A DNA stretch of 64,000 nt from an uncultured Nitrososphaerales archaeon (GTDB taxonomy: Archaea; Thermoproteota; Nitrososphaeria; Conexivisphaerales; UBA164). A model generated the notes under the pieces. It was not told where the DNA came from and did not search any database. It saw nothing but the letters and a program-made list of their open reading frames with translations. The translations under genes and the position numbers were made by a program. The DNA lies in the NCBI GenBank assembly GCA_964342655.1, contig CAYFFZ010000001.1, positions 668 to 64,667 on the forward strand, read 5' to 3'. This document shows, in pieces, positions 1-64,000 of this stretch; positions within the stretch are counted from its first letter, which is position 1, and every line of letters begins with the position of its first letter.

Positions 1-64
1 TAAATTCATATCATCTAATCTGCCGGCAATTGAAGTCGCTAAAAAAGTTATTCTCAACTATGAT

Positions 65-412
65 TTGCAAGACCTTATACAGATGTTTTCAGATTACGTA
101 AAGATAACCGAAGAAGGTCCAAGAGTTCTTGCAAAGGAAAACCTTAGCATTAAACAGAAGATAACATTACAGCTTGTGGGGAACAGGATTGCTTATTTGT
201 TGAACAAGGTCCCGCAAGAACCTGTAACGATCCAGGATCTTATAAACGTCCTTGGGCTTCCAGGAAAATCCATAAGCAGCAGGCTGAGCGAGCTGGTCAA
301 AGCCGGGCATGTAACCAGGATCCAGGATGCAAAAACCACAAAGTATCAGATTTCAACCATGGGCATCAAGTGGTTATCAGATACCTTAACAGGAAAAATA
401 AAAGCGGATTAA
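65..412 (+). CDS. small winged-helix (MarR/ArsR-like) DNA-binding protein; 5' end uncertain
   Basis: ORF track. The C-terminal half reads like a wHTH recognition helix plus wing (ISSRLSELVKAGHVTRIQDAKTTKYQIS). The frame stays open upstream to nt 2 without an ATG. The start may be the TTG at 65, the ATG at 83 (MFSDY), or outside the window. Confidence 0.45.
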   Translation: MQDLIQMFSDYVKITEEGPRVLAKENLSIKQKITLQLVGNRIAYLLNKVPQEPVTIQDLINVLGLPGKSISSRLSELVKAGHVTRIQDAKTTKYQISTMGIKWLSDTLTGKIKAD

Positions 413-1488
413 AATAATTCTTTTTGATCTAGAACCTTTATATTACCTTCTTTATATTTTTCATAGATCAGTGCTTTGAGTTTATCAATGTTAGTGCCCT
501 TTAACGCTGATATCTCAATGTGTTCTTTAATGTGATCGTCCTGAAACTCAAAATCGTTTTTCTTCTGATCAACCTTATTCAGTACTGCAACTACGTTATC
601 CAAGTTCACTTCTAGTTCTTCTAGTACGTTCAAACTAGCGAAGTACTTTCTCCAGAAAAGCTCTTCATCTAAGCTGTAATCAAGAACAAGCAGTATCAGA
701 TCCGAAAATTTTAACTCTTCGAGAGTCGACTTGAACGACTCGATCAAATAATGAGGAAGCCTTTCTATAAAACCTACAGTATCGCTCAAATATATGTTTT
801 CCATTCCGCTTATTTTCCTTATAGTGGTGGTTAAGGTAGTGAACATCTTACCAGTAACTGTTTTGTTCTCGTTGGTAAGAGCGTTAAAGAGTGTAGTTTT
901 ACCAGCTCCCGTATATCCCGCTAATGCGACTATAAATTTATCTTCTTCTAACCTCTTTTGCCTCTGAAGGCTTCTTCTCATCCTCTCACGGTCAAGCTTT
1001 TTTCTCAAACCATTTATCTGACGGTTAAGAAACCTTATGTATTTATCCACTTCATAAGCGCCGTAACCCATTGGTCCTGTTTGTTCACCCATTTTAGCGA
1101 GCCTCACGGTCTCCCTTATCCTTGGAACTTCATACTGCAGCTCAGCTAGCTTTACCTGAAGTTTCGCTTCGGTAGTCATAGCTCTTTTTTCAAAAATGTC
1201 AAGGATAAGCCTGATCCTGTCAATCGCCTTTACCCCCAAAAGCTTTGAGAGGTGATAAATCTGCGAAGCGGTGAGCTGTTCATCTAATATTACCAGCTCA
1301 GGCTTTAACTCTTCTACTATTTGTTTCAGCTCTTCAGCCTTTCCAGTTGGCAGACCGTATTTACCTTCCTTCATGCTCTTTACTTTAAAAGTTGTCAAAG
1401 GCCTGTAGCCTGCAGAAGAAGCAAGCTCAAGGGCTTCTTGCTCTGAGTAAGGCTCTCTGTAAGTTACAACTATTGATGTTTCATTCAC
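409..1488 (-). CDS. hflX: GTPase HflX
   Basis: 359 aa. HflX-type N-terminal domain followed by G-domain motifs: G1 GYTGAGKTTLFNALT, G3 DTVGF, G4 NKVD. Confidence 0.85.
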   Translation of the reverse strand: MNETSIVVTYREPYSEQEALELASSAGYRPLTTFKVKSMKEGKYGLPTGKAEELKQIVEELKPELVILDEQLTASQIYHLSKLLGVKAIDRIRLILDIFEKRAMTTEAKLQVKLAELQYEVPRIRETVRLAKMGEQTGPMGYGAYEVDKYIRFLNRQINGLRKKLDRERMRRSLQRQKRLEEDKFIVALAGYTGAGKTTLFNALTNENKTVTGKMFTTLTTTIRKISGMENIYLSDTVGFIERLPHYLIESFKSTLEELKFSDLILLVLDYSLDEELFWRKYFASLNVLEELEVNLDNVVAVLNKVDQKKNDFEFQDDHIKEHIEISALKGTNIDKLKALIYEKYKEGNIKVLDQKELF

Positions 1489-1862
1489 TTTCTGAGTTTC
1501 ACCTTTAAGCTGAACTCTATTTTTTTCAAAGTTTGATAATCTGGCATTATCTTTTCTTGTTCAATCTTAGCGAGAAGAGAAGGTTTAATGCCTATCTTCC
1601 TACCTAACTGCTCCTGAGTCAAGTTCATCTTTTCTCTCATTTCTTTGATTATTCTCCCATAACCATCAATAAGCTCGTATTCTTCCTCTTCTTGTTTTCT
1701 TAGAACCCTGTTAACGTTACCCTCTTTTGCTCCAGGTCTATTTTTTAGGTTAACAACTTTTCCATACTTTGCACACTCATCACAAACTTTTAAGTATGCA
1801 CCATCTACCTCAATGGTTATGGGCTTACCGTATATCGGCTTTCCGCATATTTCGCAATTCAT
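1485..1862 (-). CDS. mbf1: multiprotein bridging factor 1 (zinc ribbon + XRE-type HTH)
   Basis: N-terminal CEICG...CDECAK zinc ribbon and C-terminal HTH (LTQEQLGRKIGIKPSLLAKIEQ). 4-nt overlap with hflX. Confidence 0.8.
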   Translation of the reverse strand: MNCEICGKPIYGKPITIEVDGAYLKVCDECAKYGKVVNLKNRPGAKEGNVNRVLRKQEEEEYELIDGYGRIIKEMREKMNLTQEQLGRKIGIKPSLLAKIEQEKIMPDYQTLKKIEFSLKVKLRK

Positions 1863-2033
1863 TCTTTTACCTTAATTATTGTTTTTGTGTATATATACGA
1901 TTTGCGCTGACTTCTGTTTTAATATGGTTTAAGAATTTGCAAAGTTAACCTGATCTAGTCATACCAGCCTATAAAAAAGAGGCTTTTTTAAAACACCAAA
2001 AAGTTAATTAAACGGCACATAAGAACATTTAAT

Positions 2034-2207
2034 ATGCCGACACACGGAAGTATTACAAAAGCTGGAAAAGTAAGATCACAAACACCAAAATTGCAAGGTA
2101 GGGAAAGACATAACCCTCCACCGCGTATATCTCTAAGGTCTAAATATGAAAAAAGGGTAGAACTAAAAAGAAACCCTGGCCAGAACTGGGTATTCTTAAG
2201 AAAATAA
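2034..2207 (+). CDS. rps30e: 30S ribosomal protein eS30
   Basis: Absent from the ORF track (57 aa). ATG at 2034, TAA at 2205-2207. MPTHGSITKAGKVRSQTPKL matches the eS30 signature HGSLxxAGKVxxQTPK. Confidence 0.85.
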   Translation: MPTHGSITKAGKVRSQTPKLQGRERHNPPPRISLRSKYEKRVELKRNPGQNWVFLRK

Positions 2208-2211
2208 ATTT

Positions 2212-3366
2212 TTATGGTAAAACGGATTCTAATAGTTCCTGTAGCTCTATTTCTGATACGCCTTTAGTCAAGCTCATGCGCCTTTTCTCCAGTACCTTCT
2301 CGAGCTTATGGATTGCATCTACAAGGGAGTTTCTTATGCCCCATCCTTCTCCTGTTACCGATGTCTTTATATAGGGACCGTTTACCTGAATCCTTATTAT
2401 CACGTGGGGTTTACCTCTTTTCTGCTTCTGGTCTCCGCTAACGTATATTGTAATGCTTGAATTCTGCAGAATCCTCATATACTTTCTCGTTAAGCTAAGC
2501 ATTCTGCTTCTTATAGTTTCTGGGTCGTATTCTAGCTCTTCTATAACCCCCTTTCTTGAGAGCTGCAAAAATATTGACGGTTCGTTTACGTTCATCGAAG
2601 CTATCTGCCTAAGAAGATCTTCTTTAGTTACTATTCCGCTCAGGTAACCTTTGTTCGTTACGACAACAGATGAGAACCTGAATTTTTTCATGAGCTCAAA
2701 TGCTTCAAATGCGTTTGAATTTTCCTCTATAGTCTTAACGTCTTCAGTCATTATTGACTTTACAGAACCCTGAGCTATTTCTTTGATTTCTCCGATCGGG
2801 CGGTCCCTTTTCTGTCTGAACTTTGGCTTGATAACTTTCTGTATTATGTCGTGCAGCGTGACAATCCCGACTATCTTTTTACCGTTCATTATTATAACCC
2901 TGGAAACACCTGCATTTCTCATAGTTGATAAAAGCTGCCCAATTGTTGAATCTGCGTCTAAAGTAACTGGATCGGGGGTCATTATGTCTTTAACGGTAAT
3001 ATTCCTGAAAACGTTACGGCTCTGCATAATCACATCATCGGCAAATACACCTCCTCCAAGGGTCCCATCCTGCAAAACATAAGGTAAAGTTTTGAAACCG
3101 CTTTCAACCATTAGCTTGCTCACCTCTTCGATGTTTTCGTTGCCAGAAAGCTTTGGAGCAACCTTCATGAGCGTCTTGACCTTTGTTGTAGCTGGATCGT
3201 AATTGATCTTGTAAGCCAAACTCTCGTTTATTATGCCTTCATATAAAGATCCATTTGAAACAACGATAAGGTCTCTCTGCTTTTCAAATAAATCCTGTAT
3301 TTCTGATATTGTGTTGTTTTTATCAACAGTTATAACGTCTTTTTTTAAAACAGATTCTAAGCTCAT
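2212..3366 (-). CDS. CBS-domain protein (four CBS motifs) with C-terminal HPF/RaiA-like domain
   Basis: 384 aa. It has four CBS-like repeats, e.g. ITVKDIMTPDPVTLDADSTIGQLLSTMRNAGVSRVIIM..GKKIVGIVTLHDI. The C-terminal ~100 aa (nt ~2272-2577) has the beta-alpha-beta-beta-beta-alpha pattern of ribosome hibernation factors (HVIIRIQVNGPYIKTSVTGEGWGIRNSLVDAIHKLEKVLEKRR). Confidence 0.75.
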   Translation of the reverse strand: MSLESVLKKDVITVDKNNTISEIQDLFEKQRDLIVVSNGSLYEGIINESLAYKINYDPATTKVKTLMKVAPKLSGNENIEEVSKLMVESGFKTLPYVLQDGTLGGGVFADDVIMQSRNVFRNITVKDIMTPDPVTLDADSTIGQLLSTMRNAGVSRVIIMNGKKIVGIVTLHDIIQKVIKPKFRQKRDRPIGEIKEIAQGSVKSIMTEDVKTIEENSNAFEAFELMKKFRFSSVVVTNKGYLSGIVTKEDLLRQIASMNVNEPSIFLQLSRKGVIEELEYDPETIRSRMLSLTRKYMRILQNSSITIYVSGDQKQKRGKPHVIIRIQVNGPYIKTSVTGEGWGIRNSLVDAIHKLEKVLEKRRMSLTKGVSEIELQELLESVLP

Positions 3367-3399
3367 GTACAGATTATTGACCTAATACAATAAAAACGT

Positions 3400-3969
3400 T
3401 TATTCTTGTTCGAAAGCTTTTAAGAGCTTTTCCTGAAGGAGCTCAAACTGCTTATAAAGATCTTCAAGGCTTATGTCTTCGTTAACTATCATGAAATCTG
3501 CTGTAGCTATAACTGAGCCTATACCCAGCTCTAGCTCGAGTTTATCCCTTTCCTTGAAGTCATTGAAGTCCTTAGGATCGTCTTCTCTCCCTCTGTTTTT
3601 AAGTAGAAAGAACCTTCTCTTAGGGCTAGCGTGCAGAGCTAAAACTATAATTCTAGCGTTTTTGCTAAAAAAATCGACCTCTGTAGGAGACCTTATTCCA
3701 TCTATTATTATTAGGCTTGAGTTGCTTTTTTCTATCTTTTCAAGAGTGAGCTTTGCAACTATGTCTTTACCGCCTTGTTCTCTTAAGATCTTTACTACCT
3801 TTCTTTGGCCTTCTTTGCTAAGTCCGTAACCCATTTCTATGCTCTTTTCCCTTATGACATTTCCCATAGAAAAAGTTGGAATCCTGAGCTTGCCAGAGAT
3901 GTAAGAAGCTAGCGTCGTCTTGCCCGCACCAGGCATGCCGGTTATGCCTATAATCCTGACATATGCCAA
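3400..3969 (-). CDS. P-loop nucleotide kinase, UPF0200 / dephospho-CoA-kinase-like family
   Basis: 189 aa. Walker A GITGMPGAGKTT near the N-terminus. Size and layout match archaeal UPF0200 kinases. Confidence 0.6.
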   Translation of the reverse strand: MAYVRIIGITGMPGAGKTTLASYISGKLRIPTFSMGNVIREKSIEMGYGLSKEGQRKVVKILREQGGKDIVAKLTLEKIEKSNSSLIIIDGIRSPTEVDFFSKNARIIVLALHASPKRRFFLLKNRGREDDPKDFNDFKERDKLELELGIGSVIATADFMIVNEDISLEDLYKQFELLQEKLLKAFEQE

Positions 3970-4065
3970 CTCATACCCTTTATAACAAACTATATTTTAA
4001 TCATTCTGTTTGTTCACAATTTTACAGGAAACCGTTTTTATTAGCAAGTAGATCAGATTTAGGCG

Positions 4066-5184
4066 TTGAAACTTCTGGCTACGACGATAAGGGGTTTTGA
4101 AGAATATTCTGCAAAAGAAGCAGAGCTTCTTAATTGCAAAGCTGTTGAGCTCAGGCAGGCAAGGGTTTTGCTAGAAGGAAACGAAACATGTGTATACATT
4201 TTGAACAATTTTGCCAGAACCGTTAACAAAGTCCTTATACTTCTTAGCAGAGAAACCGTTAATGGGCTTGAAGATATTTATAGAAAAGCCTTATCTTTAG
4301 ATTATACCTTTATAAGACCAGATCAATCTTTCGCTGTAAGATCTGAGAGGAGCGGCTTACATGACTTTACTTCTATAGACGTAGCCAGAGTTGTTGGACA
4401 AGCTGTAATAGACTCCTACATGAAAGATAAAGGGAGCAAGATCAAAGTTGACCTGGAAAATCCTGACGTTGAAATAGACGCTGACCTTATAGGAAACGAG
4501 CTTTTTATAAGTTTGAACACAACCGGCAACGGCCTTAACTTCAGAGAATACAGGACCTACAATCATCCATCTTCACTAAAGCCCACCCTAGCATCATCTT
4601 TGGTGATTATGTCGCAGTGGGATGGTTCAAGCTTAATAGACCCCTTTACTGGCGGAGCAACGATACCCACAGAAGCGGCGCTTTATGCTTTTTCTTCACT
4701 CGTTAGGCCATCCGGAAATTTTAGCTATAAAAAACTGAGCTTTTATGACAGATTCCAAGAAGAACAGGCTTTAAAGAAGATCGGCAAAAAGTTTGATGTT
4801 CAGGAAAAAATCGTTGGTATTGAAATATCTCGCAAGCATTTTACGGGGGCCCTAAAAAATGTGAGTTCTGCAAATCTGAACGAGTATATTGAACTTGTTC
4901 ATGACGATTCGATAAAAATAGATTTACAAAGACGCTTTAAGTTTTTAATATCTAATCCCCCATACGGTATTAGAAGCGGGAGAAAAGAAAAGGTTCTTAA
5001 AATATATGAGCTCTTTGTAAGAAGGCTCGATAAGGTGCTTGAAGAAGGAGGAGAAGGTGTTATGATAACGACTGAATACAAAAAGCTCTTAGATCTTTTA
5101 ACTCAGAGGGGGTACAAGGTACTTAAGGTTAACACTGGACTACACGGAAAGCTATGGGTTGGTGCAATACTTTTCAGATCTTAA
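4066..5184 (+). CDS. THUMP-domain RNA (guanine-N2) methyltransferase, Trm14-like
   Basis: 372 aa with a TTG start. N-terminal THUMP-like region, then a class I methyltransferase with the N-methyltransferase motif ISNPPYGIR. Confidence 0.75.
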   Translation: MKLLATTIRGFEEYSAKEAELLNCKAVELRQARVLLEGNETCVYILNNFARTVNKVLILLSRETVNGLEDIYRKALSLDYTFIRPDQSFAVRSERSGLHDFTSIDVARVVGQAVIDSYMKDKGSKIKVDLENPDVEIDADLIGNELFISLNTTGNGLNFREYRTYNHPSSLKPTLASSLVIMSQWDGSSLIDPFTGGATIPTEAALYAFSSLVRPSGNFSYKKLSFYDRFQEEQALKKIGKKFDVQEKIVGIEISRKHFTGALKNVSSANLNEYIELVHDDSIKIDLQRRFKFLISNPPYGIRSGRKEKVLKIYELFVRRLDKVLEEGGEGVMITTEYKKLLDLLTQRGYKVLKVNTGLHGKLWVGAILFRS

Positions 5185-6719
5185 CCTAAAGACTTTCTCA
5201 AGGTTGCCATTTCGGTTATGTTCTTTATTACTTCTTCATCGTTCTTTTCAATGAAAGCAACTAGCGTAAGGGTAGACAGCAACCTGTGCTTGAGCACATC
5301 GTATCTTTCGCTAGCTTTTTTGAAGCCAAAACATGACTCTATAAAACTGATATCGTTCTTTATCTGCTGAATGATATTTTCATCTACAAGCATCTTTTCC
5401 TTAAGGATCCTGAGGTTTTCTTCTGAAAAATAATTCACGGCCGTCTTAAGGTCTAGGTCAAGGTACCTATAGCTTGAAATAAGCGTGTTCCACTCCTCCT
5501 CGTTAAGCCTTCCTAAAGAAGAAGCTCCAAAGATTTCTGGGGGAAGGCCAAGACTGTAAAGAGCGCTTACAAAAGTTATCGCTCTTGGCAAAGTTATTTT
5601 GCCAGCGTTTCTTGAGTATCCAAAAAGCCCTATGTGGAGCTTCCTTGCTCTCCTTCTTGGTACAAAACCAGAGATCCCGTTTATAAGTGGCGCTAGCCCT
5701 TCTATTATGTTCTGATAAGACCTTGTGTAGGTTTCCATAATCTTTCTGAAAATTTTCTGCTCGTCCGTACTGAGTTCTTCTTTTTCATACGGTTTGCTTA
5801 TGTTGAGAAACCTGATTGCGCTTCTTGCTTCTTCTAAACCATAATCATACCTGAATGCAGACTGCACTGTATAAGTCCATACACCTCTGTATTCGTTAAA
5901 AACGTTTTCAACGTTATTAGGACTTAGATGACCTCTGAAAGGAAGGCTCCCTACACCTATGATGGGATATATTGATAAATGGCGCTCTTCCTCTGTCCTC
6001 CTTAGCTCGCTCAGAGCATTTTTTGCAAGAAGTACAGAGGTAACCATGCCATAGTTCATTGCAGGATCTGACCTTGCAATGAAAACCCTCAGGTAAGACA
6101 CTTTCACTGCATCGATGTACTTTTCGATTATCAACTTTATGTTCAGAAGAGAATCCATGTCCTCTATCAAAGGTATGACTTCAATCCATTTTGGTTTGGT
6201 TTCGCCTATAAGATCCCTAACCTTCAGGTTTTCAGTCAGTTGCATTCCTTCTTTGTTTACTACTGCTTTTTCATAATATTTGGCTAAAGCTATAAGCTGT
6301 TCAGCGTTTGTAGTAAAAGGCAATATAGTTTCGAAAACAGGAACCGTAACGGCTTCCCCATAAAACCTCTCACCAACGTCGTGGTTTATAGGCACGCTTT
6401 CAAGAGTTTCAGCAAATACCTTTCTATCAACGCCTTCTATAAAAGGATTTGGCAACCTGTACGTTAAGTAAATGTGCTTTCCTAGAACGTTGTCCTTAAA
6501 ATATTCAGGGTACATGGTTAAAAGTTTTCTTACGACGTGTGTGTCTACATCTTTCCCTTCTGCGTCCCACATTACTTCTTCTACACCATAAGAAGAGTAA
6601 GCTAGATACGCTTCGTAGACTTCATCGTCTCCTTCTATCGAACCCCTGCCTTTAACCCAGCCAGGCACGTTTGCGTTATCCGGATGCTGGGTTGCCATAG
6701 TTCTTGGGATTTTTCTCAT
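5181..6719 (-). CDS. ppcA: archaeal-type phosphoenolpyruvate carboxylase
   Basis: 512 aa. Hallmark N-terminus IPRTMATQHPDNA of the archaeal PpcA family. Confidence 0.9.
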   Translation of the reverse strand: MRKIPRTMATQHPDNANVPGWVKGRGSIEGDDEVYEAYLAYSSYGVEEVMWDAEGKDVDTHVVRKLLTMYPEYFKDNVLGKHIYLTYRLPNPFIEGVDRKVFAETLESVPINHDVGERFYGEAVTVPVFETILPFTTNAEQLIALAKYYEKAVVNKEGMQLTENLKVRDLIGETKPKWIEVIPLIEDMDSLLNIKLIIEKYIDAVKVSYLRVFIARSDPAMNYGMVTSVLLAKNALSELRRTEEERHLSIYPIIGVGSLPFRGHLSPNNVENVFNEYRGVWTYTVQSAFRYDYGLEEARSAIRFLNISKPYEKEELSTDEQKIFRKIMETYTRSYQNIIEGLAPLINGISGFVPRRRARKLHIGLFGYSRNAGKITLPRAITFVSALYSLGLPPEIFGASSLGRLNEEEWNTLISSYRYLDLDLKTAVNYFSEENLRILKEKMLVDENIIQQIKNDISFIESCFGFKKASERYDVLKHRLLSTLTLVAFIEKNDEEVIKNITEMATLRKSLG

Positions 6720-6851
6720 GTTTCTATAAGATTGTTATAAATGTGTATTTAGCCGTTTCTTTTAGCTGTGTTACTAGCATTTGAAAATTTCTTTTTTAGT
6801 TAAGATACTATGATTACTGATTAAAAAATGAAAATGCTTCGTGCTTTTATC

Positions 6852-7421
6852 CTAAGACCATTTGTTAAAATGAAAAACCCCTTCTTTCTGCAAAGATTTT
6901 GGCTTTGGCAAAGCACCCGGTCGACCTAAGAGTATCATCCACTGCGGTTCAACGTAGTTTGGGATACTGAACATATCCAAAAATATATCAGGCCTTACCA
7001 AAGGCACTGCTCTCCAGTGTGCCCCCAGACCTAGGCAGTTTGCAGCAATGAGTATGTTTTCAGCTGCGGCGGCAAGGCTCTGCATTCCCATAAGCCTTTC
7101 GTTAAAGGTATCGCTCCTGAGCTTTTTAGTGTTAAGAAAACCTATGATGACTACGTTAGCAGAGGAGATGATCCTGTACGTCCTTTCAGCTTTTTCTTCA
7201 TCAGCTTTTCCGCTCTTGACGTACTCGTCCTTGAGCCTTAAAGCAAGCTTTTCAATGATCTGTTTTTCTTTCAGTATCAAGAAATCCCAAGGCTGCTCGT
7301 TATGCGGGCTTGGTGCGCTGATAGCCGAATCCAGAAGCGCGTCAAGCTCTTCTTCTTTAATATTTTCATCGGTGAACTTTCTTATGCTTCTTCGCTTTAG
7401 GATCCCTTCCAAACAGTCCAT
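6852..7421 (-). CDS. nitroreductase family protein
   Basis: 189 aa. RRSIRKF...SAPSPHNEQPWDFLIL is typical of FMN nitroreductases. Confidence 0.75.
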   Translation of the reverse strand: MDCLEGILKRRSIRKFTDENIKEEELDALLDSAISAPSPHNEQPWDFLILKEKQIIEKLALRLKDEYVKSGKADEEKAERTYRIISSANVVIIGFLNTKKLRSDTFNERLMGMQSLAAAAENILIAANCLGLGAHWRAVPLVRPDIFLDMFSIPNYVEPQWMILLGRPGALPKPKSLQKEGVFHFNKWS

Positions 7422-7465
7422 TGCTTTTTTTATAAAGGTTAAATAATTAAGTTTTTAATACATAT

Positions 7466-8347
7466 GTGAAATTGAAACTAGGTTTTGTTGGATTGGGTAA
7501 AATGGGACAAGCTTTAGCTCTTAGGGCTATTCAGTCAGGCTATACTGTTTACGGTTACAACAGGACAAAATCAAAAGTTGATTCTATAAGAGACAGGGTA
7601 GAAATACTTCCATCAATAAGCGATGTAGTAGAAAAAAGCGACGTGATTCTTGTTAGCGTCACGGATGATGAAGCTGATGAAGATGTAATACTCGGTAACC
7701 ACGGCATTTCAGATTATATAAGGCCTAACAAGATGATAATAGACTTCAGCACAATTTCGCCTATAATGTCAAAGTACATAAACGAAAAGCTGAAAAGGAA
7801 GAATGCTTACAGGCTCGAGGTACCTCTTATTGGAGGTCCAGATAAAGCATTGAGGGGGGAACTGATAGCCCTTATCGGGGGAGATAGGTCAAAATATGAA
7901 GAAATGTCAGATTTGATCAAAACTTTTGCGACCAGAACCATTTATGCCGGAAACATAGGAGATGCTCTATCACTAAAGCTTGCGTTTAACCTTCTGGTTG
8001 CGGGTTATGCTGAACTTATAGCTGAGGGGCTAACCTTAGTGCAGAAGATGAAAGTCGATCCAAGGTTGTTCATATACCTCATAAATGCGAGCGGCTACAA
8101 GACCGAATTCAGCGAAAATAAAGGACAGAAGATGCTTGTGAGCAACTACGAGCCTACGTTTTATTTGAAGCACATGAAGAAGGACCTGGGGCTCATTTCA
8201 AAAGTCGCGGATAAATACAGCATTTACCTCCCTGTTCATTCAACTCTCTGGAGCACCTACACAGGCGCCACCGAGTTTGGTTTTGCAGAAGAAGATTTCA
8301 GCGCAATCCTAGAGTATTTGCTAAAAATTAATAAGCTAAAAGAATAG
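7466..8347 (+). CDS. NAD(P)-dependent oxidoreductase, 3-hydroxyisobutyrate/6-phosphogluconate dehydrogenase-like
   Basis: 293 aa. N-terminal Rossmann motif GFVGLGKMGQALA. Beta-hydroxyacid dehydrogenase layout. Confidence 0.75.
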   Translation: MKLKLGFVGLGKMGQALALRAIQSGYTVYGYNRTKSKVDSIRDRVEILPSISDVVEKSDVILVSVTDDEADEDVILGNHGISDYIRPNKMIIDFSTISPIMSKYINEKLKRKNAYRLEVPLIGGPDKALRGELIALIGGDRSKYEEMSDLIKTFATRTIYAGNIGDALSLKLAFNLLVAGYAELIAEGLTLVQKMKVDPRLFIYLINASGYKTEFSENKGQKMLVSNYEPTFYLKHMKKDLGLISKVADKYSIYLPVHSTLWSTYTGATEFGFAEEDFSAILEYLLKINKLKE

Positions 8348-8358
8348 AAGAAATATGA

Positions 8359-8430
8359 GCCGGGGTGCCGGAACGGCCACGGGTGCGGCTGCAGACCGCA
8401 TTTATGTGGGTTCAAATCCCACCCCCGGCT
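8359..8430 (+). tRNA. tRNA-Cys (GCA)
   Basis: Manual cloverleaf. Acceptor GCCGGGG/CCCCGGC, anticodon stem TGCGG/CCGCA with loop CTGCAGA, T arm GTGGG-TTCAAAT-CCCAC, discriminator T. No encoded CCA and no intron. Confidence 0.9.
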
Positions 8431-8458
8431 CTTTGTAAATCGTTAAAAAAATAAAAAA

Positions 8459-8905
8459 TTAACCTAGAGTTTGAAGTACCTGGTTTAAAAGATCTTTAGC
8501 TTTAGATACTTTTTCCTGCAAGTTCTTTAACTGATCTTCTAGGCTCTTTACCTGCTGAGACTGTTCACATCCAGGTATAGTTACGATAAATCCTTCGTTC
8601 TTTAGTTTCTCATAGCTTTGTTTTATTATCTGACCTGCTTTGGTCTCGCCTTTTAAATGTTTTCTTACAGTAGCCTCTGTTACTCCTATTTCATCAGCTA
8701 TCTGGCTAGCAGTCATGCCGGCCTTGTCTCTTGCAAAAGCCGCCGCAGCTACATAAAGTGAATCGACCCATGTAAGCCTTTCATGAGGGTTACCGATTGC
8801 GTCGACTGTTTCTTTTGAAAACAAAGAAATTGTAAGCAAAGCGCTTTCCAGCTTCCTTATTTCTTCCTTACCTACAGGTTTTAATGGTACAGATTCTGCG
8901 CTCAT
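8459..8905 (-). CDS. HTH DNA-binding protein with C-terminal coiled coil
   Basis: 148 aa. HTH-like MTASQIADEIGVTEATVRKHLKG, then a heptad-like tail (SLEDQLKNLQEKVSKAKDLLNQVLQTL). Lies immediately downstream of the KaiC-like gene. Confidence 0.5.
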   Translation of the reverse strand: MSAESVPLKPVGKEEIRKLESALLTISLFSKETVDAIGNPHERLTWVDSLYVAAAAFARDKAGMTASQIADEIGVTEATVRKHLKGETKAGQIIKQSYEKLKNEGFIVTIPGCEQSQQVKSLEDQLKNLQEKVSKAKDLLNQVLQTLG

Positions 8906-8990
8906 ATTATATTTTTTTCAAAACTTATTTTTAAACTTTAATTTAAATTAAATTTATTAATCTTTTTTTTAAAAAATAAGAGTTCTAATT

Positions 8991-9827
8991 TTAATATTCT
9001 TCCTGAATTTCATGAACTCCTTTTTCCGCTTCTTCAACCGCTTTTTTCATTTCTTCTTTAACTTCTGCAGGTAAATCGCTTATCTTTGCACCTGCAGGTG
9101 AGATATTCAGAGATTTATCCCAGAGAACCTTTATGCCGTCGTCATTTATTTCCATAGGATGCCTAACCATTGAAATCTTTGAATCTCTCATCTTCCAAAC
9201 TATCACAGACCTGTAAAGCCTGCCTTCTACCTCATCGAGGTCTATCCTTACTATACCGTCTACGGCATGCTCAACACCGGGCCCTCCGAAACCCCTTTCT
9301 CCAACAGATATCTGGCTCACGAACAGGGCAGTATTACCAAGACCTGCAATAACCCTCTTTAGTATCATAACAGTGCCCCTAGCGAGAGCCGGCTTCGTAA
9401 GATAAAGCGTGCTTACGGAGTCTATCGCAACTCTTTTGGCGCCTGTGTCCTTTATGGCCGCTCTTAAAACGTCAACAAGCTCTTGAACACTTTCAGGATC
9501 CTTTACCAAATATCTTTCTCTCTGAGCTGAAGAACCTATGCCAGCCGTAAAAGCGTCAACTATGGCAAAAGAGCCTTCCTTTTCATATTTAGATATGTCC
9601 CAAGAAAAGTGAGCAAAGCTTCTTCTGACTGATACAGGGTGCTCTTCTAGCGCAACGAAAACTCCGTGTTCTCCCTTTAAAAGCCCGTTATAAAGGAACT
9701 GCTTTGCTAGTATTGACTTTCCTGTGCCAGGCCCTCCAGAAACAAGAACAACATTCCTTTCAGGTATTCCTCCGTAAAGTATTTCATCAAAACCAGGAAC
9801 AAAAGTTCTCACTCTAAAAATTTTCAT
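8991..9827 (-). CDS. KaiC-like RecA-superfamily ATPase (single domain)
   Basis: 278 aa. [26 protein letters not shown] (Walker A), a hydrophobic-D Walker B (RVAIDSVS), and a KaiC/RadA-type core. Confidence 0.8.
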
Positions 9828-9907
9828 AATATAATAATCATGGACCTTTTTTATAACCGTTTCTATACTGATTATTAAAAGGATAATGGCGCCCTGAAAT
9901 TTTTAAG

Positions 9908-11119
9908 TTACGCTTTTGTAAAATATGTATATTCGTTAGCCATAAAAGAACCTTCGCCAAGCGACCATAATCCTAATGCCCTTACTTTTTCTCCTATTTT
10001 GAATCCTTTAAGCTTTGATGAAAGTTCCGAAGATGCCAATATTTTTCCTTCGCCAGAGTCATCTCCTATCATCATCTCATACTTGTCAGAAGTCCTCATT
10101 ACAAGTTCAGAAAGCACTATAAAATCAAGCGAAACGTAGCCTTTTTCTGCAGAGGTTACTTTTTGAAGCAAAGGTTGATAGCTCAGTTTTGCGTTGTGCT
10201 TCAGACATTCTTCAACTATAAAAATGGGGAACTGAAACCTAGCCTTTTTTAAGATTATCGCTTCAGAACCTGCGCACTCACTGTTAAGCTTAGATGGCCT
10301 AACGTTACCGAATTCATCCAAAAGCAGAACGTTTTCTCCCGAACCATAAACCTCCATGATTGAAGGAGATATTACTACTGTGTATGGTTTTAAGAAAGAT
10401 ACTTCTTGTCCATAATCACTTTTCCTGATGAGCGCGGGTGCCGCTGTTATCGTGAGTCCTTCTTCGATTGGTACTTCATACTCGTAGTCCCATAAAACTG
10501 CCCTGAACCTGGTGATGTTTTTTATAAAAAAGCTGACCCCACTACCCTCGGATCCGTCTTTTTTCTTATATGAAACCTTTTTTACAGGGCCTTCAACTAT
10601 TCCCTTTATTATAAAGTTCTTAGCATTTGGGCTTTTTAAAAGGAGTTCCTCCAGCTTTAAGACTTCGTTTGTCGTGCTCACGCTTGACTGCGAATTCAGA
10701 TGGACCTCTAGCTTATCGTTGTTGCCTTTTTTAACCTGCGCGTTTTTCAATATTATTTTTGAGCCTATTGGAATGTTCTTGAAAACATCTTCTTCTCCCC
10801 AGTATATTCCTCTCATGGGGGATTCATCGTAAAGGTAAAAAACCGTCCTTTTTTCGTATTTTTTATAGGATAAAAGGTATGCCGTTAAGTTTACTCCTTT
10901 TCTCTCAGTGCTTATTTCAGATAATTTAGAGTATTCCTCCAGCTTTATACCGAGTTCGTTTAAAATTAAGTAAAGAGCGCCAAGATCTGTAAGGTAACCA
11001 GCGCCTATCTGTTGCTTTTTTTCTTTTATTAGCTCCATTAACTTATCTTTTGTTAGATCTTTCCTCGATTCTAAAACTCGATCTATGATTCTGGTCAGCT
11101 TTTCGTTTTCAGCAGTCAT
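9908..11119 (-). CDS. replication protein A-like ssDNA-binding protein (three OB-fold-like segments)
   Basis: 403 aa. The N-terminal helical module ends in GYLTDLGALYLILNELGI, as in archaeal RPA41-type proteins. Three OB-like beta-rich blocks follow, e.g. RGIYWGEEDVFKNIPIGSKIILKNAQVKKGNNDKLEVHL. No zinc finger seen. Confidence 0.55.
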   Translation of the reverse strand: MTAENEKLTRIIDRVLESRKDLTKDKLMELIKEKKQQIGAGYLTDLGALYLILNELGIKLEEYSKLSEISTERKGVNLTAYLLSYKKYEKRTVFYLYDESPMRGIYWGEEDVFKNIPIGSKIILKNAQVKKGNNDKLEVHLNSQSSVSTTNEVLKLEELLLKSPNAKNFIIKGIVEGPVKKVSYKKKDGSEGSGVSFFIKNITRFRAVLWDYEYEVPIEEGLTITAAPALIRKSDYGQEVSFLKPYTVVISPSIMEVYGSGENVLLLDEFGNVRPSKLNSECAGSEAIILKKARFQFPIFIVEECLKHNAKLSYQPLLQKVTSAEKGYVSLDFIVLSELVMRTSDKYEMMIGDDSGEGKILASSELSSKLKGFKIGEKVRALGLWSLGEGSFMANEYTYFTKA

Positions 11120-12081
11120 TCTTTTTCCTTTATTTCCTGAAGATATCTTAAAGCGTCCAACGCTGCCTTGGCTCCCATGCCAGCAGCGGTGATCGCTTGC
11201 CTGTATACTGGATCTGCTATGTCTCCAGCCGCAAAAACTCCTTTAACGCTTGTTCCTGTTTCTCCGTAAAGTTTTATGTACTTGTTCTCCGTAAGCTCGA
11301 CCTGTCCCTCGACAAGCATCGTGTTCGGTATATGCCCTATATCAACAAAAACGCCTTTTACTGGAATAAGGGTAACTTCGTTTGTAATTTTGTTTTTTAC
11401 TTTTACCCCTTCAACTCTGGTATCACCTACGATCTCCACCACTTCGCTGTTCCATACAAACTTTATGTTAGGCAATGAGAAAGCCCTTTTCTGCATTATA
11501 GCCTGAGCTCTGAGCTTATCCCTTCTGTGTATAAGGGTGACGCTCTTGCAGATCTTCGCTAAGTAAATAGCATCTTCAACTGCTGTATCCCCTCCTCCAA
11601 CAACAGCCACATCCATGTTCTTAAAAAACATACCATCACATACAGCACAGTATGATACCCCTTTACCCTTGAACTTTTTTTCTGAAGGTAATCCGAGTTC
11701 TTTTGCCGAAGCACCCATAGCTAATATAACTGCATCCGCTAAATACGTATCGTCTTCAACCTTTACCTTAAAGGGCCTCTCCATCAGGTTAATTTCCGTA
11801 GCGTCCTTGTCTATTATCTGAGTTCCTAGTCTTTCTGCCTGCTGCCTCATTCTTTTCATTAATTCTGGACCGAGGATTGGCTCTGGAAAACCGGGAAAGT
11901 TTTCAACTTCGCTTGTAAGCATTAGCTGGCCTCCTGAAGAATATCCGGCTATCAGTATCATGTCTGCTCCTCCCCTTACAGCATATATCGCTGCCGTAAG
12001 ACCTGCAGGACCGCTCCCTATAATTACTATTTCGTGCTTTTCAGTTTTCCCTCCTTCAAAACCCGAAAGCTTAAAACCCAT
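11116..12081 (-). CDS. trxB: thioredoxin-disulfide reductase
   Basis: 321 aa. FAD motif IIGSGPAGLTAA, redox-active CAVCDG, NADPH motif VVGGGDTAVEDA. Confidence 0.9.
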   Translation of the reverse strand: MGFKLSGFEGGKTEKHEIVIIGSGPAGLTAAIYAVRGGADMILIAGYSSGGQLMLTSEVENFPGFPEPILGPELMKRMRQQAERLGTQIIDKDATEINLMERPFKVKVEDDTYLADAVILAMGASAKELGLPSEKKFKGKGVSYCAVCDGMFFKNMDVAVVGGGDTAVEDAIYLAKICKSVTLIHRRDKLRAQAIMQKRAFSLPNIKFVWNSEVVEIVGDTRVEGVKVKNKITNEVTLIPVKGVFVDIGHIPNTMLVEGQVELTENKYIKLYGETGTSVKGVFAAGDIADPVYRQAITAAGMGAKAALDALRYLQEIKEKE

Positions 12082-12188
12082 GGTAAAGATAACGTCTATC
12101 TAAAATAATAAGCGTTTTGGAATAATATTCTCCTTTATGACTCCAAAAAGCCTTTAAAAGGCAAAGATATGACCTTAGATGAGAAAAG

Positions 12189-13454
12189 ATGAGCTTCGTA
12201 ACAAAAATGGTTTGTTCAAGATGTGGAAAAGTTTACGACCCAAAAGAAGGTCATGTGATGTGTGATAAAAAAGATCTTGGCAGACTGGACATATTTTATG
12301 ACTATGAAAAGATAAAGGAAAAGCTAACAAAGGAATCGCTTGCAAAAAGGCCCCACGATACGTGGCGATGGAAAGAACTGATGCCAGTTGATGAAAAGTT
12401 CGCGATTAAACTCGGAGAAGGCGGCACACCTCTGATAAAGGCCACAAGGCTTGCAGAAGCATATGGTATAAAGGAACTCTATATAAAGGATGAAACCAGA
12501 AACCCGACAGGATCGTTCAAGGATAGGTCTATGTCTGTCAGCGTTGCAAAGGCTGTTGAATTGGGGGTAAAGGTCGATACAACTGCCAGCAGCGGAAATG
12601 CAGCTGCCGCTCTAGCCGCTTATTCTGCAAAGGCGGGAATAAAGACAGTTGCTTTTGTTCTTTCGACAGCCAGCGTTTCCAAAGTGGCCCAGCTGAAACT
12701 TTACGGCGCATCAGTGATCAAGGTAAGGGGCATAGAAAAAGGAGAAGATCCAACAGTAAAGATGATGCTTGCTGCTGTTGAAGAAATGGGCTGGTATCCT
12801 TCACCTTCTTTTGGTCCTTTTAACCCATACCAGGTTGAAGGACCTAAAGGTATAGCCTTCGAAGTTGCAGAACAGTTTGATTGGAAGCCTTATGACTGGA
12901 TGCTTGTGCCTACAGGCAGCAGCTGTCTTTTAGCGGGGATTTGGAAAGGGGTAAGGGACTTAAAAGAGATCGGGTTTGCTAATTACTATCCTAGACTAGT
13001 TCCCGTTCAGCCTGAGGGAAACAGCCCTCTTGTTAGGGCAATCAAAAACAACATACCTTTTGAAAAAATAGAGGCAGAAAAGCACCCTCATACAATTGCT
13101 TCAGGCTTGTCAGACCCGTATCCGTGGGATGGCGACGCGTCATTAGAAGGTGTTAAAAAGACAGGGGGGACTGGTGAGACGGCTAACGATGAAGAAATTG
13201 CTCAAGCTGTTAAAGACCTTGCTAAATACGAAGGAATATTTGCCGAACCCAGCGGCGCCGCTGCTCTGGGCGCTTTAAGAAAGCTAATTGACAACAAGGT
13301 CATTGACCGTAGCGATCGCGTAGTAGTTCTGGTTACTGGTTCAGGGTTTAAGGATCTAGCGTTTGCACAGTCCCTTTATAAAGAGCCTCCGGAGATAGAC
13401 GCGGACATAAACCAATTAAAGAAAGCGTTAAAAGAAGAAGGGGTACCTTTTTAA
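12189..13454 (+). CDS. thrC: threonine synthase (PLP-dependent)
   Basis: 421 aa. N-terminal zinc-ribbon-like CSRCGK...C, PLP-lysine motif NPTGSFKDRSMS, fold-type II layout. Confidence 0.85.
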   Translation: MSFVTKMVCSRCGKVYDPKEGHVMCDKKDLGRLDIFYDYEKIKEKLTKESLAKRPHDTWRWKELMPVDEKFAIKLGEGGTPLIKATRLAEAYGIKELYIKDETRNPTGSFKDRSMSVSVAKAVELGVKVDTTASSGNAAAALAAYSAKAGIKTVAFVLSTASVSKVAQLKLYGASVIKVRGIEKGEDPTVKMMLAAVEEMGWYPSPSFGPFNPYQVEGPKGIAFEVAEQFDWKPYDWMLVPTGSSCLLAGIWKGVRDLKEIGFANYYPRLVPVQPEGNSPLVRAIKNNIPFEKIEAEKHPHTIASGLSDPYPWDGDASLEGVKKTGGTGETANDEEIAQAVKDLAKYEGIFAEPSGAAALGALRKLIDNKVIDRSDRVVVLVTGSGFKDLAFAQSLYKEPPEIDADINQLKKALKEEGVPF

Positions 13455-13460
13455 AAATTA

Positions 13461-13952
13461 TTAAACCTTTTCTTTTTTATAGTATTTTTCTGCATCCTTT
13501 ACTGCTTCGTATATCTGATAATAAGTGCCGCACCTGCATATAACGCCGTTAAGCTCTTTTTTCAGTTCCTCGCCGTCTATGTCAGGATTCTTGCTCAGAA
13601 CGTAATGTGATGTAACAACGAAGGCCGGAGTGCAGAATCCGCATTGCATAGCTCCGTGTTTTACGAAAGATTCCATAAGCTTCTTTGCCCTTTCATCAGA
13701 ATACAAACCTTCTGCAGTTATTACTTCTTTTCCATCAGCTTCTACAGCAAGCGTCATGCAGCTTTTTACAGGGATTCCGTCAAGCAGAACTGTGCATAGC
13801 CCGCACTCGCCCCTCCAGCAGGCAGCTTTAACGCTTGTTACGCCAAGCTTTTCTCTTAATACATTAAGAAGCAGCTCATTATCTTCTACAGCTATCTCTT
13901 TAGCTATACCGTTAACCTTGAGCGATATGGTCCTCATTTTACGCACCTCCAA
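13461..13952 (-). CDS. molybdenum hydroxylase small subunit, [2Fe-2S] binding
   Basis: 163 aa. CWRGECGLCTV plus CGFCTPAF and CRCGTY cluster motifs. Confidence 0.85.
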   Translation of the reverse strand: MEVRKMRTISLKVNGIAKEIAVEDNELLLNVLREKLGVTSVKAACWRGECGLCTVLLDGIPVKSCMTLAVEADGKEVITAEGLYSDERAKKLMESFVKHGAMQCGFCTPAFVVTSHYVLSKNPDIDGEELKKELNGVICRCGTYYQIYEAVKDAEKYYKKEKV

Positions 13953-14805
13953 AAACTTCTTTTAAAGCACGAGCAGTAAGTATCTTTGACATTTCTTTTC
14001 TGTATTCTGAGCTTGCTACAGCGTCTGACATAGGTTGCACTGTTGTATAAACTACATCAGAAGCTCTCTTTATGTTTTCTGCAACTGATCCTTCCCAGTT
14101 CCACTTTAAAGAAGAATTATCAAAGTAATAAGGCGTAGGAGCTATAGCCCCAACTGACAAAGCCAACTTTTTCTTTTCTTGACGCACTGTTACAGCCACA
14201 GTGACAATGGCAACTTCGCTGGCGTTCATGAATTTTAGATAAGTTCCCCTCACGTTTTCGCTGTAAGGTACAATTATCTTTGTAATGATCTCATCTTCTT
14301 TTAGCGATGTCCTTCCTATGCCAAGAACCAGATTTGATGAAGGCAAGAAACGTATGCCTTCAGAGCTCCTAACTTCTAGTACTGAATCCATCGACATAAG
14401 TGCTGGTAAACCATCTGTGCTTGGCATCCCAACGCTTATGTTTCCGCCTATAGTTACTGTATGCTGCAGTGTCCTATCTCCCATAAAAGAAGCGGCCTTT
14501 GCCAACGCAGGACACTTTTCTTTTAAAAGTTTCGAATTTTGCAGTTCTATAGCATTTACCATGCTTCCTATTTCAATGCCTTTGTCTGTAACGTTAATCT
14601 TTTTCAATTCCTCTATGTTCTTCAGGTCAATCACATATTCAGGAAAAATCTGTCTTTCTTTCATCAAGTTCACAAGCATTATACCTCCTGCCTTGACCTT
14701 TGCCCTCCCTCTGTGTTGTTTAAGCATGTTCAGGGCTTCTTCGATGTCTTTTGGCTCCAGATAAACGAACTTGGGTAAAGTAAAATAAGGCGTTGTAAAG
14801 CTCAT
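13939..14805 (-). CDS. molybdenum hydroxylase medium subunit, FAD binding
   Basis: 288 aa. CoxM/XdhB-like FAD domain (KAGGIMLVNLMKER...). Overlaps both neighbouring subunit genes. Confidence 0.8.
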   Translation of the reverse strand: MSFTTPYFTLPKFVYLEPKDIEEALNMLKQHRGRAKVKAGGIMLVNLMKERQIFPEYVIDLKNIEELKKINVTDKGIEIGSMVNAIELQNSKLLKEKCPALAKAASFMGDRTLQHTVTIGGNISVGMPSTDGLPALMSMDSVLEVRSSEGIRFLPSSNLVLGIGRTSLKEDEIITKIIVPYSENVRGTYLKFMNASEVAIVTVAVTVRQEKKKLALSVGAIAPTPYYFDNSSLKWNWEGSVAENIKRASDVVYTTVQPMSDAVASSEYRKEMSKILTARALKEVFGGA

Positions 14806-17201
14806 ATCTGTTCTACCTCTTTTATGCCTTCTTCAAAAAATGATTTCAAAGCTTTATCTATAAGTTCTGGTTTCTGTTCTTTTATCGCCTTCCATAGCTT
14901 TTCAGCTGTTATCGGCAGTTCGTTTATCTTAACTCCTGTAGCCCTGAATATAGCGTTTGCAATAGCTGGCGCGACAGCAACCATAACGTGTTCCCCCACG
15001 CCCCTCGCGCCAAGTGGCCCATCCTTTTGTGGCGTCTCTATAATGTAGCTTTCCATGTTTGCAGTCATGTCTTCAAAGTGAGGAACATAATAATTTATGA
15101 GGTTTGGATTCAAGACCTTACCGTCTTCTCCAAACTTTAACTGTTCAAACAGCGCTGAGCCGAGCCCCATTATAAAGCCGCCGTCCATCTGTCCTTTTAC
15201 AAGCAGAGGATCTATCGCTTTCCCAACGTCATATACCTGTATAGCTCTTAGCACTTTAACTTCTCCTGTAAGCAGGTCTATCTCAAGCTCCACTCCTGTA
15301 CCCCCATATGTATGAAAAACGGTGTTAGATCCCTGTCCATATGCGTCCAAGAAAGTGTTCAAAATTGGTGTATAGCTTCCTCTGCCTATGATGGGCGAAC
15401 CAACGGTCGTCCCATCCGGATATGTGTATCCCATTGCAAACTCCTTGATTTCTTTTCTGATCCATGGATGTGTTTTTGAGTAAGCGTAACCGTCTGATAC
15501 TTCTACATCGTCAACCGGCACCTTAAAGACCCGTGAAGCAGTATCCTTTATCTGATTCTTTGCGTCCTCGATAGCCCTAAGTAGAGCTATGCCATCAGAG
15601 AACAGTCCTCTGCTTCCAACTGTCTGCCATGTATACGGGTTTGTATCCGTGCTAACCATTTCTAGCTGGTTTATCTTGATTTTTTCTAGAGGAACCCCAA
15701 ATGACTCTGCGGCAATGATCGCCAGGGATGTCGGGGTTCCCTGACCCATGCTACCGTTACCTGTTAAAACGTCTATTGTTCCGTCTTCGTTCAACTTCAC
15801 TATCGCTGAGGCACCAGCGTTAGGTGGCTGAGAAGGCGCTTTAACTAAGAGCGCTATACCTTTTGCTCTTAATTTCCAAGGCTCTGGTGGCATTTCTGTA
15901 TGATCGAGGTCTATTGCTTGGGCCAGAATGCTAAGAACTTTTTGAGGGTCGCCTTCATCTTCTCTAACCCTTTCTCCAGTTGCCCTTATAGACTCTCCAG
16001 GTTTTAACAGGTTCTTACGCCTTATTTCAACAGGGTCGATTCCGAGGACGCTTGCGGCTCTATCTAACGTGAGCTCAAGTGCCCAGTGGTTCTCTGGGTG
16101 CCCAAAACCCCTCATAGCTGTTGTCGGAATTTTATTCGTATAAACAGCGTAAGACCTTACGTGAACGTTTGGCACATCGTACGCCCCGTCAGCAGAATAA
16201 CCTGCTGTCCTGGCTACATTTATAGTATAGTCTGCGTAAGCTCCAGCATCCAGGTAAAAATCTGCCTGGTATGCCACAAACTTTCCGTCCCTTTTAAACC
16301 CAGCCTTTACTTTTGCTATAAAGCCGTCCCTTACTGGAGCAGAAGTCATTTGTTCCGCCCTGCTTAAAACCAGCTTAACAGGCTTTCTACCTGCAAACTT
16401 TGATAGAAGAGCCACAAGCGGCTCCCAACCTAGCCCCGCCTTTAATCCAAAACCTCCCCCTGCGGGAGGTGCATGAATTATTATTCTGTTTACGGGCAAC
16501 TTTAAAGCGTCTGCCATCAAATACCTTGTAGCAAAAGGTGATTGTATGCTAGTCCAAACCTCGACATAGTCATCAAACCTCCACCAAGCAAGCACGTTTT
16601 GAGTTTCCATTGTAACATGGCTTATCTGTGGCAACCTGTATGTTTCTTCAATTATCACTATGTCTTCCTCTTTTAGCGCATTTTCGACATCGCCGTGCTT
16701 AAGTTCGAACACGTTTGCGATGTTTGTTCCTGGAACTGGATGAAAACCTGGAAAAACTCTGTACTCTCCAAGCTTTTCGTGTATCAGAGGGGCATCCTTT
16801 TCAAGAGCCCTTTCAACTGTAAGCACGGGCTCCAGCGGTTCATATTCTACTTTAACCTTTTCTGCGGCTTCTTCAGCGGCTTCTAGAGAATCAGCGATAA
16901 CTGCCGCGACGGGATGCCCTATCCACCTTACTTTGTCTACAGCTAGCACATCTCTATCAGAAAGATACAGTCCTAGCCTGTATGGAAAATCCTTTCCGGT
17001 TGCAACGTTTATAACACCCTTCACTTTAATTGCTTCTGATACATCGATGCTCTTTATTTTTGCATGTGGAAGCTTGCTTGTAACAAGCTTTGCATAAAGA
17101 GTTCCAGGAAAGCTTATGTCAAAAGCGTATTTCAAGGTCCCGGTTACTTTCAACCAAGAATCCGCTTGCGGGACCTCTTTCCCAATATTTTTATAAGTCA
17201 T
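14802..17201 (-). CDS. molybdenum hydroxylase large subunit (aldehyde oxidoreductase / xanthine dehydrogenase family)
   Basis: 799 aa. Contains PTTAMRGFGHPE and GSRG-type motifs of the molybdopterin-binding subunit. Lacks the CODH-specific AYRCSFR loop. Confidence 0.85.
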   Translation of the reverse strand: MTYKNIGKEVPQADSWLKVTGTLKYAFDISFPGTLYAKLVTSKLPHAKIKSIDVSEAIKVKGVINVATGKDFPYRLGLYLSDRDVLAVDKVRWIGHPVAAVIADSLEAAEEAAEKVKVEYEPLEPVLTVERALEKDAPLIHEKLGEYRVFPGFHPVPGTNIANVFELKHGDVENALKEEDIVIIEETYRLPQISHVTMETQNVLAWWRFDDYVEVWTSIQSPFATRYLMADALKLPVNRIIIHAPPAGGGFGLKAGLGWEPLVALLSKFAGRKPVKLVLSRAEQMTSAPVRDGFIAKVKAGFKRDGKFVAYQADFYLDAGAYADYTINVARTAGYSADGAYDVPNVHVRSYAVYTNKIPTTAMRGFGHPENHWALELTLDRAASVLGIDPVEIRRKNLLKPGESIRATGERVREDEGDPQKVLSILAQAIDLDHTEMPPEPWKLRAKGIALLVKAPSQPPNAGASAIVKLNEDGTIDVLTGNGSMGQGTPTSLAIIAAESFGVPLEKIKINQLEMVSTDTNPYTWQTVGSRGLFSDGIALLRAIEDAKNQIKDTASRVFKVPVDDVEVSDGYAYSKTHPWIRKEIKEFAMGYTYPDGTTVGSPIIGRGSYTPILNTFLDAYGQGSNTVFHTYGGTGVELEIDLLTGEVKVLRAIQVYDVGKAIDPLLVKGQMDGGFIMGLGSALFEQLKFGEDGKVLNPNLINYYVPHFEDMTANMESYIIETPQKDGPLGARGVGEHVMVAVAPAIANAIFRATGVKINELPITAEKLWKAIKEQKPELIDKALKSFFEEGIKEVEQI

Positions 17202-17342
17202 GTAAGCTTATAATGGTTGTTTGTTTATTTAAACTTTTTAACAAAAAGAACTAAATGCAGATAAATGTCTAAATTTAGCGTTTTAAATATACAATTGATT
17301 TTCAAATTGATGAATATTGTTTTAGTTCACATAGCTTTTTAT

Positions 17343-18047
17343 TTAATCTTCTAGCATCTTTATGTGCTTTACAGGGTTCCCGTCAAATTTAAAAACCCTG
17401 CTTATTATCATGAGTTCTGGTCCTGTAGTGCTGCGCCCCACAATTAGCCCGTTTGTATTTCCAACTATTCCTGATGCTACAAAAGGCACTCCACCGTTTA
17501 TAGAGCCTACGTCTACATCAACGCCAAGTATTTCTTTGGCTTTTTTAAGCTCTTCCCCATTTGACATAGGATGTAATAGTGCCCCATTATTTGTAGCCAT
17601 GCCCACGGCGCCAACCTGAAAGTATCCCGCTATCGGCATCCTGATGAGCTTTACTTTTAATACTCTGGCTGCCTGCTCAACTTCTTTATCAGAAAGAATA
17701 GGCGATGCTATGCCGCCATAGTCGTTAACCAAAAAAAGGTTTCCAACTGATGTGTAAATTGAGTCAAGCCTTTCCACTTTTCCGCTTATCGATCTTTCTA
17801 TCCCTGCCACTTCATCATCAGTTGCAAACTTGGTTACAAGTGCCCCAGAAGAATTCATAACCATCAAAGGCCCTAGAAGCCTCCCACCTCCAGCACTAGC
17901 GTAGTAAAAGTTAACCCTGAGCATCTCGGCCATTAATTTTCCTTTTCTTTCAGGATAACCCTGAGGAATCAATAATGCTCGCTCGGAGACCTTTAGGAAC
18001 AATCCAACGTTTGGGTTTCTGTATACATTGTAAAGGTATATCGACAA
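17343..18047 (-). CDS. eif6: translation initiation factor 6 (aIF6)
   Basis: 234 aa. YRNPNVGLF... and a repeated pentein-like periodicity typical of eIF6. Confidence 0.85.
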   Translation of the reverse strand: MSIYLYNVYRNPNVGLFLKVSERALLIPQGYPERKGKLMAEMLRVNFYYASAGGGRLLGPLMVMNSSGALVTKFATDDEVAGIERSISGKVERLDSIYTSVGNLFLVNDYGGIASPILSDKEVEQAARVLKVKLIRMPIAGYFQVGAVGMATNNGALLHPMSNGEELKKAKEILGVDVDVGSINGGVPFVASGIVGNTNGLIVGRSTTGPELMIISRVFKFDGNPVKHIKMLED

Positions 18048-18128
18048 CTTTTGTTTCTGTAATTTTTTTCCTTTTAAACATTTATTAAATTCCGCAATGT
18101 TTTTTATTACTTAAGTTAAAGTTTAAGT

Positions 18129-18686
18129 TTGATGCAGGAAGCCTTAAAAATAGCTTTGATTGCCGTTACTGCATTATTTTACTTGCCCGGCGCAATAGAA
18201 GATTTCCTACATAGAGAGGTTGACGATGTATTTATCTTCCTCCCTTATCTTTCTTATATAGTTACCTATTTTATATTTGGATTAAGGGTTGCCTTGTTTG
18301 GGGCTTTTATGGGTATAATAATAGGGATAGCGTCCTATATTATGTTCAGATATGACTATATTGCAAGTGGTGACCTACTTGGTCTGCCAGCTATATTTTC
18401 CGCTATGTACGTTTTGGACTTTCTGCCAGCGTTTTTATCGATTATAACCATTTTTGACCTTACGAGAATTTATCTAAGAAAGAAGGGGCTTAAAATAAAA
18501 AAAGACAAAATTAAAAGCGAAGAAGAAAAGTTCTGGTTGCCAGAGAAACAAAAATCAGAGAACAACGAAAAACAAGATGATTCAAAAACTGAGTTTTATC
18601 AGTATGGCGTTCCTCTGCTGGGTTATGCGTTTTTAGCGTATTTCTTATCTGTTGTTTTATATTTACTCATAAACATTTTTGCGTAA
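18129..18686 (+). CDS. membrane protein, probable A24-family prepilin/preflagellin aspartic peptidase
   Basis: 185 aa with a TTG start and multiple TM helices. AIEDFLHREVDDVFIFL and ASGDLLGL resemble the two catalytic-Asp motifs of archaeal FlaK/PibD. There is a highly charged insert before the last TM. Confidence 0.45.
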   Translation: MMQEALKIALIAVTALFYLPGAIEDFLHREVDDVFIFLPYLSYIVTYFIFGLRVALFGAFMGIIIGIASYIMFRYDYIASGDLLGLPAIFSAMYVLDFLPAFLSIITIFDLTRIYLRKKGLKIKKDKIKSEEEKFWLPEKQKSENNEKQDDSKTEFYQYGVPLLGYAFLAYFLSVVLYLLINIFA

Positions 18687-18727
18687 AATCGCAAAATCTT
18701 ATTTTTAGATCAAAAATGATTTTAAAA

Positions 18728-18801
18728 TGGGCCCGGTGGGACTTGAACCCACGACCGCCCGGTTATGAGCCGGGCGCTCTGCCATCCTGAGCTACGGGCC
18801 C
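18728..18801 (-). tRNA. tRNA with CAT anticodon (elongator Met or Ile2)
   Basis: Reverse complement GGGCCCG-TA-GCTC..GAGC-G-CCCGG-CTCATAA-CCGGG-CGGTC-GTGGG-TTCAAGT-CCCAC-CGGGCCC-A. G1:C72 and the anticodon stem argue against an initiator. Confidence 0.9.
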
Positions 18802-18840
18802 TTTATTTTGATTGTTGTTTTTTGTTTTTAACTTTGTCGT

Positions 18841-19215
18841 TTATTTGAGCAACACGCCTGAAAGGGCGCCGTTCTTTGATGGTTTTGATGTTATCCTAAC
18901 TTTTCCGAGCTCTGTCGCCACAATAGCACCTTTTGTTATAACGCCCCTTCTTTCATAATCTCTATTGGCTGGGTTAGAAACGACTGATAATATTTTAACG
19001 CTTTTTGTCCCTTCGGAGGTTGCAACGTTTACTTTATCTGTTCTCGCCACATATGTTATTGTATTTCCACCTCTAACTCTTCTGCTTTTTGTTACAAGCT
19101 CGCCAACCTCAACAACACGGGGCTGAGCTTTCCTTTCTCTCCTCCTTTTCCCTCTGTAAGCTTTCCGTTTACCTCCTGTAATCTTTCTTTTGGTTAAATT
19201 TTCAATGTTTGGCAT
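18841..19215 (-). CDS. rps8e: 30S ribosomal protein eS8
   Basis: 124 aa. Basic N-terminus KRKITGGKRKAYRGKRRRE and overall eS8 pattern. Confidence 0.9.
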   Translation of the reverse strand: MPNIENLTKRKITGGKRKAYRGKRRRERKAQPRVVEVGELVTKSRRVRGGNTITYVARTDKVNVATSEGTKSVKILSVVSNPANRDYERRGVITKGAIVATELGKVRITSKPSKNGALSGVLLK

Positions 19216-19376
19216 TTATCTCGCTTTTTCCTTTCATTTTATATAAATATAACTTTTTCGAGCAAAACTCCATGATTACAATTTTTTATGACATTCTCTA
19301 CGCCTTGAAAATGCAAGGCTACAACCAACTTTTTAATTAACGCTTTGTTTTTATAATGGGATAAAAAATTAGTAAA

Positions 19377-20681
19377 ATGATGGGAAAAAATAATTTGCGA
19401 AGCTATATCAGTAATCTTGAAAGCAAAAAAATGCTTAAGGACGTTGGGGAAGTTGACAGGAAGTTTGAAGCCGCAATCTACGAGAAAAACATAAATTCGC
19501 CCATCAGGATAAAGCCAAAGGATAAAAAAGGCTACGTAGTATCGAACCTAATAATATCCGAGGAAACCGTTTCTATAGCTTTTGATACAGAACCAGCTAA
19601 CATTCATGACAAATTCATAAGATCCGTTACGTCCCCCAAAAAAATTATATTAAAGAACTTTAAGGTAAGCGATTATCAAAAGATTTCAGACAACGATATC
19701 CCGGCGATCTGGCATTTTGAGAAAGACCTTGGTTATTACGTTACATCAAGCATAGTTATTGCTAAAAGCCCTGATAATAAGATTATTAACGCAAGCGTGC
19801 ACAGGATTAGGATCTTGGGCAACGGCAAAGGCGTCATAAGGATGGTTGAAGGAAGACATCTGCACGCTATCTGGAACATGTGGAAAGATTCAGGCAAAGA
19901 TGCCCCGGTAACTGTAGTTATAGGAGTTCATCCAGCAATCGAAATGGCTGCGGCTTACCAAGCTCCTTTAGGCACGTTTGAAATGGAAATAGCTAATTCT
20001 CTTGCTGAAGGATTAGATTTTTATGAGAGCCCTTTGCACAAATTACCTATTCCTGAATCTGAATTTGTTATAGAGGGTTACATAAGCCGAGAAGAAAAAG
20101 ATTCTGACTGCATGGTTGAAATGCTGGGAAATTATGACCACACCCGGCAACAACCGGTTATCAAGTTTGAAGAAGTCTACAGCAAGAAAGATCCGATTTA
20201 CTGGGACGTCTTGCCTGGCGGGACAGAACACAAATGGCTTATGGGTTTCCCTGTCGAAGCTAAACTGAATAAGGATGTGAAGAGCACAGTTCCATCGGTA
20301 AAAAAGGTAGTTCTGACGGAAGGCGGAAGCAAATGGCTCCATGCAGTTATACAGATAAAAAAGAAGCTAGAAGGAGAACCTGTTAACGCTATAATAGCGG
20401 CTTTTGCTGCCCATCCTTCTCTCAAGCTAGCCATAGTTGTTGACGATGATATAGATCCTTCTGATCCGGTTGACGTTGAACGTGCCCTTGCTACAAGGTT
20501 TCAAGCATCCAGGGGCCTGCTGGTGATCAAAAACGCAAAAGGTTCTAGCCTTGATCCATCGAGCGATCAAGAAATGCTGTTAACAGATAAGCTAGGAATA
20601 GATGCCACGATACCTTTAAGAGCAAACAAAGAAAGGTTTAGAGAAGCAGTGATACCTGGCGAACCTAAAAATGAAAATTAA
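19377..20681 (+). CDS. UbiD-family decarboxylase, probable anhydromevalonate-phosphate decarboxylase
   Basis: 434 aa UbiD-like protein. Overlaps the next gene (AcnX small subunit) by 11 nt. This context fits the archaeal mevalonate pathway. Confidence 0.7.
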   Translation: MMGKNNLRSYISNLESKKMLKDVGEVDRKFEAAIYEKNINSPIRIKPKDKKGYVVSNLIISEETVSIAFDTEPANIHDKFIRSVTSPKKIILKNFKVSDYQKISDNDIPAIWHFEKDLGYYVTSSIVIAKSPDNKIINASVHRIRILGNGKGVIRMVEGRHLHAIWNMWKDSGKDAPVTVVIGVHPAIEMAAAYQAPLGTFEMEIANSLAEGLDFYESPLHKLPIPESEFVIEGYISREEKDSDCMVEMLGNYDHTRQQPVIKFEEVYSKKDPIYWDVLPGGTEHKWLMGFPVEAKLNKDVKSTVPSVKKVVLTEGGSKWLHAVIQIKKKLEGEPVNAIIAAFAAHPSLKLAIVVDDDIDPSDPVDVERALATRFQASRGLLVIKNAKGSSLDPSSDQEMLLTDKLGIDATIPLRANKERFREAVIPGEPKNEN

Positions 20682-21075
20682 AGCAGAAATTATAGTTGAG
20701 GGTTCAGCACTTATAAGTTCAATACTAAAGATTGTTGAAAAACCGATATCGTTTTTAGGCATGGTCGATCCAAAGAGGGGAATTTTAAAAATCGATGATA
20801 AAGAAATAGAAATAACGGAAAAAGTTCTGTCTTTTCCATACATGATTGGAAGCACCGTTGCCCCATACATAATTTACAGTTTAAAGAAAAACAAGAAGGC
20901 CCCTTTAGCTATAATAACTTCTTCAGTAGATGCGCTTCTAGCTTCTGGTTGCGCTATAAGCGACATACCCCTATTGACGATAAGCCAGCACGATTTTGAT
21001 CTGATAAAAAAGTTCGATGATAAGGTCATTACTGTAGACCCAGCGAACGGAGAGGTTTACATTTATGAACAGTGA
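20671..21075 (+). CDS. aconitase X swivel-domain protein (DUF126), probable phosphomevalonate dehydratase small subunit
   Basis: 134 aa. PISFLGMVDPKRGIL...VLSFPYMIGSTVAPYIIYSL...APLAIITSSVDALLASGCAISDIP matches the DUF126 pattern. Confidence 0.7.
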   Translation: MKIKAEIIVEGSALISSILKIVEKPISFLGMVDPKRGILKIDDKEIEITEKVLSFPYMIGSTVAPYIIYSLKKNKKAPLAIITSSVDALLASGCAISDIPLLTISQHDFDLIKKFDDKVITVDPANGEVYIYEQ

Positions 21076-21853
21076 AACAGACATAGAAGGTTTGCTTTCG
21101 TTTATATATGAAAGCTTTAAAAAAAATGATATTATAGTTCCAGATGACGTTTTACGTTTTGTAAACGATAATTTACTTGCTGAAGATATAGTGAGAGCTT
21201 ACAAAAATCTTACTAGCAATACAAGCTACATCAAAAAAGGGAAGTTTATAGTCGTATCTGGAATTGATAAATCTGGCAAAGAAACCCAAGCTATTTCAGG
21301 GAAAGGATGCGTTAAACCGCTAAATCAGTTTTTAATCGAAAAAGGATTTAATGTGCTTACAATATTGCAACCGTCTTATGACACAAGACTCGGAAGCTTG
21401 ATTAAGCGTTATCTTACAGAAAACAAAAAAACAATCAAGCTAGCCTGGATACTTTGGAGCTTAGACAGAGCGCAGCACAAGCAAAAAATAACTGAATGGC
21501 TTGCCAGAGAAAAAAACGTGGTCCTTGCTAAGCGCTGGAGCGAAAGCAACGTAGTTTATCACGCGGCTAAAGGCATAAACGCAGAAGAAATACTAAATTT
21601 TGAAAAAAATGTGCCGAAGCAGGATCTAACGTTAATAATAGACATCAAACCTGAAACTTCTATAAAAAGGAATCCTGAGCCCGACGCATACGAGAATTTG
21701 AACCTGCTCAAAATTGTATGGGAAAACTATATGAAATTAAACTATCTTTATCCCTATGGCGATAAAATATACATTGAGGGCGAAACCGATCCATGCACTG
21801 TGAACAACACTTTGCTTTCTGTAACGAACGATTATCTGGAATTGATTACTTAG
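21065..21853 (+). CDS. thymidylate kinase-like protein with ~58-aa N-terminal extension
   Basis: 262 aa. KGKFIVVSGIDKSGKETQ (Tmk P-loop with E in place of S/T), SLDRAQH (DR motif), and KQDLTLIIDIKPETSIKR (typical Tmk C-terminal region). 11-nt overlap with the upstream gene. Confidence 0.6.
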   Translation: MNSETDIEGLLSFIYESFKKNDIIVPDDVLRFVNDNLLAEDIVRAYKNLTSNTSYIKKGKFIVVSGIDKSGKETQAISGKGCVKPLNQFLIEKGFNVLTILQPSYDTRLGSLIKRYLTENKKTIKLAWILWSLDRAQHKQKITEWLAREKNVVLAKRWSESNVVYHAAKGINAEEILNFEKNVPKQDLTLIIDIKPETSIKRNPEPDAYENLNLLKIVWENYMKLNYLYPYGDKIYIEGETDPCTVNNTLLSVTNDYLELIT

Positions 21854-21867
21854 CACTGGCTTTAAAC

Positions 21868-22287
21868 TTAGGATTCTTGAATCAAATACTGTGAAAATTT
21901 TCTGAGATCTTCTATATGGTTTATTCCTTTAGCTATCTCTCTAACTTTTTTTCTCGTACTGAGATCTATCGTAACGCCACCGTATGATAGCTTTTCTGTA
22001 ACAGACTTAGCTAGGCTTTCTCCTTTTTTATCATAGTCCAGCATTATCACGATTTTTTTATAATAAGATAGCTCGGATGCGAGGTTTCCTGTGCCCTTTC
22101 CACTCCCGCATAGCTGAAATATTTTACCCTTATATCCAAGACTTTTTATCGCAATAAAATCTCTTTTACCTTCTACCACTACAATGGTTCCTTCTCCGTC
22201 TAACTCAGAAAAGAGCTTATACAAAGAATAAGCAACTTTTCTTTTACTCTCCATCTGCCATTTGCCTAACTGTTTTCTGTCTTTCAA
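21868..22287 (-). CDS. small Toprim-domain protein
   Basis: 139 aa. VVVEGKRD ... MLDYDKKGE are Toprim acidic motifs. Confidence 0.7.
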   Translation of the reverse strand: MKDRKQLGKWQMESKRKVAYSLYKLFSELDGEGTIVVVEGKRDFIAIKSLGYKGKIFQLCGSGKGTGNLASELSYYKKIVIMLDYDKKGESLAKSVTEKLSYGGVTIDLSTRKKVREIAKGINHIEDLRKFSQYLIQES

Positions 22288-22424
22288 TACTATCTTATGC
22301 CCCCTATTTTAATGATAAAATTATTACTAAAATTTTTTCTGTTTTTTATAGAATAATTGTAATTAAAAAATTTGCGATAATTTTGCCATCTATTTTTATT
22401 AATTGACCGAACAAAAAATATGCA

Positions 22425-23159
22425 ATGCGAGATTACGTCTTGCCAAACTACTTAAAGTTCGTTGAAGGATACCCAGCTCTATTGATCTTTAACAAATATC
22501 TTGCGATAGCAGACCTTCATATAGGTTATGAAATATCTGAACGGGAACGCGGCATATACGTGCCGATTCAAAAAGAGAGGTATATAAAAAGAATAGAGGA
22601 ATTGAAGCACCTTACAGGCGCTGAGGAACTTATAGTTGTAGGGGATGTAAAAGACAGCATAATGATGCCAACAGCGGAAGAAATAAATGAGCTTATATCT
22701 GTGTTTCAAGAAGTTTCTAAACTTTTCAAAGTAACCATAATACAAGGCAACCACGATGCATACATAGATAAGATTCTTCATAACTTAGCCGCGTTTGCCG
22801 AATCAGAGGGCATAGTACTAAGAAATGGCAGGACAAAGGTCTGTCTAGCACACGGACATGCTAGACCTTCTGACTCGTGCTTGAAAAGCGATGCTTTAGT
22901 TCTTGCGCACCTTCATTTTTACATTAAATTCGAGAACAGCAAATATCCTGTTTGGCTTGTTGGAAAAAAAGGAAAACAAACACTTGTTCTTATGCCTCCT
23001 TTTAACGATTTATTGTCTGGATATTATCAAGAGGATGTAGAGGCCAAAGTTCCATTTACAGATTTTAAGCTTCAGGATTTAAAAGTTATAACGCTCGATG
23101 GCTATAATCTTGGGACATTAAAAAATTTAAGAAATATAATAGAGGAAGAGTCGGATTAA
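22425..23159 (+). CDS. metallophosphoesterase (ICC-like)
   Basis: 244 aa. Calcineurin-like motifs ADLHIGYE, VGDVKD, GNHD, AHGH. Confidence 0.75.
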   Translation: MRDYVLPNYLKFVEGYPALLIFNKYLAIADLHIGYEISERERGIYVPIQKERYIKRIEELKHLTGAEELIVVGDVKDSIMMPTAEEINELISVFQEVSKLFKVTIIQGNHDAYIDKILHNLAAFAESEGIVLRNGRTKVCLAHGHARPSDSCLKSDALVLAHLHFYIKFENSKYPVWLVGKKGKQTLVLMPPFNDLLSGYYQEDVEAKVPFTDFKLQDLKVITLDGYNLGTLKNLRNIIEEESD

Positions 23160-23239
23160 TTTAAAACGTTTATGCTTAACGCAGAAGTAACGCCTATAGA
23201 TCAAAATGCTTTTTAATATGTTGTGTACATTATTTTGGT

Positions 23240-23485
23240 ATGAATAGTGATCAAGTTTTGGGTGGAGTAATAATGATTTTAAGTATACTAGTTATATTCG
23301 TATATGGGTATTTAATTTTTATGTATCCATTAATAGTTTTGCAGATAACTGTATTCTTAGTTGTTGCAGTGCTTCTCGGGATCCTTGCTTGGATTGGGTA
23401 CACGCTTCTTACCACCCCAGCTCCTAAACCTATTGAAGAGACTCAAGAAAACAGCACGCAAAATACTCAAGCCGAACAAAAATGA
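23240..23485 (+). CDS. small two-TM membrane protein
   Basis: 81 aa with two hydrophobic helices and a polar tail. The stop overlaps the next start (ATGA). Confidence 0.4.
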   Translation: MNSDQVLGGVIMILSILVIFVYGYLIFMYPLIVLQITVFLVVAVLLGILAWIGYTLLTTPAPKPIEETQENSTQNTQAEQK

Positions 23486-24207
23486 AAGATTATGCTATAA
23501 TATACGATCAAAGACTTAAGAAGCTAGCTACATCGCTTTCAAAAATAAGCGAGGCCCCAGCTTATCTGGCTGGAACGAGTGTTGTTTACGATCGTTACAT
23601 GGTATTATGGAGCTATAGAACAAACTATTCTCAGGAAAGAAGCAAGCTCGAAAAATTATTGAAAGAGCTTAATGATACAGGATATATAGAGGTTCTTTTG
23701 TTACTTCCCGCCCCGTACCAAAAAGGTGGAGATATATCACAATTCATGCAGGAAGTTTCTGTATTCGATTTTGTTGGCAGAATGATATTTTTTGACCTTA
23801 CACCTGTAAGCAAGATAGGGCTTACCCCGAGACCCTCGGTTAACCTTTCAGCTATTCCAACGCTTATAAAATACATGAAAGAAAACGGGTTAAAAGCTAA
23901 AGTTATTACATTTAACCAGGAGCTTACAACTCAGGCTAAAATAATAGAAAGCGCAGCCGGTAAAAGCGACGATAACGTAATGATCATTGATAACTATGTG
24001 GAAGATCCCGAAAAATTTGTGCCTGTTCTTGAGACGTACAAGGAAAAGGGGATAAAGACATATGTTTTTTCCACATTTTTTGCTGTGTCCCCAGAGCCAA
24101 TAAAAAACATGTCCGAAGTGATAACGACCAACGCTATATACTGGGATAACGTCATGACGCTTGATATATCTTCAGCTATAGCAGAATTTGTAGATGCTGT
24201 AAGTTGA
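23482..24207 (+). CDS. ribose-phosphate pyrophosphokinase (PRPP synthetase)-like protein lacking catalytic motifs
   Basis: 241 aa. Two-lobe PRT-like layout. VMIIDNYVEDPEKF sits where Prs has VDDxxDTGGT. EVITTNAI corresponds to the Prs C-terminal xxTdTi. LLLLPAPYQKGGD sits where Prs has IPYxxYARQDR. Confidence 0.4.
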   Translation: MKDYAIIYDQRLKKLATSLSKISEAPAYLAGTSVVYDRYMVLWSYRTNYSQERSKLEKLLKELNDTGYIEVLLLLPAPYQKGGDISQFMQEVSVFDFVGRMIFFDLTPVSKIGLTPRPSVNLSAIPTLIKYMKENGLKAKVITFNQELTTQAKIIESAAGKSDDNVMIIDNYVEDPEKFVPVLETYKEKGIKTYVFSTFFAVSPEPIKNMSEVITTNAIYWDNVMTLDISSAIAEFVDAVS

Positions 24208-25082
24208 AATGCGTAATAGCTGTTGACGTTGGCGCATCAAACATAAGGTTAGCTACTTTTACAGGTAAAGAGATGAAAAACAGAATTTCATATAAACTTC
24301 AGAGTTCCGTAAATCCCCTATATTATATAGAAGAATACCTAAAAAAGTTTTCAAAAACGTGTAGTACTATAGGCATAGCCAGCGCCGGACCGATAGACAT
24401 TAGGAAGGGATCTGTAAAGCTGATCAACTATAACAATTTAACGATCAACTATGTAGAATCATTAAAAGGGTATGGCGACGTATTTATAACAAATGACTGC
24501 ATAGCGGGTCTTTTGGCTGAAACCCACTTTGGCGGAGCTGTAAAAACAAAAAATACCGTTTATTTAACGTTCAGCAGCGGCATAGGGGCTGGAGTTATGG
24601 TAGACGGTCACATACTTATAGGTAAAGATGGGAATGCACATGAAATCGGGCATCTTGTATTAAATTATGAAGACGATACAACTTGTGGGTGCGGAAAAAA
24701 AGGTCACTGGGAGGCTTATTGTGGAGGAAAATCGATGCCTAAATTTTTTTATAAAGTAACGGGCAAAAAAGTTCCTTCACCAGAAGAAATTTTCAAAATG
24801 TACTATGAAGGACAGAAAGAAGCCGTTGATTTTATAGAAAAATGTATGAAGATAAATGCAGCAGGACTTGCCAGCATAATAGACGCTTACGATCCTGAAG
24901 TTATAATATTGAGCGGTAGCGTATATCTTAACAACGAAGACATTTTTATGAAAAGGCTCCACGAACTAACTAAAAACTATGTAATGAACCGGATGCCAAA
25001 GCTAAAAACAGCTAGGCTTAGGGAAGATTCAGTTATATTTGGGGCTGGAATTTTAGCAACATTAAAAGGCAAGCTTCCTTAA
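24204..25082 (+). CDS. ROK-family sugar kinase (glucokinase-like)
   Basis: 292 aa. IAVDVGASNIRLA ATP motif, ROK signature GIGAGVMVDGHILIG, and zinc motif CGCGKKGHWEAY. Confidence 0.8.
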   Translation: MKCVIAVDVGASNIRLATFTGKEMKNRISYKLQSSVNPLYYIEEYLKKFSKTCSTIGIASAGPIDIRKGSVKLINYNNLTINYVESLKGYGDVFITNDCIAGLLAETHFGGAVKTKNTVYLTFSSGIGAGVMVDGHILIGKDGNAHEIGHLVLNYEDDTTCGCGKKGHWEAYCGGKSMPKFFYKVTGKKVPSPEEIFKMYYEGQKEAVDFIEKCMKINAAGLASIIDAYDPEVIILSGSVYLNNEDIFMKRLHELTKNYVMNRMPKLKTARLREDSVIFGAGILATLKGKLP

Positions 25083-25085
25083 CTT

Positions 25086-25616
25086 TTAGCCTACTTCGCT
25101 TATTTTATTTTTTATTTGAGAGCTACAAAGGTCTTCAACTAATTTACTCGCATTTTCATAAAACCTTAACTTTCCATTTTTTCTGTTATCCGGATATTCG
25201 CCTAACTTTTCAAGTTTATCTGAAGGCATGCCAAAACCTTTTAAGATGAAAACTTCCTTTCCCATAGCATATCCCATCATAGCTTCGATCATAGTGCCTG
25301 CACTCCCCCCAAGTGCTATCAAAAAATCGGAAGATCTTACTAATGGAACTGACCTTGCCCTGTATTCTTCACCTGTTTTTATAATGATGACTCCTTCAGG
25401 CGCTGAAATGTTTTCGTTTTCAATCGGAAGCAAAAGCACTGTTTTCATGGAAAATTTCGAAGCTTGATCTACAACAGTTTTCATTAGACCCCAATAACCC
25501 CCGAGTATCAATACTACATCTTTACATCGTTCATTGAGTAATCTGACAAGCTCCTTTGTTTCTACAGCTAAATTTTCTGGAATTTCGCCGCTATGAGCCG
25601 CTATTCCTATTTGCAT
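25086..25616 (-). CDS. TIGR00725 / LOG-like Rossmann-fold protein
   Basis: 176 aa. LILGGYWGLMKTVVDQA and IALGGSAGTMIEAMMGYAMGKEVFIL match the LOG/TIGR00725 pattern. Confidence 0.6.
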   Translation of the reverse strand: MQIGIAAHSGEIPENLAVETKELVRLLNERCKDVVLILGGYWGLMKTVVDQASKFSMKTVLLLPIENENISAPEGVIIIKTGEEYRARSVPLVRSSDFLIALGGSAGTMIEAMMGYAMGKEVFILKGFGMPSDKLEKLGEYPDNRKNGKLRFYENASKLVEDLCSSQIKNKISEVG

Positions 25617-25700
25617 ACGTTATTCTTGACGGAAGGTTTTATAAAACTACCTTGATGTTTAAATTGTCTAGATCTTGATAAATCATAAGTTATCGAGCAA

Positions 25701-26417
25701 CTATTCCGTATTCTCTTTTTCTTGTTTGTTCTTCTGTAAGCTTTCTATTACAAGCGGTGCTACTTCATCAAAAGCGTACTTAACTATATCTTCAACAGTA
25801 CCTTTTGAAAACATTGTTATAACGCAGTTCCTTGTCAGACCGATTATTTGGGAAATGCTTTTAGCTCTTACAACGATGTACCACAGTAACCCGTGTTCTT
25901 GGTACATCTTGAAAAGATCCGTTTGGGAAAGCGCGTCCCCGTACAACGCAAGAACGTTTACGTTGGGTATATCAATCTGATCAAAATATGCTACGCGAGT
26001 TTCTTCTAAGCTTTTGTTGTAATAATCTAGAAATATGTTTGGATCTATCCTAGCTTCTACGACAAAACCTGGCCTTATGAATACCGCTTTACTGAATTCA
26101 TTTGCCAAGTAATTGGCCAAAGGCTTTTTTGCGAGTATGAATAAAAAGTTGTAACCTTGTATCTTTCTTATAAAAAACTGAACCTTCATGGTTGAAACTT
26201 CGGGCTTGAACCCTTCCTTTGTACCTACTTTTATAATCTTATCATAATAAATTATACCGTCGAGATAATTATCATCATAACCGTTCACTGAAAATTCAAA
26301 GTTTAACTGTGTATGCGTTTCTTCATCTTCTCTAGTTATTTTAAAGCTTGATAACTTCTCAGCTATAAAAGCCAAACTCTGGTCTGTATTTATTTTAAAA
26401 AGCTTTCCTGCGAGCAT
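25701..26417 (-). CDS. hypothetical protein
   Basis: 238-aa ORF with coding-like composition. I recognise no motif. Confidence 0.5.
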   Translation of the reverse strand: MLAGKLFKINTDQSLAFIAEKLSSFKITREDEETHTQLNFEFSVNGYDDNYLDGIIYYDKIIKVGTKEGFKPEVSTMKVQFFIRKIQGYNFLFILAKKPLANYLANEFSKAVFIRPGFVVEARIDPNIFLDYYNKSLEETRVAYFDQIDIPNVNVLALYGDALSQTDLFKMYQEHGLLWYIVVRAKSISQIIGLTRNCVITMFSKGTVEDIVKYAFDEVAPLVIESLQKNKQEKENTE

Positions 26418-26440
26418 TTTAACGTTTATGCTTATGGCTT

Positions 26441-27166
26441 TTAAGTATATATATTTGTGGGCGGTTTAAACTCCTGTTGTGACGTTTCTTTTGCAAGCTC
26501 AGCTTCAATCGTTTCTGCTCCTTTTATGAGCGGCGTAACGTCAATCTCGAAGCCATAGTATTTTGATAGCGTTTCAACAGCCACACTGGCAGCTCTTGGG
26601 TCGACCCTGTCTGGGGATGCATATGCAAGAAGAGCCACAGCAGGGAAGTTCTTTATTTCAAAGTAATTCAGGAGTATAGCCACTGGTCCAACTATTATGT
26701 GCTCATCTTCAAGCGGTTTCGCTTCAGAAAGCAAACCCCGAAGTTTATAGGCGCTTGTTGCCGCGATCCTATATTTACTATCGTCTGTCTTTAAAGTTGA
26801 GTCAAGTCCTCCCACTAAAAATACTTCTTTAACTCCTTTCCTTATTATTTGATCCGCAAAGCTTCTATAAAATTTCAGTTCTTTGTCTTTCTGCACAGGA
26901 ACGTCTACTTTAAATATTGCAAGATCATTATAAGTAAAAATTTCGTAAGGGGTGCTTATCATTCCGTTAATAAGGGTAGAAACCGGGGCTGAATCCTCAT
27001 AATCAACTATGCAGCATCTTTTAACAGGCAACTTCTGAACTAGGTATTTTACGCTCCAGTAACCAGTTGCGCCTATTCCATGGAAACCGCTTATCAAAGT
27101 TTTGCCTTTTAGTGACACATTCTTGGGATATATCGATACGTAATTGTTATAACTCAAACTATTCAC
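26441..27166 (-). CDS. PAC2-family proteasome assembly chaperone (PbaA/PbaB-like)
   Basis: 241 aa. LISGFHGIGATGYWSVKYLV resembles the PAC2 N-terminal motif. The extreme C-terminus ..NIYT fits an HbYX tail. Confidence 0.6.
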   Translation of the reverse strand: MNSLSYNNYVSIYPKNVSLKGKTLISGFHGIGATGYWSVKYLVQKLPVKRCCIVDYEDSAPVSTLINGMISTPYEIFTYNDLAIFKVDVPVQKDKELKFYRSFADQIIRKGVKEVFLVGGLDSTLKTDDSKYRIAATSAYKLRGLLSEAKPLEDEHIIVGPVAILLNYFEIKNFPAVALLAYASPDRVDPRAASVAVETLSKYYGFEIDVTPLIKGAETIEAELAKETSQQEFKPPTNIYT

Positions 27167-27196
27167 CTAATCAGGTCAATTTTAATCTACCGCTTA

Positions 27197-27544
27197 TTAA
27201 CTTTTTCCATTAACTTCTTCTTCATACTTTTTTAAAACAAGCTCTTCAACTTTCATAAAATATATCTGAGTGGGTTTAGGCATCTTGTTAAGGTTTTTCT
27301 CTATGGCTGCAATAAAATAGTCAATTGCCCTTTTGCTAACCTTGATGTTGAACTTCATGGGGAGTATAGGATCCTGCTGAATCTCAAGCTTATCCTTTAA
27401 TTCTTCAGGTGCTGTTTTAATATAATCCTCTAAGATTATGTTATACCATTCAGAAAGAACTTCTGGAGTAAGGCTCTCTTTCTGCTCTATAATGTACTGG
27501 GCCATTTTAAAAACCATATCTTCGCTCACTTTAAACTCTGTCAT
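27197..27544 (-). CDS. hypothetical protein
   Basis: 115-aa ORF, predicted helical. No recognisable motif. Confidence 0.45.
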   Translation of the reverse strand: MTEFKVSEDMVFKMAQYIIEQKESLTPEVLSEWYNIILEDYIKTAPEELKDKLEIQQDPILPMKFNIKVSKRAIDYFIAAIEKNLNKMPKPTQIYFMKVEELVLKKYEEEVNGKS

Positions 27545-27618
27545 TTTCTATAAAACTTATATTTAAACAAATAAAAGACAATTTTTTTAAACCTAAAGCC
27601 AATATAATTCGAGTTTAT

Positions 27619-28260
27619 TTATACCACGTGAAGGTTTAAATCGTATATAAAAAGTCCTACATCCAAAACCCCGGGCGTTTTAATCAGATCTTCGTACAAG
27701 TTTTTCAGGTCATAGCTTTCCGGATAGTTTATGTCGAAGATATAATTGCCGTTTTCAGTTATGTATGGATAGCCCCTTACATCTACCCTAAGGTTAGGCC
27801 TTAAACCTAGCTTTAATATTTCGCTCTTGACAAGGGTATACGCAAAAGGCAAAAACTCTAAAGGTAAAGGATGATCCAGCTTCTCAACAACCTTTTCTTT
27901 TGATACAAAGATGTGTCTTTCCCTAGAAATCTCCCATACAATTCTTTCTTTAGTGAGCGCTCCTCCGCCTCCCTTTATGACATACCCGTTATAACTTGAT
28001 ACCTGATCTGCCCCGTCTATGACAAAGTCGAGCTTATCAAATATAGGCTCTGATATTAAAAATAAGTCTGAAACTTCAAGCTTTATCTGAGCAGACGTTG
28101 CTATACCTATAGGCTTTATGCCTTTATCGTTTAACCTTTTTCCGAGCTCTTTCAAAACCTTTGAAGCTGTCCTTCCGCTTCCCAAACCTATTATAGGGGT
28201 GCGGTTTAATGCCAGAACCTTTTGCTCCAAAGTATCTAACGCTAGATCGAACCCTTGCAT
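27619..28260 (-). CDS. rpiA: ribose-5-phosphate isomerase A
   Basis: 213 aa. GLGSGRTA, IDGADQV, KGGGGALTKE. Confidence 0.85.
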   Translation of the reverse strand: MQGFDLALDTLEQKVLALNRTPIIGLGSGRTASKVLKELGKRLNDKGIKPIGIATSAQIKLEVSDLFLISEPIFDKLDFVIDGADQVSSYNGYVIKGGGGALTKERIVWEISRERHIFVSKEKVVEKLDHPLPLEFLPFAYTLVKSEILKLGLRPNLRVDVRGYPYITENGNYIFDINYPESYDLKNLYEDLIKTPGVLDVGLFIYDLNLHVV

Positions 28261-28284
28261 GATTAAATTATTAACGTAAACATA

Positions 28285-29301
28285 TTAAATGTTTATCTCA
28301 TCCAAGATGTTCGATACTTCATCTTTTGTTAAGTTAAGCTTATGTAATATCGTATACCTTTCTGGTCTCAAAGAAGGAGCCAAAGTAACTGCTTCTAAAA
28401 CTTCTTCTCTCTTTATTCCGATCTGTAAGAATGACACTGGTAGACCGACTTCCTGCATTTTAGCTTTTATCTTCTTCCAGTTCATTCCATAAAGGTAAGC
28501 TACGAGCACAGTACTTAAAGCGACCTTTTCACCGTGTGTACCTTTTTCTGGCGCTATAATATCTAAAGCGTGGGATATCAGATGTTCACTTCCGCTTAGC
28601 GGTCTACTGCTGCCTGCTATGCCTCCTGCAACCCCCGCGCTTATGAGAGCTTCCATGAGGTTTCTTACAGAAGAATATTTTAGATCCTCAATCCCCTTAG
28701 TGCTGATCATGGCGTGTTTGGCGCTTTCGTAGGCCAGCTTGGAAGCGTATTCCCCGAAATATTCTCCTTTTTCAATCCATGCAAGTTTCCAATCCCTTGT
28801 GGAAGTGAATTTTCCCAATAGATCCCCCAAACCGCTCAGTATATACCTTTTCGGAGCTTTCATTATTACAGAAAGGTCTACAATTACTCCGCGAGGCGGT
28901 TTTACCTTGAGCGAGTATGGATGTTTTCCTCCCTTTAATGAAGAGAACGGACTGGCTATTCCGTCGTTTGATGCCGACGTAGGAATGCTTATGACCTGAA
29001 TGCCAGCCTTATAGCCCAGGTATTTTGCAACGTCTAGAACCTTTCCTCCACCGAAACCAATAACGGCCTCAGAGTTAGCGTCGAACTTTTCCCTGTAAAT
29101 CCTTTCTGCTTCTTCATACGTTGAAGATTCAACTATTGCTTTTTTATAATCAAAACCGCTTAAGGCCGAACTTATTTTTGTTTCAAATATATTGCTTACG
29201 TTTGGCCCAGTTAGCAGAAATGCCCTTTTTTTGATAAACAAAGAAAGGTTTTCTTTATTAAAGGTTTCGTCGCCTATTATTACTGCTTCTGGAAGTTCCA
29301 T
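28285..29301 (-). CDS. egsA: sn-glycerol-1-phosphate dehydrogenase
   Basis: 338 aa. Iron-ADH fold with GFGGGKVLDVAKY, SNDGIASP and SGSEHLISHALD. Confidence 0.85.
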   Translation of the reverse strand: MELPEAVIIGDETFNKENLSLFIKKRAFLLTGPNVSNIFETKISSALSGFDYKKAIVESSTYEEAERIYREKFDANSEAVIGFGGGKVLDVAKYLGYKAGIQVISIPTSASNDGIASPFSSLKGGKHPYSLKVKPPRGVIVDLSVIMKAPKRYILSGLGDLLGKFTSTRDWKLAWIEKGEYFGEYASKLAYESAKHAMISTKGIEDLKYSSVRNLMEALISAGVAGGIAGSSRPLSGSEHLISHALDIIAPEKGTHGEKVALSTVLVAYLYGMNWKKIKAKMQEVGLPVSFLQIGIKREEVLEAVTLAPSLRPERYTILHKLNLTKDEVSNILDEINI

Positions 29302-29315
29302 TATGTGGCTTAACT

Positions 29316-30587
29316 TTACTCGCCCCTGTTAGATATAAATTCTTCTACCTTAATCAAGCTTTGTTCGTACAGATCGTTGAAAACTAACTTCCCGTCTTTT
29401 TTCAAATAAACCCCGTCAGAAATAACATCTTTTATTATCTCTGGATTGCCCTGATAGCCTAGAGCAGATATCATGTCCCACGAAGGGTATATTTTTCTTA
29501 GGTCAAATGTTATAAAATCTGCATTATAGCCAGGTTTTATCGTACCGGAGCTTATCCCTAGAGCCCTATTGCCGTTTAATGACGCCATCTGCATTGCGTC
29601 TTTTACTGAAATGCCAAGGCTTGTTGTTGAAGCCCTTGACAACAAAGTTGCAAGCCTTATCTCGTTAAATATGTTTAAAGTTTCTGAACTTCCTGGCCCA
29701 TCTGTGCCGATGGATACCTGTATACCTTTATTCTTCATTGTGTTTATTTTTGCTATGCCGCTTCCTAACCTCGAGTTCGAAAACGGACAATGAGAAACGA
29801 ATATGTTGTCTCTTACAAGTTTGTTGAGTCCGTCAGGATCTAAATGAACGGCATGAGCCAGTATGAGCCATTTATCCAAAGCACCAAGCTTTTCTAGAAT
29901 TTGTATTGGGTCATCTTTATTATAAGCTTTTTTTATTTCCTCGATCTCTTCTTTGTTCTCAGCAAAATGCATCTGGTATTTGAAGCCTTCTAAGCTGAAA
30001 AGCTGCTTTAGCAATTCTTCGCTCACTGCATAAAGAGAGTGTGGCGAAATGAAGATTTCAAATCCTTCGCTCGTAAGTTCGTTTGATATGCTTTTTATGT
30101 TTCTGAGTCTTTTCCAACTTTCCTCTTCCATGTAAGGAACTTTGTCCATAAAAGCCAGCCCGAGCTTTACCTTAATAGGCAAGCCTATTGCTTTAACCGC
30201 CCTGACCATCGGTTGTATGTCATAAAAATCAAGCACAGCTGTGACGCCAGAACTAATCAGCTCGCCAATGCCCAGTATGTCAGCATAGTACAAAAGTTCA
30301 TAATTTAATTTTGATTCTATCTGCCAAACTTCACGCAACCAATCATAAAGAGCTTTGCTTTCTCCTATGCCCCTAAGCGTAACCATTCCTACGTGCGCAT
30401 GAGTGTCAGCAAAAGAAGGAGCTATAACGACGTTACCAAGGTCATTAATTTCATCTGCTTCCTTCTTTAATTCATCAGTTTTTCCAACTTTAACTATTTT
30501 TTTATCCTCAACAAGAACCGAAAAATCATTAAAAGGTTTGTTTAAATAATCTGTTAATAAGTATCTACCTTTAAAGAGCTTTTTCAT
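29316..30587 (-). CDS. mtaD: amidohydrolase, 5'-methylthioadenosine/S-adenosylhomocysteine deaminase-like
   Basis: 423 aa. FADTHAHVGMVTLRG, HFAEN and SIGTDG metal-ligand motifs. Confidence 0.75.
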   Translation of the reverse strand: MKKLFKGRYLLTDYLNKPFNDFSVLVEDKKIVKVGKTDELKKEADEINDLGNVVIAPSFADTHAHVGMVTLRGIGESKALYDWLREVWQIESKLNYELLYYADILGIGELISSGVTAVLDFYDIQPMVRAVKAIGLPIKVKLGLAFMDKVPYMEEESWKRLRNIKSISNELTSEGFEIFISPHSLYAVSEELLKQLFSLEGFKYQMHFAENKEEIEEIKKAYNKDDPIQILEKLGALDKWLILAHAVHLDPDGLNKLVRDNIFVSHCPFSNSRLGSGIAKINTMKNKGIQVSIGTDGPGSSETLNIFNEIRLATLLSRASTTSLGISVKDAMQMASLNGNRALGISSGTIKPGYNADFITFDLRKIYPSWDMISALGYQGNPEIIKDVISDGVYLKKDGKLVFNDLYEQSLIKVEEFISNRGE

Positions 30588-31258
30588 TGTTTCTTAGAGT
30601 ATATTTCTGCAAACTCTACTTGGTTTATTTCCGGAATTATATCCAGAATGTCGCTGGCAATTGCTCTTTTTATGTATTGCAACCCATCTGTAAGGAAATA
30701 TTGCTCTGGAATTTCAATCCTTACTCTGTTTTGATCTACTTTATATGTTGGGTTCTGAATATCTATTCTCCTGCGTATGAGCCTTTCTATTTTCTCATTG
30801 AGATCTGTTATCTCTTTAACTATCTCTATTTCATATACGAGCGTTTTACCGGCCAGCTTATCATTAAAATCAACTTGAACCCTGCCGCTGTTGATCGATA
30901 TAACTGTTCCTATCTGCCCGTTATATTCAATTTCATCTCCAACCTTAACGTCTTTTGCTCTATCTCCGAATTTTCTCAGCGGTATAACCTTTATCTTCGA
31001 GGGATCGCGGTTGCCAAAAGCCTTTTCTGGAGGGACTTCTATCGTGACTTTATCGCCTACATTAAGTTTCTGAATTTCTTCGTCAAGCGCTTTAAGTATC
31101 CAACCCTTTCCAACCGCAATTAGCTTTGGTTCATACTTTGTTCCTTCTTTGTAAATTTTGTTTGCCTTGGCTACTTCCTCTATAGTAGTTTCTATGACTT
31201 CTCCTGTTTCCTTTACCTTTGTCGTGTAATTTATTAATATTAGTGAGTTTTGGTTCAA
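30584..31258 (-). CDS. FKBP-type peptidyl-prolyl cis-trans isomerase (long archaeal type)
   Basis: 224 aa. GKGWILKALDEEIQKLNVGDKVTIEVPPEKAFGNRDP and an IF-domain-like insert. Confidence 0.85.
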   Translation of the reverse strand: MNQNSLILINYTTKVKETGEVIETTIEEVAKANKIYKEGTKYEPKLIAVGKGWILKALDEEIQKLNVGDKVTIEVPPEKAFGNRDPSKIKVIPLRKFGDRAKDVKVGDEIEYNGQIGTVISINSGRVQVDFNDKLAGKTLVYEIEIVKEITDLNEKIERLIRRRIDIQNPTYKVDQNRVRIEIPEQYFLTDGLQYIKRAIASDILDIIPEINQVEFAEIYSKKQ

Positions 31259-32424
31259 ATGCTATCTAACCCCTTTAACTTTTCCTCTGCCACCTCTATA
31301 GCTTTTTCAACATTAACATTTATGCCTTGCGCTATCATTGAATAGCCAACCGCAAGTATGGTCGGCAATATTTTTGAGCGCTCAATGATTCCCATGTTAC
31401 CTATCCTGAATATTTTTCCTTTAAGTTCACCGAAGCCACCAGTTATAACTATGTTGTAACTGTTTTCTAGATACTTCCTGAATTTTATATCATCGACACC
31501 TGGTGGGTACTTTATTGAAATTACTACGTTTGACCTGAACCTTTCTTCGACAAACGGTTGAAGTCCCATAGCTTCAAAGGCCTTGTAATAGGCATCTGCG
31601 CCTATCTTGTGTTTTTTAATCATTTTATCCAAACCTTGCGCTGAAATCTTCTGTAAGGCGGTCTCGAGCGCGTAGAAAATTGGAAGCGCAGGTGTAAACG
31701 GTGTCTCGAACTTAGCCAGGAAATCTACATAAGATGCATAGTTAAAGTAAGTTGTTAAAGGAGGATCTTTTCTTACATAGTTAACAACATCGTCACTAAC
31801 ACCTACCAGAGCAAGTCCTGGAGGCGTAAATAGACACTTTTGGCTGCCTGCTATCACAACATCAGCATGCCATTCGTCCATAGGTAAGATGTCTCCACCA
31901 AACACCGATATAGCATCTATAACGTAAAACATTCCATATTTTTCGGCTATGTCGCCTATCTCTTTCGCGTATCTGTATGTTGTTCCTGGTGAGGTGTCAT
32001 TGTAAACTAAAAATATTCCTTTGGCATCTTTGTTTTCAGAAACGGCCTTTTCTATCTGTTCAACTGAAGGCGCAGTTCCAAAAGGTGCATTAACTCTGAC
32101 GACCTTGCCACGGGCCGCTTCTATTTGCTGTGCGAGCCTGCCGCTGAACTCCCCAAATACGGGCACTATAGCTTTATCTCCTGGTCTTATTATGTTCATT
32201 ACAGCAGATTCTGCTCCACCTGTGCCAGATGACGATAAAACTATAACATTGTATTTTGTCTGAAAGATCTGTTTGCTTATCGTTTCTATGTTTGCCATAA
32301 GCTGATGGAATTCCTCCCCTCTATGATTAATTACGGGCTTACTCATTGACATAAGAACATCGTCTGGAACATCTACAGGACCTGGTAGCATTATAGATTT
32401 CCTTTTAATTTCCAATTCACTCAC
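31255..32424 (-). CDS. class V aminotransferase (serine/alanine-glyoxylate type)
   Basis: 389 aa. SSSGTGGAESAV and the PLP lysine in AGSQKCL. Confidence 0.8.
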   Translation of the reverse strand: MSELEIKRKSIMLPGPVDVPDDVLMSMSKPVINHRGEEFHQLMANIETISKQIFQTKYNVIVLSSSGTGGAESAVMNIIRPGDKAIVPVFGEFSGRLAQQIEAARGKVVRVNAPFGTAPSVEQIEKAVSENKDAKGIFLVYNDTSPGTTYRYAKEIGDIAEKYGMFYVIDAISVFGGDILPMDEWHADVVIAGSQKCLFTPPGLALVGVSDDVVNYVRKDPPLTTYFNYASYVDFLAKFETPFTPALPIFYALETALQKISAQGLDKMIKKHKIGADAYYKAFEAMGLQPFVEERFRSNVVISIKYPPGVDDIKFRKYLENSYNIVITGGFGELKGKIFRIGNMGIIERSKILPTILAVGYSMIAQGINVNVEKAIEVAEEKLKGLDSI

Positions 32425-32573
32425 CTTGTCTTAACCTTAAAATTATTCGTTAATAAACGTTTAACTTTTATTCAAGAATGAATATCTTGAAAACGATGCA
32501 GCTATAATTATCTTTATTAAATTTGTTAAATTTTCATATTAATTAATGAAAAAATCTTAAAGGTGTTGTGTTT

Positions 32574-33008
32574 TTAGATGGTGAACTCTAGCTGCAGTAC
32601 TTCAAGTTTCTTACCGCTTTCATGGGGATATATAACTGTAGCGTTGTAGCTATCTCCAAATATTATAACTATAAGATCCTGGTCGCGATATACTTCAGCC
32701 TGAAAGCCTGCTACAAAGAGAGTGCCGAGAGAATTTATTCTGTTTATTACATCCCTAAGCAAATCAGAAAAACCATTTTCTAGTAATTTTTGGCAGTTCA
32801 GAGCGCCGTGGTCTTCGTGAACGTCGGCTTCAAATTCACAAAGATCTGAGGCGCTTTCCGAAGCGTTTTTAAGCTCTTTTTGAAGGTCTAAATTGTCCTG
32901 AGTTGGAACGACTTCAACGGATAGCAACACGCTAGTATTGCCGTTTTCTTTCATCCTAGATATTTCCTTATCCAGCTTTTCCCAACCAGATGATGCCACT
33001 TTGAACAT
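32574..33008 (-). CDS. hypothetical acidic protein
   Basis: 144-aa ORF flanked by AT-rich spacers. No recognised motif. Confidence 0.4.
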   Translation of the reverse strand: MFKVASSGWEKLDKEISRMKENGNTSVLLSVEVVPTQDNLDLQKELKNASESASDLCEFEADVHEDHGALNCQKLLENGFSDLLRDVINRINSLGTLFVAGFQAEVYRDQDLIVIIFGDSYNATVIYPHESGKKLEVLQLEFTI

Positions 33009-33244
33009 TTGTTTCCCTCATGCTTAAGTGCAAGTGCTTGTTATTAACCTTTTTAAATTTATTTTGTTAACGATAAGAAAAATGGTAAAGTCATTAAACG
33101 TTACGCTCAAGAATTATAAACCTCATTTATATAAAACGAAAGCTTCATTTTTTCATAGTGAAAAGAAGGTTAATATATGTTTTTGGGGAAAGATTAAATA
33201 ATAAGCCAGTCAATGTTTTCAAAAAGTTAAAAACTGAAGGCAAA

Positions 33245-34492
33245 ATGCAGATAAAAGTGTTAGGTGCCGGAGGAAACATAGGTAATTCCGGCATTTTGAT
33301 AAAAGATGACTCAACTAGTTTACTCTTAGATTACGGATTAAATCCAGGTAAAAATATAGTACATCCATTACATGTGAGACCTAAAGACGTTACCGCACTT
33401 ATTACAACTCACGCACACCTTGATCATATAGGTTATGAACCATACCTTTATATAGACGGAAACATACCTCATTATGCTACTAAAGTCACAATAGAGCTTA
33501 CCGAACTTCTCTTATACGATCTTCTAAATATTTCAGGCGATAAACTTCCGTTTACACAACAAGAAGTAAAGAAACTCGTAAGGATGAGTAAAGCGATAAA
33601 TTACAATGAGACGTTTAACATAAACAATTTGGAATTAGAATTTCTGAATGCCGGACATATTCCAGGCAGCTCTATGGTTTATATAAAGGGAAACAAAAAA
33701 GTTCTCTATACAGGAGATGTTAATCATATACAAACAAAGCTTTTAGAACCGGCTTCTTATGATCTACCAGAAGTAGATTATTTTGTGTCTGAATGCACAT
33801 ACGCCATGCAGGATCATCCTGAAAGAGACCAAGAAGAAAAAAGGCTCATAGAATTTTCAAACGAAATAATAGAAAACGGCGGAACTGTTCTGATTCCGGC
33901 CTTTGCTGTAGGAAGAGCCCAAGAGCTAGCTGAAATATTCTATTCTTATGGGTTTAAACACGAAGTCTATATGGACGGAATGGCGCTCACAGTAAACGAC
34001 ATACTCTTAAACAACCCACAATTTTTAAGAGATCCAGAATTTTTAAGGAAGGCTCTCGGTAGAATAAATTATGTAAACGGCTGGGAAGACAGAAGAAAAA
34101 TAGTAAAGGAACCGGCCGCAATAATTTCGCCCGCAGGAATGCTCATGGGTGGAGCGTCTGTATTTTATAGCAAAAAGATTTCTAAAAATCCGAATAACGG
34201 CATAGCAATTGTAGCTTATCAGGTTGAAGGAACACCTGGCAGATCATTGGTTGAAGATGGCACTTTAAATTTCAACGGAAACCATTACAGCGTTAATGCG
34301 AAAGTGAGCAAGTTCGACCTTTCTAGTCATTCAGGTAGATCGCAACTGCTGAATATGTTCAAGTCCTTAAAAGGTTCTCCAAAAATAATCCTCGTGCATG
34401 GCGAACAGGAAAGCTGTGAGGCTTTTGCGTTAGAGCTAAATAGTATGGGGCTAAACGCTACATGTGCAAGGACGGGTGAAATAATTGAGTGA
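33245..34492 (+). CDS. beta-CASP metallo-beta-lactamase ribonuclease (aCPSF2 / aRNase J-like)
   Basis: MBL motif THAHLDHIG and beta-CASP motifs (ECTY, SSHSG, VHGE). I prefer the ATG at 33245 (MQIKVLGAGG) over the GTG at 33158 given by the track. Confidence 0.8.
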   Translation: MQIKVLGAGGNIGNSGILIKDDSTSLLLDYGLNPGKNIVHPLHVRPKDVTALITTHAHLDHIGYEPYLYIDGNIPHYATKVTIELTELLLYDLLNISGDKLPFTQQEVKKLVRMSKAINYNETFNINNLELEFLNAGHIPGSSMVYIKGNKKVLYTGDVNHIQTKLLEPASYDLPEVDYFVSECTYAMQDHPERDQEEKRLIEFSNEIIENGGTVLIPAFAVGRAQELAEIFYSYGFKHEVYMDGMALTVNDILLNNPQFLRDPEFLRKALGRINYVNGWEDRRKIVKEPAAIISPAGMLMGGASVFYSKKISKNPNNGIAIVAYQVEGTPGRSLVEDGTLNFNGNHYSVNAKVSKFDLSSHSGRSQLLNMFKSLKGSPKIILVHGEQESCEAFALELNSMGLNATCARTGEIIE

Positions 34493-35012
34493 AAAAAAGA
34501 TCAATAAACTTGAAATTGACCTTTATTTTCTGAACGGATATGTTACAAGATACATCGACAGTTACAGAATTGCGGCATCTCTATATAATATGACCATAAA
34601 AGAACACAACGACGTTGACCTTAAGGCGGATTTTAAACAGTTTGACGGAAATTATATATTAAAACAATTAAAAGAAATAGTTCCTAAGAATCATCATTAC
34701 GTATTTATAGTTTCAGGTTTACCGATGGTTGATTCCTCGGGATCAAGGATTTTTGGAATAGTAGATCCTAAAGAAAGGGTCGCTGTGCTAAGCGAAGATA
34801 AGCTAGTTTCAGACCCAAAGCTTGCCAAAGAAAGAATAATGAAAGAAGCGGCGCACCTTATAGGCCACTTCTGGGGTCTTGGCCACTGTTTTAATCAGAC
34901 GTGTATTATGAGCTATGCAAAATCATTAAAGGATGTGGATAATAAATTGCCGATGCTTTGCAAGTCCTGCCAAGAAGACTTTAAGAAAGCTTATAATGAA
35001 ATGATTAAATGA
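34485..35012 (+). CDS. amzA: archaemetzincin-like protein (HLxxH variant)
   Basis: 175 aa. HLIGHFWGLGHCFNQTCIMS...CKSC matches HExxHxxGxxxCxxxxCxM..CxxC, except that Glu is replaced by Leu (CTT at 34857-34859). 8-nt overlap with the upstream RNase gene. Confidence 0.7.
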   Translation: MSEKKINKLEIDLYFLNGYVTRYIDSYRIAASLYNMTIKEHNDVDLKADFKQFDGNYILKQLKEIVPKNHHYVFIVSGLPMVDSSGSRIFGIVDPKERVAVLSEDKLVSDPKLAKERIMKEAAHLIGHFWGLGHCFNQTCIMSYAKSLKDVDNKLPMLCKSCQEDFKKAYNEMIK

Positions 35013-35069
35013 TTCTTTAAAAGAATTAATGGTATTGTTTTTATATTACTAGTAGGAATATCTATAAAA

Positions 35070-36212
35070 TTGAAGGAAGAAACAGAAGCGATTCATGGGC
35101 ATGATTATCATGATGAGTTTGGCTCAAGAATACCCGCGGTTCATCTATCAGCTATGTTTGAACAAAGGGGAGAAGCTAACAAAAGCGATAGAAAAGTAGA
35201 TCTTAAATACTCACGGGAAGAAAATCCGACAGTTCGATATCTTGAAAAGGCTATTTCGAAATTAGAGAAATCAGATGACTCGCTTGCTTTTTCAAGCGGA
35301 ATGGCTGCCATAGCCTCTTTGTATTTAAATTCTCTCTCTTCAGGAGATGAGGCTATTGTTACGTGTGAAGCTTATGGTACTACTGTAAAGCTTTTGGAAT
35401 ATCTTTCAAAGTTTGGCGTTAAGGCTAAAATCGTTTTACCGTCTGCCGACGAGATCGCATCCGCTGTAACAAAAAATACAAAATTAGTTTTTGTTGAATC
35501 AATGACAAATCCGACGCTCAAAGTCATAGATTTAGATCATGTGAAGGATTCAATAAAAGGCAAAGCAGAATTTGTGGTAGATAATACGTTTCTGAGTCCG
35601 GTTCTCTTCAAGCCTATAGAAAGAGGTGCCGATGTTGTAATAGAGAGCCTTACAAAATATATATCAGGACATAATGACGTTATAGGCGGGATAATTGCAG
35701 GCAAGAAAGAAAAAATCCTACAACTTTGGGAAACTAGAAGAATGATAGGATCTATTCTAAGTCCATTTAACGCTTATCTAACTTTGAGGGGACTTAAGAC
35801 GCTTTATGCCAGAATGAGAATCCAGCAAGAGAACTCTCTTAAAATAGCCAAATACCTTTTGGACAACCCAAAAATTGAAGAAGTAATGTATCCTTGTCTG
35901 GAATCAGATCCGTATTATGATCTTGCGAAGAAATATTTTAATGGATGTGGGGGCGTTATCAGCTTTAAAGTAAAAGGCGGAAAGGAAGAAGCGATCACAG
36001 TATTAAAAAATCTGAAGCTGATAATTCCTTCTCCAAGTTTAGGAGGAACGGAATCAATAATGACTTATCCTGTTCTATCTGCATCCTCTTCTCTTAATGA
36101 AGATTGCAAGAAAAGGCTTGGCATAACAGAAAACCTCCTGAGGCTTTCAGTTGGTTTAGAAAACCCTGAAGACATAATAAGCGATCTTGAGAGCGCGTTA
36201 AGTTTTATATAG
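35070..36212 (+). CDS. Cys/Met-metabolism PLP enzyme (cystathionine gamma-synthase/beta-lyase family)
   Basis: 380 aa with a TTG start. PLP-lysine motif ESLTKYISGHNDVIGG. Confidence 0.8.
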   Translation: MKEETEAIHGHDYHDEFGSRIPAVHLSAMFEQRGEANKSDRKVDLKYSREENPTVRYLEKAISKLEKSDDSLAFSSGMAAIASLYLNSLSSGDEAIVTCEAYGTTVKLLEYLSKFGVKAKIVLPSADEIASAVTKNTKLVFVESMTNPTLKVIDLDHVKDSIKGKAEFVVDNTFLSPVLFKPIERGADVVIESLTKYISGHNDVIGGIIAGKKEKILQLWETRRMIGSILSPFNAYLTLRGLKTLYARMRIQQENSLKIAKYLLDNPKIEEVMYPCLESDPYYDLAKKYFNGCGGVISFKVKGGKEEAITVLKNLKLIIPSPSLGGTESIMTYPVLSASSSLNEDCKKRLGITENLLRLSVGLENPEDIISDLESALSFI

Positions 36213-36213
36213 A

Positions 36214-37902
36214 TTATTTAGATGTGTATATTGCCTTTAACGTGTCATTTTCTATGGATTCTATCCTACAGAAGAACTTCCTTTCTAGCTGAACGACTTT
36301 GTCTATTTCTTCTTTAAGACCCGTCTCAGCTAATCCATGCAACTCGCTACCATCCTCAATTAAAACGTTTATTTTTAGCGTTGTATCTGACGGCAACCAG
36401 TGCAAATGTGGAAATTCTTTTGCCTTTACAAGATCGTTGTCAGTGAACTCCGCATAGTCTTTTTTTAGAATGAAGTTTCCTAGACCCATAAACCTTATAT
36501 TTTTTCCAAGATTTGCTTCATAGTCGTTTTTTTCAAGAAATATTTCCGCTCTACTGAGCTTTATCTCCCTTATTTCGTTTTTTCTGTTAGGATGCTTGTA
36601 AAGCTGAACGGTTTTCGGCACTTCAACATTTTTCAGGACCATTTTAATGTACGGCTCAAACACAGCAAAGTATCTGTTCGCTATAGGATCTATCAGCTTC
36701 CTGTTTATCGCATAAAGGTTCTCCATGCTTATTATAGCGTCATTTGTGTTTATCCCCATTGAAAGCACAAGCTGCTTAATGGCTTCTGGCATTATCCCCC
36801 TTCTTTTTAAAGCCTTTAGAGTAGCTAGCTTTATATCATCATAACCGCTGTATATGCCGGTTCTGATACCTTTTTCTATTTCAGATTTGCTTAGCGGTTT
36901 ACCTTCTATCATGAGCCTCCCGTAGTGTACAGCATATGGATATTTCCATCCGAAGGCGGAATAAAGATATTTTTGCCTGACCATGTTCACAAAATGTTCT
37001 TGCCCTCTGAATATGTGAGTTATGCCCATCAGATGATCATCTATCGCGGAGGCCCAGTTGTAAAGAGGCCATACCCTATATTTGTTTCCTACTATCGGAT
37101 GTGCGTATTTTTCCGTATCTATAATTCTTAGAGCTGGCCAATCCCTTACCGCTGGGTTAGGATGCGATAGGTCTGTTTTTACCCTTACAACGGCTTCTCC
37201 TTCTTTATACCCGCCTGATAGCATCTTTTCCCACCTCTTTATCTGCTCTTCCACTGAGAGTTCTCTGTCCGGACAGGGTTTCTGCTGCATTACAAATTCT
37301 TTGAATTTCTGCCTGTCGCACTCAGTTATATAAACAGCTCCTATTTTGATTGCCTTTTCAACGTAATCATAATAAATAGGCAGTCTTTGGCTCTGGTAGT
37401 ATTCTTCATCCCATTTTATCCCTAACCATTGAAGATCTTCTTCTATATATCTGTAGTATTTTAAATCTGATCGTTTTAACCTTGGATCGGTGTCTTCAAA
37501 TCTTAAGATGAATTTCCCCTTATAGAGTTTTGAATACTCGTAAGACAAGATAGCCGCTCTTGAAGAACCCAGATGAAGAACGCTGTTCGGGTTTGGTGCA
37601 AAACGTGTTACCACTTTACCCGTTTCTGCTCCTTCAAGGGGTGGCAGTTTGACTTCCTGCTTCTTTTTCTCCTCAAACTCTCCAGCCAGCTCTTTCTGTT
37701 TTTCAGGAGCCAGGCTCGTTACATAATCACAAACCTCTTTAACTAAGGGCAATATTTCCTTTAATTTTGGTTTTAAATCTGGCCTCTCAGATACTATTTT
37801 TCCTATGACGGCTACTTGATCGGCTTTGCCTCCGTGTTTTGCCGCATTCTGCGCCGCATACTTGATTATTAAGGACCTTAGCTCATCATCGCTGGCGCTC
37901 AA
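36214..37902 (-). CDS. gltX: glutamyl-tRNA synthetase (archaeal type)
   Basis: 562 aa. RFAPNPNSVLHLGSSRAA (HIGH-type), FEDTDP, and the GatB/YqeY-like N-terminal module typical of archaeal GluRS. Confidence 0.9.
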   Translation of the reverse strand: MSASDDELRSLIIKYAAQNAAKHGGKADQVAVIGKIVSERPDLKPKLKEILPLVKEVCDYVTSLAPEKQKELAGEFEEKKKQEVKLPPLEGAETGKVVTRFAPNPNSVLHLGSSRAAILSYEYSKLYKGKFILRFEDTDPRLKRSDLKYYRYIEEDLQWLGIKWDEEYYQSQRLPIYYDYVEKAIKIGAVYITECDRQKFKEFVMQQKPCPDRELSVEEQIKRWEKMLSGGYKEGEAVVRVKTDLSHPNPAVRDWPALRIIDTEKYAHPIVGNKYRVWPLYNWASAIDDHLMGITHIFRGQEHFVNMVRQKYLYSAFGWKYPYAVHYGRLMIEGKPLSKSEIEKGIRTGIYSGYDDIKLATLKALKRRGIMPEAIKQLVLSMGINTNDAIISMENLYAINRKLIDPIANRYFAVFEPYIKMVLKNVEVPKTVQLYKHPNRKNEIREIKLSRAEIFLEKNDYEANLGKNIRFMGLGNFILKKDYAEFTDNDLVKAKEFPHLHWLPSDTTLKINVLIEDGSELHGLAETGLKEEIDKVVQLERKFFCRIESIENDTLKAIYTSK

Positions 37903-38875
37903 CCAAACTGTTCACCATTTTAACTAACTCAGAATTTGCTTCACCAGAACCCAAATGTTCGATAGCTGATAAAGCATTATCAAGATATCCTTTAATGATC
38001 TTTTTAACGTCTTCTTCAATCCCGAGTTTCCTGATCATCTCAACAACTTCGTTAATTTCTTTTTCATCTGCTTTTTTACCGTAAACTCGCAAAATCTTGT
38101 TCCTGAGCTCAACATCGGCCTTTTTTAAAGCCAGAGATATTGGCAGAGTTGACTTGCCTTCTCTAAGATCCGATCCGACAGGCTTTTTTGTAATGCTTGG
38201 ATCCCCAACCAGACCTAGAAGGTCGTCTGTGAGCTGAAATATTATACCAAAGTTTTCACCGAAATTTATGGCGTATTCTTCAAGGTCAAACCTTCCTGCT
38301 GCATAAACCCCATAAAGAGCTGATAATATAAAAAGGGAAGATGTTTTCTTTTTTATGAGCTCATAGTAGAAATCTTCGCTGAAGATGGCTGGAGGCTTTA
38401 TGTCCATGTTTTGCCCTTCACAAAGATCTATAACATACTTGCTCAACGCAGTTACAGATTTATGAAACTTTCTTTCATCATCCTTAAAAGGTTTAACATC
38501 GTCAAGAACCTTATATCCCATGGCAAAAAGCAAGTCTCCTGCAAGTATAGCTATGGGTTCTCCGTATACTTTGTGAACAGTAGGCACACCCCTTCTGAAA
38601 TCATCGTTATCCATTATGTCATCGTGGATTAGCGTGAAGTTATGCACAAGCTCTACAGAAGCCGCTGCTGGAATTATATCAACTGCGTTGCCACCTAACG
38701 CTTCATAGACTCTAGCGACCATCAAAGGCCTTAAGCGTTTTCCCCCAGCAAAAACTAAATGAGCTGAAGCGCTATAAACCTCATAATCCTTTGATAAAGT
38801 TTCTTTAAGGTATTCATTTACTCTATTTAAAAAATCTTCTTGTTTTATCATAAATAACCTACCTGTCTGGCCCAC
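37886..38875 (-). CDS. idsA: geranylgeranyl diphosphate synthase (polyprenyl synthetase)
   Basis: 329 aa. First and second Asp-rich motifs LIHDDIMDNDDFRRG and LTDDLLG. Confidence 0.85.
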   Translation of the reverse strand: MGQTGRLFMIKQEDFLNRVNEYLKETLSKDYEVYSASAHLVFAGGKRLRPLMVARVYEALGGNAVDIIPAAASVELVHNFTLIHDDIMDNDDFRRGVPTVHKVYGEPIAILAGDLLFAMGYKVLDDVKPFKDDERKFHKSVTALSKYVIDLCEGQNMDIKPPAIFSEDFYYELIKKKTSSLFILSALYGVYAAGRFDLEEYAINFGENFGIIFQLTDDLLGLVGDPSITKKPVGSDLREGKSTLPISLALKKADVELRNKILRVYGKKADEKEINEVVEMIRKLGIEEDVKKIIKGYLDNALSAIEHLGSGEANSELVKMVNSLVERQR

Positions 38876-39915
38876 TCGGCTAGAGGGCCTAAGAGAACCT
38901 TTCTTTTTCTCTTTAGTTCTTGAGCATTTTTCGAGCCCGTCAAGAAAAGTGCTAATCTGTATTCATTTATGCTGTTAATCAAGTATTCTTTAGCCTTTTC
39001 GTATCCGTTTTTTAGCAATTCTTTCAAAATGCTACCCGCCATAGCCCCAACGTCAGCCCCAAGAGAAATAGCTTTTGCCACTTCAAGCCCGTTTTTTATA
39101 CCGCCAGAGGCTATTATCGGGAGGTCGGTTACGCTTCTGACCTCTATAATTGAGGCAGCAGTAGGAATCCCCCACTCTCCAAAGATTTCTGCTAAATTAT
39201 AATTTTCCATTTTCTTTGCCTTCTTTGCTCTTTCTCCTTCGATTTTTGCCCAGCTTGTCCCTCCGGCTCCTGCCACATTTATAGCAGAAACACCTGCCAG
39301 TTTTAGGTTTATTGCAACTTCTTTAGAAATACCTGAGCCAACCTCTTTAACTATTATAGGAACGTTTATAGACTTTGCAAGATCAGACAGTTTTTGTAGA
39401 ACGCCCTTAAACTTTGGTTCTCCTTCTGGTTGTACAGCTTCTTGAAGCGGATTCAAATGTATGGCCAAAGCGTTTGCCTTTACCATATCTACCGCTTTCT
39501 TTATCTTATCTAAATCATATACTAAAAGTTGAGCCGCTCCGAGGTTGCCCATTACGAATATGTCCGGCGCTACATCTCTTACCACAGAATAAGTATCAGC
39601 TAATGAAGGATCCTCTATGGCTGCTCTCTGTGACCCAACACCCATACCTATCCCTAGTTCATGAGCTAGAGTAGCAAGGTTTCTGTTTATTTCCTTCGTC
39701 TCTTCATTACCGCCTGTCATACTGTCTATGAAAAAAGGGGCTGAAAGTTTAAACCCCAAAAAGTTTGCTGAAATGTCAACATCCTGAAGATCCATTTCAG
39801 GTAAAGCCTGATGAATCAGGTATACATACTCAAACCATCCTGAAGTTTCTTTATACTCAACCCCACCTTTTTTTACTATGTTTATATGTTCAGCTTTTCT
39901 ATTCTTTACTTCCAT
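38848..39915 (-). CDS. fni: isopentenyl-diphosphate delta-isomerase, type 2
   Basis: 355 aa. FMN TIM-barrel motifs SMTGG, GVGSQR, KEVGSGIS, ASGGIKNG. Confidence 0.9.
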   Translation of the reverse strand: MEVKNRKAEHINIVKKGGVEYKETSGWFEYVYLIHQALPEMDLQDVDISANFLGFKLSAPFFIDSMTGGNEETKEINRNLATLAHELGIGMGVGSQRAAIEDPSLADTYSVVRDVAPDIFVMGNLGAAQLLVYDLDKIKKAVDMVKANALAIHLNPLQEAVQPEGEPKFKGVLQKLSDLAKSINVPIIVKEVGSGISKEVAINLKLAGVSAINVAGAGGTSWAKIEGERAKKAKKMENYNLAEIFGEWGIPTAASIIEVRSVTDLPIIASGGIKNGLEVAKAISLGADVGAMAGSILKELLKNGYEKAKEYLINSINEYRLALFLTGSKNAQELKRKRKVLLGPLAEWARQVGYL

Positions 39916-40711
39916 CAGACATCACTACACTACCCTCAAACTTATAACCCTTTATTGCTTTAATAATATTTTCTTTGTCTTCAGCGTTTATAAAAGCCGA
40001 ATTTATACCCTTTTTAGCCAGCATGTATGCGACGTAAAGCTTGTAGCTGATCCCACCTGTAGCATCAGGAGAATTTTCTGACATCTTTAACAGGATTTTT
40101 TCAAACTTTACGAATCCGTTTCCCACTATGATTGGAACCTCGCCTATATATACAGATCCTTTTGATTCTACTATGCTGATTTTATCTATTATGTTTCCAT
40201 TTTCATCCAAAATTCCTGGTGTGCCCATTATAAAAACAACTTTTTTTACAGGGAACTTATCGCTTAATTTTAAGGCTATTTCGTCTCCTCCTATAACTCT
40301 AAATCCCTTATTCCTTTCATAAATTACATCACCATAAGTTAAAGGATAAACAGATTTGTCGATCATTTCTAAAATTTCATCTTTGTTAATTACTTCTAAA
40401 AGCTGTGCAGGAAAATAAAATGTAGATATACCTTTTTCTAGAAGAAATTTTTGAACCTGAACGCTAAGCTGTTGCATTTTAATCTTTGTAAAGCTTACAC
40501 CTTTATTTGATTCATTATATGTAAAGCTAGAAAGACCGTAAATTGTTGCTGCCGGATGGCCCCATGAACCCCCTCCATGTATCAAAAAGTAGCGTTCTTT
40601 GGCATCAGCTAAAGCTTCTGCGATGTTTTTTATTCCGTCTTCATTTATGCTAAAAGGTTTATCTTTAAATGTTATGGATGACCCACCTAGCTTTATTATA
40701 GACAAGGACAT
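39899..40711 (-). CDS. ipk: isopentenyl phosphate kinase
   Basis: 270 aa. Amino-acid-kinase fold with IIKLGGSSITFK and LIHGGGSWGH. Confidence 0.85.
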   Translation of the reverse strand: MSLSIIKLGGSSITFKDKPFSINEDGIKNIAEALADAKERYFLIHGGGSWGHPAATIYGLSSFTYNESNKGVSFTKIKMQQLSVQVQKFLLEKGISTFYFPAQLLEVINKDEILEMIDKSVYPLTYGDVIYERNKGFRVIGGDEIALKLSDKFPVKKVVFIMGTPGILDENGNIIDKISIVESKGSVYIGEVPIIVGNGFVKFEKILLKMSENSPDATGGISYKLYVAYMLAKKGINSAFINAEDKENIIKAIKGYKFEGSVVMSDGSKE

Positions 40712-40844
40712 TTTATTACGCTATTATTGGCTTAAAACTTAACCTTTTCTAACCTTAATTCTGCACATACATACAGAGTTCTATCATTAAAGCTTTCTGA
40801 CAACACCTTTATCGCGTTTTGCTACCTTTAAAAAAATTGACCAG

Positions 40845-41750
40845 TTATCGAACATTGCCTTCCTGTTCACCTTTGCTGTTTTTGAAATTAATTTCATAAG
40901 CTCCAGGAACTCCAAGTTTAACTTCTTTTGTTTTTAAACCGTCTACGCTTTTAACGGGCAAACCTATAAGATAACCCCCTCCTCCAGCTCCCGTTATTTT
41001 AGCTGATATCCCTTCTTCCTGAAGCCTTTCCAATATAGAACTTATTTTAGGCGTAGATACATTGATCATCTCCAAAAGGGCCTGGTTTATCTTGAAAAGA
41101 GCTTTAGCCTTTTCAACATCTCCATTTTCTAATGCACCTTTCATTGATAATGATACATAATCGGCCATTTTTATGAGATCTCCGAACTTTTCCGGTTCGT
41201 TTTCTTTTAAACGGCCTACCTTGCTAACCAAAATGCCCGTGTTTCTTCTCTGCCCAGAATCTATTAGCAAGATCCTATCGATTTTTGAACTTATGGGAAA
41301 GTTCATTTCTCCTCTTTTAAACATTAAAATTCCTCCGTTTAAGACGGTCCACACGTCTATACCGCTCGGGTTTTTGTGTACGTGCTTTTCAAGTTCCATG
41401 GACTCATCGAATACCCTTTCTAATGGAGGAGTTATGCCCGCTAGTTTGTAAGAGGCTATTATAGCCGCTACGTGAAAAGAAGCTGAAGAACCGAGCCCGG
41501 CTGACTTTGGTATGGAGCTTTTAACCTGTATTTTGACCTTACTAAGTCCTGTTATTTCTTTAACTTTTTCAATTGTATAATCAGCGTGAATTGTTTTGCC
41601 GTTAGAGTATATGATGTCTTTCGTGCCTTCCTCGACCTTCAGCTTTAGGTATAGGTTTATAGCCCCAGCTATAGCCCTAGCGCCATGAACTACGAAATGC
41701 TCACCTGATAGAATTACTTTTGCAGGAGCGATGGCTTGACCTGAGCTCAA
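40845..41750 (-). CDS. mvk: mevalonate kinase
   Basis: 301 aa. GHMP kinase motifs APAKVILSGEHFVVHG and SAGLGSSAS. Confidence 0.85.
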   Translation of the reverse strand: MSSGQAIAPAKVILSGEHFVVHGARAIAGAINLYLKLKVEEGTKDIIYSNGKTIHADYTIEKVKEITGLSKVKIQVKSSIPKSAGLGSSASFHVAAIIASYKLAGITPPLERVFDESMELEKHVHKNPSGIDVWTVLNGGILMFKRGEMNFPISSKIDRILLIDSGQRRNTGILVSKVGRLKENEPEKFGDLIKMADYVSLSMKGALENGDVEKAKALFKINQALLEMINVSTPKISSILERLQEEGISAKITGAGGGGYLIGLPVKSVDGLKTKEVKLGVPGAYEINFKNSKGEQEGNVR

Positions 41751-41828
41751 CCTACTAACAAATAAATCAGCCGCTTTAAAAACGATCTGTTATTTCTGAC
41801 CCACACCGCGTTGAGGAAGGTTAAAATT

Positions 41829-42707
41829 TCAGTATTTGTAGAACCCTATAGACGCGTAGCCAACAACTGCAGAATAATCTCCTGTTACGTCTCCGCTGTT
41901 TGCATGCCTGAGCAGTTTTACGCTGTTATAACCCATAAGGTTGCTTACGTGTATGAGTACGGATGCTGGTCCATAGCCACACATAGTTATATCATATTTT
42001 CTAAGAACCCTGTAAAATTCATCGAGGTCCTTTTTGATTATAGCGTTTATTGCAATTTCGTCTTTTTTGTTAACGCTATCAGCCGGCTCGTAATGGGTTA
42101 AATCAGATGAAGCTATAATATAATAGTTCTTTTTTCCTTTTATCTTTTTATAAATTATTTCAGCTACTTCGACGGCATACTCCTTTTCCATCAAAGTCAT
42201 TGAAATCGGCAGTATTTTAAAGTCCTTTTTTACGTATTGCAAATATGGTATCTGAACCTCTATGCTATGTTCTCTCCAGTGAGCTGCGTCGTCCATATCG
42301 ATTATGGATTTTTCTGAAAGTATTTCGTTTCTTAAATTTGTGTCTACCTTAACTTGACCTAAAGGGGTTTCCCATATTTCGCTTTGAGGTAAAGCTATAG
42401 GGCTTCCTATCCCATAATGATTTGGTCCGAGAATTATGAAAGTCGAGCCTTCAGGTAACGCAGAAATTTCTAAATATGCATGGGCTGCAACATAACCAGA
42501 ATATTCATAACCAGCATGAGGAACGAGATAACCTATTGTTTCTTTTTGTTCGTTTGCTGGTGGGAGTTTTCCAGGGCCTATTTTATCTGACTTGAAAGTT
42601 TCTTCTATTAAGCTTATGAGTTTATCCTTTTCACTTGGATAAAAATAACCTGCAACTGCTGGTTTTCTAACTCTCCACATAGCTTCCTTCTTCAAATTTT
42701 GTTTCAA
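41829..42707 (-). CDS. MEMO1-family protein (AmmeMemoRadiSam system protein B)
   Basis: 292 aa. PAVAGYFYP, VPHAGYEYSG, GPNH, and the conserved position downstream of rps2. Confidence 0.8.
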   Translation of the reverse strand: MKQNLKKEAMWRVRKPAVAGYFYPSEKDKLISLIEETFKSDKIGPGKLPPANEQKETIGYLVPHAGYEYSGYVAAHAYLEISALPEGSTFIILGPNHYGIGSPIALPQSEIWETPLGQVKVDTNLRNEILSEKSIIDMDDAAHWREHSIEVQIPYLQYVKKDFKILPISMTLMEKEYAVEVAEIIYKKIKGKKNYYIIASSDLTHYEPADSVNKKDEIAINAIIKKDLDEFYRVLRKYDITMCGYGPASVLIHVSNLMGYNSVKLLRHANSGDVTGDYSAVVGYASIGFYKY

Positions 42708-43338
42708 AGTCTGATGGGTTGTACTTCATAGCTTCGTTAGGCTGCATTGCCCCAGAGTTTATCAGATAGCTTCTGGCAAGTAACCAGAAAATCATAGCAA
42801 GCGATTTTCTGCCTCTGTTATTTCCAGGTACTATGAGATCTACGAAGTTGCAGACGTTGTTAGTGTCGCAGATAGCTACCACCGGTATGTTTACTCTAAC
42901 GGCTTCTTCTATGGCCTGTTTATCTACAGCTGGATCCACAATCAGCACTATATCTACGTTCTTATAATCTGGCAAATATGGATTTGTAAGAGTGCCAGGC
43001 AAAAGCCTTCCGAGGACATAATTAACTCCAGTAAGTTCGGCGAATTTTGATATTGGTGTAAAAGCTGCCTCTCTTGTAGAATAAACCAGAACTCTCTTTG
43101 GGTCGTATCTTGACAAAAACTTTCCTGCGATTTCTATCCTTGAGAGTATCTTGTTAAGGTCAAGTATGTTTAAACCGTCTTCCCTACGTCTAGCAACGAA
43201 CTGTTTCATATGTTTTGTTGCAACGTTGGTTCCGATCCTTATACCAGATGCTATGAGAGCGCTCTCTGTAAGCTGAACATTAATCTTTTTGTTCTCTGAA
43301 CCTTCTTCACTTTTATCTTCAGGCTGTTTTTCTGCCAT
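42667..43338 (-). CDS. rps2: 30S ribosomal protein uS2
   Basis: uS2 core (..LIVDPAVDKQAIEEA..NIPVVAICDTN..). I prefer the ATG at 43338 (MAEKQ), which forms a TAATG overlap with the enolase stop. The track starts at 43356. Confidence 0.9.
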   Translation of the reverse strand: MAEKQPEDKSEEGSENKKINVQLTESALIASGIRIGTNVATKHMKQFVARRREDGLNILDLNKILSRIEIAGKFLSRYDPKRVLVYSTREAAFTPISKFAELTGVNYVLGRLLPGTLTNPYLPDYKNVDIVLIVDPAVDKQAIEEAVRVNIPVVAICDTNNVCNFVDLIVPGNNRGRKSLAMIFWLLARSYLINSGAMQPNEAMKYNPSDFETKFEEGSYVES

Positions 43339-44555
43339 TATATGCTCGGCCTCCAAAGAGGTATTTTTTCATTTTCTTCATTTATCCTTGCTAACCTTAT
43401 AAGCTTTGACATTCTTTCTCCTCCGACAACCCCGCTTTTCATCAAAGATGATCTCATACCGACAGCTATATCCGCAAGATAACCCTCGCATACATCTCCA
43501 CTCCTGTGCGAAGTAATAACAGCATAGTTGTTCTTATGAGCTGTTTCAGCGAATAGTTTCGCCTGATACAGCGTTCCAACTTGATTTACTTTAAGAATCA
43601 CTCCGTTAGCTGCCCCCATTTTTATGCCTTTTTCCAGCCTTCTGTAGTCCGTGGTAAAAAGATCGTCACCAACTATGAGCGATTTAGAGCTTTTAGTAAG
43701 CTCCGCAAAAGATTCGAAATCTTCTTCAAAAAAAGGATCTTCAACGTATTTCAAATCGAACTTATTTATTATGTCTTCAACGTATTTTAGCTGGTCCTCT
43801 TTTGAAAGCTTTTTGCCCTTTCTGGAATAATTGTAAACTCCATTTTCATATAGAGTTGAAGCTGCCATATCAACTCCCATTATTATCCTTACTCCATAAT
43901 CTTTTGAAACCCTGTCGATGGCTGTTCTGACTACTTCTAAAGCTTCTTCATCTTTAAGCCTTGGAGCCCAAGCGCCCTCGTCGCCTTTTCCGCCCGCAAA
44001 CATTGGATCTCTTTTTTCTATTTCTTTCCTGACTTCTTTATGCACTTTGATGTTTAAAGTTACTGCTTCAAAAGCGTTTTTAGCTCCAACTGGGGATGAC
44101 AGAAATTCTTGAATGTCAGGAGAGCCAGGTCCTGCGTGCTTCCCTCCTCCTAGGACGTTCCCCAGAGGGTACGGTATTCTAGGTTCAAACCCTATAAGAG
44201 TGTAAAATGGTTTTCCAGATGCTAATGATTCAGCAACTGGGGATGCTACTGAAACGGCAAAAGCCGTTGAACCACCTATTTTTTCAAACTTTTCGGAACC
44301 GTCTATTTTTAATAATGCTTCATAAACAGCCTTAAGGTCTCCAGCGTCAACACCAATTAGCTTTGATTTATCAAAATTTTTTATGGCCGTAGAGAAACCG
44401 CCTTTTGGTAAATGGATGACTTCTGTTTCGCCTGTGCTTGCTCCAGCAGGTGCAGTAACTGTAGCGCTAAAATTTTTTACATATACTGTAGCTTCTACTG
44501 TGTCGTCCCCTCTGCTAGTAAAGCTTGGACGAAGCTTTACGTCAGTTATTTCCAA
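43338..44555 (-). CDS. eno: enolase
   Basis: 405 aa. SRGDDTVEATV, APAGASTGETE, and a C-terminal SHRSG.. motif. Confidence 0.9.
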   Translation of the reverse strand: MEITDVKLRPSFTSRGDDTVEATVYVKNFSATVTAPAGASTGETEVIHLPKGGFSTAIKNFDKSKLIGVDAGDLKAVYEALLKIDGSEKFEKIGGSTAFAVSVASPVAESLASGKPFYTLIGFEPRIPYPLGNVLGGGKHAGPGSPDIQEFLSSPVGAKNAFEAVTLNIKVHKEVRKEIEKRDPMFAGGKGDEGAWAPRLKDEEALEVVRTAIDRVSKDYGVRIIMGVDMAASTLYENGVYNYSRKGKKLSKEDQLKYVEDIINKFDLKYVEDPFFEEDFESFAELTKSSKSLIVGDDLFTTDYRRLEKGIKMGAANGVILKVNQVGTLYQAKLFAETAHKNNYAVITSHRSGDVCEGYLADIAVGMRSSLMKSGVVGGERMSKLIRLARINEENEKIPLWRPSI

Positions 44556-44786
44556 TTAAATTTCGTCCTCCTTCTCATTCAACATAGCAGTAGCTTCAGC
44601 ATAAGGCAACATTTTGTTTAAAGATTCGAAGTTGCTTAATATCATTCTTCTGCAACAATACCTTTTTACTCCCAATTTATCCAATGCCTTAGAAGGCTCC
44701 ATACCCTTTGCAACAAGGGCATTGAACTTTTCATATTTATCGCCCAGTAAAGCTCCACAGCTAAAACATCTTATAGGTGAAAGCAT
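44556..44786 (-). CDS. rpoN: DNA-directed RNA polymerase subunit Rpo10 (N)
   Basis: 76 aa. PIRCFSCG...RYCCRRM zinc-binding signature. Confidence 0.9.
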   Translation of the reverse strand: MLSPIRCFSCGALLGDKYEKFNALVAKGMEPSKALDKLGVKRYCCRRMILSNFESLNKMLPYAEATAMLNEKEDEI

Positions 44787-44873
44787 CGAACTAGTTAAAA
44801 AGGCTCTGAATATAAGTTTTTCTAATTAACCAAAAAACTTTAGTGATTTGAATCAACATATGGTTTAGAAAGA

Positions 44874-45410
44874 TCACAAAGTATAACGATGAGCTCTGCA
44901 TCTAGGCTCATACCGGTCATATCCACCTATCAGTATCTCCTGTTGCTCCTTGCTCTTTCTGATTGTGAAACTAGCAGGTTCCCCGCATATAGGGCATACC
45001 GCTGTAAGTTTGATAACTTCATCGGCTATCGCTAAAAGCAATGGCATTGCCCCAAAAGGTTTGCCAAGAAAGTTCTTGTCGAGGCCTGCTATAACAACAC
45101 GTTTACCTTCATCAGCAAGCTTGCTTACAACTTCAACAATTTCAGACCCAAAGAATTGAGCTTCATCTATTCCTATAACCTCATAATCCTTTCCTATTTT
45201 ATATATATCGTAAGGGTCTGAAACCTTAAAAGCCTTCATTTTTCTCCCGTCGTGGCTTACAACATACTCTTCTCCGTATCTGTTATCTATAGCGTGTTTG
45301 AATAATGTTATCCTCTTTTTTCCAAGTTCATACCTTCTGAGTTCTATCAGCAATTCTTCTGTTTTCCTGCTAAACATAGGCCCCGTGTATACTTTTATCC
45401 ACCCCTGCAT
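44874..45410 (-). CDS. tdk: thymidine kinase (type II)
   Basis: 178 aa. YTGPMFSRKTEELL (P-loop with R15 where G is canonical), IGIDEAQFF, and a C-terminal zinc motif CPICG...CRAH. Confidence 0.85.
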   Translation of the reverse strand: MQGWIKVYTGPMFSRKTEELLIELRRYELGKKRITLFKHAIDNRYGEEYVVSHDGRKMKAFKVSDPYDIYKIGKDYEVIGIDEAQFFGSEIVEVVSKLADEGKRVVIAGLDKNFLGKPFGAMPLLLAIADEVIKLTAVCPICGEPASFTIRKSKEQQEILIGGYDRYEPRCRAHRYTL

Positions 45411-45444
45411 GTTTCTACTTTTTATTTTTTATTTATATAAGGGC

Positions 45445-46608
45445 TTATACGTTCATTTTTACATACTTGTCAACAATTTCTTCAACATCCATAAGCCTCA
45501 CGCTTATCTTTGACTGATGTTTAGTGTAAAAATAATGTTTAGCACTGTTGCTTACGACGCTAGTGTATCCGAAAGTCTCTGGTAAATATGACAAAGAAGG
45601 ACATATATCAAAATATATTTTAAGTCCCGAATCAACCAAAGCCTCTTTTTCTTCCTCAGCAAGTTTTGAAAAGTTTATCCTGTCTACAAAAACATAAGCG
45701 GGTAAATCAAAATGCTTGCCCTGGACAAGATAAGCTAATTTTTTCATTTCCTCAACAGAAAGCAAAGGACAGCCAAGCACAATGGCTTGAGGCTGAATGT
45801 CATCGTTTATCTTTAACATGGCTTCTTTTAACTGGTTTTCTTCTAAAGTGATTACTTCTGCGTCTTTAGTTTCGGGTTCTATGACGAACATTGGCTGGGG
45901 GCCATAGGTTCCAACAGAAGCGGATAACGCTTTAAGTTCCTCTTTGTTTGCGGCATTTATCCCTTTTATTCCAACTATTTCCTTTGTTAGCTTACCAATA
46001 AAATAGCCTAAAGCTCCAAATTTTACTGCACCATTTATTTTAAAAGAGAGTTTTATAACCTTCTGAGGCTTTCTGTTTTCGTCTAAATGCATACCATAAT
46101 TTGGAGTAAAACCAAGTATGGCAGCTGCCAGAGCGCTGATTCCTCCTTCCTTATTGGTGTATATTCCAATAACAGAATTTCCGTAAACCACAGCTGAACT
46201 TTCTGCCCAGCTAACGTGTTCTCCCTTTTTTGGGACGTTTAAGCCGTCATAAGGCACACAAGTGCATGAGTTCTTAGCTCCCATTTTCATAAAAGCGTTA
46301 TATATTATCCTTTGTTTTTCAACCAGTTCTTTGCTAAATGTGGCATCGTTTTCAAGCACTGGTGCTCCGCAAGGGTTTATAGATGTTGGAACAACAAAAC
46401 GAGCGACCTTTGATATATCGTTTAAAAGTTCTAAGCCTGAATCGCCTATGTTATAATAATTTACACCTGAGATATGAGCTGATGTTATTTTTATGAAGCC
46501 ATCTGATTTTGAAGCTTTAGCTATCGCCATCAGAACTTTTGCAGCTATACGCTTAGCCTCTCCATGTTCGCCTTTTAATGCGTCTTCTACATATTTATCA
46601 ACCGACAA
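45445..46608 (-). CDS. aconitase X catalytic domain protein (DUF521), probable phosphomevalonate dehydratase large subunit
   Basis: 387 aa. SAHISGVNYYNIG, CTCVPY, SWAESSAVVYGNSVIG, NKEGGISALAAAILGFTPNYGMHL. Confidence 0.75.
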   Translation of the reverse strand: MSVDKYVEDALKGEHGEAKRIAAKVLMAIAKASKSDGFIKITSAHISGVNYYNIGDSGLELLNDISKVARFVVPTSINPCGAPVLENDATFSKELVEKQRIIYNAFMKMGAKNSCTCVPYDGLNVPKKGEHVSWAESSAVVYGNSVIGIYTNKEGGISALAAAILGFTPNYGMHLDENRKPQKVIKLSFKINGAVKFGALGYFIGKLTKEIVGIKGINAANKEELKALSASVGTYGPQPMFVIEPETKDAEVITLEENQLKEAMLKINDDIQPQAIVLGCPLLSVEEMKKLAYLVQGKHFDLPAYVFVDRINFSKLAEEEKEALVDSGLKIYFDICPSLSYLPETFGYTSVVSNSAKHYFYTKHQSKISVRLMDVEEIVDKYVKMNV

Positions 46609-47173
46609 TTTCCTTCACCCAGTTTTCTATTATCTTTTGTATTTCTGCATAACGGGAAGGCGGAGGCGTATGCCTCATCTTGATTATGAACAGCTTGCAG
46701 TTTTCTCCGTTTTTTAATATTTTTTCACAGAGTTCTTCGCTCTGTTGAACCGGAACTATGTCATCTTCGCTTCCATGAATAAGAAGCGCATTTTTTATTC
46801 TGTCAGCGTATTTAATGGGAGAAGTCTCGATCAGATATTCTTTAGGAATCAATTTGAGGTCTTCATAGAGGCTTTTTTGAATGCTTCCCTCGCTAAAACT
46901 GTTTAGGTATTCTGCCTGTTTAACTCTGTCAGAAGGAGAAGAAACAGCTATTACTGGTGTTCCTTTAAAAGCTGAATATAACAGAGCATAAGTTCCTCCT
47001 TTAGAATGTCCTGCAACAATGTCGTAATCTTTGTTTAAATATATGTCAAGAAAGTCTTTTGCCTCTTTATCGAACTTAGGAGCCTCAACATCTCCAAATT
47101 TCTTCAAAGGGCTTATTAACCAAGATATTTTAGCTGGTTCTGATCCTTTGCCATGAAGCGCTAAGATCTTCAA
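46598..47173 (-). CDS. alpha/beta hydrolase (esterase-like)
   Basis: 191 aa with a TTG start. Nucleophile elbow GHSKGG and a late IHGSEDDIVP. Confidence 0.6.
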   Translation of the reverse strand: MKILALHGKGSEPAKISWLISPLKKFGDVEAPKFDKEAKDFLDIYLNKDYDIVAGHSKGGTYALLYSAFKGTPVIAVSSPSDRVKQAEYLNSFSEGSIQKSLYEDLKLIPKEYLIETSPIKYADRIKNALLIHGSEDDIVPVQQSEELCEKILKNGENCKLFIIKMRHTPPPSRYAEIQKIIENWVKEIVG

Positions 47174-47479
47174 GTTAAGAGATGAAGCTCTCTGATACTA
47201 TTAATTATTACGGACATTTTGTAGTAAAAATAATGGTTTAATGCTAATTGCTAATGACCCGCGGTTGGTGCTTCTTAGTTTATAGACGAGCTTGCTTGTA
47301 CATGAGAAATGCTTTTTAAAGCATTCCAGCATTCTATTCGTAGAGATGCTATACTTCCCTTAGCATTTCGCCTGTTTAGCCAAGCGAAATAATTATATCA
47401 GCTCATATTTTATAAGGGGCTATACATCGCATTTTGTGAAACAGAATACTTTCGCATAATTTCCACAAATTTATAAAAA

Positions 47480-48058
47480 TCAAGTATTTTGAGCTGATAA
47501 AAATTTGTAATAAAGTACAAGCCTTTCGATGAATGTTTCTAAAGCTATTATGATTACAATTATGAGCCCGTAAAATATATAACCAAATATTATCGCTAAA
47601 ATCATTATCAAAAGTCTGATCCCTCTCTCGCCTATTTCCAATGACTTTGGTCTTATCCCATTAGAAAGCCCTTCAACCCTAGCTCTAGAATAGCTAACCA
47701 TTATTGAAAACGTAAAAGCGAGAAACGAATAGATGGTTAAATCTGGCTTATAAACTGCGATGCCTGCGTACAAAGACGCTTCTACTAGCCTGTCGAGGTT
47801 AGAGTCTAGGAAAGCTCCTTGCTTTGTAACCTTGTTCAACGCGCGCGCAACGGCTCCGTCAAGCATGTCAAACGCTCCAGAAATTATAAGCATAAGGACA
47901 GATATGTAGACAAATCCAAAATAAAGGAGAGGACCTGTCAACACACCTATGATAAAACCTATAACAGTTATGGTGTTTGGGTTTTTTACAAACTTACCTA
48001 GCGTTTTGCCAACTCTGTATGTTAAAGGGTTTATATAATCTCTAATTATATCTGGCAA
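47480..48058 (-). CDS. CDP-alcohol phosphatidyltransferase (archaetidyl-headgroup synthase)
   Basis: 192 aa membrane protein. Exact family motif DMLDGAVARALNKVTKQGAFLDSNLDR (DGx2ARx8Gx3Dx3D). Confidence 0.8.
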   Translation of the reverse strand: MPDIIRDYINPLTYRVGKTLGKFVKNPNTITVIGFIIGVLTGPLLYFGFVYISVLMLIISGAFDMLDGAVARALNKVTKQGAFLDSNLDRLVEASLYAGIAVYKPDLTIYSFLAFTFSIMVSYSRARVEGLSNGIRPKSLEIGERGIRLLIMILAIIFGYIFYGLIIVIIIALETFIERLVLYYKFLSAQNT

Positions 48059-48059
48059 C

Positions 48060-48932
48060 TCAGACCACAGAAGAATTTATTATCAAAAGGGAAAGAATCT
48101 TTGCTGCAGCTATAGAAGTTATACCTGATGGATCAAGTAAAGGATTCGTCTCTACAACGTCAAAACCAACTATTTCTTTTCCCTTTAAAGACCTAATAAG
48201 ATCAAAAAGTTCTTGATAATTCATGCCCTCTGGCTCAGGGTTAGCGACTCCTGGCGCACATGATGGATCTAATACATCCATATCGACTGAAACGTAGATT
48301 TTTTCTTCTTTTATGATGTTTTTAAGAGAGTTTAGCTTTTTATCGATTAAATCATAATATGTAAAAACATTGACCCCTCTAGACTTTGCAAATTTTATTT
48401 CTTCGTCGACAAACGTGTGCGAGCCTATGTGATAAACTTTAATTTTCTTATTTTTCTCAAGAAACCTTCTTAGAAAAGTTGCGTGCGAAACCTTTAAACC
48501 GTAAAGCTCGTCTCTCATGTCAAGATGCGCGTCAAAAACTACAAGCGCCGCATCATTAAGCTCGTTTACAATAGGATAAGTTACGAGGTGTTCGCCTCCT
48601 ATGATGCCCAATACTTTATTCGCTGAAAATATTTCTTTAGAAACCTTAGAAGCACTGTTTATCATTTCATCACCGTTTGAGAAAAAAGATAGATCACCTA
48701 GATCAAAAACCGGTATTTTTTCAGCGTTAACGTTTAACTTACGGTCAACAATTTCTATGTTCCAGTAGGCTTGTCTAACTGATAAAGGAGCAAACCGCGA
48801 TCCAGGTCTATAAGAAGTAGTAAAATCAAACGGGATGCCCATTATGTATACCTTTGAATCTTCGTTCCCAGTTGATATCTTTGGAGATGGCGAAATAAAA
48901 AGTTCCCGATAGCTCATCATAATGTTTTGCAA
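48060..48932 (-). CDS. speB: agmatinase (ureohydrolase family)
   Basis: 290 aa. Mn-ligand motifs GGEHLVT, DAHLD, SVDMDVLDP. Confidence 0.85.
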   Translation of the reverse strand: MQNIMMSYRELFISPSPKISTGNEDSKVYIMGIPFDFTTSYRPGSRFAPLSVRQAYWNIEIVDRKLNVNAEKIPVFDLGDLSFFSNGDEMINSASKVSKEIFSANKVLGIIGGEHLVTYPIVNELNDAALVVFDAHLDMRDELYGLKVSHATFLRRFLEKNKKIKVYHIGSHTFVDEEIKFAKSRGVNVFTYYDLIDKKLNSLKNIIKEEKIYVSVDMDVLDPSCAPGVANPEPEGMNYQELFDLIRSLKGKEIVGFDVVETNPLLDPSGITSIAAAKILSLLIINSSVV

Positions 48933-48980
48933 ACCCGATTTTATATATTTTAACTAACAAACAAATTAAAGCAAGGTTAA

Positions 48981-50117
48981 TTATTTGCCAATTATTTTAG
49001 GTTCAAAATACTCATGTAAAAGCGGGAAGGTCGGTAATACCGTTATAAAAAACATCAAAACCCAGACATAATTTGTAAGATAGACCATTGCGTATGAAAA
49101 AACTATCGATATCCACATCCCAAGAACCATGTTTACAAAATTAACCACGGATAGAGCCATGGCAGAATATTTTTCGCCGGATAATTGCAATGATATAGCG
49201 TAAAGAGATGAAAAGGCCATTTCATCAAAAAAACCGATAAGAAACAAGCCTAGGTAAAGCGTTTCCTTTGAGCTTAAAGCCAAGAAACCAAGTCCTCCCA
49301 AAAAGACCGTAATAAAAAGAAACAATCTTTTTGACGGAAACATATCATAAAAATACGTAAAGAAACCTCCAATAAAACTGAAAGTCAGCAAAATTATGGT
49401 CACTTCGTTTCCGAACTTTAACGAACCGTTTACAAGCGCAAAATAAGAAGGAAGAAGCGTTTCTGCCGCGTAATACGAGCCCCAAAACCCTGATAACGCT
49501 ATTGCTACAAGAATTGGTTTTATATTTTTGGTTATTTTTGGTTTGCTTTTGTCGATTTCTATCCTAATGCCTAATTTTTTCATCAAAAAATAATCAGCAA
49601 GCGTAACAAGAACTCCAAATGCAGAGAGTAATGAGGTTAAAAGTTTCCAGTTATCAGCCGAATAAAGCATACCATATAAATATGCTATTATTGTGCCTAT
49701 AGCAAAAGCCGCGTTATAAACGCCCATCCAGAAACCGAGTTTTCTTTGATTTAGATACGAAATTGCGTAACCAGCTGTTGAAAAGAAAAGTCCAGCACCA
49801 GCGCCAGCTATAGCTCTAGAGATTATAAGCATTTGAAAGTTAAAGCTTAAAGCCGAAAATATCCCAGAAAATGAAAGCAAAAAGAGCCCTATAAGATAAA
49901 TTTTTACAGGCCCCTTATAAGATGCTAGGTAAGCGGCCGGCATCTGAGCTACGGCAGCACCTACAATAAACGACCAAGATATGTATCCAAGAAAAGGTTT
50001 TGGTAAAGAAAATTCTTCAATATAATATATGTATGCTGGAGAAAGAAAAACCCAGTACATGCTGTATACTGCTCTGCTGAATATTATCGAAAGGCTTGCA
50101 ATCGAGTATTTTTCCAC
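48981..50117 (-). CDS. MFS-type transporter
   Basis: 378 aa with about 11-12 hydrophobic helices arranged in two halves. Confidence 0.65.
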   Translation of the reverse strand: MEKYSIASLSIIFSRAVYSMYWVFLSPAYIYYIEEFSLPKPFLGYISWSFIVGAAVAQMPAAYLASYKGPVKIYLIGLFLLSFSGIFSALSFNFQMLIISRAIAGAGAGLFFSTAGYAISYLNQRKLGFWMGVYNAAFAIGTIIAYLYGMLYSADNWKLLTSLLSAFGVLVTLADYFLMKKLGIRIEIDKSKPKITKNIKPILVAIALSGFWGSYYAAETLLPSYFALVNGSLKFGNEVTIILLTFSFIGGFFTYFYDMFPSKRLFLFITVFLGGLGFLALSSKETLYLGLFLIGFFDEMAFSSLYAISLQLSGEKYSAMALSVVNFVNMVLGMWISIVFSYAMVYLTNYVWVLMFFITVLPTFPLLHEYFEPKIIGK

Positions 50118-50205
50118 GAGTTATTTCTAAGCAATATATTTTTAAACAATGCTCTCAATTAAGAGAGATAAGTTTATAGCCATTAGGGGCTTAAATCATT
50201 GAAGA

Positions 50206-51876
50206 TTGAAAGTACCAAAGCAGCCAGAAGTTAACATAGGAACAGCAGGACACGTAGACCACGGCAAATGCCTTACTTTAGATCAAAGCGCTTATGTTAA
50301 CGGTTCTTTTTATAAAGGTATAGAAATATTTAAAGAAATTATCGGTTATGATTTCAAAAGTAATTACAATGAACTTTTGTTCAATTTCCCCATGCTTTCT
50401 GTTTCCTTGAAACAAAGAAGCTTGATAAAAAGTTACGGTTATGCTTACCTTCAAAAGTATAATGGGAAAATTAATGTGGTAAAAACGGAAACCGGAAGGT
50501 CGATTTCTGTTACGCCTGTACATAAGCTTTTAGTTAAAGGTTATGGCTGGAAAAGTGCCTCATCAATAAACGCTGGTGAATCGATTCTAGTTTATGAAAA
50601 AAATAAGATCGTTGAAGATAAAGTAACAGAAGTTAAGGAAAGCCATTATGAAGGTTACCTTTTTGACTTGAGCGTGCCTCTGCACCACAATTTTGTATCT
50701 ACTGATGGAATAATTTCACATAACACGACTCTTGTCGAGGCTATAACAGGTAAATGGACTAGTATGCACAGCGAGGAACTTAAAAGAGGTATTACTATAA
50801 AGATAGGTTATGCAGATGCCGCTGTATATGAATGCCCAGAATTACCTGAGCCTGAAAGGTTTAATACAGAAGGAAACTGCCCAAAAGGAGATGCAAAGCT
50901 AAGAAGGGTAATAAGCTTTATCGATTCTCCGGGTCACGAAAGCTTAATGTCGGTCATGCTTAGCGGAGCAGCGCTTATGGATGGTTCGCTTCTTGTTATA
51001 GCCGCAAACGAGCCTGTACCTCAGCCTCAAACAAGAGAACATCTTCAAGCACTTAAAATGATAGGAATTAAAAATATAGTTGTGGTTCAAAATAAGGTTG
51101 ATCTTGTAACTTATAATCAAGCTTTAAACAATTATAATAAGATCGTTGAATTTTTAAATTCGTTCGGATTTGATCAGGTCCCAATAATCCCAGTATCAGC
51201 TCAAAAAAAGCTAAACATTGATGCGCTTTTACAGGCAATAGAAGAATACATACCAACGCCACAAAGAAATCCTGACGCCCCTGCGCTAATGCAGGTTTTG
51301 AGATCTTTTGACATAAACAAACCCGGAACCCGTATTTCAGATCTCAAGGGAGGAGTCCTTGGAGGTTCGCTTAAACAAGGAAGGTTAAGGGTTGGCGATA
51401 AAATAGAAATAAAACCCGGGATACCCGTTAAAGGTTCCTATCAGCCCATAATAACGGAAGTGGTAAGTTTAGCTACATCTAGCGGGCAAGTGGAAGAAGT
51501 TTTGCCAGGGGGATTGATAGCTATAGGTACAAAGTTAGATCCCATATTTACTAAGAATGATGTGATGGTTGGAAACTATGTTGCACAAGTTGGGTTTTTG
51601 CCGAATCCCGTTAATGAGATAGTAATTAAATATGAACTTTTTGAGTACGTGATAGGTTTAAAGGAAATGGTAAGGTATGAAAAAATAAAACAAGGAGAAA
51701 ACATACGGTTAAACATAGGGACCATGACGAACCTAGGAGTTGTGGAAGAAGTAACAAAAGATATAATGAGGATCAGATTAAGAAGGCCTGCCGTTACATT
51801 GCGTGGGGACAGGGTGGCAATAAGCAGAATGGTAGCCGATAGGTGGAGGCTTGCGGGCTCAGGCACAATATTATGA
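50206..51876 (+). CDS. eif2g: translation initiation factor aIF2 gamma subunit, interrupted by a mini-intein
   Basis: 556 aa with a TTG start. Exteins read NIGTAGHVDHGK|TTLVEAITGKWTSMHSEELKRGITIK...DSPGHE...NKVD. The spliced length of 404 aa is typical. Confidence 0.9.
   Translation: MKVPKQPEVNIGTAGHVDHGKCLTLDQSAYVNGSFYKGIEIFKEIIGYDFKSNYNELLFNFPMLSVSLKQRSLIKSYGYAYLQKYNGKINVVKTETGRSISVTPVHKLLVKGYGWKSASSINAGESILVYEKNKIVEDKVTEVKESHYEGYLFDLSVPLHHNFVSTDGIISHNTTLVEAITGKWTSMHSEELKRGITIKIGYADAAVYECPELPEPERFNTEGNCPKGDAKLRRVISFIDSPGHESLMSVMLSGAALMDGSLLVIAANEPVPQPQTREHLQALKMIGIKNIVVVQNKVDLVTYNQALNNYNKIVEFLNSFGFDQVPIIPVSAQKKLNIDALLQAIEEYIPTPQRNPDAPALMQVLRSFDINKPGTRISDLKGGVLGGSLKQGRLRVGDKIEIKPGIPVKGSYQPIITEVVSLATSSGQVEEVLPGGLIAIGTKLDPIFTKNDVMVGNYVAQVGFLPNPVNEIVIKYELFEYVIGLKEMVRYEKIKQGENIRLNIGTMTNLGVVEEVTKDIMRIRLRRPAVTLRGDRVAISRMVADRWRLAGSGTIL
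50269..50724 (+). mobile_element. class 1 mini-intein (152 aa) in the G1/P-loop of aIF2 gamma
   Basis: Starts with Cys (TGC at 50269) and ends in His-Asn (50719-50724), followed by +1 Thr. Block B is TPVH. Blocks F/G are GYLFDLSV..HHNFV..GIISHN. There is no room for a homing-endonuclease domain. Confidence 0.85.
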
Positions 51877-52241
51877 AAGTAATATTTGACACAAGTTTTA
51901 TTATATATCTTTTAGAAAAGCCCAGTTTTGTGCTCGATAGAATAATCGATGAAATGGGTATGCCAGAGATAACCGTTCCAAACTCAGTCATAAGAGAGCT
52001 TGAAAAACTTTCGAAAAAGAAAAAGATTCTAAAAAATTATAGATTATTGAACATAGAGACATTTAAAGAATTTAACGGAAAAGCTGATGATGACATATTA
52101 AATCTCGCTTTAAAAACAAAATTTCCTGTTTTTACTTTAGACCTCGAACTTGCCAAAAGGCTTAGCGAGCTCGGGCTCCCATGCTATACGATATCAAACG
52201 ACAAAATAGTTACGTGTTCTTTTCACAAAATATTAAAATAA
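51873..52241 (+). CDS. PIN-domain protein, Fcf1/Utp24-like
   Basis: MKVIFDTSFII..., SVIRELEKL, GKADDDIL, TLDLEL carry the PIN acidic residues. The ATG at 51873 forms an ATGA overlap with the aIF2-gamma stop. The track start at 51843 is probably too early. Confidence 0.7.
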   Translation: MKVIFDTSFIIYLLEKPSFVLDRIIDEMGMPEITVPNSVIRELEKLSKKKKILKNYRLLNIETFKEFNGKADDDILNLALKTKFPVFTLDLELAKRLSELGLPCYTISNDKIVTCSFHKILK

Positions 52242-52262
52242 AAACTGACAGAATTATTTAGC

Positions 52263-53606
52263 ATGATATTTGGCACTTCTGGAGTTAGAGGTTTTATCGA
52301 TCAAAATCTTAAACCCAATTTAGCTTATAAATTAACAATAGCATATTACAAGTATTCTGGTTATAAAACAATTGTTGTCGGCCAAGATGATAGACGTCAG
52401 TCAAAAATTTTAAAGGGGGCCGTCATTGACGCTCTTCTGTCACAGGGCGTAAATGTGTTAGATATTGGCCTAGCACCAACGCCTGTTATTGCACGATTAA
52501 CAAAAGAATTAAATGCCGAAGGAGCTGTTGCAGTAACAGGAAGCCATACGCCACCTTACATAGCTGGAGTTTTATACTTTTTAAATGATACAGGAGAGCT
52601 AGGCCTCAGAGATTCTTTAAAAGTGGAAAAAATTTTCGAAAGAATTTCAGACTCTCCAGTAGGCTGGAAGAAATTGGGCAGACTGGAGTATGTTGACAAC
52701 GCAGTGGAGTTATACGTAAAGAGCATTTTAAGGGACGCTAAAAAGGTGAAAAATTACAGGTTTGTCTTTGATGCTGCAAACGGAGTAGCTGGATCCTACG
52801 CTAAAGCTGTTTTTGAAGAATTAGGGCTCAATTATGGTCTGCTAAATCATTTACCGCTAGGTAGCTTTCCCAACAGATTGCCAAGCCCAACGTTAAAACA
52901 TCTAAGAAAGACCAGCAAGGAAGTTCGGGAAAAAGGTTTTGAATTTGGGATTGCAACTGATGCCGATGGCGATAGGGCCATTTTTATAGATAACACTGGA
53001 AAAATAATAATAGGTGATATAACTGGTGCTTATTTTGCTTCTCGCGAATTAGAATTTAAAAAAGGTAAAATAGTCACACCAATTAATTCATCGGATTCAA
53101 TAATCGAAATAGCTAGACAGTATAAAATAAAACTAATATGGACAAAAGTGGGTCCTCCTGCAATAGTTGATGCTATAAGAAAAAATAAAAACGATGTTGT
53201 TTTCGCTTTTGAAGAATCGGGGAAATACATATGGCCTAAAACTTTGCTTTATGGCGATTCGGTTTATTCCGTAATAAAAGCCATGGAAGACCCACAGTTC
53301 TTAGAGAATCTAAAAAAGATACCTAAGTTTTACGTCGTTAAAAGAGAGGTTAGATGCGCAGACGAGATCAAGTACACAGTAATAAATGAAGTTGATAAAA
53401 TCACAGAGGGGAAAAAGATACGCAAAGACGGAATAAAAATATACTATAAAAAGCATGCGTGGATGCTTGTGAGGGCTTCTGGCACAGAGCCACTGATCAG
53501 GGTTTTTGGTCACGATAAAGTGCTAAAAAACGCAGAAAACATAGCTAGGTCTGGTGTTGAAATTGTCAAGGAGGTCAAGAAAAAAATTGAAGGTTCATTT
53601 CATTAA
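52263..53606 (+). CDS. phosphoglucomutase/phosphomannomutase family protein
   Basis: 447 aa. FGTSGVRG, active-site loop VTGSHTPP, metal loop ATDADGDR. Confidence 0.85.
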   Translation: MIFGTSGVRGFIDQNLKPNLAYKLTIAYYKYSGYKTIVVGQDDRRQSKILKGAVIDALLSQGVNVLDIGLAPTPVIARLTKELNAEGAVAVTGSHTPPYIAGVLYFLNDTGELGLRDSLKVEKIFERISDSPVGWKKLGRLEYVDNAVELYVKSILRDAKKVKNYRFVFDAANGVAGSYAKAVFEELGLNYGLLNHLPLGSFPNRLPSPTLKHLRKTSKEVREKGFEFGIATDADGDRAIFIDNTGKIIIGDITGAYFASRELEFKKGKIVTPINSSDSIIEIARQYKIKLIWTKVGPPAIVDAIRKNKNDVVFAFEESGKYIWPKTLLYGDSVYSVIKAMEDPQFLENLKKIPKFYVVKREVRCADEIKYTVINEVDKITEGKKIRKDGIKIYYKKHAWMLVRASGTEPLIRVFGHDKVLKNAENIARSGVEIVKEVKKKIEGSFH

Positions 53607-54149
53607 AATCAGGTCAAATGGGCGAGATATTTGAGAAAGCCAGTCAACTTTATCGAATATTTTAAACCCTTTGTTTATTGAAGCGTAAATCCTGAAAGCC
53701 GTATAACTTGGATCATCGTTAGAAGCATCTACTTGATTGACCTTTTTATATCCAACCTTTTCTAAAGCCATCTTTAAACAGCTATCGAGGTATTCAGAAG
53801 TTATGTTATTTTTTATCTTTTCAAGATCGTAGTTTCTTATCAAATATCTATAAAACAATATTTTTGGGTTGCACCTTAACACATAAACCTCTTTAATTTT
53901 TCTTGCGTCCAAATAATCTAAAGCGTATAAACCTGAAATTATACCTTCTTCTAGCTTTTTTAAGGCTCTTTTAGCTTTTTTATCGTCGATAACTATTTCA
54001 TCGTTCTTCAACTTAGCAGCATTTATCTTTAAAAGGTAATCTGAGTAATCTATATGTTCAACTTTAAGCATTTCGGCGAGCGCTCTAGCAACAACAGTTT
54101 TACCTGTTGCCGGGCAACCCACGATGGCTATTATGCCTTTTTCACTCAA
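53595..54149 (-). CDS. adenylate kinase isoenzyme 6 / Fap7-like NTPase
   Basis: 184 aa. IAIVGCPATGKTVVA (Walker A) and VYVLRCNPKILFYRYL, as in Fap7/AK6 proteins. Confidence 0.65.
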   Translation of the reverse strand: MSEKGIIAIVGCPATGKTVVARALAEMLKVEHIDYSDYLLKINAAKLKNDEIVIDDKKAKRALKKLEEGIISGLYALDYLDARKIKEVYVLRCNPKILFYRYLIRNYDLEKIKNNITSEYLDSCLKMALEKVGYKKVNQVDASNDDPSYTAFRIYASINKGFKIFDKVDWLSQISRPFDLILMK

Positions 54150-54155
54150 TCAACA

Positions 54156-54404
54156 TCATGGTTTACTTTTACCCTTAACTTCTTTTTCTTCGCTCTTACC
54201 CTTTACATTCTCAACTTCTTTTGTGAAACCTTCAATCTTTGAAATCAATACTATTACTGAAAAGACCCACAATATTCCCGCCATTATATAATAAATCCAT
54301 CTAATTATGATGTTTGCCTGATGGTATGAAAGCAGGAAAATGTAGACTCCTAACAGTATCACAGGTATCGTAAGTACTTTAGCTATAATTTCTTCAAACT
54401 TCAT
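54156..54404 (-). CDS. small two-TM membrane protein
   Basis: 82 aa with two hydrophobic helices and a Lys/Glu-rich tail. 4-nt overlap with top6A. Confidence 0.4.
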   Translation of the reverse strand: MKFEEIIAKVLTIPVILLGVYIFLLSYHQANIIIRWIYYIMAGILWVFSVIVLISKIEGFTKEVENVKGKSEEKEVKGKSKP

Positions 54405-55465
54405 TTTTCCATCTCCTTTAACTTATTAGGTAAATATTTATCTACTATATAAGTTAATCCATACCTGGCAAAGGCCTCCTGTTCTGATTTTTTCTTTATA
54501 CGTAAAAATTCATCTATTTCCCTCTTCCATATTTCTTCGTTATACCTTGGGTCTTCTTTGAGTTCATAAAGCCTTTTGATATCTATTTCTGTAAGACGAT
54601 CGCTTGGTAGTTTATAATATGTTATGTCAGATGCCCAGACCCCTGCCCATTTAGCATCTGGAGTTACAAGATCTGTAACGTGAGCGGCATTTGCTGAACC
54701 TGATATAATGACCATAGCTATATGCATGCCCCATGGATCAGCGTCGGTAAATATATAGACCGGAAGCCCGAGCTCTTTGTTTAAGCGCCTGATCAAATAC
54801 CTAGTGCTGCGTGGAGCTTGTCCCGCAGTTGCTATCAGTATAGACTTGTATTTACTATAAACTTTTTCTTCTATAAACCTTGTAAAAAGAGCTCCTTTTT
54901 CAATTACAATGACTTTGTTAGCAGAAGTTTTTACAAAGTTTGCGGTTGTTAACGCTGGACCGATCATAACACCATCCGGGTGAGTTGTTAGAACAAGCCT
55001 TTTTCCTTCATAACCGGGCACCGTGTACTCTATAGTAAGATCTCCAAATATTGCGCTTCTTTCTTCCGGATAGATGTTAAGGTCCTCACGCGGCATTTTG
55101 ATTATGCTCTCTAGTTCCGTTATCATTTCATCTGATTCGTCTTGATCCTCAAAATCAACCCTGTAGGCCTGGGCAGAATAATAAATATCTCTCAAGGTTG
55201 AGGTTTTGTTGTTTTTTAAAAGTTCTTTACTAAAATAGGCAATCCACAAGAGCTGAGTGAACGCCCTTAAGTGTTTGATGTTTTTGGTGGTTCTGAATAT
55301 TTTTTCATCGCCTAATACATATTGCCTTAAATTTAGATCGTACTTTATGTTATCTACCGACCTGCTGGGTATTTCAAGAGCAGGAAACCTGTTGTTTTTT
55401 ATGTCATCTACTACCTTATTTCCTAGAAAAGTTAACCGTTTTAGAGCTTCCTGTTTCCTATTCAA
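54401..55465 (-). CDS. top6A: DNA topoisomerase VI subunit A (Spo11-like)
   Basis: 354 aa. Winged-helix 5Y-CAP region, then a Toprim domain (VIVIEKGALF..., IFTDADPWGMHI). Confidence 0.9.
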   Translation of the reverse strand: MNRKQEALKRLTFLGNKVVDDIKNNRFPALEIPSRSVDNIKYDLNLRQYVLGDEKIFRTTKNIKHLRAFTQLLWIAYFSKELLKNNKTSTLRDIYYSAQAYRVDFEDQDESDEMITELESIIKMPREDLNIYPEERSAIFGDLTIEYTVPGYEGKRLVLTTHPDGVMIGPALTTANFVKTSANKVIVIEKGALFTRFIEEKVYSKYKSILIATAGQAPRSTRYLIRRLNKELGLPVYIFTDADPWGMHIAMVIISGSANAAHVTDLVTPDAKWAGVWASDITYYKLPSDRLTEIDIKRLYELKEDPRYNEEIWKREIDEFLRIKKKSEQEAFARYGLTYIVDKYLPNKLKEMEK

Positions 55466-56972
55466 GTTCGTTCACCTTTACGGAATTTATCAAAGATGAT
55501 ACGTCTGGAGCCTTTGTCTCACCCAGCAGAGCGGCAAATTTTGCTATCATTGGCAAATATAGCTCATAAATGTTCTTTCTTTTCTTTTGTGCTTCGATTT
55601 TTACTTTTTTCCCTATAAAAAGAGAATACTCTCTGAGAACTTTTTGCAAAGCTAGCTTTAATTCCTTTTCAACTTCTGGTATATCTGCCACAAACTCCTT
55701 ACCAACTGTTTTATAAGGAACTTTAGTCGAACAAACATGAGTGAGTATAATTACGGGTTCGTCCTCATTTATTTTATATCGTTTTAAATCAATTTCTTCG
55801 TTTAATATTTTCCAAGCTACGTCGCTTTTTTCATCGTAAAGAAGCGGTATCCTATTAGCGTACCTTAAGACCTTTATGCCTGGCGCTCTATCCGAGGCAA
55901 CCGCCGCTTCAACTATAAAAGGAAAACCCTCATAAGAAGAAGGTTTCCTTGAAAGAGCATAAACAAACTGCGGATTGAGTTCCTTTTTTATCCCTTCTTT
56001 TATTAACTCTTCACCAAGTGGCGATAAACAGGAAGGATCTGGAGGAAGAAACTTCTCATAGTTTTTCATAGCCTCTATAAGCCTCATCATTTCTTCCATC
56101 TTGAGCTCTGAAGGACGTTTGTTAGGGTCTACATTAGCCCTGCTTAGAAGTTCAAGCGCTGTTTTCTTTCCTACTCTTTGAAAACTATTTATCAGAAGCC
56201 CTGTTACCGTTTTTGAAGTGGACCTTTGAACTATTCTTCTCAGCAATTCTAGATCAACTCCTTTTGGATGGGGTTGAACTTCTTTAGGAGGCCTTGGAAC
56301 GCTCTCAACGCTTCTTTTAAAAGCAAAAACTTCTCCGTTAGGGTCCTCAAATATTATGTTTGCGTACGGGGTAAAAAGCGCTAGCCTTTTGAAATATTCC
56401 TGAATTTTCTGCGAACTTCTAACATAGTCCCCAAGTAAGTTTATCCTTATAGCTGTGCCCCTCCAGTTTTCTGGCGAAAATTTTTTATGTTTAAGAACCA
56501 AAGGTCTGTTGTTCTCGATGTCTATCATGAGCTCAAAATAGTGCGTTTCCTCATTCCCAGTATTGCTCCAAACACGAAGTGGCTTGTTGGTCGTTATCTG
56601 GGCGTAAAGAATGCTCATAGTTCCTCCCATTCCAAATGTCCCTCTGGATTGTTTTAATGTAAATTTTGAGCCATAAAATACCTTACCTAACGCTCTAGGC
56701 AGCTTTTCAGGAGGAATGCCTATTCCGTTATCCTTAATGTATATTTCAAATTCCTTTATGTCTGAAGGAGACGGGTTGGTCTCTGTTATTCTTATTATTA
56801 TATCTGGTAGAATTCCGTACCCATCGCACGCATCAAGAGAATTTTCTACGAGCTCTCTAACTGCTGAATAAAGAGCTCTTGCTGGATTGCTAAAACCAGC
56901 TAGCTCTCGGTGCTGGTAAAAAAATTCGCTGGGTGATATTTCTTTAAATGAAATCATGCTTCGCTCTCCCAA
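55458..56972 (-). CDS. top6B: DNA topoisomerase VI subunit B
   Basis: 504 aa. GHKL/Bergerat ATP-binding motifs RELVENSLDA, DNGIGI, GTFGMGG. Confidence 0.9.
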   Translation of the reverse strand: MGERSMISFKEISPSEFFYQHRELAGFSNPARALYSAVRELVENSLDACDGYGILPDIIIRITETNPSPSDIKEFEIYIKDNGIGIPPEKLPRALGKVFYGSKFTLKQSRGTFGMGGTMSILYAQITTNKPLRVWSNTGNEETHYFELMIDIENNRPLVLKHKKFSPENWRGTAIRINLLGDYVRSSQKIQEYFKRLALFTPYANIIFEDPNGEVFAFKRSVESVPRPPKEVQPHPKGVDLELLRRIVQRSTSKTVTGLLINSFQRVGKKTALELLSRANVDPNKRPSELKMEEMMRLIEAMKNYEKFLPPDPSCLSPLGEELIKEGIKKELNPQFVYALSRKPSSYEGFPFIVEAAVASDRAPGIKVLRYANRIPLLYDEKSDVAWKILNEEIDLKRYKINEDEPVIILTHVCSTKVPYKTVGKEFVADIPEVEKELKLALQKVLREYSLFIGKKVKIEAQKKRKNIYELYLPMIAKFAALLGETKAPDVSSLINSVKVNELE

Positions 56973-57508
56973 AGTTTTAAACGGTCCTTCTTTAACATGG
57001 TCCTTATTCTTTGAAGCTTATTAAACACGCTCACATGCCGAGCCCCTTTTATTAAATCCATTACAGCGTCTGCCGCTATCTTAACGTCATCCGGTTTTCC
57101 TATGATCGCTATGTGATCTCCATAAACAGAAATCTTCGTATCGGTTAGCTGTTCTATTCTTTTTCTGGCTGACCCGTTTGTTCCAATAATCCTTGATCTG
57201 ATCCTTATCATTGAATTTCGCGTGTTCGCGTAATCCCTCAGGTTTATGACAACCATTGTATAGCCTTCTCTAAGAAGGTCTGAAGCCCTTTCAGGCGAAA
57301 ATCCTCGTCCTAGAGCTTCAATAAAGATCGAAGCTGTAAACGGGTCAGAGTCTGGTTCTGACGCCGTTATTTTAACTTCATTTGAATCACTGTCTATCTC
57401 AAGCTTAACCTTGAAGGTATCTTCTATGAATTTTTTTTCTTCTCCGTTTTTACCTATGATCACTCCAATTCTGTCTTTGTTGACTTTAATAGCTTTAATA
57501 AACTCCAT
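56954..57508 (-). CDS. KH-domain RNA-binding protein (Dim2/Pno1-like)
   Basis: 184 aa. Two KH modules, with RIGVIIGKNGEEKK and RIIGTNGSARKRIE (GxxG loops). Confidence 0.75.
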   Translation of the reverse strand: MEFIKAIKVNKDRIGVIIGKNGEEKKFIEDTFKVKLEIDSDSNEVKITASEPDSDPFTASIFIEALGRGFSPERASDLLREGYTMVVINLRDYANTRNSMIRIRSRIIGTNGSARKRIEQLTDTKISVYGDHIAIIGKPDDVKIAADAVMDLIKGARHVSVFNKLQRIRTMLKKDRLKLWESEA

Positions 57509-57614
57509 TACGACAAGAAATATGCTTTTTATGTGTTATAAAAGTTTTCTAAATGTTCAATTCTTCTTAAGTTTTTAAGGAAAGATTATTATTCCATTTG
57601 AATAACATAAATCA

Positions 57615-58925
57615 ATGCCAGAATCAATTTGGGAAGATCTGCTTAAAAAATATTTACAAGATCTCTCAGGCTATTATAATTTTAACATAGAAGAAGTTTC
57701 TTATGAAGACTGTAAGGGAATTGCTGTAAAAGGTTCTGTGTCAAAGCTTCTAATTATTTTTGATAAAGATTGCCCCAATATTAAAGAAAACAAAATGAAA
57801 GTTGTATGGGGGGTTCCAAAGTTTTATTCTGAAAACGGTCTCATGAATGTTGACATATCTTACTTAGAAGAATTTTTGAGAAGCTTTCTTAAAATAGGTA
57901 ATGATAAACTTTTGTTTGAAAAAAATTACAAGCAATACTTGAAACCAAAGGAAATTACGCTTGAAAGCTTCAGAAAGATTAGCGAATTGGCGCTTGGATC
58001 CAACCTCGGTCAGTTTGAAAATACGTTAATTAAAATTTATTCAACCGGTAGAATGCTAGTCAAAAAAACTTCTTTTAAAAGCGATACAACTTTTACGAGA
58101 GAGAAATTTATAAAAGTCGCAGAAGACTTAGATTTGGTTCAGTTAAACTATATAACCCCTTCTAACGAAGAATACCTATATGTTTACTCTTTGACGCCTG
58201 CAGGCATAGAGATAGCACAGAAACTTTCTGAGGAAATGTTTACCGCAAAACAATCAATAATAGGAATGTGGCTTGACAGACATGACCCGGCTACAGCTTA
58301 TCTTGCGGCGTTTGCTGTCTCATACAGCAGCCTCTTTACTGGTTACCCAAATTGCTGTATGCTTACTAGAGAAGCTACTACAAGAGTTTACCACATTCCG
58401 TGCTCATTTAAGGGGAAGAGCGGGTGCGAAAAGCTTTTTGCTTCTAAGCTGCCTCCAAAACTGGCTATATTCGCAGATACAATACTTTATAGCGATTCTA
58501 TCTCTGAAATGCTCTATAACACAATGTACGAGCTAACCGCTAGTTATCTTGCAAGTTTGAACAGAACTGAAATTTCAGGAAAAGATTCAGAAGTTTTCTG
58601 TATAGTGCCGGATCTAAACAAAGCTATTCTCGACGCCACTAGAGATGAATTTGTAAAGAAATTCCAGAATGATGAGAACGTAGAAATTGTTTCATCTCTT
58701 GCCGCTACAGCGCTCCTATTAAAAGAGGGCTATACCGATGATTTTAAGAAATCTATAATTAACATATTCAGTCTAGAAGAAAAAAATGTAGATAGCGTAA
58801 TCAAAGATATGAGCGATCAGGGTATATTAGATAAAGAAAATTATAAAATTCTTGATATTAAAAGACTCTATGATTATGTAAAAGCGAAAGTCGAAGAAGT
58901 TTCAGTAAATCTAGGGCTCTATTAA
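57615..58925 (+). CDS. hypothetical protein (436 aa)
   Basis: Long ORF with coding-like composition. No family recognised. Central Cys cluster YPNCCMLTREATTRVYHIPCSFKGKSGCEK. Confidence 0.5.
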   Translation: MPESIWEDLLKKYLQDLSGYYNFNIEEVSYEDCKGIAVKGSVSKLLIIFDKDCPNIKENKMKVVWGVPKFYSENGLMNVDISYLEEFLRSFLKIGNDKLLFEKNYKQYLKPKEITLESFRKISELALGSNLGQFENTLIKIYSTGRMLVKKTSFKSDTTFTREKFIKVAEDLDLVQLNYITPSNEEYLYVYSLTPAGIEIAQKLSEEMFTAKQSIIGMWLDRHDPATAYLAAFAVSYSSLFTGYPNCCMLTREATTRVYHIPCSFKGKSGCEKLFASKLPPKLAIFADTILYSDSISEMLYNTMYELTASYLASLNRTEISGKDSEVFCIVPDLNKAILDATRDEFVKKFQNDENVEIVSSLAATALLLKEGYTDDFKKSIINIFSLEEKNVDSVIKDMSDQGILDKENYKILDIKRLYDYVKAKVEEVSVNLGLY

Positions 58926-59549
58926 AGGTATTAGTTCATCTAACTTATTCACTGTTATATCAGGAGTAACACTTTTGCACACACTATATTCGTCTCTTTT
59001 GACTAATACTGATTTGATCCCAGCTTTTTTAATTGCGATTATATCGTATTCTCTATCACCTACTCCGAGAGCCGATTCTTTCCCTTTGCCAGTAAGTTCG
59101 AGCGCTTTTAAAAACACATCAGGCTCTGGTTTTGGATTTTGAACGTCTTCTGCACTCACCCAGCAACAAAGGTAATTGTTAAGGTTAAAATACTGTATTA
59201 TATCTATTAGCATATCCTTTCCCATGCTAGTAGCCAACGCAGCTTTTATTCCAACCCTTTTTAAATAGTTCAGAAGATCAAGCGCATCATCAAAAAGCTT
59301 GACGTATTGCATGTTCTTTTTAAAATACATCTTTCTTTTTTCCTTTAATTTTTCTACTAACTCATCACTGGGATCAGGTATAAATTTAGATACTATAATC
59401 TTTGGAGATAATCCTACGTATTTTTTTATATCTTGTGGAGTAACTTTTACTCCTATATCAGATAAGGTAGAGGCCCAAGAAATCATTAAATTTGGAGCGC
59501 TGTCGATAAGAGTGCCATCAAGGTCGAACAAAACTGCTGAAATTTTCAT
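58911..59549 (-). CDS. HAD-superfamily phosphatase (phosphoglycolate phosphatase-like)
   Basis: 212 aa. Motif I AVLFDLDGTLIDS, motif III/IV GVGDREYD. Confidence 0.8.
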   Translation of the reverse strand: MKISAVLFDLDGTLIDSAPNLMISWASTLSDIGVKVTPQDIKKYVGLSPKIIVSKFIPDPSDELVEKLKEKRKMYFKKNMQYVKLFDDALDLLNYLKRVGIKAALATSMGKDMLIDIIQYFNLNNYLCCWVSAEDVQNPKPEPDVFLKALELTGKGKESALGVGDREYDIIAIKKAGIKSVLVKRDEYSVCKSVTPDITVNKLDELIPLIEP

Positions 59550-59641
59550 ACGGTGTACTTTAATGCCATTTTTATAAACATTTTTTATATATTTTAGATT
59601 GATAATTTATTAACAAAGGATTTACTTGATAAAAATATATA

Positions 59642-59715
59642 CGGGCCTGGAGGGATTCGAACCCTCGACCTACTGGTTAAGAGCCAGCCGCTCTGCCTGG
59701 CTGAGCTACAGGCCC
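59642..59715 (-). tRNA. tRNA-Lys (CTT)
   Basis: Reverse complement GGGCCTG-TA-GCTC..GAGC-G-GCTGG-CTCTTAA-CCAGT-AGGTC-GAGGG-TTCGAAT-CCCTC-CAGGCCC-G. Confidence 0.9.
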
Positions 59716-59770
59716 ATCTGAAGTATTGTGCCTTGTTTTTATAAATTTTACCTATTTTACATTTTTTAGG

Positions 59771-60685
59771 TTATTTTAAATTTATTTTGAACAGCTTAAG
59801 AATCAAGGCTTTCTGAACATGCAACCTGTTTTCGGCCTGATCAAATACTATTGATTTTGGTCCATAAATGACTTCCTTTGTTACTTCTTCTCCATAGTGT
59901 GCTGGAAGACAATGCATAAATAACGAGTGTTTCGGTGCTTTTGATAACAATTCATCGTTTACTTGGTATTTTGGAAGGAAAGCCTTTAGCCTTTCTTCTT
60001 TTTCTTTTTCTTGGCCCATGCTAGTAAAGACATCTGTATAAATAATATCTGCGTTTGAAACTGCTTTGACCGGGTCTTCAACCACTTCCACAGTTCCTTT
60101 TCTTATTTCTTCAGCCAAGCTAATAATCGCTTGCTTTGGTTGATACCTTTCAGGAGATGCAACGATTATCTTTGCCCCCAAAATCGCAGCACCTAGTATA
60201 AGTGAATTTGCTATGTTATTCTGTCCGTCGCCTATAAAAGCAACCCTTACACTTTCAACTTTACCCAATTTTTCATTTATCGTATAATAATCTGCAAGTA
60301 TTTGGGCTGGATGTTCCAAGTCAGAAAGTGCGTTTATAACGGGCTTGCTAAAGTTCATTGCAAGCTTTATTAGATCTTCGTGCCTGTAGACCCTTGCTAT
60401 AATCATGTCAACGTATCTTTCTAATGTATGACCTGTATCCTCTATTGATTCGCCCCTTGACAGCTGGGAAGTTGAAGCGTCCATATATAAAGGGCTTCCT
60501 CCCATCTGATTTATACCAACTTCAAAGCTAACTCTGGTCCTTGTAGATGGTTTTTCAAAGAGCAGAAGTATGTTTTTTCCTTTTAACAAATCGTTATACG
60601 GGTTAGATTTTAGATGCTTTGCCATAGCCCATATTTCTTCAATTTCATCTTTGGAAAGATCAGTTATTGAAAGGAAGTCTTTCAT
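59771..60685 (-). CDS. argF: ornithine carbamoyltransferase
   Basis: STRTRVSFE, GDGQNNIANSL, HCLPAH. I prefer the ATG at 60685 (MKDFLSITDL) over the track start at 60775. Confidence 0.85.
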   Translation of the reverse strand: MKDFLSITDLSKDEIEEIWAMAKHLKSNPYNDLLKGKNILLLFEKPSTRTRVSFEVGINQMGGSPLYMDASTSQLSRGESIEDTGHTLERYVDMIIARVYRHEDLIKLAMNFSKPVINALSDLEHPAQILADYYTINEKLGKVESVRVAFIGDGQNNIANSLILGAAILGAKIIVASPERYQPKQAIISLAEEIRKGTVEVVEDPVKAVSNADIIYTDVFTSMGQEKEKEERLKAFLPKYQVNDELLSKAPKHSLFMHCLPAHYGEEVTKEVIYGPKSIVFDQAENRLHVQKALILKLFKINLK

Positions 60686-60917
60686 TGAAAATAAATTTAA
60701 TCCTTTGTTTAAAAACTTAACTGTTGACAATGCGAATTGCAGAGTTTTTTGCTGGAAATTGTATTCATAGACCATGGATTCGATTATATAAATAGTCTAG
60801 AAGCATTCATGCCAACATATACGGTATCATCTCATCATTGAAGAAGAATTTCATTTGCTTGATCCTGATCGATTAAAATTTAAAAAAATTAATTAGCTAC
60901 TGTTACATGTTCTTTAC

Positions 60918-61685
60918 GTGAGAAAAAGGGTAGTAGCGCTGCTTACCGATTTTGGCGTAGAAGAACACTATAACGGTGTTATGAAAGGCGTTATTTTAAA
61001 AATAAACAGCGACGCTTCTATAGTTGACCTTGTGGATTCCGCCAAAAGTTTTTCTATAATGGATGCGGCATTTCAGCTTTGGGCTTCATATAAATACTTC
61101 CCTAAAGAAACAATATTTTTGATAGTTGTGGATCCGGGCGTAGGTACCAGTAGACAAGCAGTAGCCGTTAAAACAAAAAATTATTTTTTCGTCGGACCTG
61201 ATAACGGGGTTTTGTACCCTGCTGTTTCTGAAGATGAAATAGAGAAAGTAATAAAAATAACTTCTGAAAAAATAATACTTAAAAATAGGAACGGTACTTT
61301 TGATGGCAGGGATGTTTTTGCGCCAGCTGCCGCTTACCTTTCTTTAAAAAAGCCAATTGAAGACCTTGGCGAACTCACACATTTAAAAGAAAAATATGAA
61401 TTCGCAAAACCTGAAATCAAAGCAAATATCATAAAGGCCACAGTATTACATGTCGACAAATTCGGAGATGTGGTATTGAACATAAAGAAAGAGCATTTAG
61501 GAGGAATTAAAAAGTTTTGTATTGAAGGTAAAACTTTTGAGATAAAACAAACCTTTTCTGAGTGCAGTGACCTTTGCATGGTTTATGGAAGTTCTGGTTT
61601 TTATGAACTGGTATTAAACCAAGGGAGCGCCGCTGAAATGCTTGGTCTTAAAACTGGAGATATGATTAAAATAGAAGTCATATAA
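60918..61685 (+). CDS. SAM hydroxide adenosyltransferase (DUF62 / SAM hydrolase family)
   Basis: 255 aa with a GTG start. VALLTDFGVEEHYNGVMKGVI and VVDPGVGT are family motifs. Confidence 0.8.
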   Translation: MRKRVVALLTDFGVEEHYNGVMKGVILKINSDASIVDLVDSAKSFSIMDAAFQLWASYKYFPKETIFLIVVDPGVGTSRQAVAVKTKNYFFVGPDNGVLYPAVSEDEIEKVIKITSEKIILKNRNGTFDGRDVFAPAAAYLSLKKPIEDLGELTHLKEKYEFAKPEIKANIIKATVLHVDKFGDVVLNIKKEHLGGIKKFCIEGKTFEIKQTFSECSDLCMVYGSSGFYELVLNQGSAAEMLGLKTGDMIKIEVI

Positions 61686-61686
61686 A

Positions 61687-62370
61687 ATGATGCCTGAAAA
61701 AGAACTAAAAAGAATGTTTGAAGGCGTCTCAAGGTTATACGATTTTTTCAACGATCTTTTTAGCCTTATGCTTGTAAGGGTTTGGAGAAGAACGGTCTCA
61801 AGACGTTTTCTGAAAAAAACTAATTGCGTTTTAGACCTAGGCATCGGCACTGGGTATATGTCCAAGAACATAAAAGAAGACAGTGGCGTTTTAACTGTGG
61901 GTCTTGACATAACGAAAACTATGGTTTTAAAGAACATAGAGAAGTTACAGTTGTATTCAGATCCTGTAATCGGAACTGCTGTAATGATGCCGTTCAGGGA
62001 TGACGCTTTTGAAACCGTAGTTTCTTCTTTTACATTGCGTAGTTTTAAAAAAGTAAGTATGGATAAAGCTATTTCTGAATGTAAAAGAGTTGTTAGGGAC
62101 AAAGGGGACATAATAATGCTCGATACTGCAAAACCTAATGATAGCTTAACGCTTTCGTTCTTTTCTGTGTATTTTAAAATAATAGATTTCATAGGTGGGA
62201 TATACAACGATCCAGCTTATCACTGGCTAACAAAAAGCATAATGGAATTGGATTTAGGGTATGTTACAAAAAAGCTGCGCGAACACTTTAATAATGTTTC
62301 TGTTTATAAATTAACTGGCGGAGTTGCTTACATATGGCTGTCCAAGAACTATAAATCACAAAAATATTGA
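61687..62370 (+). CDS. class I SAM-dependent methyltransferase, UbiE/MenG-like
   Basis: 227 aa. YDFFNDLFSLMLVRVWRR (UbiE-type N-terminal motif) and SAM motif VLDLGIGTGYMS. Confidence 0.75.
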   Translation: MMPEKELKRMFEGVSRLYDFFNDLFSLMLVRVWRRTVSRRFLKKTNCVLDLGIGTGYMSKNIKEDSGVLTVGLDITKTMVLKNIEKLQLYSDPVIGTAVMMPFRDDAFETVVSSFTLRSFKKVSMDKAISECKRVVRDKGDIIMLDTAKPNDSLTLSFFSVYFKIIDFIGGIYNDPAYHWLTKSIMELDLGYVTKKLREHFNNVSVYKLTGGVAYIWLSKNYKSQKY

Positions 62371-63168
62371 ATAAGCTACGAGCGTAAGTAATATCATAAT
62401 TGCGGAATGAACAAAACCGCTAGAGATCTTACCGGCTATCAATTTCCCGGTTATTAGACCAGAAACAAAGCCTTCTATAACAAGAAACTGAAGCATGAGA
62501 TTTTTCAACAGTGTAGTGTTTGTAGCAGAACTAAATGGTGTTGCAAATGACGCAGAGGCAAATTTATAAACGAAAAACCTGATGAAAAATATTATTATGA
62601 CTAGAAGTATAAAAAATGAAATGTAGATTATGCTTCCATAATTCCTCATTACACTTCTCTTTTCATTTTCTATAGCAAAAAGATCCCCAAGATGCTCCCT
62701 TGCGGACTCGAGCACGCCGCTAACATCTCCTCCGTACACAATAAGCCTGTGTATTATCGAAAAAGCTTCTTTGGAAATAAGTGTTGGCATCGATTCGGCT
62801 ATTCTGTTCAAAGCTTCATCAGGAGTCATACCTAGATTGAGCATTTTTTCCAATTGCAGTAGCCTTTTTTTGAGAGGTTTTTTCCTTTCGCTTTTTGGAA
62901 TGGTGAGAACAAATAACAAGCTTTTTCCTGACTTTACATAGCTTTCTATTTGAGATAAATAATCCAGTAAATCCTTTTCCAATATGTAGTTTTCCCTGTC
63001 TTCTAAATAAACGACTATGCCATAGGGCAAAACTACTATGGAAAGGGTTAGTCCTAAAATAATTCCGAACTCATAACTTCCAAAAGCTATACGCTTTAAA
63101 AATATGATTGAAAACGTAAAAAGCGCACCTAAAAACCCAATTAAAATTGAAATCTCTTTTGTCTTCAT
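62356..63168 (-). CDS. type II secretion system F-domain membrane protein (TadC/FlaJ-like)
   Basis: 270 aa. N-terminal TM pair, a cytoplasmic helical domain, and C-terminal TM helices. Overlaps its paralogous upstream neighbour by 4 nt. Confidence 0.55.
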   Translation of the reverse strand: MKTKEISILIGFLGALFTFSIIFLKRIAFGSYEFGIILGLTLSIVVLPYGIVVYLEDRENYILEKDLLDYLSQIESYVKSGKSLLFVLTIPKSERKKPLKKRLLQLEKMLNLGMTPDEALNRIAESMPTLISKEAFSIIHRLIVYGGDVSGVLESAREHLGDLFAIENEKRSVMRNYGSIIYISFFILLVIIIFFIRFFVYKFASASFATPFSSATNTTLLKNLMLQFLVIEGFVSGLITGKLIAGKISSGFVHSAIMILLTLVAYSIFL

Positions 63169-64000
63169 CTCGGCCTAACCGCCTCAAGAAGCATTATAAA
63201 TACTATTCCCATCAGAGGTATCAAAACATAAATTATAAACAAGAAAAATATGTAGTAATAAGATTTAAACGAAATCATGGTAAACAGGAGTATCATTATG
63301 AGTAATACAGAAGGGAGAACTACAAAGAGTGTTGTAAAGGCTTCCGCTATAATGTTAAGCCTTTCAATAAGGTACCTTAAGTTTATCTTTTTATCTATCA
63401 TAACTTTTTGAGAGTACTCGCTCAGAAAGTGTCTGACCTCTGATCCAGAAAGCAAAGCTCCCTTAAGGGATAAAAGGAATTCCGCAAAATCCCTACTCGG
63501 CGATCTTTTTATAGTTTCTTCTAAAGATTGCGTTATGTCCATGCCGAAGACTTTTATGTTTCTTACAATAAAATTAAGGACCTTTTTAGTGTACTTGTCT
63601 GGTTCGAGCTCGAGTATGCTTTCAAATATTTTTTCTATCGTCATACCGGTATCAGAAAGCGCTGCCATTTCTATGACTAAATATGGTAGTCTTAAGCTTA
63701 GGCTGCTTGAGATTTCTGTTGCAAGAAGGGATGGGTACGCTCTGAAAAAAGCGTTAGTTAAAAAGAAAACAGCAATAAAACTTAAAGGAACTGAATACCA
63801 AGGTACTTTTATAAAAATAAATAAGATTGCTGATATTTCTGCACTAATGGCTGACAACATTATCGAAATAAATAACATGGCAGATGAATATTCATCGGGC
63901 GTCAAGCCTATCCAAGCTTTCCTGATTTCTTCGCTTGGATCTCCAAAAATCTTAAAAATCCAAGTATTTGCGCCAATCCTGGAAACTGCAAACCTTGCTA
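63165..64000 (-). CDS. type II secretion system F-domain membrane protein (TadB/FlaJ-like), 5'-truncated by window edge
   Basis: Same TM-helical-TM layout as the downstream gene. The track starts it at a TTG (63905), but I read the frame as open to nt 64000 (..KIFGDPSEEIRKAWIGLTPDEY..), so the gene probably begins outside the window. Confidence 0.55.
   Translation of the reverse strand, partial: ARFAVSRIGANTWIFKIFGDPSEEIRKAWIGLTPDEYSSAMLFISIMLSAISAEISAILFIFIKVPWYSVPLSFIAVFFLTNAFFRAYPSLLATEISSSLSLRLPYLVIEMAALSDTGMTIEKIFESILELEPDKYTKKVLNFIVRNIKVFGMDITQSLEETIKRSPSRDFAEFLLSLKGALLSGSEVRHFLSEYSQKVMIDKKINLRYLIERLNIIAEAFTTLFVVLPSVLLIMILLFTMISFKSYYYIFFLFIIYVLIPLMGIVFIMLLEAVRPR

Follow-up and report, generated by a model that had tools for sequence, protein, structure and literature searches.

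The archaeal ribosome hibernation factor HibA (AHA) in Conexivisphaerales: a highly probable orthologue with four CBS motifs and an HPF/RaiA-like domain

Known archaeal hibernation factors and the gene in the window

The family of archaeal ribosome hibernation factors considered here has been published twice, as HibA (Madru et al., Nat Commun 2026, PMC13324472) and as AHA (Souza et al., bioRxiv 2026.02.22.707292, PMC12934967). Both publications include cryo-EM, knockouts and AMP binding. HibA was observed by cryo-EM on hibernating 70S ribosomes from P. abyssi under stress, and it occurs in about 47% of archaeal genomes (PMC13324472). Its C-terminal domain occupies the channel for mRNA and tRNA in the 30S subunit and three positions were described for its CBS module on the 50S subunit, in one of which a long loop (residues 190-207) is wound around A2834, which is universally conserved, in the peptidyl-transferase centre (PTC; PMC13324472). 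The archaeal-specific insertions of the HPF domain of P. abyssi HibA were defined as 283-SAL-285 and 324-KFRGVHL-330 (PMC13324472). For AHA of Haloferax volcanii, 3,160 homologues in 17 archaeal phyla were reported together with a knockout phenotype, two AMP at the junction of CBS3 and CBS4, and the insertion of loop 3 of CBS3 into the PTC (PMC12934967). For Dri and Sri/ARC, a phyletic distribution largely complementary to the HibA/AHA one was reported (PMC13324472, PMC12934967).

The window, i.e. the whole stretch of 64,000 nucleotides analysed here, includes on its minus strand an ORF (2212..3366) that in all likelihood encodes the Conexivisphaerales orthologue of HibA (= AHA). An earlier sequence-only reading had described this ORF as four CBS motifs fused to an HPF/RaiA-like domain and proposed a hibernation factor. 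The call was borne out, the predicted C-terminal domain being an HPF/RaiA homologue and the full-length protein collinear with P. abyssi HibA. The features of the locus are as follows:

3389..3396, minus strand: TATA-like box TTTTTATT, centre ~26 nt 5' of the ATG (read from the sequence)
2212..3366, minus strand: complete CDS of the highly probable HibA/AHA-family orthologue, 384 aa plus stop (ORF, phmmer against PDB, AF2 model)
3223..3357, minus strand: CBS1, aa 4-48 (Pfam CBS E=4e-5, isolated fragment)
3013..3186, minus strand: CBS2, about aa 61-118, the most divergent CBS motif (Pfam four-stretch call and AF2 secondary structure)
2833..2994, minus strand: CBS3, aa 125-178, with GIVTLHD (G167, D173) (Pfam CBS E=1.9e-15, fragment)
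2767..2829, minus strand: basic extended loop between CBS3 and CBS4, aa 180-200, KPKFRQKRDRPIGEIKEIAQG (ungapped alignment to the loop region of P. abyssi HibA)
2602..2766, minus strand: CBS4, aa 201-255, with GIVTKED (G244, D250) (Pfam CBS E=2.1e-14, fragment)
2266..2577, minus strand: C-terminal HPF/RaiA-like domain, aa 264-367 (AF2 topology, Foldseek, A3 profile, hhalign)
2215..2265, minus strand: C-terminal tail with a short helix, aa 368-384, acidic in the Conexivisphaerales clade (AF2, charge)

The start codon is ATG. Only five in-frame codons are present upstream of it before a stop, and in the homologue alignment this Met is the start shared with all close homologues. Judging from the predicted TATA-like box, the gene may be transcribed from a promoter of its own into a leaderless mRNA. 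No paralogues with CBS or HPF domains were found elsewhere within the window. The AF2 model of the whole protein, based on an alignment of 36 sequences, had a pLDDT of 83.2 and a pTM of 0.81.

When the protein was compared with all PDB chains by phmmer, the best match was the P. abyssi HibA chain 9sr9_H (E=5.1e-35), collinear over aa 6-361. The second match, 9l96_a (406 aa, E=2e-25), showed the same collinear arrangement; its composition is acidic and looks haloarchaeal, and no paper citing PDB entry 9L96 or its relatives was found in the literature searched. Standalone CBS proteins were far behind (about 1e-11) and matched the N-terminal 256 aa only. Identity to P. abyssi HibA is low, and the closest aligned homologues outside the immediate clade are ~30% identical. 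With neither model did Foldseek retrieve a chain of the 9SR9 series (HibA) from its PDB library (entries to 8 April 2026); the likeness to HibA is thus one of sequence alignment. At the sequence level all the defining features of the HibA/AHA family are present in the Conexivisphaerales protein, and the analysis established its architecture, fold and homology. It is already known in the sense that it is an ordinary member of a published, widespread archaeal family, and not a new discovery.

Domains of the predicted protein

Four CBS stretches were recognised by Pfam (E=1.9e-38), the same number as had been read by eye, and the module they form (aa 1-256) is confident in the AF2 model. No match to Pfam was obtained with the CBS2 fragment (about aa 61-118) alone, which scored too weakly, and its secondary structure is CBS-like in the AF2 model (helix 79-89, strands 93-97 and 102-108, helix 109-115). 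The G-x-x-T-x-x-D strands of CBS3 (G167/D173) and CBS4 (G244/D250) are invariant across the 36 homologues, an indirect indication that agrees with the nucleotide sites described in the literature. When the full AF2 model was searched with Foldseek, the CBS tetrad matched SriA, the N-lobe of Dri, SSO3205, MJ1225 and AMPK-gamma, with target-normalised TM values of 0.7-0.8.

The loop between CBS3 and CBS4 (aa 180-200) aligned with the loop region of P. abyssi HibA at equal length and with no gaps (phmmer alignment), and its length was 21 aa in 35 of the 36 homologues. Its net charge is +4 here and about 0 to +2 in most homologues of other clades. The pLDDT fell under 50 at aa 185-192, as would be expected of a flexible loop. 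By its position in the alignment, the segment corresponds to the functionally important 'PTC loop' of HibA (P. abyssi residues 190-207) and to 'loop 3' of AHA. The string KPKFRQKRDRP had been taken for a linker joining two Bateman modules, which was a mistake: its residues (aa 180-190) lie between CBS3 and CBS4, within the second module.

In the whole-protein AF2 model the C-terminal domain consists of beta1 (264-270), alpha1 (282-295), beta2 (304-316), beta3 (319-329), beta4 (334-342) and alpha2 (344-367), and the HPF elements that had been picked by eye match this secondary structure of aa 264-367. Also the arithmetic placing aa 264-365 at nt 2272-2577 was correct. A separate model of aa 259-384 had a pLDDT of 76 and the same topology as the whole-protein model. 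When this C-terminal model was compared with PDB by Foldseek, ranks 1-26 were all chains of HPF, RaiA/YfiA/pY, chloroplast pY or RafH, with a best E-value of 7e-5 and target-normalised TM up to 0.83. The proposed model and fold search thus pointed to the HPF family, not to an unrelated fold. PelC, dsRBD and histidine-kinase-like folds were included among the low-ranking matches.

An HMM built from the C-terminal domains of 18 homologues (the A3 profile) was likewise compared with PDB chains. It matched P. abyssi HibA (9sr9_H) at E=2.2e-23 and 9l96_a at E=6.5e-13, and it reached E. coli RaiA at E=7e-4 and HPF at E=0.0065-0.014. The E. coli string quoted in the sequence-only reading was identified as residues 52-87 of RaiA/YfiA, and HMMER aligned it to the stretch proposed there. 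In the hhalign comparison of the C-terminal profile with E. coli RaiA, for which the RaiA sequence used agrees with the PDB fragments of the A3 search, the probability was 90% and the E-value 1.5e-6 over 91 columns, extending from beta1 to alpha2. The isolated C-terminal 124 aa scored 15.0 bits (E=0.043) with Pfam Ribosomal_S30AE (PF02482), below the gathering threshold of 23.7 bits, and the full protein gave no match to this model. On its own this Pfam score would be insufficient; the homology of the domain was seen in its fold and by profile, but the curated Pfam model does not capture it. The NCBIfam scan of the full protein and of the C-terminal 124 aa found no model for the C-terminal domain. 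Because the Pfam S30AE score is below the cutoff, the sources name these proteins merely 'CBS domain-containing protein'.

Profile search, profile-profile comparison and fold search agree that the predicted C-terminal domain is an HPF/RaiA homologue, and on these comparisons the similarity is far beyond chance. Query residues are present opposite both archaeal-specific insertions of P. abyssi HibA, 283-SAL-285 and 324-KFRGVHL-330 (phmmer alignment), and RaiA has an 8-residue gap opposite the query residues GDQKQKRG (hhalign). The net charge of the HPF core is +9, which fits rRNA binding, and that of the tail, counted from aa 364 onwards, is -3; the tail includes a helix at 372-382 with a pLDDT of about 62-66 in the AF2 model.

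When 1.84 billion representatives were searched by phmmer with only the C-terminal domain as query, 14 matches at E<=1e-3 were obtained. In ten of these proteins, which are 376-396 aa long, the match was C-terminal. The remaining four were proteins of 118-192 aa in which the match was near the C-terminal end or spanned the whole protein, and two of them (118 and 125 aa) include little beyond the HPF-like domain. The presence of both fused and short proteins fits the published fused HibA and the rarer standalone HPF/RaiA-like proteins. Judged from this search, the evolution of the HPF-like domain is too fast for the family to be mapped by searches with single sequences.

Mechanism, neighbourhood and alternative readings

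By analogy with HibA and AHA, the HPF domain would be placed in the 30S decoding channel of an empty 70S ribosome and the N-terminal four-CBS disc over the tRNA sites of the 50S subunit, where disc and loop would cover the A, P and E sites and the PTC. The basic CBS3-CBS4 loop could reach into the PTC. HPF domain, disc and loop would together clamp the empty 70S ribosome and keep it inactive and protected in stationary phase or under stress. Ribosome binding, inhibition of translation and nucleotide binding are properties that we infer from the published homologues.

The earlier reading had also proposed that the fusion couples ribosome silencing to energy charge. The part of this proposal that stands is nucleotide binding by homologues: the CBS module of P. 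abyssi HibA binds AMP, ADP and ATP with Kd values of 12, 65 and 113 uM, respectively, and does not bind GTP (PMC13324472). By analogy, the CBS3/CBS4 junction of the Conexivisphaerales protein probably binds AMP in preference to ATP, and coupling to energy charge is plausible. The energy-sensing step itself is uncertain, also in the characterised homologues, because neither AMP nor ATP had a clear effect on HibA-ribosome complexes or binding in the study of Madru et al. (PMC13324472). It is a tangible, though doubtful, possibility that the protein is a HibA orthologue in which the CBS module acts as a mere steric plug on the 50S subunit, nucleotide has no regulatory role, and the protein is a hibernation factor and not an energy sensor. 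No nucleotide was seen in native complexes of P. abyssi HibA with the ribosome (PMC13324472), saturating AMP or ATP leaves the conformational landscape largely unchanged (PMC13324472), and according to the authors the conserved residues of the CBS module are in its core and not at the ribosome contacts (PMC13324472), all of which would suit such a plug. Against it are the measured affinities for AMP, ADP and ATP, the two AMP of H. volcanii AHA at the equivalents of the AMPK-gamma regulatory sites (PMC12934967), and the invariance of the CBS3/CBS4 G-x-x-T-x-x-D motifs in the family. Also the related ARC factors are reportedly released by ATP.

More distant identities for the protein were weighed against the HibA assignment. 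Public sources use only 'CBS domain-containing protein' or 'predicted transcriptional regulator', and together with the sub-threshold Pfam S30AE score and the PelC, dsRBD and histidine-kinase-like folds among the low-ranking Foldseek matches these names would suit a generic CBS regulator, either a transcription factor of the HhpR type or a metabolic sensor like MJ1225/SSO3205, whose likeness to HPF would be superficial and due to another small alpha/beta fold. We consider such a regulator very improbable, and the Foldseek, profile and hhalign results essentially refute it: the top 26 Foldseek matches are all HPF-family chains, RaiA and HPF are matched by the sequence profile with significant E-values, the C-terminal domain by itself finds that of ribosome-bound HibA (2e-23), the HhpR model scored 26.5 bits against a cutoff of 520, and standalone CBS tetrads match the N-terminal 256 aa only. 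Hardly tenable at all is a factor of the Dri or Sri/ARC type, consisting of CBS motifs only and blocking the ribosome through its CBS tetrads. In the Foldseek library, from which no 9SR9 chain was returned, the tetrad was structurally closest to SriA (9znf_4, E=1.4e-18) and to the N-lobe of Dri (9e7f_3), but Dri is composed of two CBS tetrads (655 aa) without an HPF domain and Sri/ARC proteins are standalone tetrads of ~260-340 aa, whereas the query has one tetrad and an HPF domain in 384 aa. The Dri/Sri reading was rejected because of this difference in architecture. Also in sequence HibA (5e-35) is much the nearest, with Sri (about 1e-10 to 3e-11) and Dri (1.4e-4) well behind. In the phmmer search the Dri chain 9e6q_3 matched aa 70-188 only (E=1.4e-4) and the Sri chains matched within aa 5-257 only (E ~3e-11 to 2e-7), and membership of either group was rejected. 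A CBS-containing archaeal factor mentioned in the sequence-only reading may have been Dri, a guess from the publication dates, HibA/AHA having been published later than Dri. By its sequence the query protein is not Dri but a member of the HibA/AHA family.

The tail-to-tail arrangement with the eS30 gene, noticed earlier, was confirmed. The eS30 gene is at 2034..2207 on the plus strand (Pfam Ribosomal_S30 E=3.9e-11), convergent with the HibA orthologue, and the stop codons of the two genes are 4 nt apart. Related loci were retrieved with an alignment of 8 sequences. The closest locus (L007), from a Conexivisphaerales MAG, encodes a protein 97% identical to the query, and the other close loci are from MAGs labelled Nitrososphaeria or Thaumarchaeota. 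The gene block MarR-like/HflX/aMBF1/eS30/HibA/AAA_17 kinase-like/Trm14/PEPC is fully syntenic in the relatives of at least 67% identity. In the clade of 45% identity only eS30 is still adjacent and convergent, with HflX, aMBF1 and MarR-like genes nearby in a rearranged order. The AAA_17 kinase-like gene upstream is present only in relatives of at least 67% identity and is replaced in the 45%-identity relative. None of the neighbour genes of the window were present within the retrieved stretches of the Aigarchaeota and Caldarchaeum loci, where the eS30 adjacency is lost. Because the neighbours are lost in the more distant relatives, the neighbourhood is read as lineage synteny and not as a functional module. 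A functional link to the neighbour genes was rejected, AAA_17 being limited to the relatives of at least 67% identity and the adjacency of eS30 being lost in Aigarchaeota and Caldarchaeum.

It is improbable, in our view, that HibA of the Conexivisphaerales clade is a functional variant, distinguished by the more basic loop (+4), the acidic C-terminal helix and the 3' end that abuts or overlaps the convergent eS30 gene in a conserved arrangement, and either engaging the mRNA channel differently or coupled to the ribosomal protein gene by antisense or transcriptional effects.

Taken as a HibA/AHA orthologue, the protein is an example of a CBS-HPF fusion that was read as a hibernation factor from sequence alone, the same discovery having been published independently by two groups in 2025-2026. 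The practical value is in annotation, i.e. renaming from 'CBS domain-containing protein' to HibA/AHA-family ribosome hibernation factor. The result indicates that Conexivisphaerales, an order that has been little studied, uses HibA of the fused type. To the mechanism the Conexivisphaerales orthologue adds nothing new.

Comparison with known systems

The closest described system is HibA of P. abyssi (PAB0961, UniProt Q9UYR4, PDB 9SR9-9SRF and 9T7H), in which the parts follow one another as they do here: the four CBS motifs, with the extended loop separating CBS3 from CBS4, are followed by the HPF/RaiA-like domain and then by the C-terminal tail. Its length is 392 aa compared to the 384 aa here. 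The two differ by their low sequence identity, by the more basic loop (+4) of the Conexivisphaerales protein and by its tail, which is acidic in the clade, and also by source, HibA being from Thermococcales and the present protein from a Conexivisphaerales MAG. AHA (HVO_2384, UniProt D4GWN2), compared by its description only, belongs to the same family and likewise has a module of four CBS motifs and a C-terminal HPF domain. AMP is bound in AHA at the CBS3/CBS4 junction, and in the Conexivisphaerales protein both CBS3 and CBS4 have the conserved G-x-x-T-x-x-D motif.

With bacterial HPF, RaiA (YfiA, pY) and the N-terminal domain of long HPF (PF02482) the homology is at the profile level (RaiA E=7e-4, hhalign 90%), and the site in the 30S decoding channel would be the same, by homology through HibA/AHA. 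Unlike in the bacterial proteins, the domain here is fused to an N-terminal CBS tetrad, and it has two insertions (between beta1 and alpha1 and in the hairpin of beta2 and beta3); its terminal helix is longer. The dimerisation domain of long HPF is absent from the Conexivisphaerales protein.

Dri of Pyrobaculum calidifontis (PDB 9E6Q/9E7F) and SriA-D/ARC-A/P of Methanosarcina and Methanolobus are archaeal hibernation factors with CBS tetrads and without an HPF domain. The fold of their tetrads is similar to that of the query (Foldseek E=1e-18 to 1e-13), and in Dri the equivalent loop enters the PTC (PMC12934967). The eukaryotic AMPK gamma has a similar four-CBS disc (Foldseek E ~1e-12, identity 10-15%), and its adenine-nucleotide sites 3 and 4 correspond to the AMP sites of AHA (PMC12934967). 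AMPK gamma differs in that it belongs to a kinase heterotrimer and lacks an HPF domain; it does not bind the ribosome.

Neighbourhood of the hibernation-factor gene

The hibernation-factor gene is flanked by translation-related genes between window positions 409 and 5184:

409-1488, HflX GTPase (TIGR03156, E=3.7e-85)
1485-1862, aMBF1 (TIGR00270, E=1.7e-34)
2034-2207, ribosomal protein eS30
4066-5184, Trm14, tRNA m2G6 methyltransferase

The synteny of the block formed by HflX, aMBF1, eS30, the hibernation factor and Trm14 was confined to an order-level clade. The NCBIfam name for HflX is 'ribosome rescue GTPase'.

One further gene lies on the same strand as the hibernation factor, for which AMP binding is predicted from characterised homologues, and 33 nt upstream of it:

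3400-3969, (-), AAA_17/adenylate-kinase-like P-loop protein of 189 aa, with weak similarity to PRK08356 and adk

The adjacency of these two genes was kept in relatives at 67% identity or above, and was absent in one relative at 45% identity.

Elsewhere in the window, the following features were detected:

5181-6719, (-), archaeal-type phosphoenolpyruvate carboxylase (PEPcase_2, E=9.7e-193)
8359-8430, (+), tRNA gene (Rfam)
18728-18801, (-), tRNA gene (Rfam)
59642-59715, (-), tRNA gene (Rfam)

The phosphoenolpyruvate carboxylase gene is followed by a nitroreductase-family gene and then by a 3-hydroxyisobutyrate-dehydrogenase-like gene, and all three are ordinary metabolic neighbours. Across the whole window, Rfam at its gathering threshold gave no match beyond the three tRNA genes.

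The HPF-like domain in databases and solved structures

The Pfam model PF02482 (Ribosomal_S30AE) missed the archaeal HPF-like domain (2212-2586, (-)), with 15 bits against the curated threshold of 23.7, and no NCBIfam model caught it at curated thresholds. Where the retrieved homologues of the HibA/AHA family (archaeal ribosome hibernation factors) were named by their sources, they bore one of just two names, 'CBS domain-containing protein' and 'predicted transcriptional regulator'.

The first of these names is also carried by 9l96_a, a solved chain of 406 aa with the related PDB entries 9l98, 9l9c and 9l9v; no citing paper for the four entries was found in the literature searched. The chain looks haloarchaeal from its acidic composition. 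Its alignment with the hibernation factor is collinear and takes in the C-terminal domain as well as the CBS region (full-length E=2e-25; C-terminal domain alone E=6.5e-13).

Charge of the loop and the tail

The CBS3-CBS4 loop (2767-2829, (-)) has a net charge of +4 in the Conexivisphaerales clade, whereas most homologues elsewhere have approximately 0 to +2. The C-terminal tail, starting from aa 364 (window 2215-2275, (-)), is acidic in the same clade (net -3), and its last residues there are SEIELQELLESVLP, in contrast to the YAKDYLRKIG-type tail present in many homologues.
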